DNA of 64,000 nt, taken from NCBI RefSeq assembly GCF_964204645.1, contig NC_134030.1:7172778-7236777 (forward strand), given 5' to 3'. Of this stretch, positions 1 through 64,000 are shown one piece after another. The position numbers and the translations under genes were made by a program. A model generated the notes under the pieces. The model was not told where the DNA came from, searched no databases, and saw only the letters and a program-made list of their open reading frames with translations. Within the stretch, counting starts at the first letter, position 1, and every line of letters begins with the position of its first letter. The stretch is from Tubulanus polymorphus. Lineage: Eukaryota > Animalia > Nemertea.

Positions 1-1
1 G

Positions 2-68
2 ACTGACTACGGTCAATGCTTCGGGTTTAACCACGATACGACGAAAGACATTTACAGCCAAGGGACTG
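2..68 (+). CDS. DEG/ENaC (ASIC-like) channel, internal exon (gene continues 5' of window)
   Basis: Reads TDYGQCFGFNHDTTKDIYSQGT, matching the DEG/ENaC 'T.YG.C(Y/F)xFN' motif; donor G|GTAAGA at 69. Confidence 0.9.
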
Positions 69-160
69 GTAAGAGTTGACAAGTTAATTATCTTGAATTT
101 CCCTTCCTTGAATGAAACGTGTATTCAGTATAATCTAAGGAAATCTTTACTTCAATACAG

Positions 161-342
161 GAGCGGCATATGGCTTGAACCTGTTGATCAACTTAGAACA
201 GTACCAGGACATGGAAGGAGAACACAAATCTGCCGGACTTAAAGTTCTAGTTCACGATAAATATCAAGGGATTCGTATGAAAGATTTGTCGTTATCTGTA
301 CCACCGTCGATGAGTGCATTTATCGATGTTCGAGCTAAAAGG
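161..342 (+). CDS. DEG/ENaC channel exon (palm/beta-ball)
   Basis: Acceptor TACAG at 160. Reads (G)AAYGLNLLINLEQ...SAGLKVLVHD...SVPPSMSAFIDVRAKR, containing the 'GL.L.L' and 'G.KV.VH' family motifs. Donor GTAAAT at 343; phases fit the neighbours. Confidence 0.92.
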
Positions 343-580
343 GTAAATTGTAGAGCTAGAATATCTGTGTACATTAAACACTTTTATTTTCTTTTCGAAT
401 TATCACAATTGTGAATAATCGAGGAAGGATATGCTTATAATTTCACATTAGCAATGATAAATCCCTTTCAGAATACTTTTGTTTTTAAGAAAAAAAGTGT
501 TTAATCAGCTTCCTGTAAAGAAGTTTGTGATCTTTCCACTCAAAAAAAAATTAATTTATGTCTATTCGGTTTCATTTCAG

Positions 581-773
581 ACGACCGAATTGCAAGATCC
601 GTACGGAATGTGCATAGAAAACGCCCAAAGACAAAGTATGTGTCAACATAACTGCTATATACGGGTGACGTCATCAATATGCAAATGCCTGCCGTTCTAT
701 GCCGAAGATAATACCGCAGGTCTATCATATTGTACTTTAAAACAACACAGAGATTGCTACCAACTACAACTCG
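581..773 (+). CDS. DEG/ENaC channel exon (Cys-rich thumb)
   Basis: Acceptor TTTCAG at 580. Reads TTELQDPYGMC...CQHNC...CKCLPFY...C...C, the thumb Cys pattern. Donor GTAAGG at 774. Confidence 0.92.
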
Positions 774-857
774 GTAAGGGAAATGGGCGTTCTGCATGAC
801 AATAGCCGCTGTTCAATTATTCTGATTATTATACATAATCGTCGTTTTATTCCAAAG

Positions 858-2361
858 CGAAAATGCGTCGAAATCAAACAGTTTGCGGCACTAGTGAATG
901 TCCACCACCTTGTCAACAACTGACGTACGATTCACGAATCAGTTATGCGGCTCTGTCGACGAGCATGGCGCAGGAAATGGCACAGAAGGAAAAAAACAAC
1001 CTGGACATGTTAGAAGATTACAAAATGGCCAGAGTAACTCTATACAATGCTGATTCACACCTCGAGGATGCGAGCTTTAATGCGGTTTTCAATTTTGTTT
1101 CGTCACTACAAAAATCTGAAATGGCTATAAAAAACGTTAGCGAATATCTGGATAATCAAGACAAAATCATCTATTCCGATAAACTCTACGTCGCAAAAAA
1201 GCTCAAAGAAATGTCAATGTCTGTTCGAGCGGAGAAAGGGAATTATTTACGCTATACCGACATGGAAAAAATCTCCACGATAGTTATTCCGGGTTTGTTA
1301 AACTTTAAAACGGCCCTTAACGAGACCCTAATTTCAGATTTCAAAGCCATAAACGATTTCCTAGCAAACTCGTCCGTTGTATCACACATGAATTTTCAAG
1401 AAGCGTTTTCAAACGTTGCTTTCGTATACAAAAATATGCTTCACACGGCCATATCGACTCGGCTAGCCTTTCAGAATTTATACGCCAATTTCAAAGAATA
1501 TACAACTTTCGTGAAGTCATTGATCGATTTTCCAATGATGATTGGTCACATTATAAAGTTTCAAAAATCATGTGACACATTGATTACTGCCTGCAATGAT
1601 TCTAAGGCAACGTTTCGCGATTTTGGCAATAGTCAATCAAGACGGGACTGGGACAATTTCTACAATCTAACCGGTCTGATTCCTGGCATCATCGATGAAT
1701 TCGAAAAGTCTGCGTTTGATCTGAAAACCAAATTGACTAATGTTGTTTATGAATTTGATGATCTTGAGAATTCATTGGAGACCTGCAAAAAAGAGCTATT
1801 CAACTTGTATTTGAAATACATTACGATCTTATATGAAAACATTATCAGCGCACCTATGAAATATGGTGCTACTAAACGGATGATTTTCCCTACACCAATT
1901 AACATAGTAACATTGATCGAAGACATTGGAAAAATAAAGGCGAATGTCACTCGACGGCTTAAAACAATGATCACGCAGAAACAGATTTCTGTGGCAGAAT
2001 TAAATTCTTTGATGCACGATAATAAAAACCTACTGGAGAAGTTCCCGCTAGATCTACAAACGTTCAAGGATAATTCGTTAAAAGTGATATCCTCGGTCGT
2101 TAAAGATATGGACAAGGATAGCCAACCTTCAAGAGACTTCATCGGAAAGATGCTTAGTTATGATATTCCTGTTGAGACTAGAACATCATTGGAGAAAATT
2201 AAGAAAAAACTGCAGTACATCGTCGACGAAAATAATGAGCTTACCAGAACTATGAAACAATATCGCGATGCGCAAGCTGAATTGACGCTTGCAACCTCAC
2301 TATTAAACGGTCATATGACAAAGTATCGGAACAGCATTGTCATTGGTGAAGACTTTGTAGT
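858..2361 (+). CDS. DEG/ENaC channel giant exon: end of thumb, beta10, then about 470 aa helical segment in the knuckle position
   Basis: Acceptor AAAG at 857. Begins AKMRRNQTVCGTSECPPPCQQLTYDSRISYAALS (family 'C.ppC....Y....S') and stays open for 1504 nt. The phase-2 donor GTTAGT at 2362 restores frame with the next exon. Confidence 0.85.
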
Positions 2362-2450
2362 GTTAGTATTCGTGTTTTTAATTTTTCTACAAGCTGATTT
2401 CGGTGCCCATTTCGTTACTACGCTTGATCTTTTATGGCTTTTATTTTCAG

Positions 2451-2542
2451 AAATAATTACGTATACGTTTCAGTCTACTTCAGAACACTGAGTTTGGAGA
2501 CGTTGAAAAAGTCGAAAGGATATCTGTGGTTTTCGTTAGTTT
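2451..2542 (+). CDS. DEG/ENaC channel exon (beta11-beta12, start of TM2)
   Basis: Acceptor TTTCAG at 2450. Reads NNYVYVSVYFRTLSLETLKKSKGYLWFSLV, matching 'N...L.IYF..L.Y........Y....L'. Donor GTAAGT at 2543. Confidence 0.9.
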
Positions 2543-2823
2543 GTAAGTAAATGAAATTGATCGATTGAATGTTAAGTCATGTAATAGGAGCTCGTATAGC
2601 TTGATGTCGTGTGAGTTCTTACTGTGACTTAACTTACGCTTCAAAGGATGCATTGAATCTCCGTTCTGATTGCTGTTTGTCGAGTCCGGAGCATAAATCG
2701 CTTCAGAATATACAGCCGAAGAGATTGTATACCCACGCTGTTGATAACTTGTTACATACCTGTATATAGGAGATCATAATATCGCCAATTCTGTGACATT
2801 TGTTTCTCATTCTTGTCTTTTAG

Positions 2824-3053
2824 GTGATATAGGTGGTTCTGCCGGGCTTTATTTAGGCGCATCTTTATTGGCTATTGCCGAGGTCATCTGGTTTTTCGGA
2901 TCTCAACTCGTGTACCGCTTGAAGCGGCTGCACCGTGTGCGAGCTGATAAACAAGAGGAACAATATGGCGTTGCCGACACGAAAAGCGGATCTGGAGCGA
3001 ATCGATTTTGTACAAATCGAAATAGTATCAATACCATCACATCTCCAATTTAG
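2824..3053 (+). CDS. DEG/ENaC channel last exon (TM2 with GAS selectivity filter, C-tail)
   Basis: Acceptor TTTAG at 2823. Reads (C)DIGGSAGLYLGASLLAIAEVIWF...TITSPI*. AATAAA at 3101-3106. The six exons sum to 2268 nt, in frame. Confidence 0.93.
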
Positions 3054-3638
3054 AAAAGGAGCGAAACGCAACCAATTCTTTTAGTGATTCATTATCTCCC
3101 AATAAACTGAAATATTTCACAACAAACGATATTGTTGCTGTAAATCATTGCGTTGGAATTTAATATGCGCATTCATATATCTTTTAGATACATGAAATTA
3201 TGTCATGACTTCACTTGTTTATCATCCGGGAAAGGGGATGATGTTTCGGATAAAGTAGGACGCAAACGGCTCTCGATAAGAAATCGGTTTTCATGGACGG
3301 ATCTACAAAAGAGCTTAAGATTCATTCTAGTAGAATCTATACTTATACGAACAAAATAGTTCATCTAATTCTTGCGGAGCATAATGTTTTCTTAACTTAC
3401 ATTGAAATCGCCTGTGAATAATTCAATGATACAGTATAATATAATGGTGGTAAAAACCATTTATCTTAATGTACAATTTCTATTATATAGTATTAAAGAT
3501 GATGCATCTTGCCCGTAAGATAAAGCTAGATGCTAATTTAATTTGTTCAATGTTTATATACATGTTTGCTTGATTATTTCGAAGCGACGATTCATCGGAT
3601 ATACACAATATCAGCGCGAGGAAGATATCATCTCCGCC

Positions 3639-3708
3639 ATGTTTGATATACCGATTCATTTGATGTGTTTTTACATGTTATTCCCATCAACCGCAGCTAC
3701 GGCTACAG
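3639..3708 (+). CDS. Family-B-like GPCR exon 1 (signal peptide)
   Basis: GCCATG context; reads MFDIPIHLMCFYMLFPSTAATAT. The phase-1 donor G|GTGAGT matches the phase-1 acceptor at 4230. Confidence 0.8.
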
Positions 3709-4230
3709 GTGAGTGAACATCGTCGTCCGACTCGATTATAGTTCCACATCGAACGTGGAATGATCATCAGCCAGCTTTTGACGTTGTGTTGTCTGATGTT
3801 ATATCCTACATTTTCACCTTTCTTCGGCTCTTATCACTACTGCGATTCTCTCACATTATATGTTACGTATATAACGTTGTACGATTTTAACAATTGCCGA
3901 AAAACGTGTTTTGTCGTTGTTTTTGCTTGTTATGGATTTAGCAATAGAACTACTAAAATTTCAGTGATACAAGTTTTTTTACTTTGATTTCACAAGCTAT
4001 GCATGCGTAAAATTCTATATACTGGTGACTCAGTTGAATACATGAAGCCCACTGTACCAAAGGCATTCATTCATCTTCAAGAGTGATATTTTCTCGCGAT
4101 GTTCTTCTTATGGTGATAGCTATATGCGTGCACTGGGCCTAAAAATGATGATAAGGCCTCCCGTGTGAATGCTTCTATAAATACGTAATTTACCTTCGAA
4201 AATAAATTGCTATCAAAATTTGCTTTTCAG

Positions 4231-6764
4231 GAATGAGTGAAAATCGCACAGCGATCACGAGTCCGCAGTGCGCGAGGTCAGACTGTGAATGTGGAAGAAA
4301 AACGACAGTTTGTTCGTGTGAAGAAACGTGCGTCAAGATGGGAATTTGTTGCAAGAGTTATGCCACGAGTTGTGCCACTAACACGACCACGGCAACACCA
4401 TTTCCGTCGTCCTTCGTAAATTATGTCCTATGCAGCTCATTTCAAGTCTCCTATTTCAGTAACACTAATCTAGGGAACTATTGGTCAGTTTCGCGGTGTC
4501 CGCCCGAAAGTAATCGGTTTGATTCATCGATCAAACGACGGTGTGAACACCCGGTCGAAATCGGCTGGAATTCATCGATCAACGATTTAGTCGAGTATAC
4601 GCCAGTTTTCTACGACGATCTTCTCTTTCGTAATTATTTTTGCCTTCGCTGCCACGTGGAAGACATCGACTCTAACACCTTGACACCGGTCCATATACGC
4701 TTTCATTCTCTGGACCAGAAAACGAAATCGCTCTCTCTACGCGACGATGGTCGCCTTTTAGAGAGGTTACGCGTTGGTTCGTATGTGCCAAAAATTGAGT
4801 GGAAATACTCCCCAAACCACGAAATACAATGTTTTGATCCGATGAATAAGAAACAGATCGTAGAATGCCTCGATTCCAAGAGCCGTTGGTACACGACGTG
4901 TCAAAGCTACGTGGAGCCCATTCACATTAAAAACAAAAATAACCTGGTCTTTAAAAAAAAACACTGTGCCATCTGTAACGGCTACGAACGTAGTGACTTC
5001 GGATGTGCTTTCTCGAGGGGTTTTTGGATAAATTATGAAAGGCCTGTTTTATCCGTTCTATTCGATTTATCCCGACCGATGTTGATAGAGACTCAACTGA
5101 TTGATTCGAACACCAATCGTCTCGTTCAAAAGTTACCGAATTGCCAAACGCCGGGAACAGTCTATAATGCACTGAACGGTCAGTGTTCAGACGTCGAAGA
5201 ATATAAAGAGCAATTTCCCTCGGTGGAGCCTAGACGCCTGATTCATGTCGAATTATCCGCTTCGTTTAATTGCGCATCCGATGTCACTGCAATCATTTGG
5301 TTGACGGATAAGATGAAGGATTTCTTTTTCGAATCGTTTAAAGCGAATTTAAAAAACCTATCGATATCAACTCGGATCGATGAGAATTGCTGTTCATTTT
5401 CGATTGACCTGTCATCGGCCTTTTATACCGAAACGACTGAGAAAAATCTGCTCGACAGAATGACCGGTGCCGTCAATGCATCGAATGCTTGCTGTAGATT
5501 TGACGATTCAAAGTTTGAATTACGAGTTAGGAATCATCGTTACGCGGACCTGAAAGGATGTCCACCAGAGAAAGTAATCGAGCTCGTTGATGATACGAGT
5601 TACACGATCCTAGATCAACAAGGCATCGAATACGTGACGTTCGTTTCAGCTACTAACGCCACCAAGCGGCGTACCCAGTGGCTACCCCTACGTAAAACAT
5701 CGGGCGTATTTCTGGAATATGTCGTTCGACGTGGGGAAGTTCCGCAAAGATACTTGACTATTTGTGACAATCGATGCGATTCAGAGGTTATTTTCAGTCG
5801 AGAATTCCTTCTTTCGACCGAGCAGAAACACCGACTGACGACCGCTGATGGTTTAGACGTACTGTTGAGTCCTTTCCAGTTTCATTTAGCAGGAAATTCC
5901 GTCATCGTTTGTTTCGATACGATCAATTTGACGAAGGATTTCGATACGGACGTTGAAGAGATGATAACTGTTGTAACAAGTGCGTTATCACTGATCGGAC
6001 TGGCAGTTCTGCTCTTAACCTACACGGTGTTTCGATCGCTCCGATCTTTACCGGGTATAAATCTCATGCACATGTCAGCATCGTTATTTTTGGTCATGCT
6101 TTTATTCAACACCGTCGTATTTCAGTCATCGGTACTATCTCGTCCGGTGCTCTGCGCAGTAATCGGCATGTTAGTTCACTATCTGTGGCTCGTCGTGTTC
6201 TTTTGGTCGAACGTAATTGGTTACGACACATACCGCACGTTCGCTACACCGGCCGGAATCGAGACAGGGACCCGCGCCGACCGGATGACTCGTCTACGGG
6301 GTTACTGCGCGTATGCGTGGTTCATGCCAGCTGTTCTCGTCGGTAGCTGCATCGCGATCGCGTACACGCTTCCGCATATCGGTTTCGTGTACGCTAACGC
6401 TCACGTATGTTGGATTTCTAACTATACGCAGCTTCTGTACACATTTCTCGTTCCTATCGCCGTCATATGCGCGGCTAATTTAACTTTCTTCGTTCTGACC
6501 ATTCAATCGATCTGTCGCGCGAGAAAGGAGTCGGAAATGACAAGAAATACAAGACGACCCGATCGTAATTTTATCCTCATAACAAAGTTGTCTTTGATAA
6601 TGGGTTTGAATTGGTATTTTGGGCTGATCGCGAGTCACGGTAGTGACACACTCAAATTGATTTATACCGTTTTCAACGGTTGGCAGGGATTTTTGATTTT
6701 TGCTTGCTTTATTCTGAGAACTCGCATATTCAGATTGTACAAAAGCTATTTCATCACACACTGA
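4231..6764 (+). CDS. Family-B-like (Methuselah/adhesion-like) 7TM GPCR with somatomedin-B-like Cys-rich ectodomain, exon 2
   Basis: 843-aa ORF. N-terminal CSCEETCVKMGICCKSY (SMB-like). 7TM with family-B motifs LRSLPGINLMHM, C...G.L.HYLWL..FFW, YCAYAWFMP, CWI and GWQGFLIF. No GPS motif seen. AATAAA at 6897-6902. Confidence 0.92.
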
Positions 6765-8918
6765 AACGACCAATTCATTTCATCAAAACAACAAGTCTTA
6801 TTGCAGTTTCCAGATGCCATGTTTTCGGCTACCCGCTGGGTCCACGTCGTTTTGAATTTGTTGGACTCTAAAACGAAATTTAAACGCGACAAGACGAATA
6901 AACGAATCGCATTCGTTCAGAAGACATTTATTATTTATTATTCATTCATTTATTCATTCATGGCCTGTATACACGAATTATACAGGACGGGTAGTAATAA
7001 TATATAAAATATAGCACCAAGTACTTTTTCACCACAACATCCACGCATACAACAATAACGCAATCCTAATACATATAAAACGGGTGGGCTGTGAGTATAT
7101 CCCTTAATTGGTTATTTCTATAAACTAGCGTTTGAACTCTAGTCTATGATTATACCCACTGTTATTGGGATGAGGTATCGGCAAAGCTATAAGCCTGCTG
7201 TGGCAATCGACGACCCGCGAGGTTCGCTAGTAGTTGGTCGGTCTACCGCGCCGCAATTTGTTCTATGTTTCATTTACAAAATCGTGTGAACTTTCCAAGT
7301 AAATCAATAATCGATACAAATTTTGGCTGATTCATCATTTCCAGTTATCACCTCATCTGGCGGTGTGTGCCGATACCCCATTAAATTTGTTTAACTGGGA
7401 CTACAACCGATGTGTGTTCAGTACATACGACGGCCGTTTTATGAACAATTTTGTATACGAATTCTGAATTAGAAAACTTACTTAAGATCACAAATTATAG
7501 CAAGACGTTAAAGGTTTGAACTGAACAAATATATCATCAATCGCGATATAATTGTATTCAATCTTCACTAATATAAGTATTATTTCACGTTCGACTCTCT
7601 AGTTAAGGTCGAGAAGGAATGTTAAACATTCGTACATGACACACTTGCACGCGGTAAGATGACCACCCCGAGACTTCGTCATTTCGCCAAGTCGTTTTTA
7701 AGTAGATAAGACAATCATTTGGAATACAGATAAAAACTCACTACTAACTACAAGTAAAAGTTAGCTTATCAAATAATTCTAAGTACACGTGCGAGTCTAC
7801 GAATAGACTACTGACAGCCCGATGCCCTCGTTGATAGATGAACTACTCTACAACGTAGATTGTCTGACAATCGTTGTATCTACAACAGAAGAAACATAAC
7901 GAATAGTAGAACGATTTTATCAGACACTTCTCTATAGCAATCCTACGTCAATTTTTATCAACAATGAATATCGATTTTACTCTTAGATAAAATGACGAAA
8001 CCACGGGGGATCGATGCACTAAATGATACAACGACAGTACATGTATAATCGTTCTCATTGTTATTTACAAATATTTTCTTCACGACCTCCTGCTATATTT
8101 ACACTGATGTACACGTGTTCATTCGTACATATTATACTTAGTAGTTGTTGTTATATGTGATATCTATTACAAAAATGTTTACAAAATCCAACCGAAGAAA
8201 ATCGTATATCGCAAATCCAACACAAAAAAGGTATGAACAAAATGATGGCGACAGCAACAAACAAACGATTCTTTAAAATTTTGACTTTATAAATTCGACA
8301 CTTCGAAATCTCAAAATTTGATGAAATTCAATAATTGATTTGAATCCCAGGCCAAACTTTAATTCGTCCTCAAATTGTGGGTTCTCACTGCCTTCAATTC
8401 AGTAAAGTTGTTTGCTTGTTGATTTTTTATCAACCAACACTTAAATGCACATTACATTCAATTATCAGCTGAATAATTAAGTAGCCGATGACCAATTAGC
8501 TATCGTATTTCAATTTCATATAATCAATAACCCGATACAAAAATTGCACACTACAGCACGCGTGGCCTATAAATAACTATTCATCTTTGTTTACGATATA
8601 CATTACTGCAAACGATATACTATTTAATGTTTTGTAATGATATGTCTTTTCCCCGTTTTTTGATTTCGGTCATCAATGAATTATGTTACCGTATTACGTT
8701 ACATACGATGTCGTTAGAGATATATAAAAAAACAAATGAAAACGAGTGAATTTCATTAAAATATTCATTGCTCTAATCAACGTGTTTTTCTCGTTTCAGC
8801 AGATGAGCATCCTCCCGCGGCAGGGATACGAACTCATGTCATCAATGACGACCTACAGAAATCACATTTAGTTCGTTTAGCCCGTGAGATTTTACGTAGA
8901 ATCTGATTGGGTCAAACG

Positions 8919-9010
8919 GCTGCGCTTCCGGATCATCTTGAGTGGGATATTTCGATACCATCAGGTTCGAATCCCAGCTTCTCAATAGCGCCGGGTTCGA
9001 ATCCCAGCTT
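8919..9010 (+). mobile_element. tRNA-derived SINE remnant with duplicated B-box
   Basis: GGTTCGAATCCCAGCTT occurs twice, 30 nt apart. The CGAT.C.ATCAGGTTCGAATCC context recurs at about 30.46 and 35.16 kb. Confidence 0.5.
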
Positions 9011-10748
9011 TTCGATTTCGTCAGGTCCGTGGCCCTGCCGAAGGTGGTTAGCAGACGAGACAATTAATGACGAATGAATCGATAAGTGATCACTGATGAT
9101 TATATTGAACTAGACCTCGAGCCATCATCTCTGAACCGTGATTCGAATTTATCCTAAAAATAACCATTATATATATAACGAATGATTGGCCACCGAAGTT
9201 TAATTTTTTTTGTACAAGAGAGCGATATTTTATAAAATTTTTCAGTTTGACTTGTTGTACAAGCTGTTGAATTGAAACTTGCAAGCGTATTTCGTTTGTA
9301 CATTGTACATACATTATCGGTCGGTATCATTTCAAAAACAACCATTTCCCACGCCGATATTGTCGAAGTACAGATATCGCGTTTCGGAAAAAGAGAACTG
9401 CGACTTTGGAGCTCACAGATCAAGCAAAACGTAAGCGGATCCAGTAAAATTATGAACGAAATTATTTTTTCTCCAAAAAACAACAACAATATAGACGCGA
9501 GACGATCGACGTAGCAACCCCTGGATCCACTCCGCGTTCCGCTGTTTTGTAACTTTGGCAAATATTGTTCGTAACGGTTTAACAAATGGTAAGCGTGTAT
9601 AAAAAGTGTTCGATATATTTCGTCGACGAATCGAACTCCCCGTCGCACGTCTGCCGTAGAGAGTTCAAATCAACTAGAATCGACGATGATAAACAATAAC
9701 TTTTTTTCGCACTGACGTCATCAGATTCAGGAGTAACGTGGTCAATATCAACAATCTCCAATGGTAAGAAAAATAGTGTCAACTTCTCTTTTTTTATTCG
9801 TTTACATGAGATTCTTTAATTGCGCACGTACATACAACGAGTCACTCAACACTCTCCGAGATTATGAGATATTTGAGAGAATGTATTCAGTTTACAATCA
9901 CAGTCTATATCGATTTTTTATCGTATCGTGGACAGTGGCGCTTTGGTCCGTTCTTTTTTGTTACCCGCGAAAGGAAATTACGCGCGCAAATTTGACACGT
10001 TTACGCAGACACAAGCGTCAAAGCGCCCATCTACTTATTACACACCCTTCATATTTTGATTCTTTCATTCACATCGTGGAAGAAGACGAAGATTTCATTT
10101 TTTGATTGAAGTTAAAAATATGTTCTCTGTGTTTTGTTTTTCTGTTGCTGTATATGAACAAGTGATAAGTAGCCGCGTTGGCTATCGGTCAGCAGGGTTC
10201 AATAGTAATAACCGCAATATAACACACGTATCACAGTGCGAATTGTACTCACACACCTCAGCTGTTCGGAGTACTCGATCCAAATTCTACCCGTCCTCAG
10301 AATGATTAGTTTAACGGTTATCCCAATAGTAAATGCATTGGACCCAATTCCCATATAGCACTCATCTGAAGTTTTTTGACAACACGCGCAGCGGCTAAAC
10401 CCATAGGTTTCCTAGGTACGCTCATCTTCATATCGATTTCCGCCATTTTCTGATTGTCCGTTCGCAACGCATATCGTCGATCACGCGCTTGTTCGTATCG
10501 TGTGTCGGAATACGTACGATAGATTTCATTCGGAGTCTGCTTGAATCTATCAGAACTTTCCGATTGATTGCGAATTCGACTACGATTCGATAACAGTTTC
10601 GACGCCGAGTAAGTGGCTCTTTACGAAAAGCGACAATACGATTTCGGCGGCCTCTTCGCTGACACGACGACGGTATGACGTGCATTTAATGCGTATTAAA
10701 AACAGCAGCAGATGAAACCACATTTAAAGAGAAATGTTTGGTTAATTC

Positions 10749-10881
10749 TCACACGTTCGTCGATAGTCGACTCATAGTCGGCAGTTCCCGTTCACTGTTC
10801 GTACTTTCAGAGAGTGCTATACTTTGTGCATATTGTCTGTTTCCGTTATAAGTTGAGTAACCGGGTCCGCAATCATACCGG
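10749..10881 (-). CDS. KIRREL: KIRREL last exon (PDZ-binding C-terminus STNV)
   Basis: Acceptor TTTCAG; reads SRYDCGPGYSTY...MSRLSTNV*; phase 2 matches the previous exon. Confidence 0.85.
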
Positions 10882-13800
10882 CTGAAAATAAGAATGAAAT
10901 AACGGATGAGAATCAACGTGACGTATTTGATAATTGAAGAAATTCTCAAGAGAACTGTTAGGACTCCAAAGGTTTAGCCAGCTGCACAATCTCATCAACT
11001 TATTTAGCAGATTGCAAGTGGGGTTAATTCTTATGGTGAATAACTGCCAACTCATTATATTGACCAAGATTTCCATTTGTCTTAATGAAATACTCAAAAA
11101 TAAGAAATACTCAAATATTCAAGTTTTAAGGTCGAGTCTTCTACAATACTTTTCATCTACTGATAATGCTTATTTTAAAGTTTGTGCAACTGGCAAAAAA
11201 ACGATTTTCTAACAGTTCATATGGTTATGATGTTACTGATGACAATTACAGAATATCTAAGACACGAACTTTACGAAATAAACTATATATCCACTGGCTT
11301 TCAACAGCATGATGACAGAAAAGGCTTTTTGAAAATAAAGACTGGCCTCGAGACAAAACATAACGTGTGCATTTCTGTGAGCTAGGGAGTTACGGAGTGT
11401 TGCAGCTATCACATTTATGTGCAATATTCATGCCCTCTCAAAAATAATGTTCGGGGAAAAGTCTGAACTGCGACGGAAGTTCTGGGAATGATTAAACACA
11501 TTTCTTGACATAACAGATTATAGGGTATTTAAAAATTGAAGGAATGACTCTGAAAGTGCCATTTACATACCTGTTCCTATTTGGCACTCTTTGAGAATTA
11601 TCCCTCCTATAAGTACCTATGGCTGTGTCGGGATAGTCCAGTTTAATATCAGGTGGGTACGGGTCTTTATGAATATTAAAGCCTCCATTTGTGGCACTTT
11701 TTATATTGATGTCCTGCAAAGATACATTCCAGGTTGTTTTTATCGTGTTTGGGACGTTTTTAGTTTTCGAAAGTGAAAAAGTGGAGGAATGTGGTATGTA
11801 CAATCATTTGATCATTACAACTCGCGTTAGTTTGAATATAATTAATTGCTTTGTGAGGACAAAAAGAGAACAAAAGAATCACAAACTCGTCAAAACAAAA
11901 GCACAAACGTACAGCAACAATAACGAACTGATACAAAAACTAGGCACCAACATTGGACGTTTTGAACATAAAACTTTTGACGACTTGATCGTGGGTTTCA
12001 CATGCTTTCTATCCAACTTGTATATATCTTTTTTTTCATTTCAGTATATCTAGCAAGATCTCTTTTGGCAAATAAAAGATGCACATCGATTCGCCTCTAA
12101 CTAACTCTATTTCACCGTTACAAAATAAGCGTCTCGGCAAAAACGCGCTTTAGTAAAAAACTAAGAAAAACAAACGAGGTTGGTTGGATGCATTACATAG
12201 TGATCTTAAACTGACTCTAACATACTCAACTTGAGATATCATTAACCTCATATATGTTACCTTGTTGTTCGTATGATTAAGATTGACTTCGTCGTATTCC
12301 TGTCTATATCCGTAGTAGCCGTGGTCGGTGTTTTTCTGCCACGGTTCCAGTGTCGTGCTGTAGCGATTATTTTCCGGATCGTACTCGACTTTGATGTCGC
12401 CGTTTCCCGTTTGTTGTTGCTGCTGTTGCTGTTGTTGTTTTTCGTGTTCTTTCTGCGCGGCTTTTTTCTTCTTCTCGAGCGTGTTGTTCGCCGAGTTCGA
12501 TTCTGAAACGATATCGCGTCATACAGGTATTTCGTTGCCATTTTTATCAAATGAAGATTTTGTTGTTAATAGATGGAAATTATGAACTTAGATTCTTTGA
12601 CGCAAGGAGCCAAATTCACAAAAGCTTTCTTTAACCTATTGCTGGTCACTAAATTGCTTTCTAATTGAAACACTGGTAACCATAAGCTTTTGTAAATTTG
12701 GCCTTAAAATTCCCAGTAGTGAGTTACATTTGAGCCGATTGTCAAAATTCGTTGATTTCTAAAATTGGATTCGATACAACCATATCTAACACACAACTGT
12801 GGAACCGAATCCTGGCAATTCTTCAAATTTTAACAGAAATATTTACGAGTTTAGATATTCTTAATTTCGTAATTGAAATTCGAATCTTTTATTTTTAAGA
12901 GTGAAAAGTCTTCCATCGAAAACACAACAACAAGGTTCTCTTTAAACATGCGAAAAATCGTCAAACAGGGTGAGCTATTAATAGCCATAGCATTTCAAAC
13001 ATATCTGTACGAAAAAACATCAGCACCTTTGAAAGCAAAGTGAATCTAGTGATTTTTCCAAAGCGAAAGGAGCTTGGATTAATTCAGGGGCGGATCTTTT
13101 TGCGTTTCATTCACAGCTTTAAGCGAGGAGTTCCCAATCTTTAATGTATTAAGATAAGATAAATTTCTCAGATTATAACGAGATGGAGAAAATTGCCCAT
13201 GCATTTTCCTGAGTGCTTGTACCATCCCTGTGTTTCAGATAGAATTCATAGTCATTCTTCAATCACCAATAGTGAAGGAAATTTTCCGCTGGAGTTTCCC
13301 TCTTAGATACGTGAAAGAGACAATTTCTTAGTTTATTTACATAAAATCTATGACCGTAGAGAACAGCACCGGACACCCGCAGAAGTTAACAGGAGAAATA
13401 GGTCTTTTTCTTGTCGAACTCACGTATGGCTGTTGGATGCAGCAAAACTGATTATACAGAAAACCCGTGATAAAGACATTAGATGTAAACTGACCGACAA
13501 TGCACAGAGGCAACATGAACAGCGGGTGGTGGTAGCAGCATCAACAACAATGAGAAAAATCGGTAAAAAACAAACAAATTTATAAATGTGTCAAAATTCA
13601 TTATCATTTAAAGAGATAATGATTTCAAAAAGTGCGTCGCATTACACAACCTCTGATATAGTTAACCCTAACAACCTCTAAATCGACGTGTTAAGTCTGT
13701 AACTCTTGCAGCAGCTTGCGGGCAAAATACGAATATGGAGAGCTTTTTACTATATATGTCCATGGGTGAAAGGTGACTTCGAAATCTGTGCGAAATATCA

Positions 13801-16800
13801 CACAAATGACACACACGGACTTAACTTTTAAAATTTTGTGTATACATTTGTATTTCATGATGACCTTAAAAGTTCATTTTTCACAATGGATTAGAGGTTT
13901 TTCACATTCATCTGCCATCTATATTCGCATTGTGTGTTCCCGCTTTAACGTATGCACATGGGTTGTCAGAATGTTCCGCGTAATACCGTTAAATGCGCGA
14001 GACAGATTTATCAGAAGTTGTCATACCGCAGCAACTGTGGCTAAGGTGGCGAAGGGAAGAAAACGGTAGGGTAGAGGAGGGCAGGGAATGAGGAATTAAC
14101 GGAAAAAACGTGAACAAACAAATAATGTATTCGATTAACGTTATACAAACGATTGATTGAATGTAATATTTACTGGTGGAATATCTACCGGAGGACTTGC
14201 GTTTTTGTTTACGAAGGCTCGAATAAGACCCACTCCGTGACAACGAGGACGTGGTCCATGCTGAGTGTGAGGAGACAACAATTAAAACAATACGATAAAA
14301 CATTTATACACATTATCTGTAACAGTATATATAAACATAGTGTACTATAGTCTACCAGAACAAGCACTAGTAACCGCCAAACCTTTAGACTTATAGATCC
14401 CCTACACCGAGGTAAACATAGACTAATATTCTATTCAGAAAAATTGGTTTCAAAAATTTCTAACAAAAATTGTCAATTTTTATAGTATCTCGCGATGGCT
14501 GCCTACAAGATACTTTGTATTTGGTCAAATAGAAGTCTAGACCGAATAGGGCAAAGTCTACGAGCAAGGTATTAATTCTTTGAAAGTATTTTTCAATGAT
14601 GTTTTGATATAGATCATTATCAATAAAAAGATTGAAATGAAATAGTGTGAATGGAAGTGATGATGAGAATTCATGACACCAACTGACACTGACCAAAGAA
14701 CACCGACACAATGCAGTAATGTGGAATTTTTGTAACTTTTTCCAATCCGTAAAAAACTAATATAAGATTTCATAAACTTCAGATATTAAGAAATATTGAT
14801 CTATTGTAAAAGGTACGACTTGTTGATAAGGGATCAACGAAGTCTCATGCACTGCTATGGTCAAAAGTTTCATAAAGGATTTGACGCATTAACCTGAAAT
14901 GATATCATGCGAGCGAGCTCCTAAAGCTCGGAAGAATGTATCGAATAAAAATAAAACTTAAGTGTATATCATCTACAAAATAGTTCCTAAAACCGAAGAC
15001 ACGCATCGTATAGATTAGTAATAACACGTCAATCTTTATATAGGATACAATCGTCGAACCTATAAATCTGCGATACTCGAGAAAGGATGAAATAAAACAA
15101 CCCCGTTTGAGTGATGAGTGACAGTGTCGAGTGAACAAAAAGTACATGCAAAGCCCTAACATATTTACACACTGTTTTGAATACTACACTCACCCTTTTG
15201 GTAAACTATAGGTTCTGAAAAATGTATACACGTTCTATTTTATAACGTCGCCGAGGTTTCAAATTAAGCAAAGAAACAATAAATAAATAATTTTCTTTTT
15301 CATTCAACATGACATTTCTATGCGGAATTTCTCATTTCCTGGTGTGTTTCTTAATCGTTTTAGACGATAGTTATGTAATTGTTCTTCGGTAGACTTCATG
15401 GAGTTTTCCAAGCAGCACTTGGACAAGTTAGTAAAGTTTCATTCACAAACTGAATCTACTAAAAAGTTGACACCACACGCACAAAAGAAAATAATCGCAC
15501 TAGAAAACTACCAAAATGCATTATTCCTTTGATTCTAGGAGAAGAACTATTACTGTTTGGTGTCGGGGTGGCTCGAAACATACATGCAAATTATACAGAA
15601 ATCTAAGAACTGTTCGTTTCTATGCGATAATGAGGGCAAGGGCTGAGAGGCCAGCAGTGGCCTCTTGAAATATCGTATACTGAATATAGGCGCATTCAAA
15701 TGAATTTAAAAACCCCGAGTTCAAATTCCCTGACGATTCTGACACACGAAACACAGACACCAATAGACATAGTCTGTTGACTGATGATATGTACCTTGTT
15801 GTTGTATTTTGGACCACGTGTACTCACCACCCCCGGAATCGGATCTATTGCGATTACAGAGAAATAGTATAACGGCCAGCAGTAGTATGACTCCGACTCC
15901 TCCGAATACCCCGATTAATACGTACGCCAATGGTATCGTATCTGAAAAATACAAAATAGTAATAGTGTGATTGATGTATGCAGTTTTCTATATACGTAGG
16001 CCCCTCTCCAGGGCTACAATTCCCCAATACTCAATGTCCACAGGTTTCCTATAAAAAAGTAAGTGATTCTCAATATATAATATAAATTTGTCATCTTTCA
16101 AGCTGTTAAAAATTCAACCTCTCTCGGGATTCATCATCTCAGTCCAGATCCACTGAAATGTGCCTGGAGAGGACTGAGTAAGGCAGTATCTTCAAAGTAA
16201 GTAAGTAAGTAAGCATTAAACGACCAGTAGAGTTGGTATGCCTCAAAATTGCCCTTTCAAAAATCTTTAGCGGTAATGAAAGCTGCATTTAAGTTACCGT
16301 TACCTTTTTGTAGCAGTTGAATCACTCTTGAATCTTGACCGTAGCCATTTTCAACAGTACAATTATACTCCCCGTAGTCACTGGGGGATAGATTTTGTAT
16401 TTTTAAGATGCTTCGACGACCGGTGAAAAAGTCTTCCTCTTTTACTGAATACCTATATAAAATATTGCATTTTCCGTTGTTAGTATCGTATAGACAATAA
16501 GCTGGTCAGAGTGCTTCGATAGAGGATTTAGAACGCGACGAAAAAATCTCTTACTTAACATCGGTATTTGGGTTAATTTGATTATCAAGCCTGCGCCAGA
16601 CGATATTTTGAGGTTCCGGCACGGATATCGTTTCGCATTTCACCGTAGCTATCTGACCGCTGGTCGCGTACTGTCGACTACTGCTGCTGATTTTCGGAGG
16701 TCCTGCAAATTAAGAAACGAATAACGTTTTTTTCGTGTCATTTACCTATCTACTTCACAGATGAAGAATTCAATAATCGACCCTTTGTGTAAATTGAATT

Positions 16801-19800
16801 GCATTCGTTTTGCATGCATTTCGAAAGAGTATACCGGTAAGCTACAGGAGGTGGCTCTATCTAGTCTAACGATACGGGAACTAATAGTTCTACGGCGCAA
16901 TTTTCAAATTTTAACTCTGGAACGAGTCAATTCCTATGTAGTCATAGTTAATTTTCAAATATCATTCTTAACTTGTAAAATTATATTCCAGACTATCAAA
17001 CTGGGCCACGATTGCTCGAGATCAGACTAGAACACAATATAATAAGCTACGAACGTACCTTTCTTTAGAATGTAAACATCTTTTTCGATTTCTCGGAAGC
17101 CTTGCACCGAAGCGACGCACGTGTACCGACCGAAATCCTTCTCGGTGACTTCGGGTACGGTCAACGTTTTACCGGTCAACACGACCTTACCGGGTTGACT
17201 CCGTTTTCGCCAGTAGACGACCGGCGCTGGGTTTCCGGAAGCGTCGCAATTCAAAACGGCCGCGTCGCCAACATCGACAGAGAGATGCTTCGGGATTACG
17301 GTAAACTTCGGGCCATCTGAAAAGAGAGATCCAAATTATGTTCCACAACACTGGTTAAAATGGTTTAAAGTCAAGTGATAGTCATGCGCAGTTTTTCCCC
17401 AGATATAATCTTTTCATAATTCAACGAAAAAGGCTTTCATAGAAATGTGTGCATTACCTCCAGTAATTTCTGGCAGACTCCCAAACAACAATCGATAAAG
17501 ATTTGTATTGTAGTTAGTTTCATCATTAATACGATTGGTATCACGATCAGAAAAGTTTAAAACACGGACCCCCTAATCCCTTCCCCCTCGGATCCGCCCC
17601 TGGGTTTTAGACGTATATTTCCTCCAAAGAAAAAATACCTCTATAAAAAGGAATCTTGCGTAAGGTTTAATAGCATATACGAGGACACAATTACGCTAAA
17701 ACTTGCCAAGAGATGGATATTTTTTAGATAAATATATAATGTGCATTTGTTTGTAATATTCCAGCCGATATATGAATCATAGTGACCAATCAATTAATAA
17801 TCTAATGGCTAGAACCCGAGCATAGATAATGAATAAACTTACATCGAATATCTAGCGTATAGCTCTGCTTCGTGCTGCCGATTTCATTCGTACATTCGCA
17901 CGTGATGATACTGTTATGGTAATCTCGTGAAATGTGAGTGAATTCTAAATAATTCGATTCTTCACCCGGAATCAATTGATCATTTTTATACCACCTGCAA
18001 AAAAGAGAAAAGCGATGTCGATATTACACAATTAATATCTCCTATTTTTCAATTGACATTTCATAGAGAATTCCTTCTCTATAACAACCATCTCTGGTAT
18101 TCATGTATCTTTTGATATCTTTACGTAAAAATGCATTTCTTTGTTCGCATGCACTTATTTCACAGTTCACTTGATGTGTCATCATTTAATTTCTTTCCAT
18201 CTGTATTCAACTTGATGTTCAACACATTTGTTGTATGGAATTGTATATACTATTCAGCCGCAATCATTATACGATCATCTATTGAATAAATTTTGAATTC
18301 GAATTATCAACGTCCGCTCGGGCGAAATTCGATTGTGCGTCCGAGGTTGGGCGAAATGAGCGAATAGAAGAAATCTAGATTTAGTATCAGTTCACAAGTA
18401 GCTGAAAACTAATAGACACATCACTTGCGCTGAAAATGTTAAGAACTGCAACAGAGATATATCTTTTCAGCAGCGGGGAAAACGTGCGCTGTAGATTCAT
18501 CCTCGGTAGTTTTTAATAACTTACGCAACAACAAAGTCAGATATATTTATCGCGGTTTAAATGGTGTTTATATACACTGCAACGCGTGAGCTCTCAACAA
18601 AAACTTACTTCCAAGCTAATTTGTTTGGGTTTCCTTTGCCGTCGCAAGTGAATGTGATTGTTTGGAATTCTTTCAGATTCTGAGACGGTTGAACGCTCAT
18701 TCTCAGCTCGGGTGCATCTGAAATCGAAAAGTCGATGATCTCTTGTTACTGCGGGTTTTTTCCGACCGCGATCGTATAGTCTGCAGTCGCGTCTAATTAT
18801 GAACTTACATCTGACTTCAAGCGTAACGTCTGTTTTATGAGGAGCGAACATTGCGCTGTTTTTCACTTGACATTCATACGTACGACCCTGGTCGGACTTC
18901 GTTGGCGTTATAGTCAGAACACTCGTCGCGTCCTCCCTGCAGCGATAAAGAAATAAGAAATACATTTTCAAGCGTAATCGATTTCATTCCTTTCCAGTTA
19001 TCAACCAGATTATGATGAGGATGAAATTGGTTAAAAATAACGTTAGACCTAAAACAAAAATGCTGAGATCTTGTTTTGTTTCAGAATCTGTTATCGCGTT
19101 GTAGTGTGAGGCCAAGCGAGATAGTGTCGTAGCTTGTTCAGTTTGATTTGATCGTCACCTGAGATGAAAAGGGCGCACGCTTTCCTATACGCGATCGATT
19201 TCTGAGAGCTCTATATACCGCAGACACTGTTTTCGTAGGTAAACAGTATAAAGATATCATCTCGGGGTTCAAGGGATTTCAACGATTAATCAACGCCGGT
19301 TGAAAACACGGCGAGCAGACGATTTCAGCGCGTATATGATTAGACGGATCAACGGAGCTCGTAATTGGTTGAATGTTCTCTAGCGACGCGCTACGTCACT
19401 CCCGGGACCGAAAACCAATTTACAACACACTGACAGAGATTAATGCCAATTGACGGTGACATCTCCCGAACGAAAGTCTCATTTATTTACCCATCATCTC
19501 TCCGAGATGGCTTCGTTAACAACAAAATATCTCTATTAGATCTTGTAGTGTCATTCTCAGACACTAGGGGACACTCGTCCGATACTTCGTTCACATATAC
19601 TGGTCGGGCGAGTGCACGCGATGTCGCCGTTTGTTTACGATACATATCTGTGGGTAAACTCGTTAATGAAAATCAATAACACCTTTACAATGACCCTACG
19701 TTCGACTGTGGCATTCGAGGATTCCGCTTGTGGCAAGCTAGGATCCACCAGGTTCGTTTGTGAGCATATAATTTCAATTCAATTCATTGAATTGTTTATC

Positions 19801-22800
19801 ATACTGATACACCCATTCCGGGTCGAGGATGTACAGAGTGAAATTTACAAACCTTATGGCAAGGATTTTCTCTCAGATTCAATTAAAATCTATCCACGGT
19901 TTCTCAGATTCTACGAATGACGAATTGAATCAAGCTTCAACATCATTTCGAGTTTACCAATAGACACGATTTGCCTAATGTGTCGTGTGGAAGGGGGGAG
20001 GGGCTATAGATGAGAGTTAACTGAAAATGAACTCAATTTTGTTGATAGCGCGCCATCTAGCGGGATAGCTGGTGGTATAATTAGTCCTCATTTAATTCGA
20101 TTTTGAAGGCTTTGGTAAACGGCCTGGTGACCGTCAACATTAGTCCAATCAACAATGAAATGGAGATATTAAAACTCAATTACTGCGTTTGACAGCTAAT
20201 ATGCACTTTCACTATATATCTACATGTCAAGAGTGAAAAACTGAATTGACGATGTAGGCGCGTGTCTATGGCCGGTACGTATATAACAGATTCAATGATG
20301 AACCACTTCAGAAATGAACAATGATTAAATTTTCATGTGTCAAGTTATTTGAAAACTGTTTTCGATTTTATGACGAAGAAGTCTGCATTGAATTTCAGCT
20401 CTAACCCTCCACCACAGTATCCATCCGTGTGTTGGTGTAGTGAGAGTCAAGTTTATACATGTATGGGGAAAAACGATAAAGATCATGCACACATGCAAAA
20501 GGCCTCCGTGACGAAAAATAACCAAGCACCACAACTGATACGTAGGTCACAAGGAAGCGGGATGATTCGAAAAAAGAGCTAAACAATCGGTTTATTAAGA
20601 AAATATCGATGAAAAAAATCAAGAATGAAATTCTACCTAACTACATGCCATAGAAAAAGGGGTTCATCGTTATCAGCCTTGGGATTAATACACTGACAGT
20701 GTGATTCTTAGAAAGCTGTCAGGTTTTCTGACTGGGAACAAAACTTTTTCAAACGTGGAAAAACAACGGCATTCGGAGAGTCCTCAACCCAGCCTACTCT
20801 TATCCTCCGGGTTAGATTTGAGTCACTATTGTGTCATGATGTATCAGCAATGGAATACCGGGCTGCTCAGGTAAATCTTGGAGGTATGATTTCGTGAATT
20901 AGTGAATGTTGCAATAACGTTGTGGTTGTTTAAGGGTTAAATCGCCAGATTCCGCAGCGACTTATTTTTTCGGTTTACAAAAGGTCTTTATACACAGCGT
21001 GAATTCATAAGGGATGTCGAGTAATCAACTGCGACCGTGTCACGAAACTCGCCGCGCAACAAACACAATTAACTGGCTCACTAAACGCCGCTCGACGATT
21101 TTACGCTATCAAAATCGAATGACCTTCGGGATTCACGCGCCCGCGCACCGCGCCAGCTATATCTTATTCTTATCGAATCCCCGCGAGAAGTTTCATCCAT
21201 CTCGCAGTGAATTATACCTACGTTCGCCACGTTCTCCGACTTTATTGTACGTGTATTAGTCACGAGACAATGATTTTGGCAATATATTCCAGCGGAATTA
21301 CGGGCAACGAAGTCGTCAATTCTTTGATGGATCGAAACGACCGCAACGATCCCGTATATCAGTTAATCTACGAGTTCACCGAGTAACCGTCATATTTGAA
21401 TAGTTTGCCTGAATAATTACCGACACCTTTTATATAGTCCAGGCTTCAGGGAATAGGCGATTTTAATTTGAAAAGTTTCCAGACAAGCTGAACAATTTGA
21501 GAAAAGTTGGTTCGAATGCTTGAAATACAGACGACAAACGATACGGCGAACCTGGTGGATCCTCGCTTGCCGCAGGAGCATCATCAAGCCTAGGTTTTAT
21601 TCGTAACCGAAGCAAACTCACCATACGTCTTCGCGATAGCGTCACATTATATCGCGGAATAAAACAGATCTTTGTTTCTGCTTTGCTGGTGACATTTAGA
21701 GATCGCGTGTGAAACTCTCGTAATGCGTCTGCGCGTCGGCTGTTCAGTTTTCGAGTTGGAACCATCGAAGAAAAAAACGACGGTACACTTCAGATTATCG
21801 ACTAATCAATGACATTTGATGAGGCGGATCAATTATAAATCAATTCATTTCATTTTGCGACACACCGAGAACTTGAACACCGGCGCTGTTTGGCTGAATC
21901 GATAGCGATAAACCGCGTATCAACGGAAGTAATCACCGACGCAGCAACGTCTACTGCCGCAGTCCGTGTTTGAAAAGTTATTACGCGAAGCCCTTTTATT
22001 TGTAAACCGCTTCAAATTGCGGATTGCCGACACACGCGCCGGCTATCGAGACAAAACGGGAATTTTTTTTTGTCACGCCTATCGCGCCAATTAACGACGG
22101 TTTGCTCAGTTAATAATTCAGAAAAAAATGAATCGATTTTTTATTTCTTAATATAATTCTTCAACCCGCATTGCGAGCACAACGATTTCTTAGTAGAGTT
22201 TAAAGTCCGAACTGCAAGTAACAGTGTGTAACCCATGTGGGTCTTAAGACACGGCAAAGGTCTTTTCATTGGTTGTTATCTTATGACTCACAACCTAAGT
22301 TAGCAGGGCCTAGTCCAAGCATGTGTCAGCCAACCCCAGAGGTGGTTTCGAACCGGGCCTCTTGGTTCCCAGTCATCCACTTAAACAACCGAGCTAATCG
22401 CACACAACTATATACGGTCTTATTAGATTGGGGGTTTTATAGTTCTTTCCCTCGGGGACGGGATCGGAGAAGATTCATCTTGCGAGAGACCCTGCCGCTG
22501 TTGTAGTTTACTTTTTTAGTCATTTTTGCACTTTCACAAATGACAAACTGTGCGACTGACTCAGACACTTTCGATTGTTATATAATTCAATAGTCCAGTG
22601 TAAACAGTCTGTCGCGCGCACGCATGTTTTCTGTCAAACAACAAAATAAAGAACGGTGACAGAAAAGGTGTGTCGGTTTTTGCAATCGTCCTGCTCAAAT
22701 GATATAAAATGCAAGGCTTGATGATACTGGAGCTGGCTCTCGAATACGCATGACAGGGCATCTTAATAGAATAATTAACGTTGTCAGGCCAGTGCCAGTC

Positions 22801-25800
22801 AAATGTAATTTGTTGTACGGCAAGTGAATTGGGCTGATTAGTCACGCGATGGCACTGGGTAAACCTTCATTACAGATGCGCTTTTATTACGCTAAGTTAA
22901 CGATTTACCCCGGCGGTGCTGGGTGTATCGGCCGGCGTAAAAACCATCGTCTCATCGTCGTATAGCAGCGGCGATGACCGAGTCGCGCCGAAAATAACGC
23001 TCAAATAAAGACGACGAACGAAACTGGAATGACCCCAGACGTTTATGGTTCGCGTGGAAGGAATTATACGTCTAACTGTTGTCACCGGTGAACATGAGCT
23101 GAACAGATATCGGTGAAATTTAAGATTTTTCCGCGTCTCCGGCGCAATTATTAATCGTGTAATGATTTGAAGATGGCAGCCGTACCGGACTATCGACATA
23201 AACGACGGTCGTAAATGGTTTGCGAGAGAGGTCTGCATGCGGTATTTTATTGAAAATTAATTTCTCTGAAGGCTTCATTTTTCAGTAATGAAATCCGAAC
23301 TCTTTCGCTTGAAAGAAACAAACAACAAGAGTAATGATAAAAATTTGGAAATCATACGTGCATAGGGATGGGATGGGTGCTTTGTAAAGAGTTATCCGTA
23401 CAAAGCATTTGAATAATTTGTTTACTGGATAGCCCTGTAATTACAAATGACAGCATTCTGTAGTTCTAATTCTGAAAAAGCGTATATGATTTAAAAACAT
23501 CTTGTTAGGACTCCTCTAGGGTTAGTGTCAAGTTTCTTCGAAGGTGCTGTTATCGCATGCATCTACAATCAGTTCATGCTTTTAGGAAATTATGATGAAT
23601 TAGTAATAAGCTTGTTTTTTATGTTTATTGACCTGGGTCATTTTGAGCAATTTTAGGTAGGTTGGTATTGGGTGTATTCTAAGGATTGAGAATCATTTTG
23701 TAACTCGGGAGACACGATCCCAGCGGAGTCCCTTAGTTTTCGACTGCCTTTCGACAACGCAGGAATGATCAGAAGATTCATTTAGTAAACATCGGTAGGA
23801 GTCGAAATGCTCTAGGAAAGGTATCTTTCTATCTGTGAGTGAAGAAAAACGAACTAATAATCATATTAGATAAAACGACCTTAATCCTGAAAAACAAATG
23901 GCTCGTTTTCTTAAAAAAGAAAAGATGCTGTAAGTAAAGTAAGTATATGATTAATAATATTTCAAATGCTAAGTGATAAATGTTCAGTATAGATATGTAT
24001 GTATATTATACAACTAATAAAAGGCGAGGTTAATGTCGCGAAAAGGAAGTGCAACATATTTTACTGCTTAGTACGATAACCACGCTCAAACGTGGTGAAC
24101 AGATGATAATATAAAAACCCACTATTTACAAATTAAAAGAAATCTAAAATCGAGAATTTATTTATTGAAACAATCTAAAATATAAGAACACGATGTTTCG
24201 ATCTCACACTAGAGATCATCGTCAGGTGATTCACACCTGATTTCACACCTGACGATGATCTCTAGTGTGAGATCGAAAGGTCGTGTTCTTATATTTTAGA
24301 TTGTTTCAATAAAAAAATTCTCGATTTTAGATTTCTTTTAATTTGTAAATAGTGGGTTTTTATCTTATCATGTTTTACTGCTGTTGACGTCTTGACAACA
24401 GAGCGAGTGGGCGAGCGAGCCCTCTGCCCGAATAACCCGATGTACACCTATCAGAAATCTGTGATATTCACATTTATCTAGCAAAAGTCCCACGGAACGT
24501 AAGGACCATAGCCGAAGAGTATGGATAAAAATCAAAGTGAGTTTTTTTAAATTTTCATTTTTATATTTCAAAAAGCTTCCCTTTCTTGTTCACAGTAATG
24601 GGTGTGACCGAAAGCCACAAGCAAACTGTGTGTGTATCTATCATACGTTGCTCTTCCCTTATCTATAAAAAATAAACAGATCTCCGTAGAAATCCGATGC
24701 TATATCATAACGTGAGTTTAATGGCAAAGCTCAAACGAAGCCTAATGCGAATGACTGTAAACCTCTGACAGGGTGTTTTTATACCTGAAAGCGGTCTGAA
24801 TTCCGACTCTGAAAAAAAAACATATGATAATAAATAATACATTTTGAGGATAAATAATACATTTTTGTTGTCGACATTAGAGAAACGTTACGAGACAAAA
24901 TGGTCGTCCCCGGGATCTTGTTGGCTCGGCGCACTCGTCCGACATCAGTTCCCTCTCCCTCTCACCCACTCGCTCCCTCTCTTCCCCTATCTCTCCATTT
25001 TCTATTCTATTACGACTCATGCCGACGGAGGCACGCTTACTCGTTTTTTCCCCGACGTGTTTCAATTTCACATTTCGACTGAGACGCAATCGTCTTCCCA
25101 TCGATTAAACATGCCGTCACGCATGAGCGAATATAGCTACACGAATTGATAGAATATTCGTCTCGGACTCGAAAGAGAGAGAGAGAAAGGGAACAGTTTT
25201 CACGCACTTTTTATGCCCGACTGAACACGCGAATAGACTGAGAAATTTTTTAATATAGACAAGACAAGAGCGTGTATATTCAGTTTTGGATTCATTTTCT
25301 ATCGGTTATTATACCATTTCGGTAATAGATACTGGTCGACTCCACCGATTGCAGATATCTTCTCTTTATAGCGATTCTTGTGCTTGAAACTCAGCGCGTT
25401 CGGACAATAGGTAATTAAGCAGTGGTTCCATTGTACTACGCGTTTTGTCCGGTTGGAAACAAATTGTCCGAACGACGATTGTTTCATCGAACCGGCTTTT
25501 GACAACCAACATGGCCGACTAACTGGATGTCACGTGATATGATGACGTCAATGCAAGACCACTATACATCCGAGATTTCCGAATGTATTAGTGACTTATG
25601 AGTGACTTAGATTCCGACTGACTGCAGAGTCGCGCTTCCTAACCCCGCATAGCGCTGACCACGCAAAACCTACTCATCTTTCCAGTTTTGTCAACATTCA
25701 GACAGTTAATTTTTCTATGGATCATCGGGAAGATATTTTTCAATAAACGAACGGGAAAGGGATTCGTGGCAGATTGTGTCAACACGCGACCATGAATGAT

Positions 25801-28800
25801 CCGAGAATGATTATACGCTCGGTCAAAAAAAAATGCCCGCACAAGATAAATCAGATAAATGACTGGAATCCATCCGTAGCTGCCGATATGGCGGCTACAG
25901 TAAAACCAATATAGCAATCTCGCGTACATGTTTACACGCGAGAAAACCATTCGAGTAAACCGAAATACCGCTCGTGTCGGTCATAATGATAACGGCGTAA
26001 AAATACTGAGGGATCGAGTCGAGTTGCGTTGACAATCTTCACTACTGAGTGACTATATACTGGACTCATTTGTAGAAGACATAACAGAGATATATACATA
26101 GAGTGGTCTCAGAGACGATCGAAGGGAATATTATTTAATAAGGCTATATGTCGATGCAGATGACGGCGGGTGTCAATCCCGATGCGTCGTATAGTCCAAT
26201 CAGACAAATACGACGTGTATTCGTGTATTTCCGTCTGAAGAAAAGTCGGGAAAACAGACAACAGTGCCGGCAATTGTCGCCAGACAATTAGTACCAGCGA
26301 CGCGTTTATATATGCGACGAAACGACACGATAAGGGAAGTACGGATTGATCAGACACCGCGATGCGCGACGGACGATATATCCAGGGATGACACTGACCT
26401 CCACGCGCGCCAGTATGAAACGGTTACGATACAATATCTCATCTCCGGTGTAAGGAATTATATATCACTTTCACTAATAATAATTACAGACAATTCACAA
26501 TAATCTATAAAGGCACTAGACTCTGGAACTCAACTTGTCAAGATCGACAAAGCGGTCCATCACTTAAATTTACTGATTTAAAATCAATGTAGTTCGCCTT
26601 TTCGACTGGGTCATCAGTTTCTTTCAACTTCAACAGTCGTCCAGCGTCTCTAGTATTTGATAATGCAACTTTTACTTCTTATTGTAATTCAAATCGTAAA
26701 CAAAATATCATTATTATTATCACAACTATTATTATTATTATTATCATTATCAATATCCCGAACCTCGGTCGAGAAAAAGATACGACTGCGATCAGTTTAT
26801 CAATGATTGCGAAGAATGATAATTGCATATAATTGTATTTCCTATACTCACAGCTTGAAACGCATAAATTCAGTAGTTTTGATGGAAGACGCAGAAGGCG
26901 ATAATTGAACTGTTTTAATTAATCAATTCGAATCATCGCTGAAATTTCGACGATTAGAAAATATCGATATACCCGATGCGTTTAAGTTGCGTTATTTTCA
27001 TCTGCCTTACGGGGGTGCCATTCCATCAATATATTCATACATTCATTTCAAACTAATCTATCATTTTCCATCTTTCCCTCTCACTTTCTCCTCTCTCTCT
27101 CTCTCCCTCTCACTTTTTATCGTGTGGAAAGAGTAAATGAAGATAATGAAATCTGAACGCAGAAATTTTTTAATGGCTGCCCGAAGGGGAGTTATCGCTA
27201 AATACCATTCACTCCGAGCTATCGATTTCTGTAAGTTTCATCTGCTCGGCCGCCAGAAAATGAGCCCAATCATGCACGAATAATATGAGAAATGTGTTAT
27301 GCCCGGCGGGTATTTCCGTACGAGATGATTCTTGATATCGAGACGTCGTTCCGCAGAGTGCAGATGAAATTGTCTCGTGTGCGCCAAAGTTTTGATAAGC
27401 CGGTAATAACCAGACTAAATGAAAAAGACTGCGCAATGCCACGTGGCTGTGACCTTTATTCCAGGGGCTGGCGCTGAAACAATCGAGGCCGATATTTAAG
27501 TCGACTTCTTCATTCTGATATTCACCGATAACCGAAATCTTTTCAGCCTGACATCTATCACAAACTGTGTGGGATGCGATACGGGTTTCTAATCCTCTAC
27601 GCGGAAATATCACATTGTGTCACCGACAGACACGTCGTTTACCCGCGTTACGAAACCTTACATCAATGACATTTAAACTATAAAACACGGCAAAGTTCGT
27701 CAAAGTGTAAGGAGTGAAATATCGTTCGAAACTGAACTCGTAACTTAACAACCGGGGCACTGGAATTCTGAACAACTTGTGTACGTAGCGTGCTTACCTT
27801 TTTCCGTCGGATTGCACGATCGACCAGTACTTCCAGTTTTTTCGGATGATCTCCCCGCGCGACACCCACGTTATCGTCGGCGCTGGTTTGCCGTTGATGG
27901 CCGTACAGGTGATGTTGTACTGACGACCGGCGGTCACTTGCATTACCGACCCCTCGTCTATTTTCGGCCTATCCGGGAGTACTATAGAGAAGTAACGGAA
28001 AAAAAGTTGTATAGCACGTCAGATACGAAAATGTCTTATCATCGAAATTAGAATGCCATTGCATTTATTAGCACCAAATTCACGAGGTATTATTTGCCAA
28101 TTAACTTATCTCTCATATTTAGTCGAAATGACTTAAGTTTACAAATACCCATATAGACAGGCTTGAAAGGTCTTAAAATGGCTAAATTTTTAACTTAAAA
28201 TTGGGATTGACACTGTAGATTACGTTTGTTTGGTTTGATTTAGTGGCCCTTACAAACCCACCACGCCTGCCACGAGCGGAACAGTGGGTTTGATTTTAAA
28301 ATCGGAAATCGAAGTGTAAATATAGTTGTGTAATCAGCGTTCGAATTACGCGGGTTTTTTTTTGTTAAAATGATCGAACAGATTCAGGGGAAGCGTTGAT
28401 TTCGGGTTAAATTCCATTTGGAGTCCTGTAAGACGGTTCCGGCGGCATCTAGCTCGCTTATAGTCCATGCCGTATAGTAATTATCCTATTAAATCTAGTT
28501 ACTGACCGGCGGGACCTTCAAATTACTTCTGATAGTTACAAAGCCATACCCACTCGGGGACATGCATTAGCACTATTACTGCAGACCAAATAACAGTTGA
28601 CTTATCCGCGAATCTATCGACATCCACGGCAATTGGATACAGGCGTAATTGAGATATCGGATGAGGTAGCTATTGTCTATTATTAACCCGACCACAAACA
28701 AGAAAGATTCCCCAGTTACTGTACGCGGTTCGGCATCGTCGGTAATTGAGCTCAAAATGAACCGACCGAGTTCCCGATCGGACGAAGACCTATCGCGCGT

Positions 28801-31800
28801 TCATTACCGCGAGATAAATGATAAACCTGATTATAGAGGATCGCGATTGAACCGCTGACGGACGGACCATCGTCAGTCGGTCATGGGCAAGCGAAATATC
28901 GAATGCCGGGGTCATATTTACATCTTTGAATGACATCTGCGCTCAATGTTGGTAATTAACGATCGATTTTAGGCTGGTATTATATATACATTTGAATTTT
29001 GCTAAATTTCGTCGTTAATTTGACCGGATTGATATATGATACATAAATGATTAGAATCTATTGATCGATTCAGAACAGACACAGACACAGACAGGCAGTA
29101 CACAGACTTATGACTTACTGAGTATTGATAGTCTGGCATTGCGACTGCGTATACCTCGAGCGTTAGCGGTTGGCGCCACCTGGCATTGATAGGTACCGTC
29201 GTCCTCCAGACGTGTGTCTTGTATCATGAGTTTGTATTCGCCTGAAAACATAAGAAATGTATTCGATATTCAAACGAGGGTCCCTCATTTAACATCTCCC
29301 AGTTATTCCGAATTGCGAAAATAACCTTATTTTGTTGTGTAGTTCAGAAAAAAAAATTATCATCATTATCACTATTATTATCATTATTATTATTATCATC
29401 ATTATTATTATTATCATCATTATTATTATTATTATAATTATAAGGTGAAAAAAAAGAAAATTTGCAGCAGGCAGTCGGTGAGTTGAGGGAATAAAAAAGA
29501 TATCCAGATCCTGAGAATTAATCTATTACGGCAACGATAGACGAACGTTCACTACGGTCATACGACCTGTGATTAAATGGTAGCCTGATACGTGGTGATA
29601 CACCGGTTAATGGTTTTCTATCGGGTCGAAGTGACTGTTACTGGAAAGGAAAGGGTTAATCTCCTTCTAGGCTGACGTGCATCTCGCTTCGATATGTCTC
29701 GAGGTGATCACCGCCCGAGTCAGAATTGATAAAGAATGCCAACTCGAATGATCCGGCAACCAGATGGAAGGAACGGCGCGCTTTCGATTTACCCAATTTA
29801 TCCGGAAAGTGACCCAAGGCTAAAGTCTACGGCTAATGACAAATCGAATTTGGCCGCACGAGAATCCGTCGAGATCATGAAAAAAAGTTACAGCATTCAA
29901 CGCGACGTAAGTGAAGCGATTCGAGATGACTCTCAATATCAGAGCATATCGAATTAAATAGACCCAGTCCGCAACATTATACGATTAGGCGGCAATACTG
30001 AGGCGAGTGTGAGTGAATCCTTGGTTTCTTTGTCATCTCGATATAGAACGAGCTGTTTTAAACCTGGTGGTATCGTGAGCCACGATAACAACAATCATTA
30101 TCGCATCTAGAAATGACGTTTCATTTTAAGTCGATAATTTCAATATAGTTACAGCAGATATACGATATAGATATACAGCGGGAATCTGACTCCACGAACA
30201 ACGGGTATCGCAGTTAGTCGACTAATTGTAACCGAATGTCAGCTATGCAAAACACTATAGTCTAGAAATAGTGGAAGACGAAACTGAGCACGGTTACGGT
30301 GGTTGTAAAGTCCGGACTTAGTTCCAAGATGGCCGCCGACTCCGTGAAATGCGGAAGTGTGCGTTCAATTATCGCTCCAGACCACTAGTCTATAACTGCG
30401 AAACCGAATTCGCCCTGCAGTGAACATTTTGAGCGGGGCGACCATGGCGGTTCCCGATGTCACGATCAGGTTCGAATCCCAGCCTAAGGGTCGTCGACCG
30501 AAATCCTCTCTCAATCTCAAACTTATTTTCGAGAATAAAAATTCGCGTAAAAACCGATGTTATACAATATCGTGTGCGTGCGGTGTTTCTGTCATTACGA
30601 ATCATGTCAGAAATGGGCGCCACACCACCAATACATATATACACAATATGATATCTTCGGAAATATAAATTGGACGCCGCGCGGTCGACATGCCATCGCT
30701 CACGACACGATTGACGAAATCTGATCTGACTAGTTACGCGTCGACTGAAGGAGCTTTGCCTCAGCCTGAGGATATAATCAGCGCGTCCGCGTTAACGAGT
30801 TTACCGAAAAGACGACCGATTGTTGCTTTCACCGGATTTAAGCGAGATTAAGTCGTTCGACTCGATGGAAAAGTCAATTACTCCGCCATTAAACTACATT
30901 ACGTCAGCTCTTTTGAAACGTATCGGGCGCCATCAACGCAGCAATTTTAGTGCGTTTTTATCGGCGCTTCAAGAGGAACTGTCGTCGCAATTCACTTACA
31001 CGCGCGTCTGCTCAAACAGAAAATACTTCCTCTTGAAGATGTTGTTTAAAAAATCATGATTTTATTCATGGATTGAAAAAATCCCCCAAGATGCATATTT
31101 CAAAAGCTTCCCCCGGGGCCAGCTATAGCTCGTAGCGGATCTGCGCGCGTGATTTATGTACATAAAGTTAATGGTTATTTCGGTCTCGTTCGAGAAATAG
31201 TGTACAATATTTCAGGGAAATAGAATGCAAATCTGAATCTATATATAACCATTAGACGATCAGATTACTGCACTATAGAGTGGCGAAAAAAGTCGGAGAA
31301 ATACGGCGTATAGTCGTCGTTTTCAAAATAAACACGCAGTTACCGAAGGTCCTCGGACAGTAATTCATCATGTTCGCTTCACTAAGGCAAGCATGAAATG
31401 TACAGAAAATCTAGTTTTCTTCCGAACATCATTAGACGTTTGCAGTTTACCATCGATCATCGCACGTATAGCTTGTTTGCGATTTTTAAGGCACTCGCAA
31501 TCTAAATTGTATATCACAAGAGGAGACACGATAGTATAACAGCAGGCGGCCGAGAGATCGACAGTGATGTTTTTTGAATACGTGCTGATGCGCCGACAAT
31601 GAATTACGAGTCCCGTCGGGGTAGTTTCAACCGATCTTTTACGCGTTCGACACCGTCGCGGGTGTTGTTAGCCGACTAGTTAAGATGCAACATCGCAATA
31701 GACGTCAAATCATTAGCGAAATGCGTATAAACCCGAATGAAATGTCGGATACACCGGTAAATGATGCGAAATGTCGCCATTTTGGAAAAACAACTTCAAT

Positions 31801-34800
31801 AATTTTGATGGCTGATGTCGACAAGTTTTGATTCGAGAGGTATTGTATCGCGTCCTCTCTTTGGTATCTGAACCGCTTTGTAGTGTGCATTAGTGTGCCG
31901 GGAATACTGGCATAGTAATCAGCTCAGAAGCTCGTGCAGTCACTGTGAACTTCTAGAAAAAAAATTCCCACGTTTTTTTCCCACAAGGACGACCGCTCCC
32001 GACATCCGGGGATCTTTTTCTTTAAGTTTCTTCTTTTGAAAAGGTTCCTTCCAGCTTGCCAACAATTCATTCAAAATCAACCATCACTTGGAAATCTACT
32101 TCAAACTTACTGATTATTTGCCCGATCTGGTTAAGTCGCTGGTTTGACTCGTGTGGCTGGCAGTTAGCACGATGATAACACACACTCGCTTCGGCTTCAT
32201 ATTCTAATAGCTTGGACAGTGGAAAATGCGTTAGAAAACAAATGTTCTATTCATGCAAATCGAATAAGCACTCCAGCTCGTCCTTGGACGGAGCATTGAA
32301 ATGAAATATGGCCGCGCGAGCGCCGTAGAATAATTGTCTCTTTGCTCCAGGTCGGGAAATAGACAAAACGTTCATGATTTATGTCGATATGCGTCGGGTT
32401 CCATAATACTGTTCAACGACTGCAATCTTGTTCACGAGTGAAATGAGTCGCATTTGAAATATGAACAGCGCGGGGAATCATTCGACAACTACAAATGACG
32501 AGGAAAAAGCGCCGGCTTAAAATGGGATCAAGGAGGTCAGTCGCGAAACCTATCGATTTGTGCGCACAAAATGACGCGAGATGCCGAATCGAGGAGGGCG
32601 GCCATTAATTTCACTGTTCGAACAATGTATCGATCATTACGACGTCTTCAATTCGATTCGGAGGTGGATGAGTCATTCTATAACGCTAGGTAGTTTATCA
32701 TTTTCGCGCGGTGGGCGACGTTTTACGAAAAATGGATGTACATTATAACATGAAAGATTATCGCCTCGACTGGCGCACCCCCTCAAACGGACTTCTCGTC
32801 GCGATCGAAAGGTTCAGATCCAACCGGCAGACTGATGGATGATCAGTACACGCTCGGGTAGAAGATGTAATAATTGCTCTAAGTATGAAGATTGATAAAT
32901 ACAAAGAAACAGGCCGTCGTCTCCCCCCGAACAAACAGATTCGTCGCTGTGAAGCGGTTGAGTATTCTTTGATGAAAAATGGTTCATTAACTTGTTTTTG
33001 AAGCGTCGTCTTTTGAATATCGTCGATTGACAACCAACCGCATATAAAAACGACGTCGCTTTCTGATGAGTGGAATGGGCGAAAGTGTGTTAATGACGAA
33101 ACTTCTACTATTATCAATCATGAGATCACGAGAAAAAACGTATTCAATTATTCCTCTCGTTCGAATTCCAACTGCATGAATCTTCGATAAAGCTAAACGC
33201 GGAGAAACATAAAAAGAAAAAACAGAAACACGAAATCCAACGTGTTTAATTTCGGAAACCTTGTTTCCCGTAATCATGTTTCCCGTTTCTCCACACGACA
33301 CAGGAAACATCTTTGTGTCTTTTGTTTGTAAACGCAGTGCTCGGAACATACGGTAGACTTCGCCCAAGTCGGATCCTTCGGGACCGTAAAAGTGTGCCCG
33401 ACTTGAGTGATATCCGAGTTGGATGTTGTGCATTTCATGTATAGTGCCACAAAAAAATAGTTCAACAAACATCCGCGTTGAACGGTTATCCGACTTGGGT
33501 GGAGTCTACTGTATACATATTTTGGCGCTTTTTCGTCCTGGGACATTCTAGGTTCGTTTGAGTTAATGGACGACTCTCTCATTTCTGATGCTTCTATTAT
33601 ATTCAAACTTACCATCCGCTTCTGAACCGATCATCGAGTAACGCTCAAATCCCGTCAGATCGCGACTCGTGCCCAATCCGAACGAATCTTTCGTCCACTG
33701 CAGCGGACCTTCCTTGTTCTCGACCATGCAGTCTAGTATCGCCGTGCTGCCCGCTATCACTGATTTATCGCTGGGCTCAACGACAAACCTCTGTAGACAG
33801 GTAACTACAAAATACATATACAAGAAAAATACATGAATATAACTGGACCAGACGAGCTATTGCATATATATAATAGGTAATCGGGAGTTCATTAATGTTA
33901 TGCTTTTATATCACGACATATTTTCAAATATTACATGTAATGCATGTACCGATCACAAAAGTAATATTGCACGGCAGATGGCGGGCAATTTTGGCATTTT
34001 ATTTCAGTCCAGCTTGACGTCGACGCGTTGTATGGCGCATTCAAAAGCACGATTTTTCAAAAATTAGAAATTAAAAAACGGAAGACCCCGCGGAAGACTC
34101 GACGTTTCGAACTCGGCGGGTCATCGTCGGGTCTAGGTGTTAATCACGATCCATTCTCCACTGCTGAGTGTGGCTATTCTACTATGACGCGTTGTAATGC
34201 CGCATGCCCATTACTTCTATCACAAATCCATACAAATCAGTAATCAAAGACACTAGTGGTATAGGCAGACAACAAAATCAACCTCAATCAGTCGCTTGAC
34301 GGTTCAGGCTGTCTGGAAGATTGTTTCAATGAACCGGAACCGAAATCCCCAACTATGTACGTCGATTTGAACAGAAAGTTCATAAATTTGACCGCTGATC
34401 ACACAACTATATCTGTACTTCGATTTCCGATTTTAAAATCAAACCCCCTGTTTCGTTACCGGCTGGTTTGGTGCACTCTTGTAAGGGAGACCAAATCAAA
34501 ACTAATCAAAGCAAACAAAACCTACCAAACAAATAAATGAATGACAATAAACACAAAAAAATATCTGATATAGGATTATGTAAGATTCTATGGGATGAAT
34601 CTATCGTATGGATTGTTCATTCAAACTATATCGATGTTGCCAGTCAGTCTAGCTGCCAGTTTGTAGTCAACAACCTAATAAACTGACCAAACGTTTCTCA
34701 CAGCAACGCTAATAAAAGTCACACAAGACAAGGCGTATTCTACGAATGTCGCATCGAGTATACGCAACGGCCGTGATGGACAGACGCGAGGATTATTACG

Positions 34801-37800
34801 GGGCCCCGGAGGCGGACAATCCTGCCATATTCTCGCGGAATGACTAGCGTGACCTTTGGCTGTTGTATGACGACGGCTCGGTGTGATGAACGTGTCATAC
34901 GACGACCGTGTTGACTTCGTTCGTGCGGGTCGGTCAGATAATTACATGATATATCCCACGCACGGTGTTTTTTCATCTTTGTTACATTATGATCGAGTAT
35001 ATCGAGTCTCTAGTAGTACTCCAGTGTTTATTTACGCTGATACGCTGAACGGTTGAGGGGTTAGAGTGGCCGTCGGTGGGATGTCAGTATTGTATCCCTT
35101 GTAGCAAGACATTTTCTCCACCCGAGAGGAAGCGGGTACCCATCCTCCACCGGCAAGGATTCGAACCTGATGGCATCGACAAACGCTACGGTACAAAACA
35201 CTGTCACATTAGACCGAGTGCGCAGCTTAGATGTCATTATTAGCTAATCAGAAATCCTATTTCATTTTAGTGCGGGTTTTCCATTTAAAGTTTATCCACG
35301 AAATTTGTCTTAGCAAATATACAACTAGCAATCTGATAGGTGCCGCAAGTTTTTGTGCGGCAAACCTGCGCATGTACCTGCGCACTCGGTCTAGTGTAGA
35401 AGGGTTTCGTGCCGTGGCTGAGTCTAGCGATACGATCAGGTCCCTGCTCCGGGGAGGATGTCGGGTACCCAGCTCGATACAGGAATAATAGCTCGTGGGT
35501 TGTTTTTCGACGGGCAGAACTGATGGCACACCAGTCTAGGTAATGATAATAATATTAGAAAGTTTGGCATACGCTATAGTGCCATCATTATCATTTACAA
35601 AAAGAGCAAACTATAAGCCAAGTTTTTCAAATCATCCTACCTCATCTATCTCTATTTAACCTATCTATTTGTGAACTTTTACATTCCCAACATAATTTCT
35701 AACTATGCTGAAAGCAGGATTTCAGCAGATGAGAACGTCATTGTCGCCCTAAAACTATCATTACTGATTTGCAGCTACGAGAGACTTTCTTTTTTATAAC
35801 ACGTGGCTGATATCATTAGCTAAGTGGTTTAAACTAGCTAAACGGCATAACACGAAGAATAGTCACCCGGCTTGAAAATCCCGTGCGACATTTTTCCTGA
35901 TTAGATAGAATCATCATTTTGAAGTCTGCGCGCGAGTTACGCCCGCGCGTGAAATCCAAACGGACTCGGCAGTAGATTGAAGGACTGGTTCTTTATATTC
36001 TCAAACATTTTCTGGGAATTTCTTGAGGCAAAATTGTTCTCTTTCCAACGATTTCGACGATGAAATTGATTCCGATCGCATTTTTACGCGTGTTACGTTG
36101 ATTGTCCGTAATAACTTATCATAGAGGCAAATAGAAAGTTTTCTATCGTTAGTCTTGTATCGGACAACAGAATCTAAACAGAAGACAACAGAATCGAAGT
36201 GCGGATGATGCTATAAACGAGTAGCAATGAGCGATATATAAATGTTAAAGTGTCCTTGCCCCCGCCATCAATCACAACAACATTAATAAGACAAGATAGA
36301 TCTAGCGGATTATCAGATCTGAACTCTATCGCATAGATCATATTATTATTACCATCTGACTGCGAATAAACTCGAATTAAAAGCGCCTGTGATATCAACC
36401 ATCTACATGGGAGACATGTATAAACGTTGGTATGGAGAAAACTGAGCTTCAACCGAACGCCGGGAATAATGCCACAAGTTTAGGTCAGAAGTAGGTATAG
36501 TCACTGGGAACTTCTAGAAAAGAAACCCCGCGGTTTTTCACAAGGACCACCGCCCCCGTGACATTTGTGGAACTTTCTCGTTAACTTCCCTCTGTCGAAA
36601 TGAACACATGCATATTTCATGGAGGATGCTACGTTCTTGGATAACGGTAAAAACGTCAACCATCATGAATCCAGCCATGTATAAAGAAAAGAGCCAGATT
36701 ACACGCGGTTTTTTCGCGCGTTGTTAATCTAATATATATATCGTATATATCTATAACGAGACGAAGCTTTATGGCTACAATATATTTGCACTCGAGTTTC
36801 AGCGGATGTTATTTCATTCCTCGAACGCGACAAAAGCACGAAGCGAACGCCGCACACACTGCGGCTGATCGTGATCAATAATAGCGCCATAATTCCTGAT
36901 GTTATCATTGGCTTTTCATTAGCGCGTTATAGAGACCACGTCTGGCGATATCCATTGCACTTATGGCGTATTTCACGTGCACCATTTTTGATCGCAGAGT
37001 ATATCGACGTTTTTTGTCGAATCGTTTTTCTTTTATCCACCAGCGCACTACATCCTCAATCCCCCTCCTGTCGCGGTTGTACGAAGAAATGCACTCTAAA
37101 CTGCCAGTTACCCGCCACAATATGAACAACGAGTGCAGTACTAGCCGCTGCAGTGCAGTTCAAAACCGTGCAGTACTAGCCGCTATCACGCTTTTCCCCA
37201 TAGTCATTCATTCAAAAAAGCCATTGTCATTCTTCGGCTGTTAACTAAAATATGGGCTTTACTTAATGAAGATAGCGCCTTCGACTCCACCTTACTCTGC
37301 ATGGATTAGGAAAACTACTCGAGTTGATGATTCTATTTACAAAAGATCTTTCAGCGAAAACTTCCCGGTCAACTCGATATTTTCCGGTCAACGTTGATGT
37401 TTTCAGCTACGGTCCGAAACATGCTCTCGGGTATACGGCGAAGGTTGATTAGTTTGGAAGTTCAGAAAACAGTTCAGAATCCCACGACGGCGATAACCGT
37501 TTCACGCCAAAATAACATCACCTCAAAATTAATGATAACTTATACATATTGGAATTTGTCGAGTTTAGAAAAGTTCGAAAGCCAACCAATCCGTTGAATT
37601 TCAGATGTCTTTCCGATTTACCATGGTATAGACAGTGAGACTGACTGGGATTAATAAATCACATCATCAATCTTATCGTCTGATATGCAATATAATTGTT
37701 ATGCGAGTCTCAAATGGATCGATCATCCTCTTTTTATCGCGGCTCTGATTCGAAATGTTGTCCGCTTCGCGAATCATATTTCATGGCAATTAAACAGATC

Positions 37801-40800
37801 CGAAGAATAAGTTGTTTTCATACCGCGATCTATGTAATACACGTGATCCCCGGGAGAAGAGATTCAAATCAACAATTCGACACCAAAATCGAGTACATTT
37901 CTAGAAAGTTTCAAATTAAAGCGATGTTCTACAAACGCTGAAATACAAGCCGCGATCGCAGCAGCATTTTTTGCCCGGGCCAAATATCGGCCAAAAAAAC
38001 GTCGGACTAGGCCAGAGAAAATGTTCAGCGCGGGTCAAATTATTGCGAGTGAACTGGTTCCGAAAGTGACTCACTTCGCTTTGTATAAGCGTTGTTTAGT
38101 ATCGAGTGAGTGGTTTACGTGGACGCGCTCTCTAATTTGGCACGGGCCCAATTTGACTCGGGCCTGATCAGCGCCAATTAGGCCCGGGCCAAATCATCGC
38201 CGTGTGATCGAGGCTACTAGAATCGATGGATTAGAATCATGCCGAACTGGGCAAAGGGGGAACTACGTGGGCAATATAGAATTTTACCGACTCGGTCCTT
38301 TTGCCAAAGAGTCTTCAATGTTGATGATCCCCCTATTCAGAATCAACGCTCCATATTTAGATATTACATGCGGAATTTTGTTTTGCTTTGGTAGATTATT
38401 CGCATTCGCTCATAATCATAAATCATCGAGAGAGAGAGAGATAGAAAGAGAGAGAGAGAGAGAGAGCGAGGAGAATGGCGTGTTATATTAACTAACAGCT
38501 TCATTAACAACGATATATAATACATGAATATCGTTCCGTCAGCTCAAACAACTGATCGAAAATGTTGATGAATAATTGACTCCGTTTGGGAATAGAAACA
38601 TGTTCTTCAATCATGACTGCTCAATTCCCAGTCCCGTTAGTCGTAGATAAGTTCCGTAAGCCTCGTTTTTATACGAAATCATTCGTTGTTGTTCGCGTCG
38701 CTTGTTTCTCCGCAGACGACCGACCTCGTCAATGGTGATCTATTTATGTAACTAAAAACCATATTTCATCATGAACACTCAATAAGCGAGTCGAAGTTCA
38801 TTATTAACCCATTCAACGCGACAACAATCGATTGGCGAGAGGGCTTGAAACAGCAGGCTACGACAAGAATCTTCCAATGGCCAATTGACACAGTAAAAAG
38901 CAGTGTGATGCTACATAGAATCGGTATCTATCATTGATGGGTTTAACTAATAGGTATCTAATAGGAGATTTCAGAGGCATGAAGGACGTCTTTTCTATTT
39001 CTGTTCTTCTATTTCAGGAGTCGAGTCAGATCTACGATAAAACCGTTGTTGTAACTTCACTAAAGCAAACTGATGACATAAAAGGTACTTTTTCCACAAA
39101 AATCAATCTTTATCGGAATAATGCAAGATTTTGCAATAGGGCCGACAGGCCGCGGTACAAAGTGTCCACACGCACATCACAATAAAATTCTCACGATTTT
39201 ATGAAATCAATATTCAATATCATCCAATGAATAACTAATGGTAAATACACTTCATTTCTAGATTTATCAGTCCTAATTACGTTTTGTTATTTGACAAGTA
39301 TCCCATTGTCTTTGATAGCGGCGGCCACCTCCCCGCCGTCGCCGCTAATCTCGTCTCGCCAAGCGGTAACGATGATACGGGGAAAACTGTATCGACCTCA
39401 GATTTATCAGCGTTGATCACCGCGACGTTTACCTACACACCATTCACCACCGTCGCGATATACACATACACGACGAGAGATGTAATTCATTCTCATTAGT
39501 CGATATAATGGATAAGCTAAAAGCACGTTAAAACCGGGCAACTCTTCAATGGCGAAGAGAATGCTCATTTATCTTCGCTGGCCGCGACGAAAAAAACTGA
39601 TTATAAATCGACGCGGTAATGCGCGTTGAAGTTTATCGTTTGCCGAGTAGCGAATCAACGCCGGAATGGAAATGGACTGAAATGCTGATTAAATTGTCAA
39701 CAAGAGACCTATTCCCTGCCATACACTGTTTATGAAACGATGCCACCCGTGTGGCTTAGTTTTATGCTCGCTTATAATCATCATTAAAATTAATATACTT
39801 ATTGGAAATAGCGCCGATGATGATATTTAGTGCGTATGTTCTACAGTGTTTTAGTACTTAAATATTATAATCTAGGCCTAGATTTCTCTGGTGTTACATT
39901 CGGCTTAATAAATCTTGATTTCTATGAACTATGACGGCTTCACTCCCCTCTAAAGCTTAGTTCTGGAACACTGCAAAATAGTATCACAATATAGTGCTGG
40001 TCGGTCCTTGGATTTCTAGGCTTCCATATCCAAATATCATCACACTATTCACCAATCATACTGATCCATACAACTATCAATCTATAAATCGCGTCGTAGA
40101 GGATTTCGCGGAGGATATTTCTTTTATTTCTTTTTTTTTCATTTTATCGCATTTCTCTTGGATGTTTCGTTTGCTCGTGGCATCTCAAACCCAACCGCAG
40201 TTCTCATCGGAACTGATATATAAATGTTTTATTGCGTCTGAGTGTAACGCTTATTTGCACCATCCCTGCCGTTTCGCCCTGCGTCGAGACCGTGCGCGTG
40301 CACACATATTATTCCTCCATATAATATAAGCTTTATTTATTAGATTACGCGTCAACTTCGCGACAGTATTAAGTTGCCAGATGTAAACAGAATAGAATAT
40401 AATCTAGTCGCTTTCTTTTGAAGACGATGAAGCCGCCGCGGCCGGCATCTACCGATCTCGTTTGTCCGTATTTACAAAGACATCTTTCTTAATGAAACAA
40501 GTTCGTCGTCGTCGTCGTCGCTTCGACTCGATAGGTTTATTATTTCCGTGCTCCGCGTGGCGTAACTAGAATTTAGCTCGAATCTTCTCTCGCCAAACGA
40601 ACGTGGCTGTCATTTTTAATCGATTTCTGCCACTCTGAAGAATTCGATTCATTCATCAGCAACTGAGGGTCCCCGCTCGCTCACTCGCTAGCTCTCACTC
40701 TCTCGAGCTGCCATTAGTGTGATCAGCGTGGAATAAATGAATATATTGAATTTTCCTCGAGCATAACCCATTTTTATTGCAGTGTTTGCAGACAGTATAT

Positions 40801-42933
40801 TAAAACCCTCTTATAGCGCACCGAGTGGTCTTCAACATCCAAATGAAGCCGGTACTTCTGAAAAAAACCATTCCGACCACTCCATATGAGATTTACACAA
40901 CGACAAATTGTTCATAACTGAATGGCACATATACATGACGAGTGCATTGAGAAGTATTTGAGAATAAGAGTCCTGATACGTCCTTATTAACTAAATGAAG
41001 CCCCCCTCAGGAATCAGGAGTGTCCACACCAATGTTAATTTAACTGTCAATATTATATTAGTCACAGTTAAACCCAACTGATCTTTGAAACCGAATAGGA
41101 ATAGTTTCAAACCGGCTAATAAACATAACTACACCGCATTTTTCGAATTATAATATGATGCTATAGCGCTGGGACGGTTTAGATTGATGGAGGACCATCT
41201 ATTTTTTTCGAACCGAAACCTCGGACTGCTTTATGAAATAATGCGGACGTAGCACCACATTTTTACTTACATGCTCGCCATGGCCAAGCTTAATTTTTTT
41301 GATAGGAGTTACGCCGGAAATGACGTTTTGGTTGCCATCTTGAAAATCTAAGATTACCGCCAAAACGTCATTTCCGGTCATGGATCAACCATTTGTAGCT
41401 TGGCTTTCGGGGAACATGTGAAAACAATTTGGTGCTTTCGGAACGTCCACATTATTCCTAAATATGGACCTAAGCTGCCTGGCTATAGGGAACAACGTCT
41501 ATGATAGTGATGATGCTCTTTTGCACAAGCTGCAGCTGTCGTGTAGGATATGCTAATCTACAGCACTTAACGAAATAAAACCCGAGAAATACATAATTGA
41601 TAAACGCCGCACGGCAATCAAATTCTCCACTTAACCAGATATGTTTGTGCTCATGTTTGTACTTCACACATTTTCTTACATCTAGACTATACATACTAAA
41701 CAGTTCAAAGTAACATGCCGATGTTTTCGGATGGAGTCGTTGATACTGATGATGTATTTGGCCGTATTTACCAATGAATTATTGATACAAACATCTATAT
41801 CGGCGACGAGTATTTTTCTACGAATACTTCAAAAATACTTCGCATTTCTATCTGTACCACGCGGGCGACGATCATCGCTCGATGACCAGTGTTGACTAGT
41901 GTGAGCCGAACCCCTCGCGGTCGAGCTGGTCATCGTTTCGAAAGCTCGAGCTTTTTAATTCTTAAACACTATATTCTTAAACAACCCATTTTTAATTGAT
42001 ATTGCCCGAGCAGTTGTATTCACTTCCACATAAGCTGATTTACGGTGCATTCTTTGCCGATGGGTTCGGGAACTAAGCTAGCACGAGCTTCTAGTAAACT
42101 CTACAGTACCCGGTGGCTGTAAGTATATGTCGCGTGCAAACAGACAAGCCTCTCGTGGTTCCGGGCTTTACACCACTTGTTGAATACGACAGGCGAACGA
42201 ACGAAAGCAAACATGTACTCGGGTAAAAAAGAGCGCTTGAAGGGTTTTGTTTGAAATCGAATCTTCTGCCACGGTGCAGTACTAGCATCATCCTGTGAAC
42301 CTTGATCGAATCGAATGGATCCTTATACAATTCGATTAAAGCTTCAAGTGACTGATATTTGATCACCACCCCACGACGACGATGACGGCGACACAGTTGA
42401 GCGGTAAATATAAGGTTTTCGTCTAACCCGCACTATGTCAGTCTATATACCTACCTGCTGCTATCGAGCAACTGCGCGCCGTTTCGTGATAAGAATGTAA
42501 ATGACTCTTAATTTCATTTTAGCTCGTTCAACTCGCGGAAAAGTATCATAATGGATCACCAGCTCGCGGAAGGCTTAGACACAAACCCTTCAAGCAGAAT
42601 ACGCTTACGCTCATTTTTTCCCGAAGAGTAGTCGATGTGTGGAATCCAAAATGCTCTGAACTCCATCACTGTAACTGATACTTCGGGGATGATCTTAGGT
42701 GTGCTTTTACATTTTTTCCGCGGTGTAATCGTTATACGCAGTTTCGAATTGCATTCGTCGATATAAATTTCAGATGTTTCTACAAACGTGAGGATCAAAG
42801 AGAAGTATACTCGTAGCGTGGAAAAACTTGGCCTTTGATTGCGAATTGGTGTCATTTGGTACCTGCGGCAGAGATAAAGACAGCTCTTGTCACAGACAGA
42901 TATTAGCACTTTCTCACTCACTCTCTCTCTCCC

Positions 42934-42969
<36 letters not shown>

Positions 42970-44471
42970 CGCCAGTTCACTGCTCACCAAGTGCGCGTGG
43001 ACAGCCACAGAGTTAAACTATGATCAGCAGACGAGAAGATGTGAGTGGGTTTCCTTGCGGAAAATGCTTAAGTATGAAATCTTGCCATCCAACACCTCAC
43101 ACACTTACCGAAACACAGAAATCGATCATTCGCGTTCACCAGACTGTGAAATATTCCGGCTCTCTACGTTTCGAATATCGCAGCTTCAACTTTACACGAA
43201 GGTATATACTGCACACAGATATCGAAGTTTGATCAGAGAAGTGGCGTGCATTACTTTAATATTACCCTGGGTCGTTAAATCACTGGTTTATTGCGAACTC
43301 TACGCCTATACAGGCCATGCCGCATCTTTAGTCTCATATTGGAGAGGTGTTTGAACCCATTATTCACCCAGCATGTACCCCATGGTATCTTAATTCTACA
43401 CGGTGATTTTCAATACCGCAGATAAAAGTTTAAGAAGGTAACATTATACGACCTCCTCCAGACCCTCGTACGCCTCGGTCGTGGTTCTTCTGAGAAATAG
43501 ATACGTTGTTGGGCATCAACGACGAGTTCCCCTCGCCGAAACCCGACCGCCTATACTAATGATCGAAACAAAAATCGTATAATTTCTTCGTAGATAATTT
43601 CCTGATTTCTCGTCTCATTGGTTCACAATACAACCTGCGGCTCCGGCGAACGTTAAATGGCTAAATAAGCCCCCACGATCAATCAATGATTAATCCGAGA
43701 TAAAACTATGACGGCAGCGGCGGCGGTGGCGGCGGCGTCAGTAGCATCGTGATCAGTACCGCTGCAGCAGTACCACCGTCGTCGCGCTCAGATACGTATT
43801 ACTGTAGGAAAGAAAACTATCGTGGATATAGATGGATTTTCTTTAACAATCTCCGCCATAGAATAATAGCAGTGACAAGATCAAATAAGGAGCCCATGGG
43901 TAACAATAGACGTTGTTAATTCTCAGATAAAAGCGACAAGATAATTGTGTCTCGGCGCAATCATATTCGACCTTGACCTTCGCCCCGCAATCATATCTTC
44001 GTCGTTTCTTCGAGTAGCGAGGAATATGCCGTTTCCAAATCATTGATACTCTAGGTCTAGGATTTTCAGATTTACATTAATTATTGACACCGTAAGTTCC
44101 TGACATCGGCTTCCGATGACTGCTCTCGATCAAAGCCTTTTCTAATAAATAATCCTGTCCGGTTCAACATTGTCGAGGCTTTTTTGCCCTGGGAAGTTTG
44201 GACAAAATGTCACACTTTATAATCTATAATCAGTTTATAGCATTTGAAGAATCGACTCAAAGTTCGGTGTTCTAATGATTCGGTGGTTTGATATCGATCA
44301 TCAATGTGACTGGGTAAGTAAGTGCTCAGGAGCGGTAGACAGGGACATTACGATGCTAGGGCAATAGGCTCGCGTGGGGCTCGGTCCCAAGATCAGGCGT
44401 CAATCGCTCAAGAGATGTGTGAACTTACCTGTATTAGCGAACAGAAGTACTCCGACCAATAGATATTCCAT
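10749..44471 (-). CDS. KIRREL: Kin-of-IRRE/Neph/SYG-1-like Ig-superfamily adhesion protein (gene span of spliced CDS; 14 core exons, 705 aa)
   Basis: Hand-joined exons give signal peptide + 5 Ig domains + TM + cytoplasmic tail ending STNV*. There is no FN3, which separates it from nephrin. Ig1 has the family signature QWTKD.FGLG..RDL.GFERYSM.G. All junction phases are consistent (2118 nt including stop). Confidence 0.9.
11571..11713 (-). CDS. KIRREL: KIRREL cytoplasmic exon
   Basis: TTGCAG acceptor, GTATGT donor; reads DINIKSATNGG...YPDTAIGTYRRD; phase 0 to 2. Confidence 0.8.
12261..12502 (-). CDS. KIRREL: KIRREL cytoplasmic exon (polyQ, Tyr motifs)
   Basis: TTTCAG acceptor, GTAACA donor; reads SNSANNTLEKKKK...QQQQQQQQ...DIKVEYDPE...EYDEVNL; phase 1 to 0. 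Confidence 0.82.
12609..12702. mobile_element. Short MITE
   Basis: Terminal inverted repeats GCCAAATTCACAAAAGCTT / AAGCTTTTGTAAATTTGGC. Confidence 0.6.
13424..13447 (-). CDS. Candidate 24-nt cassette microexon of KIRREL
   Basis: ...ctgtataatCAG|TTTTGCTGCATCCAACAGCCATAC|GTGAGT; phase 1-1, open ((V)LLHPTAI). Confidence 0.5.
14189..14260 (-). CDS. Candidate 72-nt cassette exon of KIRREL
   Basis: Pyrimidine tract + CAG, donor G|GTAGAT; phase 1-1, open ((A)WTTSSLSRSGSYSSLRKQKRKSS). Confidence 0.55.
15194..15214 (-). CDS. Candidate 21-nt cassette microexon of KIRREL
   Basis: ...catttttCAG|AACCTATAGTTTACCAAAAGG|GTGAGT; phase 1-1, open ((E)PIVYQK). Confidence 0.55.
15828..15941 (-). CDS. KIRREL: KIRREL transmembrane exon
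   Basis: Reads DTIPLAYVLIGVFGGVGVILLLAVILFLCNRNRSDSGG; TTTCAG acceptor, GTGAGT donor. Confidence 0.9.
16304..16452 (-). CDS. KIRREL: KIRREL Ig5 second half
   Basis: Reads YSVKEE...SILKIQNLSPSDYGEYNCTVENGYG (D.G.Y.C motif); canonical splice sites. Confidence 0.92.
16555..16702 (-). CDS. KIRREL: KIRREL Ig5 first half
   Basis: Reads GPPKISSSSRQYATSGQIATVKCETISVPEPQNIVW, matching the Neph-family 'GPP.I.S...Q.A' motif. Confidence 0.92.
17059..17316 (-). CDS. KIRREL: KIRREL Ig4
   Basis: Reads YGPKFTVIP...LNCDASGNPAPVVYW...DFGRYTCVASVQGFREI; phase 1-1. Confidence 0.93.
17386..17602. repeat. Dispersed repeat (MITE-like), copy 1
   Basis: Shares GCGCAGT..TTTCCCC, GTGTGCATTACC, TTAGTTTCATCAT and a GGATCCGCCC(C)TG end with 50967-51166. 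Confidence 0.7.
17843..17994 (-). CDS. KIRREL: KIRREL Ig3 second half
   Basis: Reads WYKNDQLIPGE...RDYHNSIITCECTNEIGS; canonical splice sites. Confidence 0.92.
18609..18717 (-). CDS. KIRREL: KIRREL Ig3 first half
   Basis: Reads YAPELRMSVQPSQNLKEFQTITFTCDGKGNPNKLAW; canonical splice sites. Confidence 0.92.
18809..18936 (-). CDS. KIRREL: KIRREL Ig2 second half
   Basis: Reads REDATSVLTITPTKSDQGRTYECQVKNSAM; phase 2 to 1. Confidence 0.92.
20050..20063 (-). promoter_or_regulatory. CTCF-like motif
   Basis: CCGCTAGATGGCGC on the minus strand; motif match only. Confidence 0.4.
22205..22400 (-). mobile_element. tRNA-derived SINE
   Basis: Minus strand has A-box TAGCTCGGTTG and B-box GGTTCGAAACC at tRNA spacing, but no acceptor-stem pairing; followed by a non-tRNA body. 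Confidence 0.6.
24189..24228 (-). ncRNA. Minimal type-I hammerhead ribozyme motif (mirror copy)
   Basis: On the minus strand: CAC-CTGACGA-T-GATCTC(TAGTGT)GAGATC-GAAA-CA-TC-GTG. Confidence 0.6.
24245..24286 (+). ncRNA. Minimal type-I hammerhead ribozyme motif
   Basis: ACAC-CTGACGA-T-GATCTC(TAGTGT)GAGATC-GAAA-GG-TC-GTGT: stem I 4 bp, stem II 6 bp, conserved core. Confidence 0.7.
27798..27981 (-). CDS. KIRREL: KIRREL Ig2 first half
   Basis: Reads LPDRPKIDEG...NITCTAINGKPAPTITW...DGKR; TAG acceptor, GTAAGC donor. Confidence 0.92.
29119..29241 (-). CDS. KIRREL: KIRREL Ig1 second half
   Basis: Reads GEYKLMIQDTRLEDDGTYQCQV...IRSRNARLSIL; canonical splice sites. Confidence 0.93.
29357..29441. repeat. 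(ATT/ATC)n microsatellite
   Basis: Directly visible; a similar tract lies at about 26706-26752. Confidence 0.9.
30430..30510 (+). mobile_element. tRNA-derived SINE remnant
   Basis: CACGATCAGGTTCGAATCCCAGC B-box context shared with the 8.96 and 35.16 kb copies. Confidence 0.45.
31924..32086. repeat. Dispersed repeat, copy 1
   Basis: AGTCACTG.GAACTTCTAGAAAA...CACAAGGAC.ACCGC...TCAACCATCA shared with 36485-36665. Confidence 0.75.
33613..33804 (-). CDS. KIRREL: KIRREL Ig1 first half
   Basis: Reads VTCLQRFVVEPSD...LDCMV...LQWTKDSFGLGTSRDLTGFERYSMIG; donor GTAAGT. Confidence 0.93.
35090..35475. mobile_element. Two head-to-head SINE-like copies
   Basis: TAGACCGAGTGCGCAG (35210-35225) vs CTGCGCACTCGGTCTA (35378-35393); GGGTACCCATCCTCC vs GGAGGATGTCGGGTACCC; B-box GGTTCGAATCC on the minus strand at about 35157-35167. 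Confidence 0.6.
36485..36665. repeat. Dispersed repeat, copy 2
   Basis: Colinear similarity to 31924-32086. Confidence 0.75.
37968..38205. repeat. Element built of palindromic TTTGGCCCGGGCCAAA-like subrepeats
   Basis: Several degenerate copies of the palindrome; a related element lies at 58098-58196. Confidence 0.6.
38427..38467. repeat. (GA)n microsatellite
   Basis: Directly visible. Confidence 0.9.
41314..41377. repeat. Internal hairpin of a probable non-autonomous DNA transposon
   Basis: CCGGAAATGACGTTTTGG ... CCAAAACGTCATTTCCGG, perfect 18-bp arms. Confidence 0.7.
42914..42970. repeat. (CT)n/poly-C microsatellite
   Basis: Directly visible. Confidence 0.9.
44429..44471 (-). CDS. KIRREL: KIRREL signal-peptide coding part of exon 44429-44561
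   Basis: Reads MEYLLVGVLLFANT, then AG|GTAAGT (phase 1), joining to give MEYLLVGVLLFANTVTC-LQRF. Acceptor TTTTCAG at 44562. Confidence 0.8.
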
Positions 44472-45149
44472 AGTATGTCCGCTATGTAGGACGTACGCGC
44501 GTAATGATGAGAATCCTCTACTGTTACCAGTGCGACATATCACAGTCTCCGAGACATCAGTCTGAAAACATCGAAAATAATGAGACATCATCATATTATT
44601 AATGAGATGGACGCACGCGGGCGCAATACCTGTATCATGACTACCGATTATAAACTGCCACAGTTCAATCTCACGGTCAATTACACTAAGCAGAATTAGG
44701 TGGTTACAGAAAATCTCATCTCTATTCATCAACCGGCTAAGCAAGCGCAAACGACATTCCATCCCGCGGTGCCACGTGAAATTTTATGATTCAGACGAGC
44801 TTTCGCTGATTCGTTGTTCATAGAATATTACAAATCATTTTAAATTACAAAGATCTTAACATTCGATGTTCTAATCGTTTCGAAATGTAAATTTGTAGAC
44901 GTTTTATAACCATCGGTAAAACAATATCCGTGTTATGACGATAAACTATAACTAGACTATATAGACTAAAGATGTACTGACAAAAGGTATTCCTGAAGAT
45001 GGTTTCCATAGACAAGTGGTTGTCTGAAGTCAATAAGTTTCAATAAGAAAAACTAAGAGATTTGTTCAATGTTTCAACAAAAAACATATTTTGAAAATGG
45101 CTCACACTTTTAGTTGAAACTTATTTATTTTCTTCTTATGGGTATCAAC

Positions 45150-45190
45150 TTATTCCTGAAGATGACTATTAAAGTCGAAACGTCGAATAA
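45150..45190 (+). ncRNA. Minimal type-I hammerhead ribozyme motif (intact)
   Basis: TTATTC-CTGAAGA-T-GACT(ATTAA)AGTC-GAAA-CG-TC-GAATAA: 6-bp stem I, 4-bp stem II, palindromic ACGT at stem III, GUC cleavage triplet. Confidence 0.8.
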
Positions 45191-47265
45191 ACCACTAGCT
45201 CGTAGAAACATTTTTCGGAGTTCATATCTTCAGTTATCATTGCGGGATTCTCTGTAGATTGCAGATACACACATACGTACACAGACGACAGAATACGGCA
45301 GAAACCTTTATCAAATACTTGACGAAGTCAAGAGTTACAAGCAATACACTTAAGCAATCACGGCAACACAAGAAAAGATTGGAAATTCTGAGCACAACAA
45401 TCTAACGACGCGCTTTCAACTGTCATCGACGTCGTGCTCGTCGCACGGAGATGTTTGCGACAACCTTCGGCGTCATTTTTGTATCGCTATCGGTTTGGTA
45501 TATTATAGGCTGAGGGTAAAAAAACTAATTCGCGCGACGCGATCGATCGTAATTGTAAACGATATCCCCAGGTAGTAATGATCGCCGTCTAGAAGAAAAG
45601 GGCCACCTCAATGAGAAGGCAGGGGTCTGGACACCCCCTTAATCCACCCCTGAATAGGTTGTACTGTATTACGTATTGTGTCTTTATTACGATACATGTT
45701 AGTATCGGAAGTAGTTAAATCTGGTTGTTCTAGCCGATAGAGGGCGCATATAAGCCCTTAGTATTATTGTATATTCATTGGTAATCGATGACGAATCGAC
45801 GATGCCGACATCTAAAACGCAAAAAGCGTAATATGATTATGAAAATATGATAAACACAATAACCAAAGACCAAAACCGGACGGACATAAAATTCTGAAGC
45901 AACACTGTATGTATTAATCTGTTGCTCTAGTATGTCGCAGCGGCAACCTTTCAGACTGGCGGCTTCCTCCTGGGAATCGGCTTAATACGTATTGCGGAAT
46001 AGCCAGCCGACTATCAACGCGGAAAAGACGCACACAACGTTCACACCGAGATAACAAGTGACATGAGCCGACAAAATACCACGTCTTAACAGTTAGACCA
46101 CGTCAAACAATGATTCTCGACATTCTGATGACAGAGTAATTTACATCGGTTCTGATTGCATTTTAGATTGAATCGTTTTCAAATGCGGGCGTCCATAATA
46201 CAAATCAAGTCATATTAGTCAGCTTTATTTGGCTGGTTGCATTTCAGAATTCAGGAGGAGGGGGTTTAATTCGATTTTGCAATGAAAAAGTAGCACTTTC
46301 AAGCGCCTATCCTTACTCAGCTTTACACTATTTTCGGAGCATTATATCCTTGGAATCAACGTCTGAAAACGTTCACGAGCCGCTTTCGCATCCATATTTC
46401 AAAAACGTGTAAACAGATATCGCGGAGAAAACCGCATTAAGATCCGATATCAAATGATTTTGGAATTCTTGAACAAAAGCTAAGCAAATACGACCGTCGT
46501 CGAAAACTCTGGATCTATACCAGCTTCTAAATACGTCATTAGAAAGTAGCTCGTTAAAGCGTAGTTTAAATATGATTTGAATGGCATGCCGTGCTGTCAA
46601 CTGAACACGAGAGGAATTAGCATTTGATCCATCGCCAATGACCTGCAGAAACGATACCCAATCTGAATATCTGATTTGAGACACAACATAACTAAGCCCG
46701 TATTCTATTTGCCAGATAATTGCTTATTCGTCATTGTTTGTCAAGCGAAACTTACTTTACTTATCATGTCTCATGTAACCGATGTCAAACAGCTAAGCCT
46801 GATAATTCTTATGTCCATATTCTCTATTACTAAGACAAATCAGAAAAGATGATCATAAGATTTTCGTGTTTCTCACCGAAGTGTTTTTATCTTTAGCCAT
46901 CTTACAGCTCAATTTCGAGTCTTGATCAGGTTCTTATTCGAGGCTTTTTGACGCTCCACGGCTTACGAACGGAGCTCTTTGATCATTAGGCATACGTCTA
47001 TACAAATGAGTCAAGACAGTGAAGAATTCACGAAGTTTCTGACAAAACACGGGAGGTTAAGGCCTCCAGCCATGGGTACGGGGATGTATATTACAACCTG
47101 AAAACGCTACCGTGGCAAGCGAGTATCCGCTAGGTGCAATAGTGTGAAGTGCGAGTTGATATATTGTAAATAGTGTATATTGTTAATAAACTTGTTATAT
47201 TTTATCAAGAGATGTTTGCATTTTCTGTTGTTTTGTTAATATTGTATACCGTATATATTTGATAG

Positions 47266-47309
47266 TGTCCCTCCATATACCATGAAAACGGTTGGACTGT
47301 GAATAAATT
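47266..47309 (+). repeat. Dispersed repeat, LINE 3'-end-like, copy 1
   Basis: TCCCTCCATATACCATG.AAA.GGTTGGA.TGT.AATAAATT shared with 53073-53119. Confidence 0.7.
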
Positions 47310-49405
47310 CATATTGTTATCGACAGAGTAATATCTGTACTCATCTCACTGTAAACAAACAAGCATCTTGATAAATACAGATAGTGGATTATGAATAAAA
47401 TAGGAAAGGACAATGGAAAAGCCTTGAGGCTGTAGTCAAAAACAAAACGATCTCGATTTAAATCTATACTATCTCGCGGTGAAATTCGCAAAAATCTAGA
47501 TGCACGACGTATCTAGTTTCTGGATGAGTAAAGCTGGATCGTAGAAGGCTTAGAATACCGATCACATTACTACTAATGTTTGTCGAGTATGTATGAGATT
47601 TCCAGCCACGTCATCTAGTGATAGCGCTGTTGTTATGGCGGTTCCTCATTAAATGCGAGACTGGTGATACCTAATCGACAACCCTGATCACGATGAAATA
47701 TAATCTGACATTGTTTACAAGGTTGGTCAACAGATCTCTCCACACAACAAAAAAAAGACAAACAGCGGTCACCGTTACGAACAGGACACGCACGTGGCGA
47801 GTCTTCTGAGAAATCATCAGCGGTATGAGAACGTAATGATGCAGGAGGCTGGGCGACCGATGATATGAATATATCTTACGGATGACTGCGGCGTATGGTC
47901 ATTCCATCACAAGATGAGACGACATAAAATTCATCTGTAGTTTATCCGAGTCGTGTCCGTGTGACGACGCTACATATAGGTTAATGACGCAGAAGCATCG
48001 GCGGCTTTTGTCCGTTTTCGCAAAAGAGAAAATGTCATTACCGCCGTAAGAAGAAACGGACGAGCTAAACTGATCATCATTGCATATCGGTCGTAAAACG
48101 TATCAGCGGCGCGCACAGCTCAAGGGGAAACGACTGATGGGCCGAATTTGCAAATGTCGCAGACGCGAACGTTTTGTGTGATAGATTATTTCACGGCGGG
48201 CGAATGAATGGAAATATGACAGCGTGAAAACAAACGAACCCGTAGCAGTATATATAGGGAACGCGCCGGCGATTGAAAAGAAAGAAAGAAAACGTTCATT
48301 TCGAATAGGAATAACGCGTGAAGTGTCGCTGAAGCCGTGTTTACTGATGGTCCGAGATCAAAGTAATACCAATCAACTCACCATGAATCCCACTGTTCAT
48401 CAATTAGTCAAGTACTTTGTATTCCAGTTACAAGCTATAGAACCGGCGTCATAGAAGGCATGTTCTTGGATTCAGCCTTTCACTTGTCTCATGCAGTTTT
48501 TCTTGTAAATATTTTTGTAATTTCGGTATTGTTTATATGTATATATTGTTTTCTTTTTCTACTATTTCGGTGTTCATTGGCGATCATGTCATTTGATTAT
48601 GATGAATAAACTAACTAACCAACTAAAGTCAGACCGCCGCCGATAGTCATAATGGGGTAGCTGACCCTAAACCTAACCCTTAATCCTGAGATCTATTGCA
48701 AGGAGGCATGTCGAATAAGGGGAGACATTTCATTCTATAGAACCGGTATCATGCAACCACAGCCACACATCTCAATTACACAGATTGGTGAACCAACGTT
48801 TGAAATGTATGTTTGTTATGAGAAAAATTCCCGGGCGGAACTTCAGAAGGTCACGATCGTGATCGGTTTCGCGGCTACGCGCGTGTAAAAAATTTTCCCC
48901 CGACTTATGTGCGAAATTGGTCCCGCGAGGCCAATTTCATGAGCGGATTGCGAACCTGATTGAATTGTCTACGATGAACGAACGAACGGACGTTATCATT
49001 ACAACCTAGCAATTCTTCATAACAACGCTAACAATGGCCGTCGGGCCGACGATAATCAGGCCCGCGACTTTTTCTTTCGTCGACGCGTAATTGGTTGATT
49101 TTTACCTGAACGACGACGTTGATTGACTTCGTTGAAAGAAATGCTCGTAGGAAACAGGCAAATGACAGGTGACGGTCAGCGCCGACTCCTTCGTGTGAGT
49201 CATAACGACTCTTATTCGCGTGTCATCCGCGGCAGAGAGCTGCCAAATGTTATCAGTAGCAAGTCGAGCGAGTTTAGATTTCTAACAGTTACTCGTTGCG
49301 CAACCAGAAAAATAAGACTCTTCTGTAACCACTACAGAGTGTACAGCCAGAATATGTCGATAAACGGTATCGCTGAATAGCCCCGCGGTAGAAACCAGTA
49401 AACAT

Positions 49406-49681
49406 AGCAAAAACGTCAAGGCCAACATTTTGATGTTTAACAGTTTATTTCCGGGACATGTTACGCCTGTGTCACACGTCTTCTTCACGTGTTATGGGAA
49501 TGGTTGAACAGATTGTAAGAGTTAATGTTGATATTCAGAGTTGTCATTAACATTAACTCGCATAATCCTATGTATGTTCAACTATTTCTATCATACCACG
49601 TGAAGAGACTTGTGCGACGCAGTCGAAGCATGTCGTATAAAGAACTGTTATAATCAAAATGTTGGCCTTGACTTTTTTGCT
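49406..49681. mobile_element. Foldback MITE (imperfect inverted repeat, arms about 105 bp)
   Basis: GTCAAGGCCAACATTTTGAT ... ATCAAAATGTTGGCCTTGAC, plus inner pairs TCTTCACGTG/CACGTGAAGA and GTTGAACA/TGTTCAAC. Confidence 0.8.
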
Positions 49682-50966
49682 TCGTCTATAAACTTAAGAC
49701 TTACACTCTATATCGGAGAAACCAGTAAATAAGTCGCCAAATTTGCTTTCACGCACAAGAAAACAGTAGATGTACATAAATGGGTACGTGATACGTATTA
49801 GGATGATAGATCGGTATCACTTTCTCCAATGGCAACGCCATTATCACGGCCGACAACAGATATTCAACCCATTGTACGGGTTATACTTGAATCTCGTGTT
49901 CTCGGACCCATTGCCAATGCGTTCTCGAAATTTCATCATCTGATTTTTTTTATCTCACGAACCAGACAATGAATTATTCAGGATGGACAAGAACAGTAAT
50001 CAATATAAGACTCTATAAGCGTACTCCACGCGTTGCGCGTAAAGAAGAGAAACCGAGTATTAGTCTAGGACTTGACAACATGAAACCTCTAGGACGAATC
50101 ATCGTAAACAAGGCGAATCGGTGCACATTTTCTTTCTAGACATAATAATGCCTCGAAAACTCCCCGATACGCGTGTCCTCTCATCGGCAGGAAGTACTTT
50201 TCTCATATTATTATCATCGAAGAACGCCGTTCAGCTCTTACCTCTCATGTTACCCTTTTCTCTGATCCTATAGCGCTGCTTTTACCGCCGGGAAGAAGCT
50301 CGTATCTACCAACGAACAAACCCGATACTTTTGCGAATCGAGGTGAGCGTTTTATACCCGTCACTAGAGGAATTAACTGTGTTGTCGATTTGAGAGTAGC
50401 GGGCGTGCCAAGAGAAAAGAAAATATCACATTTGGAGAAAATAGATGCGTTTCGCTTTAGTCAACTTATCGACTGGCATTTTATCTCAACGCTCGGCGCG
50501 CACTCTCGGTGTAGATGTTCTACATGCATACATCACGCCGACGACGCCACAATCAAGACGTGGTTTTTATAGACATTTATGACAATTGAGACCATTACGC
50601 ATAATGATGTTTTATAGTTATATTCACGCGACTGTCTCTCCCGACGGCACCGATAGAAACGATGCGCAAGGCGGCATAAATCATCGCAGCGAAGACACCC
50701 GCGCATCGCGCTCGAGATCGCGTGTTATAGCTATTCTTTCGAACAAGAAGTAAAGCATGAGAGATCAGCGCAAATTGTTGTCGATCTCGAGTAAACTAAT
50801 TAATAAATGACATGGGTCTCCTTGTCAACGGCGGGCAAAACAACGAAAATCACAGGAAACGATAAAATGAGACGGGTGATGATTACTGGCTGTCTATGTG
50901 CCGGTGCACGAGGGTTTGCGCAAGCCCGTATATGTTACTCCACCAATTTAAGGAGAGGGGGGTCAA

Positions 50967-51166
50967 GCGCAGTATTTTCCCCGATACAATTTTTTTTATA
51001 CTTCTATTGAAAAAATGCATTCATAAAAACGTGTGCATTACCCTCAGCAATCGATACAGATTTTTTGGTTAGTTTCATCATCGATATGAGTGATATCGCT
51101 ATCAAAAATTTTCGAACACGGGGCAGGGGGTCGAGATCCCCTAAAACCTCCATTGGATCCGCCCTG
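50967..51166. repeat. Dispersed repeat (MITE-like), copy 2
   Basis: Colinear similarity to 17386-17602. Confidence 0.7.
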
Positions 51167-51890
51167 CACTGGTGACGCTAGGGGGACCGTGTATGACCGC
51201 TAATTGGAATCAATTGCGACAGCCTGTGAGACTGACATTGTTATGAGGTCGGCAGTTTACGAGTACCGAGTTCTTTTTTCTATCCGTCGATGATGAGAAA
51301 CTGTTGCACGGCGCATAAAGAATTCATGGTCTAACTCGGTGTAGTCTGAATAATAGCTTCGACGAGTGACGGATTGTCCAAACCCTGAGGACCGACAAGA
51401 ACACTGATCATCTACACAAAACCAAATAATAACCGCAGAATCTAAAATGATGGATGTCCAGGAACAAATCTGATTCGCGAGGGATCAACTTTATGATCGA
51501 GCATTGTCGAGTGGTCTGGTCTGGTACTGATAAAAGACAGCGGTCTGATATCAGGTGGTAAAGAACGGAAGGTCCCGATAGATTTTTACATTTTCTAACC
51601 GCATCTCTGAACTCAGAAACGGCTTAAGAATATGCTCTCGATGAAGGGGGAGTTTTAAGTTGATAATCAGTATCGTCTTTACCTTTTTTAAGCAAATCGG
51701 CATTTATAAGTTATAATACTGACATTGTAATGGCTGATCAGATCCATTACCGCAGTAATTCAGGCACTGAAAAAGCATAACTCAAACAAAAAGCATAAGT
51801 GGCGTCGGTGTTATGGGAGCATTGTTGTTTTTATGTTAACGAAATGTCAGTTAATTCCTCCGTGAAAATGGGATCAAGGTTCTTTCTTTC

Positions 51891-52324
51891 TTTGCCGAAG
51901 TCACGCTAAAGTCCACTTTTTCTGCTGTCATTAAGGCTAAGCAAGAAGCTACATGGATTTCCCCGATGTATATCGCTTCTTTTTTCTCGCAACCTTCATC
52001 ACAGATTGTGACGCTGTTTGCCAAAGTCACTATCGAGTTCACCTTTTCTGCTGTCATTAAGGCCAGAAAAGAGTTACTTGGATATCCCCAATGCATAGCT
52101 GTTTTTCTCTTACTTGGTCAGCAATTTTCATCGCAGATTATAAAACACATATTGTATACATGTGACGCGCTTTGCCAAAGTCACTATCGAGTTCACTTTT
52201 TCTGCTATCATTATGGACAGAAAGTACTTGGCGGCTGTCCCTGATGTCTACCTGTTCTCTCTTTCTTCGTCGGCTCCGGCCTATATCAACCTTCATCGCA
52301 GTTTATGCAACATATGTAACGCTG
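51891..52324. repeat. Three-copy diverged tandem repeat (units 126-154 bp)
   Basis: Units start TTTGCC(G/A)AAGTCAC at 51891, 52017 and 52171, and share CTTTT.CTGCT.TCATTA and TTCATC.CAG.TT. Confidence 0.85.
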
Positions 52325-52704
52325 ACTGATTAAGCGGCGTTGCCATGCATGTATTCACAAAAAGACAGCTCGGTTTTTATCCTCGAATCATCGGAGAATT
52401 TCGCCTTAGAATCGCTAATATCATTTCGTTCTTTTTCAAGCACAATTTATACACAACCACGGGATACGTCGATTATTCATAAAGCACTCCGCAGGGACGC
52501 GTGAGACTTTTATTCGCCGACCAAAAAGTATCTACTTATGGGATGTCTTGAACGGCTGACGGTCTATCGTGGCGAGCCATTAGTTAACGATTAGCGACCC
52601 GCTCGCATTAGAAATCGTACGCTAACTTAACACTATCGCGAAATTCAGCCAAGCGAGGATTACGGGGGAAAGCATTCCTTAAATCCGAGATCAACGGCTT
52701 GATC

Positions 52705-52718
52705 CCACCAGATGGCGT
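52705..52718 (+). promoter_or_regulatory. CTCF-like motif
   Basis: CCACCAGATGGCGT; motif match only. Confidence 0.4.
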
Positions 52719-53072
52719 GGCTAACAGTCGGTCATACGGTATCCAAAAGACCCGACTGTTGATGAAAATTATAGATGTGTTGAAATACTCTGTCGATGGG
52801 ATCCACCTTGCTTTATGTTTGATGTATTTATTGTATCTATCAGTTTTACCAGAATCATTGTCAGGATGAAATAAAGGTATCTTTTTATCTACGAACGCTT
52901 TTTGGTAACCTTGATGTTCGGAAAATCCAGCAACTCAGCAAGCTAAATTCATCGATATAGGCTTAGATGTATTAGAATAGCTCCAATAGCTGATATATTG
53001 TGAATATTATCGTGTATTTATTGTTATGATTTATTGAGAAAAGTTTATATGTTCTGTTGTTTTGCAAATAAA

Positions 53073-53119
53073 AGTCTCCCTCCATATACCATGGAAATGG
53101 TTGGAGTGTAAATAAATTG
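53073..53119 (+). repeat. Dispersed repeat, LINE 3'-end-like, copy 2
   Basis: Matches 47266-47309 and ends in AATAAA. Confidence 0.7.
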
Positions 53120-55171
53120 ATAAATTGCCATACGCGATTAGTTCGATTATCAATGATCCACATCTAGAAGACGTAACAAGCCCGATTTCACCTTAAATTG
53201 CTTAAGACAAATACTAGATTATATTTCGCTCGATATGTGGAAGGAATTATGTGCAGCAGTCCACCTCGATTGCCAGTGGAGGAATACCTCAAAAGCATAA
53301 TAACATCGTCCCCATTATGTATATACTAAGGCTTATACAATGGCATCAAACATCAATTGTCAAACTACATTAACATTCGGAACTATATTTGTCCATGCAT
53401 CAATGCCATCCCGTTCTAATTACATCAGCAAATTCTGCTGCTTCGACGGAGTTCCCATCCGGGGACACGACTTTCCCCGAAGCCAAATTGATGTTACGCG
53501 TACGGACTTGGAGACGGGTCGTTTCCGGTCGTTTTGACGCAACGGACGTAAATAACTCCGCCGGTTTACTCTACATAGAATACAATACCTAAATCCATCA
53601 ATACAATATTACAGAACCGAGCACCGAGCTCACGCTGTGCTCGTAATCAGCGGGAGAGCAGATGATTGAACAGATGAATTGAAAATCGTGGTAATTTTTG
53701 CGTATTACGTATACGTTTTTCGCCTAATTGCGCGTCGTATCATAATCACCCGCATAAACGTAAAACGAATCACTCCCACCAGGCCGTTTAACGATACGCT
53801 ATAATGGCTGATTGTTTTCCTTTTTTTTAACTTTTGATAAGTCTACAATGCGCGCACGAACTCGACTCTCATTTCGCGACGGATGAATATTTCGAATGAT
53901 TAGAAATAAAAGATAACTGACTTTGTATACACCTGTGCTCAGTACAGCTAATACCGATCAAACACACACCTTATGCATAATTCATCAATAATGCGCTTAT
54001 ATGAAATAAATGATAGAAAACAACATAGATGAAATTTAGGCTAACTGAGATATAGTATGTTGATATATGAAACAGGTGGTGAGTGTATCAAAAACGTATA
54101 TATCACCATCCGTTATGCATGTACACGATTGTTGTAATGTTATCTTTTTATGCTTGGATAACCAGCCACGACCCGAGAAAGTTACATACATTTTGAATTC
54201 TGACAATTCTAATTATTTTGATGATTTTGAAATTTTCTACATGCGTTAGCTATGCACGGCGCTTTGGAATCCGCATAATTTCGAATGTGGCAAATAAATC
54301 CAATTTTTAAAAGGTGCATGCATGCTTCGTAGCAGTTGTTGACAGGTAGGCCCGGCATTATTGACTTTGCTGTATATATCTGTTTGTTTTCCCATCAGTG
54401 GAAGGATGGTCAGCGGCGGTATAACAGTCACAGAACCATAACCACAGCGGCGTTAACTGTAGGCCTACATCAATGACAATACCTATCCACGATGATGAAA
54501 TATCTTCACGCCTGAATTCACAGCAGAATTAATAAACCTAAATTACACGCTTGATGTAACAAAATAATCAAATTAGTTGAATATGATAAAATTCAAGAGA
54601 CAGACAGTGAGTGAGCGACGGAGTAAGAGATAGAGAGGGAGAGAGAGGGGGAGAGATAGGAGAGCTGATGACAAGTATTCATCCGCGATAATTAGATGCG
54701 AGATACTATGAATCTATATTAGTTCTATGCGCAATCAATGACTGTGAATGATACCAATCTATTCCACTGAAACATTACTTTTGAGAATATCGGCCAGTTC
54801 GCATTCACCTATAGAGCCAAGTTGGTAATCTTTAGATGATAATGCACCCTTCTCTACCCGAACCACAAGTTCCTATCTGAACTGTCATGAATCCATACGA
54901 AGTCATTATTTTTTGCTAATCCTCGGTGAATTCCAAGAGGACTTACGAGACATGTTCAAGTCCGTCAATTTTTTTTAGTGCCTTTTTATTTTGTCAAATA
55001 AGGTAATTGGTGTATATCAGCGCGGGAGCGCGACTTATATTGCCTTTTCGAAGTGCCCTTTTGGGATGTGACAAGTCCTTCGAAATTTGCTTTCGACCTT
55101 GTCCCACATGTCTAGAAATTTTGAAATATGAAATAAAATCAGGTTTATGCCTAACGATCAAATTTCCTTAC

Positions 55172-55297
55172 CTGCAGTAATAGGAAGAAACTGATAGTAG
55201 TAGAATCCAATACAATAATGTTTATGAATGTTATTATCATTCGAAAGTTGAATCCTATACATAATCGTAAGTGATAAGAATTGGCGACATCGCGCAT
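55172..55297 (-). other. Candidate upstream (5' UTR or N-terminal extension) exon end of KIRREL
   Basis: Strong donor CAG|GTAAGG. An ATG at 55297 opens 42 codons in phase 0, in frame with exon 44561-44429. Confidence 0.4.
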
Positions 55298-56281
55298 TTA
55301 CCAGTGAACATTTCAGATTAATATTATCAGATCATCACTTATCACTTATCGCTTCACAAACAATCTCCACACTTAAAATCAATATCAGCTTTCAATATCG
55401 ACATAACAACTGTCAATTGCAAAACGCTTCAAATTTGATCAACAGATTCGAATCCGAGTCGTTTTTCACACGAACGCGTCTCGCACAATCCTTCACACTT
55501 CGAAAACGATATTTCGGACGAAAAATGTGAAGAAACGTTTACGATGTCTCAGACATTCGTTGTTAACTAAAACTAGCGCTGCAAACGTTGCCGTTATAAT
55601 ACAGGTGGCCGCTAAAGCATTGTTTGTCTGGCCGATCGTGGATAGCAACGACACAATAAAATTAAGATCAACATCATCCGTAATTGTCACCATCCGCTAT
55701 TCGCCTATGTATTTGATCTATTGTTATAGCGTTTGATTTTAGTATATACGTCGTGTGTGCCGAGGCGTATGACAAGGAGTACAACCCGAGCTCGCCCCGC
55801 CTGAATATCGATACCGATGAAATTCCAGAAGCAAAATAGAAAGATAACCGCGTCGCCATCACAGCCGTGTAGATTCGAATCGATACGAGTTTGACTATAG
55901 CGTTCGCGCGGTGGCCATATGTGATTTTCTAATTGTCGACTCTATATGCTAGAGTTGTCCCGACGAATAACGAGCCTTATGAATATTTCACGGTGACATC
56001 GCGGAGCGAAAGGTGACGTAAAAGGATGAATATACTATAATGGAAGCTTAAAGTACCACCCACCTATAGGAATACCCGCGCGCGATATAACACAAATAGC
56101 TGCACCGCACCAGATGAACTACAATCACCTAATAATAAGAGGTCTATGTGACATAAGTCGATGGACACTAAAAACTAACCCCGTTTTATTGGCCATCCAC
56201 AACTTAATATAGGAGAAACTGGTCGACTGAAAATGACTATCATACAAAATAAGAAAATCACATTCCTGTAATCAAGCTTAC

Positions 56282-56311
56282 CTGTTGTTAGTGAGATGGT
56301 TTATCATCAGC
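56282..56311 (-). other. Candidate 30-nt 5' UTR exon of KIRREL
   Basis: ttgtattttgCAG|...30 nt...|GTAAGC with near-consensus sites; no other support. Confidence 0.3.
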
Positions 56312-58097
56312 CTGCAAAATACAAATAAGGAATGATTAGGCGCGTATAGTCGATCACGTTCTATTTAGGCCCCGAAAGCGAGGAGATGATTGATTTCTCG
56401 GTTAAAAAATGTTACCCGCCACACACTGCTGACATCGAGAGACTGGTGTACAGTCAGTCATTTGGCTCCAGTATGTCGACACAACATGCATATCAAGTGA
56501 TATCAGAGCCTGTTAGCTAATTTCCCTCGCAGGAGGAAATACCTATTTAGATAAATAGCTTATCAAAGAATAAATAGGCAGGGTTATTAATAAGTAACTT
56601 CCTTTCATTTGGTCGTCGACGATTTCGGATATCGTAGATATAATTCGCTGATTCCGAGACTACAAACGGCCGGCTAATTGCGGGAGGGTTTCCGCGAAGA
56701 TACCGACTTAGCGTGAATGCTGATCGAACGAACAAAACGACGAAAACAATTAACTACGGTTTTCTGTTCAATTGTGCGTAGGTCGAACGGGATGATACTA
56801 TAGTTCGACGTCTGATATGGATAACGACTGCTCCAGTAATGTCTATCGAATTCCGAGAGCGGCACCATCGACTTCGACTTCCGAGTATGTGTAGGAGTTT
56901 GATTCTCTTCGAGGGAGTATGATTGAGCATTAATGATGTTTATGGATAACGGTCATTTGTCACGGATCATTTATCTCGGCAACAACTATTTCTCCCTTTA
57001 ATTAAACAACACATGAGCAATTCTTCAACCCTTTGCCAGCCAACGCAGAATATTAGTTTTGTCCTTTAGAGGTTTTCATCCAGATATTTGTTTTCGAATC
57101 CACAACCGATCGTCTCTCCAACAAGCATATCGACAATCTCAACTATCAAAACCAGTACACAGTTTTAATATGGGAGAGTTGTAACGACGAAGACCGCATA
57201 CAGAATTCAAACTGCTGCGTTTAATGATTTCTGACTTAAAGATCGATCGTCGATTTCAAAAGTATAATCAATGTTCATATTGAAACGCGGCCTGAATTAG
57301 GATTATTTCCTTAACGAACGCGGCGCGGTGAATTATTGAGCTGATAAAACGTGGTCGCATCGATCCGCTGAGATCCGCTGAGATGGAGCGAACGGCGAAG
57401 ATTCAATCAGTATAAGGCTTATACATAGTCTGTATTCTTATTCTGGTGACGATCCGTACAAGTAAATATTTGGGTACATATTCTTTTATTAGCCGTCGTA
57501 ATTTTGTCTAGTCTTTGAGTGCATATTTTGATATCGGCGACTACGTATCAAGTATGCCTTACACTTTCTGATTTGGAACCGTTTCAATGGTGAAGGCTCC
57601 TGCAGGGGTTTCCTTTTCCACATCAGAAATTGAATTTTTGTAGTCAATACCCTCAAACACCCTTAACCCCATACCATACAAATCCAGCGTCCTATGTCAC
57701 CAATTATCTATAATAACCCACGGGTCACGTTAGATATTTACTGACATTTGATAACCAAACAACAAGCCGTGTATATTACATTCAAAAACTTGCGAAAATT
57801 GTTTAAAGCGAAAACTTATTCGCTCCGGGTTGATTGGCAACAATTTTCTGTCATTATTTCGACGACAAACGTCATTGAAGTGCATGGAGAAAATTGAAGT
57901 TCTTTGGGTGTGGCAGTTATGGTCTTCATCGTTCCAAATCCTATCAGTAGGCGGCGGAGAAATGATAATCAACCGACTTCCATCGACACGGTCACAAATT
58001 GGGTCACAAACTGATATTCCTATTACAGGAAAAGGTTCCTATCACAAGAGCATTTTCGGCCACGGCCAATACATGGGTACCAAATGGGTCTGTGTCT

Positions 58098-58196
58098 GTT
58101 TGGCCCGGGTCAAATTTGGTCCAACCAAAAACGTTGAACCAGACCCGAGCCAAAATTAAGCATGGACTAGATCAGGACCAAATCGTCTCAGCGAAC
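58098..58196. repeat. Second copy of the GGCCCGGGCC-subrepeat element
   Basis: TTTGGCCCGGGTCAAAT...CCAAAAACGT...GACCCGAGCCAAA resembles 37968-38205. Confidence 0.55.
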
Positions 58197-61100
58197 AACG
58201 CTGAAAAAAGACATATTAAATGTTAACCTCATACGGCCGCTCAAGGATATGTTTCGTTGTGTGTGAATAAGTAATCAAACCTGTGATATTGCCACCGTTC
58301 ATTATCGATATCTAGTTCTATCATTGTTCTAGCCTATTCTATCTGAGATCGCAGGAACATCATCTATTAATTAGAAAGTACTGTATAGCTCCCTGCAATA
58401 TCTGATCGATATGGTCGATTGATTGAATTATATCATCCCATTTCGCTTTCAGAATATCAATTGAATTCAAGTTCATGGTTCAGTGAAACAAACCCATGAA
58501 TCAAATTCAAATTTCACCTATCTAACTAGATTCATGTGAACAGATTAGGTGAGATTTGGACGGGCCAACCTTACATTGTGACAAAATCGTACGAGATAGA
58601 TGCCAGCTAGTTCTAACATTGTCAATTCATCAACTGATTCTTCCTCAAAATATGACATCCATGAAGAGAGCGATTCCTACCAGAGATCAGAAATTCCATC
58701 GCGGAATCGTTTAAAAAATTAGGTTATTCTTGTTACCGTGTTGAAAGTAGGCTTAGCCTACTTCTTATAGAGGCAAGAGATGATCTTTATGACTTTGTAA
58801 AGCAATCATCATAGAGCAAGACCTTGGAGACTTTAGTAGAAAGCACTCACCGGTCTAATTAATTCTAGAACAACGACGAAATAAGCCATATAAAATCTTT
58901 ATAGCAATCGGAATAAATTAAACTATCTGAGCTGGTGACGATTGTGCGTGATATATGCACTATATTTGCATTTCAATTCTCGGAACTTAGGATTACACTT
59001 TTCATTATCATCTTTTCAACGTTAAGTTGCCATTTTATGAGAAGACGTACAAGCGACTTTCGGAAGAAATGGGTAAAATCCGGAGACACCCTTAAAGACG
59101 TGACTTTATTCGGAGCGAACAGTTTTTTTTTTATCGTACGGTTTTTTTGTCCGAATACTTAGTAAACTCGTGGCGGAACTCTAGATAATAATACGACACC
59201 GCGGAATCCCCGAGCTACTCATTTCGACTGCGGGGTGGCGGAAGAAATAAATGCTTGAGGTTTGCGTGAGCTATAGCTGGCGTGATATCCCGTGAAGCCA
59301 GCAATTTCTAACTTACATCTCGTGCGGGACCGCGCGCGCCGTGGAGTTGCCCATAACAAAGTCTTAAGTAGCGTGCAGACATGGCTAAGGTGCCTGAATC
59401 GATACAGGTCAATAACAGATAGAAGTGATTTGCATTAGTTTTTATAACCTACATCAATTTTTCGCCGCGTGTGAGATGGTCAGTGATATAGCTGGTGGCT
59501 GGCGTTTGAAGCACCGAAACAAAATCGATGCTATTAGTAGAAACACTAATGGGATAAATTATAACGTCCGCGGTATGGACACTACTCAGTAGGATCAAAC
59601 GCGCGTCTGTTACTAAGATGACGTCAACATATGCATTTCAGAAAAAAACATAGCGCAACATGAATCCCTTCAGGAAGTAGATTATGTGTTGCTCGACGAG
59701 GCTCGATTTGCATAGAACCCCAAAATTCATTGCGGTCCGCTTGGCCGATACCGATTGTAGATGCTAGATTTATACTTAGGTCAGATTCGATTCGGATACG
59801 TAACGATGATAATGCGTTGCTTTAAGGACACTTACTTTGTCTTATTCCGATCAGATGCTTTACTGCCCTATTAAACAATTACTGGTAATAGAATCCGTTA
59901 TTATACAATGGCAATAATTTTCGCATAGCCGTATTAGTGTATGTATAAAATATATAATCTCATAATATTATAATTGATAACATATGTCAGCTGTTAGTTA
60001 GCATGTTGTGGCGTACATAGGATAACTTTACACGAAACATCTGCAAATGTCCCGTTTACTGGATTCGAAAACGTTCGCACAATGTTCTACGATATGAAAT
60101 CCAAACTGTTTTCCGGCGAGATTAAGAAAAACGTTCGAGTGTGTGTTGTATTTCGGCTAGTCATGGACAGTCCGGAACTTTGTATAACGCCTGCGCAACA
60201 TTTAAACTGTATCAGTGGATTCAAGTGTTAATAATAGGGTTAACTTCGATCCATCCGTATGGCCGATTTAGATTATGTAGTGGTGTTCAGGGATGAATCC
60301 CCAGGGTTCGAATTCCTTTCTCATAAAACGTTTAAAGTGGCCTTCATATCGCGTCGCGTAGTAACGTGTATAGGACTAAACCTCAGAATGCCTGGAAAAT
60401 TTACAACAAATTTAGTATCATCCCGTTACCTCGAGTATTATCTCGATACTAGCTTCCCCAATTTCATCGCACTACAAATAGCTCTTTTTAAAAAGGTGCC
60501 CCAAGCTTTTCACCCTGGATGACCCTCTTGTTTTATGCCTAGGGAACCCCTCAATGAATACTACGGAAAACGATGAGATGTCTATAGTCGCAAAAGATTG
60601 AGCAATTTTCTCGGCGAGCTCTTAGACTTTGAAATTGACGTCCCGATGGGGCCGTCATATCCCACACCGCGGTTGTAACACAATGACCAAAATAACGACA
60701 TCACTGCTTATCACTGTGTGTCAAATAACTTTATCATTCACACGACCAAACAATTATTGATAATCCTATATTCGACGATGATCACGCGGCGAAGATAAGT
60801 TACAAACTAAGATACGGCGCATTGTGGCAGTGATTTCCCGACGGGCCCCGCGTGACGGTGCGTTGTTGACGCCTGCGCGTTCCCCAGGTGACGCAACTGA
60901 GATGGCGACGGCAGCCGGCGATTTATAAAATTATGGAAATCGCGTAATCGCTCTGAGACCAGACGACGAAGACTTCGTTTTCACGACACAAACACGAGCT
61001 GTCGTAAACGTATCTTCAAACGGTAATAATTCGGCGGAAATAGTTTAACCCTTCGCGAGCTACGACGTTACGAGAACGTGACGTAATACCGGAAGTCCAG

Positions 61101-64000
61101 AGTAAGAAACGGTTAGAATATCAAGACTACATCGATAAGCCCGTGTGGTATTTCAGCGAACTGGCCCATGACAAACTGGAATCGTTCGAAACAAACTTAT
61201 CCTCATAAAACGGTCCTTCGATGTAACCCACGAAGCGTTTTCATATCAGGTGCTAAGAGGTGTATGCATAAAACAGCTTTAGTGGTAGCCCACGTCTCGT
61301 TTACAGAAACAATAAATATATTTCTTAAGGTGTCGCCAGGTACTAACTCACCAACATTCCAGCGCGAACCTGAACTATATCGTCTGATCCAATTCTCTCG
61401 CGAGAATGAGCCCTCCTACGTGTACGCGGCGTCTGGCTCGACTGAGAATAAATACGATTGTAAATGCATTTATTGGCGACTGGCGAAGTTACAGAAAGCA
61501 GTTAAACTCTCCGATAAATCATTCAGAATTTTAGTATCGGGGGTTGAAAGAGCGTTTGAATCTGTCGAAGACTTCCTAATAACAAGTCTCGTGATTTATA
61601 GCACGGATGTCAGACTCGGTTTAGTATACTATACTGCCGAAAAGGTCGACGGACGTAACGATCGATTTTCTCGCCGATGAGATTCGGAAGGCATTTACGA
61701 AAATCGGATTCCCCGGCAAATCATTTGGTCAATTCATGTCGCTATTAAATTCCTACACACTGCAATCGCATTGATTTCCAGTAATTTTGAATTCGATATG
61801 AATAGCTAGTGACGTATATTTAGTAGACGGATACATCACGATTGATTGTACGTGGACGACGGTTACCGATGTTCTACTACGACGTTCCCAGTGCAGTGTA
61901 TGCGCGGTCAGTGTTGTCCTTGAAAGTGATGGGAATGATTGTATGTATGTATATACATAGCTAGAAGCTTTACCAGGAGGAGAGGATCGAAGCTAAGGTT
62001 AATTCAATTAAAGAGGAATGCAAAGATTAACATCAAGAACCGGACCTGCTATTCACTGAATCCCCGTTCATAGTGAGCGGTTAGTCTATCCAGGCTCTCA
62101 GGACACCCGTTTTCAATCGTAGACAGGGGCAACCGAGTCACCGGTTTCAGTGGTAGAAACTAAGCCCTATTGCGGCAGTCGATCTTTGTTTGTCTGTAAA
62201 AAAAGGTTAAACTTATTCTAGTTTGTTAAGCCGCTATAAGTTCTCAAGTCATCTTCTACGCAAAAAACCATGTAGCTTATGTTTTTGGGCTATTTCCTGC
62301 TTAGAATTTTCCGGTAGAAAAAAGTGCAGGCTTAAAACAGATTTATTCTTTTAAGACAAGGTCGCGCTTATTAACGCGTATAGTCAAGTTTTCCTAAGTA
62401 GGTAAGTATTTTGTTTGATCGATAAAAAGACTTCAAGAGAAGAGCTATCAACCGAAGCCGAACCGCATCGCAATAATTCACGTCATAAACTGAAAAGCAA
62501 GTCGTAAATGGATAACACGTTGAACATGATGAGTATGATGAGGACAACACTAGCACTAAACCTGCGATATCATTGAAAACGTCTTATCAGCGATTACCAG
62601 ATTCAAAGAAGCCGGCGGTATTTTCGAAGACGAGTAGAACGACATCGCCGGGCCGCGTACAATGTCGCAGATGATGACGAACACGACGCCACATCCATCA
62701 TCCGAAACAGGGAAAAAAGAGAAGACGTAAAACACGAAACATAGCGCTGTGGCAAACTTCTGTCTACATTGTCGCCAATGTAATAAATCTGACAGCGCGA
62801 GCTTCTACAAGCGACTAAACATCGCGAACGAATACACGAAGAAAAAAAATCTATTCAAATTCAATTGCGATTGATTTTTCCTTCGCATCGGCATCGTCGA
62901 GATTTTCATAGCTGCGCGAACATCGCGAGCGCAGTTAAACGGATGTTTTCGTTTCGTATAAAATACACGAGCGACGGCGGAAATGCGCGCACGGAAAAGA
63001 TCATCTTCTTCGAATGCTTTCGCTGTGACGGACACGGGATTATTGATCAGACAAGCGGAAAAAATGAAACCAACGCTTGCAACTTAGGCTGGATGGCTGG
63101 CTAATTAATCAAACACGCCGAGCATTCCATGCTGTCATTTAAGTGCCATACAGTAACTGATGTCTTAGCTTTTGAAGATAACTCACTCTCTCTCTCGGCT
63201 AAACTATAATCGATGGAAAACCTCACAAAGGAACGAACTCTTGTTGCAAACAAGTCGAAATGTCTAGAGAGGCTAGACAGAAATAATGTCATAAACCATT
63301 TCAGCCATGTATAACGTTTCGGAACCAAGTTACCGTAACAGTTTATCATGTAAAAATCTATTGAAGTCATCCATTCGAAAAAAGACTACATAATGAAAAT
63401 AAAATACGCGCGAGAATTTTACAGAAAATCAATTCCGTCGATCTTTTTTCAGTTGAACATTCGAACAAGCGATGTTTGTTTGACGAGTTTGTTTTCCGTG
63501 CGTTATAATACTGAGGTGGAGCTAAAACAATAAAACAAGGCGATAACGTTTCTTTGATCAGCCTGTGCTCTGTTTGATTCCACTTGTTTTCGACGTGGAG
63601 ATGTTTTTTGAGCGAATCGATTGTTCTGTTAATTGTTAAGCAAACTCGGGCCACTCAGCGATCCACGTTGCCTTTGTTATAGTCGAACATGGTTTCCTAT
63701 ACGGTATTTTTCGTTCGATGGCCATTGAGCGGGCTCTAAAAGCGCGCGTGGCATAGTTACACATCCGTTTCTCGTGGCAGCTCCAGAAATTGTCTTTTCC
63801 TGATTTTCTTTTTTTTATCCAATTTCGAATCTATGGAGGACCGCGGTGGGAAAGTTTTCGCCAACGTCGAATGTAATGTAGACAAGACGGTATCAGGAGC
63901 CGCCAGCGTTAAAAAGTAAGGGTTGGGAATACCTCTGGCATTCTGGCCACTGAAATGGCTTGCGCTACCCTTCGTCAGACACCGACTATCATCATTAATA

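Follow-up and report, generated by a model that had tools for sequence, protein, structure and literature searches.

A predicted all-helical domain of about 445 residues in the knuckle of DEG/ENaC channel subunits of the ribbon worm Tubulanus polymorphus

The DEG/ENaC superfamily, which comprises the ASICs, ENaC, the degenerins and the peptide-gated channels, has been studied heavily, and its extracellular domain is viewed as a “hand” of fixed build, with variation confined to the finger and the thumb. A preliminary description of 64,000 nucleotides from the palaeonemertean ribbon worm Tubulanus polymorphus (hereafter the window, C6:7172778-7236777) pointed to a single exon of 1504 nt in which about 470 residues run uninterrupted between the beta10 and beta11 motifs of such a channel. 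This raises the question of whether these residues belong to an intact channel subunit, where in the hand they are placed, and what they might do there.

The single exon is borne out by the sequence. Translation of window positions 860-2359 gives 500 codons with zero stops, beginning ...CGTSECPPPCQQLTYDSRISYAALS and closing ...YRNSIVIGEDFV; the end of the thumb and beta10 (…VCGTSECPPPCQQLTYDSRISYAALS) stand at the start of the exon and …TKYRNSIVIGEDFV at its finish. The exon is bordered by an acceptor AG (856-857) and a donor GTTAGT (2362-2367), and approximately 468 residues separate the beta10 and beta11 motifs of the window gene. The same acceptor and a GT[TA]AGT donor are found in 10/10 close copies, and the exon is open in all ten. 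In the alternative reading frames and in noncoding DNA close by, stops come at 0.058-0.078 per codon, a frequency at which the probability of 445 stop-free codons is ~1e-12; given this value, and a frame that is open in every paralog, a chance open frame is excluded. Six N-glycosylation sequons (NVS, NET, NSS, NDS, NLT and NVT) are located in the insert and three Cys (exon residues 238, 245 and 309) in the exon, whereas Pro accounts for 2.0% of the insert against L, K, N, S and I as its commonest residues, all in agreement with the composition first described (six sequons, three Cys, low Pro). No TM-like segment was detected in the insert (maximum Kyte-Doolittle value over 19 residues, 1.07).

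The exons around it belong to the same gene (Table 1). The window exons were searched singly, and the paralog proteins P0001 and P0005 were used as stand-ins for the window gene in full-length searches. The ASC profile PF00858 matched two exon pieces at 28.1 and 26.2 bits (cut-off 23.6) and further pieces at 18.8 and 16.7 bits, at colinear profile positions, and it matched the paralog proteins at 169-272 bits (254 bits for P0001). The gene starts outside the window, upstream at C6:7169493, and its stop is at window position 3053. The TM1 exon is 88% identical to P0005 residues 47-104 (tblastn), an upstream exon holds the HG motif (…FSNDTAFHGVRYIGHS… / …TAFHGVRYIGHS; ORF 5494-5637 of locus L011), and the GAS filter stretch DIGGSAGLYLGASLLAIAEV corresponds to ASIC GDIGGQMGLFIGASILT in the paralog alignment. 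Among the features that define membership in DEG/ENaC, an ASC profile match, a pre-TM1 His-Gly with two TM segments, and a G/S-x-S filter in TM2 were found. Since every segment of P0005 was found in order and unbroken up to the stop at 3053, the gene looks intact. The assignment to DEG/ENaC is upheld by PF00858 on several exons and by the P0001 match, and the earlier reading that the downstream pore motifs are intact and the gene is not a pseudogene agrees with the GAS filter, the HG motif and the open frames. Frame, splice sites and profile matches thus show that positions 858-2361 are genuinely coding, as an exon of an intact DEG/ENaC subunit gene of T. polymorphus.

Table 1. Coding exons and insert features of the DEG/ENaC gene in the window (window positions).
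Feature	Position	Strand	Evidence
Upstream coding exon of the same DEG/ENaC gene, 3' end (…TDYGQCFGFNHDTTKDIYSQGT)	1..68	+	Translation; donor GTAAG at 69; P0005 tblastn puts earlier exons upstream
Beta-ball/palm coding exon (GAAYGLNLLINLEQYQDMEGEH…)	161..342	+	PF00858, 28.1 bits, profile positions 200-263; translation
Cys-rich thumb coding exon (TTELQDPYGMCIENAQRQSMCQHNCYIRV…)	581..773	+	PF00858 profile positions 274-337; translation; donor GTAAGG at 774
DEG/ENaC exon with insert (thumb end, beta10, alpha6, insert, alpha7)	858..2361	+	500 open codons; splice sites common to 10 paralogs; PF00858, 26.2 bits, on residues 3-81
Inserted domain proper, exon residues 45-489 (~445 aa), predicted all-alpha elongated bundle	992..2326	+	Borders from P0001/ASIC alignment via alignment A1; AF2
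N-glycosylation sequon NSS	1367..1375	+	Kept in 10/10 paralogs
Invariant Cys pair C238/C245 (SCDxxIxAC), on one predicted helix, i and i+7	1571..1594	+	Invariant columns in A1; helix 224-258
Beta11-beta12 coding exon (NNYVYVSVYFRTLSLETLKKSKGYLWFSLV; begins NNYVYVSVYFRTLSLE...)	2451..2542	+	Translation; paralog equivalent aligns to ASIC beta11; dN/dS 0.08
Last coding exon: TM2 with GAS filter (DIGGSAGLYLGASLLAIAEV…; begins DIGGSAGLYLGASLL...), C-terminus, stop	2824..3053	+	Translation; PF00858 profile positions 433-455

The position of the insert was read from the best solved relatives of the core, ASIC1 and ASIC2 (PDB 6L6P, 6AVE/6VTK and 2QTS), which P0001 matches modestly (E = 9e-38 to 1e-31), a match that does not imply proton gating of the Tubulanus channels. 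In both groups TM1, palm, thumb, beta10, alpha6, alpha7, beta11 and a GAS-containing TM2 follow one another in the same order. P0001, a 937-aa RefSeq protein of the copy on C2, was compared by phmmer with PDB sequences (ASIC2, 6L6P; chicken ASIC1, 6AVE). Its residues 12-363/364 align to ASIC chain residues 19-391/392, ending …SKTSAKYLEK, which is alpha6; from residue 826/827 onward the alignment resumes at ASIC chain residue 390/391 with KKFNKSEKYISENILVLDIFF, which is alpha7 followed by beta11. Between them 462 P0001 residues are unaligned, and because the two blocks abut in ASIC at alpha6/alpha7 (chain residue ~391), the domain sits in the alpha6-alpha7 loop. Both knuckle helices are kept at the borders of the insert, with STSMAQEMAQKEK before it and the nearly invariant YRNSIVIGEDF of alpha7 after it. 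The segment had at first been taken to stand in place of the knuckle, a view which the P0001/ASIC alignment does not sustain, as alpha6 and alpha7 are retained and ~445 residues lie between them. In ASIC, alpha6 runs straight into alpha7 in a knuckle of ~20-25 residues overall, and in non-insert DEG/ENaC genes of the same genome (L035 and L036) ~50 residues lead from beta10 to beta11. The alignment thus places an addition of ~445 residues in the loop joining the two knuckle helices. The literature searched yielded no account of a DEG/ENaC channel with a knuckle insert, and the PDB sequences searched (phmmer and profile) no solved structure covering such a segment; the preliminary description had left it undecided whether the subfamily and its insert were already structurally described, and on both counts the search found none.

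DNA and profile searches of the T. polymorphus genome recovered a tandem array of nine copies in both orientations (C6:7105578-7175830) and one further close copy at C2:26137829-26140429. A broader profile found more insert-bearing genes on C10 (P0002), C6 (three sites), C8 and C4 (three sites), and these distant sites each adjoin ASC exons. By these matches, a homologous insert is common to at least 17-18 DEG/ENaC genes, at least seven of them more distant. Insert identity to the window copy ranges from 81% down to 48% within the tandem array and is 23% in the C2 copy. Two subtypes are visible in alignment A1, one 78-82% identical to the window copy (L002-L004) and one 51-53% (L006-L008 and L010), with L005 intermediate at 60%; between subfamilies, insert identity is 14-24%. 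The Cys pair C238/C245 is invariant in the close subfamily and missing from the distant insert-bearing subfamilies P0002-P0004.

Substitution rates were compared between the insert and the remainder of the gene. Pooled over the nine tandem copies, successive thirds of the insert have dN/dS values of 0.50, 0.51 and 0.57, as against 0.08-0.33 for the core exons and 0.29 for the flanks of the 1504-nt exon. These ratios indicate that the insert evolves ~3-5 times faster than the channel core across the tandem paralogs, yet under purifying selection. In the C2 copy synonymous sites are saturated and the insert is down to the 23% identity given above, with the frame still open. Among ten copies, the sequon NSS is retained in 10/10, NLT in 9/10, and NDS and NVT in 7/10 each, a conservation consistent with an extracellular, glycosylated domain. 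Sliding pN/pS within the two subtypes lies mostly at 0.2-0.8, with two windows near 1, and gave no convincing signal of positive selection on the insert; the fast evolution of the insert could simply reflect weak constraint. Synonymous divergence also differs, at 0.22-0.32 in the core exons vs ~0.50 in the insert, and gene conversion of the core may be the cause of the lower value.

A monomer model of the insert was obtained with AlphaFold2 from a 10-paralog alignment. The model has a mean pLDDT of 79.7 and a pTM of 0.64 and is nearly all helix (residues 66-133, 135-168, 176-212, 224-258, 274-328, 349-372, 389-420 and 438-492), in keeping, as a prediction, with the helical nature first proposed for the extra segment. 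The insert is predicted to fold alone into an elongated, glycosylated, all-helical bundle of two tiers, in which the long first helix and the last helices would form tier 1 and a four-helix bundle (~124-300) would form tier 2. As read from the ranges of the structural matches, the two bundles are predicted to be stacked, with both chain ends proximal to the channel. In an exhaustive VIA search, residues ~124-300 match generic and designed four-helix bundles with Z up to 16.3, and regions ~88-133 and ~389-467 together match other four-helix bundles with Z ~12. Further VIA matches, to bacterial 4HB sensor domains (Z 10.9-11.5), McpZ (10.8), MakB (10.9) and Hbl-B (10.1), fall inside the VIA background for helical bundles, which extends up to ~13. 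Foldseek of the insert model against PDB returned nothing at E<=0.001, the ESM Atlas shape search reached TM<=0.32 by query, and the Atlas feature search gave no relative for the Tubulanus insert or that of locus L033 (see below). No sequence relatives of the insert were found in Pfam, PHROGs or the PDB profile search.

The bacterial four-helix and double-bundle sensors (PDB 4K0D, 8BSA, 6S18 and 8F7N) are, like the insert model, extracellular and all-helical with both ends membrane-proximal, and the ESM Atlas rows include His_kinase/HAMP proteins. The likeness to the model would be one of shape only, not of membership, as sequence and profile similarity is absent and the structural Z of 10.8-11.5 is within background. 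The insert was accordingly not assigned to the 4HB_MCP or double-bundle sensors, there being no Pfam match besides.

What might such a domain do? That a helical domain is built into the knuckle is highly probable. The joint reading, in which this domain is also a fast-diversifying extracellular module for recognition or sensing, is evenly balanced. The module would bind a ligand, a partner protein or a matrix component. Its ends would be welded through alpha6 and alpha7 to the palm strands beta10 and beta11, and because of this junction binding or pulling would act directly on the upper palm and the knuckle-finger collar, which control gating in ASIC and ENaC. Gating of ASIC depends centrally on beta10, beta11 and the beta11-beta12 linker. 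Each paralog would then present the same pore with a different sensor. We infer the sensor function purely from these considerations; the insert has no match to a ligand-binding family, and its structural matches are at the level of any helical bundle.

A mechanical role is an unlikely alternative, though one with precedent at the same site. Here, as the preliminary description had proposed beside ligand or lipid binding, the insert would be a glycosylated rod, a tether or gating spring that anchors the channel from above in extracellular matrix or cuticle-like material, so that shear or stretch would pull the knuckle and open the channel. The ENaC knuckle is the same structural site as that of the Tubulanus insert, but it is small, and the lineage-specific extra domain of ENaC (GRIP) is in the finger. 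In the cryo-EM structure of human ENaC, the knuckle and the finger of the neighboring subunit form a collar topping the extracellular domain (PMC6197857). Two further reports describe an N-glycan at the knuckle top of human alpha-ENaC (N511) as needed for shear-force activation, acting with the extracellular matrix (10.1101/102756; PMC7958617), which would favor a tether. The six sequons of the insert, four of them kept in at least 7/10 paralogs, point the same way, as do the predicted helices of 55-68 residues, which would give a long rod. However, a tether to a common matrix component should be conserved, whereas no part of the protein evolves faster than the insert, which is unrecognizable between subfamilies (14-24% identity), and no known matrix-binding domain was detected in it by Pfam.

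It is more doubtful that the insert serves assembly or structure and senses nothing, with three inserts packed above the channel in a shared bundle or coiled coil that sets the trimer partners or shields the top. An assembly code could be useful where many co-located paralogs have nearly identical cores and different inserts. Furthermore, the two invariant Cys, at i and i+7 of one helix, point to the same side and are thus barred from an intrahelical bond; they might form intersubunit bonds instead. Against this, the pair is missing from the distant subfamilies P0002-P0004, and the monomer is already modeled as a closed, self-contained bundle (pTM 0.64), which mildly favors three separate rods over the one shared coiled-coil stalk of the preliminary description.

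If internal or alternative splicing stripped most of the exon, the protein would have an ordinary knuckle, which we regard as very unlikely. The RefSeq model P0005 (paralog C6:7132418-7139059) does leave out 161 exon residues and terminates the exon 39 nt short. However, its internal donor GTAAAC is exclusive to that paralog and reads TTAAAC in the window copy. Five of ten aligned copies have AAA where the AG acceptor of P0005 would be, the RefSeq models P0001-P0004 retain the whole insert, and the downstream GT[TA]AGT donor is present in 10/10 copies. The early 3' donor of P0005 is missing in three copies, and its use would delete the nearly invariant alpha7 motif YRNSIVIGEDF. Every copy has an open frame, sequons and dN/dS<1 across all thirds of the insert, none of which an intron would preserve. 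Removal of the insert by splicing is therefore unlikely, given donors and acceptors that are not shared, open frames, and dN/dS<1 over the full length.

An origin of the insert by capture of a foreign or transposon ORF, or as an artefact of assembly or annotation, is scarcely credible: retroelement fragments do lie nearby (an ORF at L011:4040-4666 upstream, and RVT_1 beside the unrelated P0006 gene), but the insert has no Pfam or PHROG match, the exon borders coincide in ten independent copies, every genomic match of the insert profile adjoins ASC exons or lies in a DEG/ENaC gene, and its four matches among 1.84 billion proteins are all Tubulanus DEG/ENaC, which disposes of the transposon ORF that had been raised as an objection.

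The same search addressed the distribution of the insert outside this genome. The four matches of the insert profile among 1.84 billion representative proteins are RefSeq entries of T. polymorphus, and a JGI metagenome scan for relatives of the Tubulanus insert (alignment A2) gave no match. The whole-protein search with P0001 found long DEG/ENaC proteins in the ENA assembly ERZ25069866 and in the Logan runs SRR23372228/9. Those of ERZ25069866 (P0006, P0007, P0009 and P0010) are encoded by an intronless 874-aa ORF in DNA of 37% GC; P0008 and three tandem neighbors (Logan SRR23372228/9, locus L033) are encoded in DNA of 25% GC with introns of ~50 nt. Like the Tubulanus proteins, both sets have an ASIC-like core with ~440-470 extra residues between beta10 and alpha7/beta11, and the L033 genes also share the tandem arrangement and an intron at the same place after alpha7. 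The L033 insert is predicted to be helical, at low confidence (pLDDT 55, AF2). No similarity was detected by hhalign among the three insert sets (Tubulanus, ERZ25069866 and L033). P0006 aligns to ASIC with E = 9e-51, and since its post-insert block begins inside an alpha6-like stretch (chain residue 386), its insertion point may differ by ~12 residues. The three sets could be explained either by one old, fast-evolving insert or by repeated use of a permissive loop. The preliminary description had proposed a search of other proteomes for inserts at the same position; inserts of similar size exist in the same region of the ERZ25069866 and L033 proteins, but no sequence relative of the Tubulanus insert was found outside the species in the profile search and the metagenome scan.

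Tentatively, and with less assurance than for the sensor module itself, the family may represent a new class of ionotropic receptors, in which a DEG/ENaC pore would be gated or tuned by a helical-bundle sensor in the knuckle, analogous in shape to the sensors of bacterial four-helix-bundle chemoreceptors, with a tandem-duplicated repertoire of at least 17-18 members and with comparable, possibly homologous inserts in other invertebrate lineages. If true, a folded domain inserted in the knuckle, as large as the remaining extracellular domain and diversified over a family of genes, would be a new way to attach a sensor to a DEG/ENaC pore. The insert is located where work on ENaC puts glycan-dependent mechanical input, beside the gating palm strands beta10 and beta11, so the family would serve as a natural experiment for following force or binding events from the channel top to the gate. 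Its members would also be orphan receptors from a phylum that has received little study.

Nematode degenerins of the MEC-4/DEG-1 type are, like the Tubulanus proteins, DEG/ENaC subunits with lineage-specific extracellular additions. The degenerin-specific additions, which follow TM1 and also occupy the finger region, are Cys-rich and are not known to include a helical knuckle domain. P0002, P0003 and P0005 are named “degenerin-like protein del-10” in RefSeq, an automatic best-hit label, and the others are named “uncharacterized.”

Synonymous divergence among the tandem, insert-bearing channel paralogs upstream of the window is about half as high in the core exons, i.e., the DEG/ENaC exons outside the insert, as in the insert itself. 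This difference suggests gene conversion restricted to the core exons. Between two of these paralogs lies an ORF resembling the C-terminal portion of a protein from a retroelement; a Pfam search with this ORF returned zero matches.

DEG/ENaC genes whose insert matches that of Tubulanus in approximate size and in the region it occupies were also found outside the genus, at one locus from ENA (ERZ25069866) and at another from Logan (SRR23372229). The latter holds four insert-bearing genes in tandem inside a 15.9-kb stretch, with introns of ~50 nt and a GC content of 25%. The beta10-beta11 segment of another T. polymorphus DEG/ENaC ORF, on contig C3, is ordinary, thus conventional members of the family are also present in this genome.

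Features in the window and elsewhere in the T. polymorphus genome (G000; C3 and C6 are contigs, L011 and L035 stretches of them)
Feature	Location	Strand	Description
Channel-gene paralogs	G000:C6:7105578-7175830	both	nine, in tandem, upstream of window
208-aa ORF	L011:4040-4666 = G000:C6:7168039-7168665	-	between two channel paralogs
544-aa DEG/ENaC ORF	L035 = G000:C3:5626000-5629500		intronless; beta10-beta11 segment ~55 residues
843-aa single ORF	window 4233-6764	+	PF00002 match, E 1.8e-26, residues 576-822
Hairpin	window 24103-24371		near-perfect

The window also contains a near-perfect hairpin. A reading of it as a 126-bp hairpin made of hammerhead ribozymes placed back to back lacks Rfam support: zero families exceeded the gathering score across the entire 64-kb window, and the hammerhead family was absent among matches at E<=1 within 23800-24700. 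At that E-value limit and in that range, the only matches were long-hairpin miRNA models scoring sub-threshold, on both strands at 24177-24297.

In the 843-aa ORF, located 1.2 kb downstream of the DEG/ENaC channel gene, a secretin/adhesion-type 7TM domain follows a long N-terminal region rich in Cys. From its sequence, this ORF appears to be a class-B GPCR gene that lacks introns.
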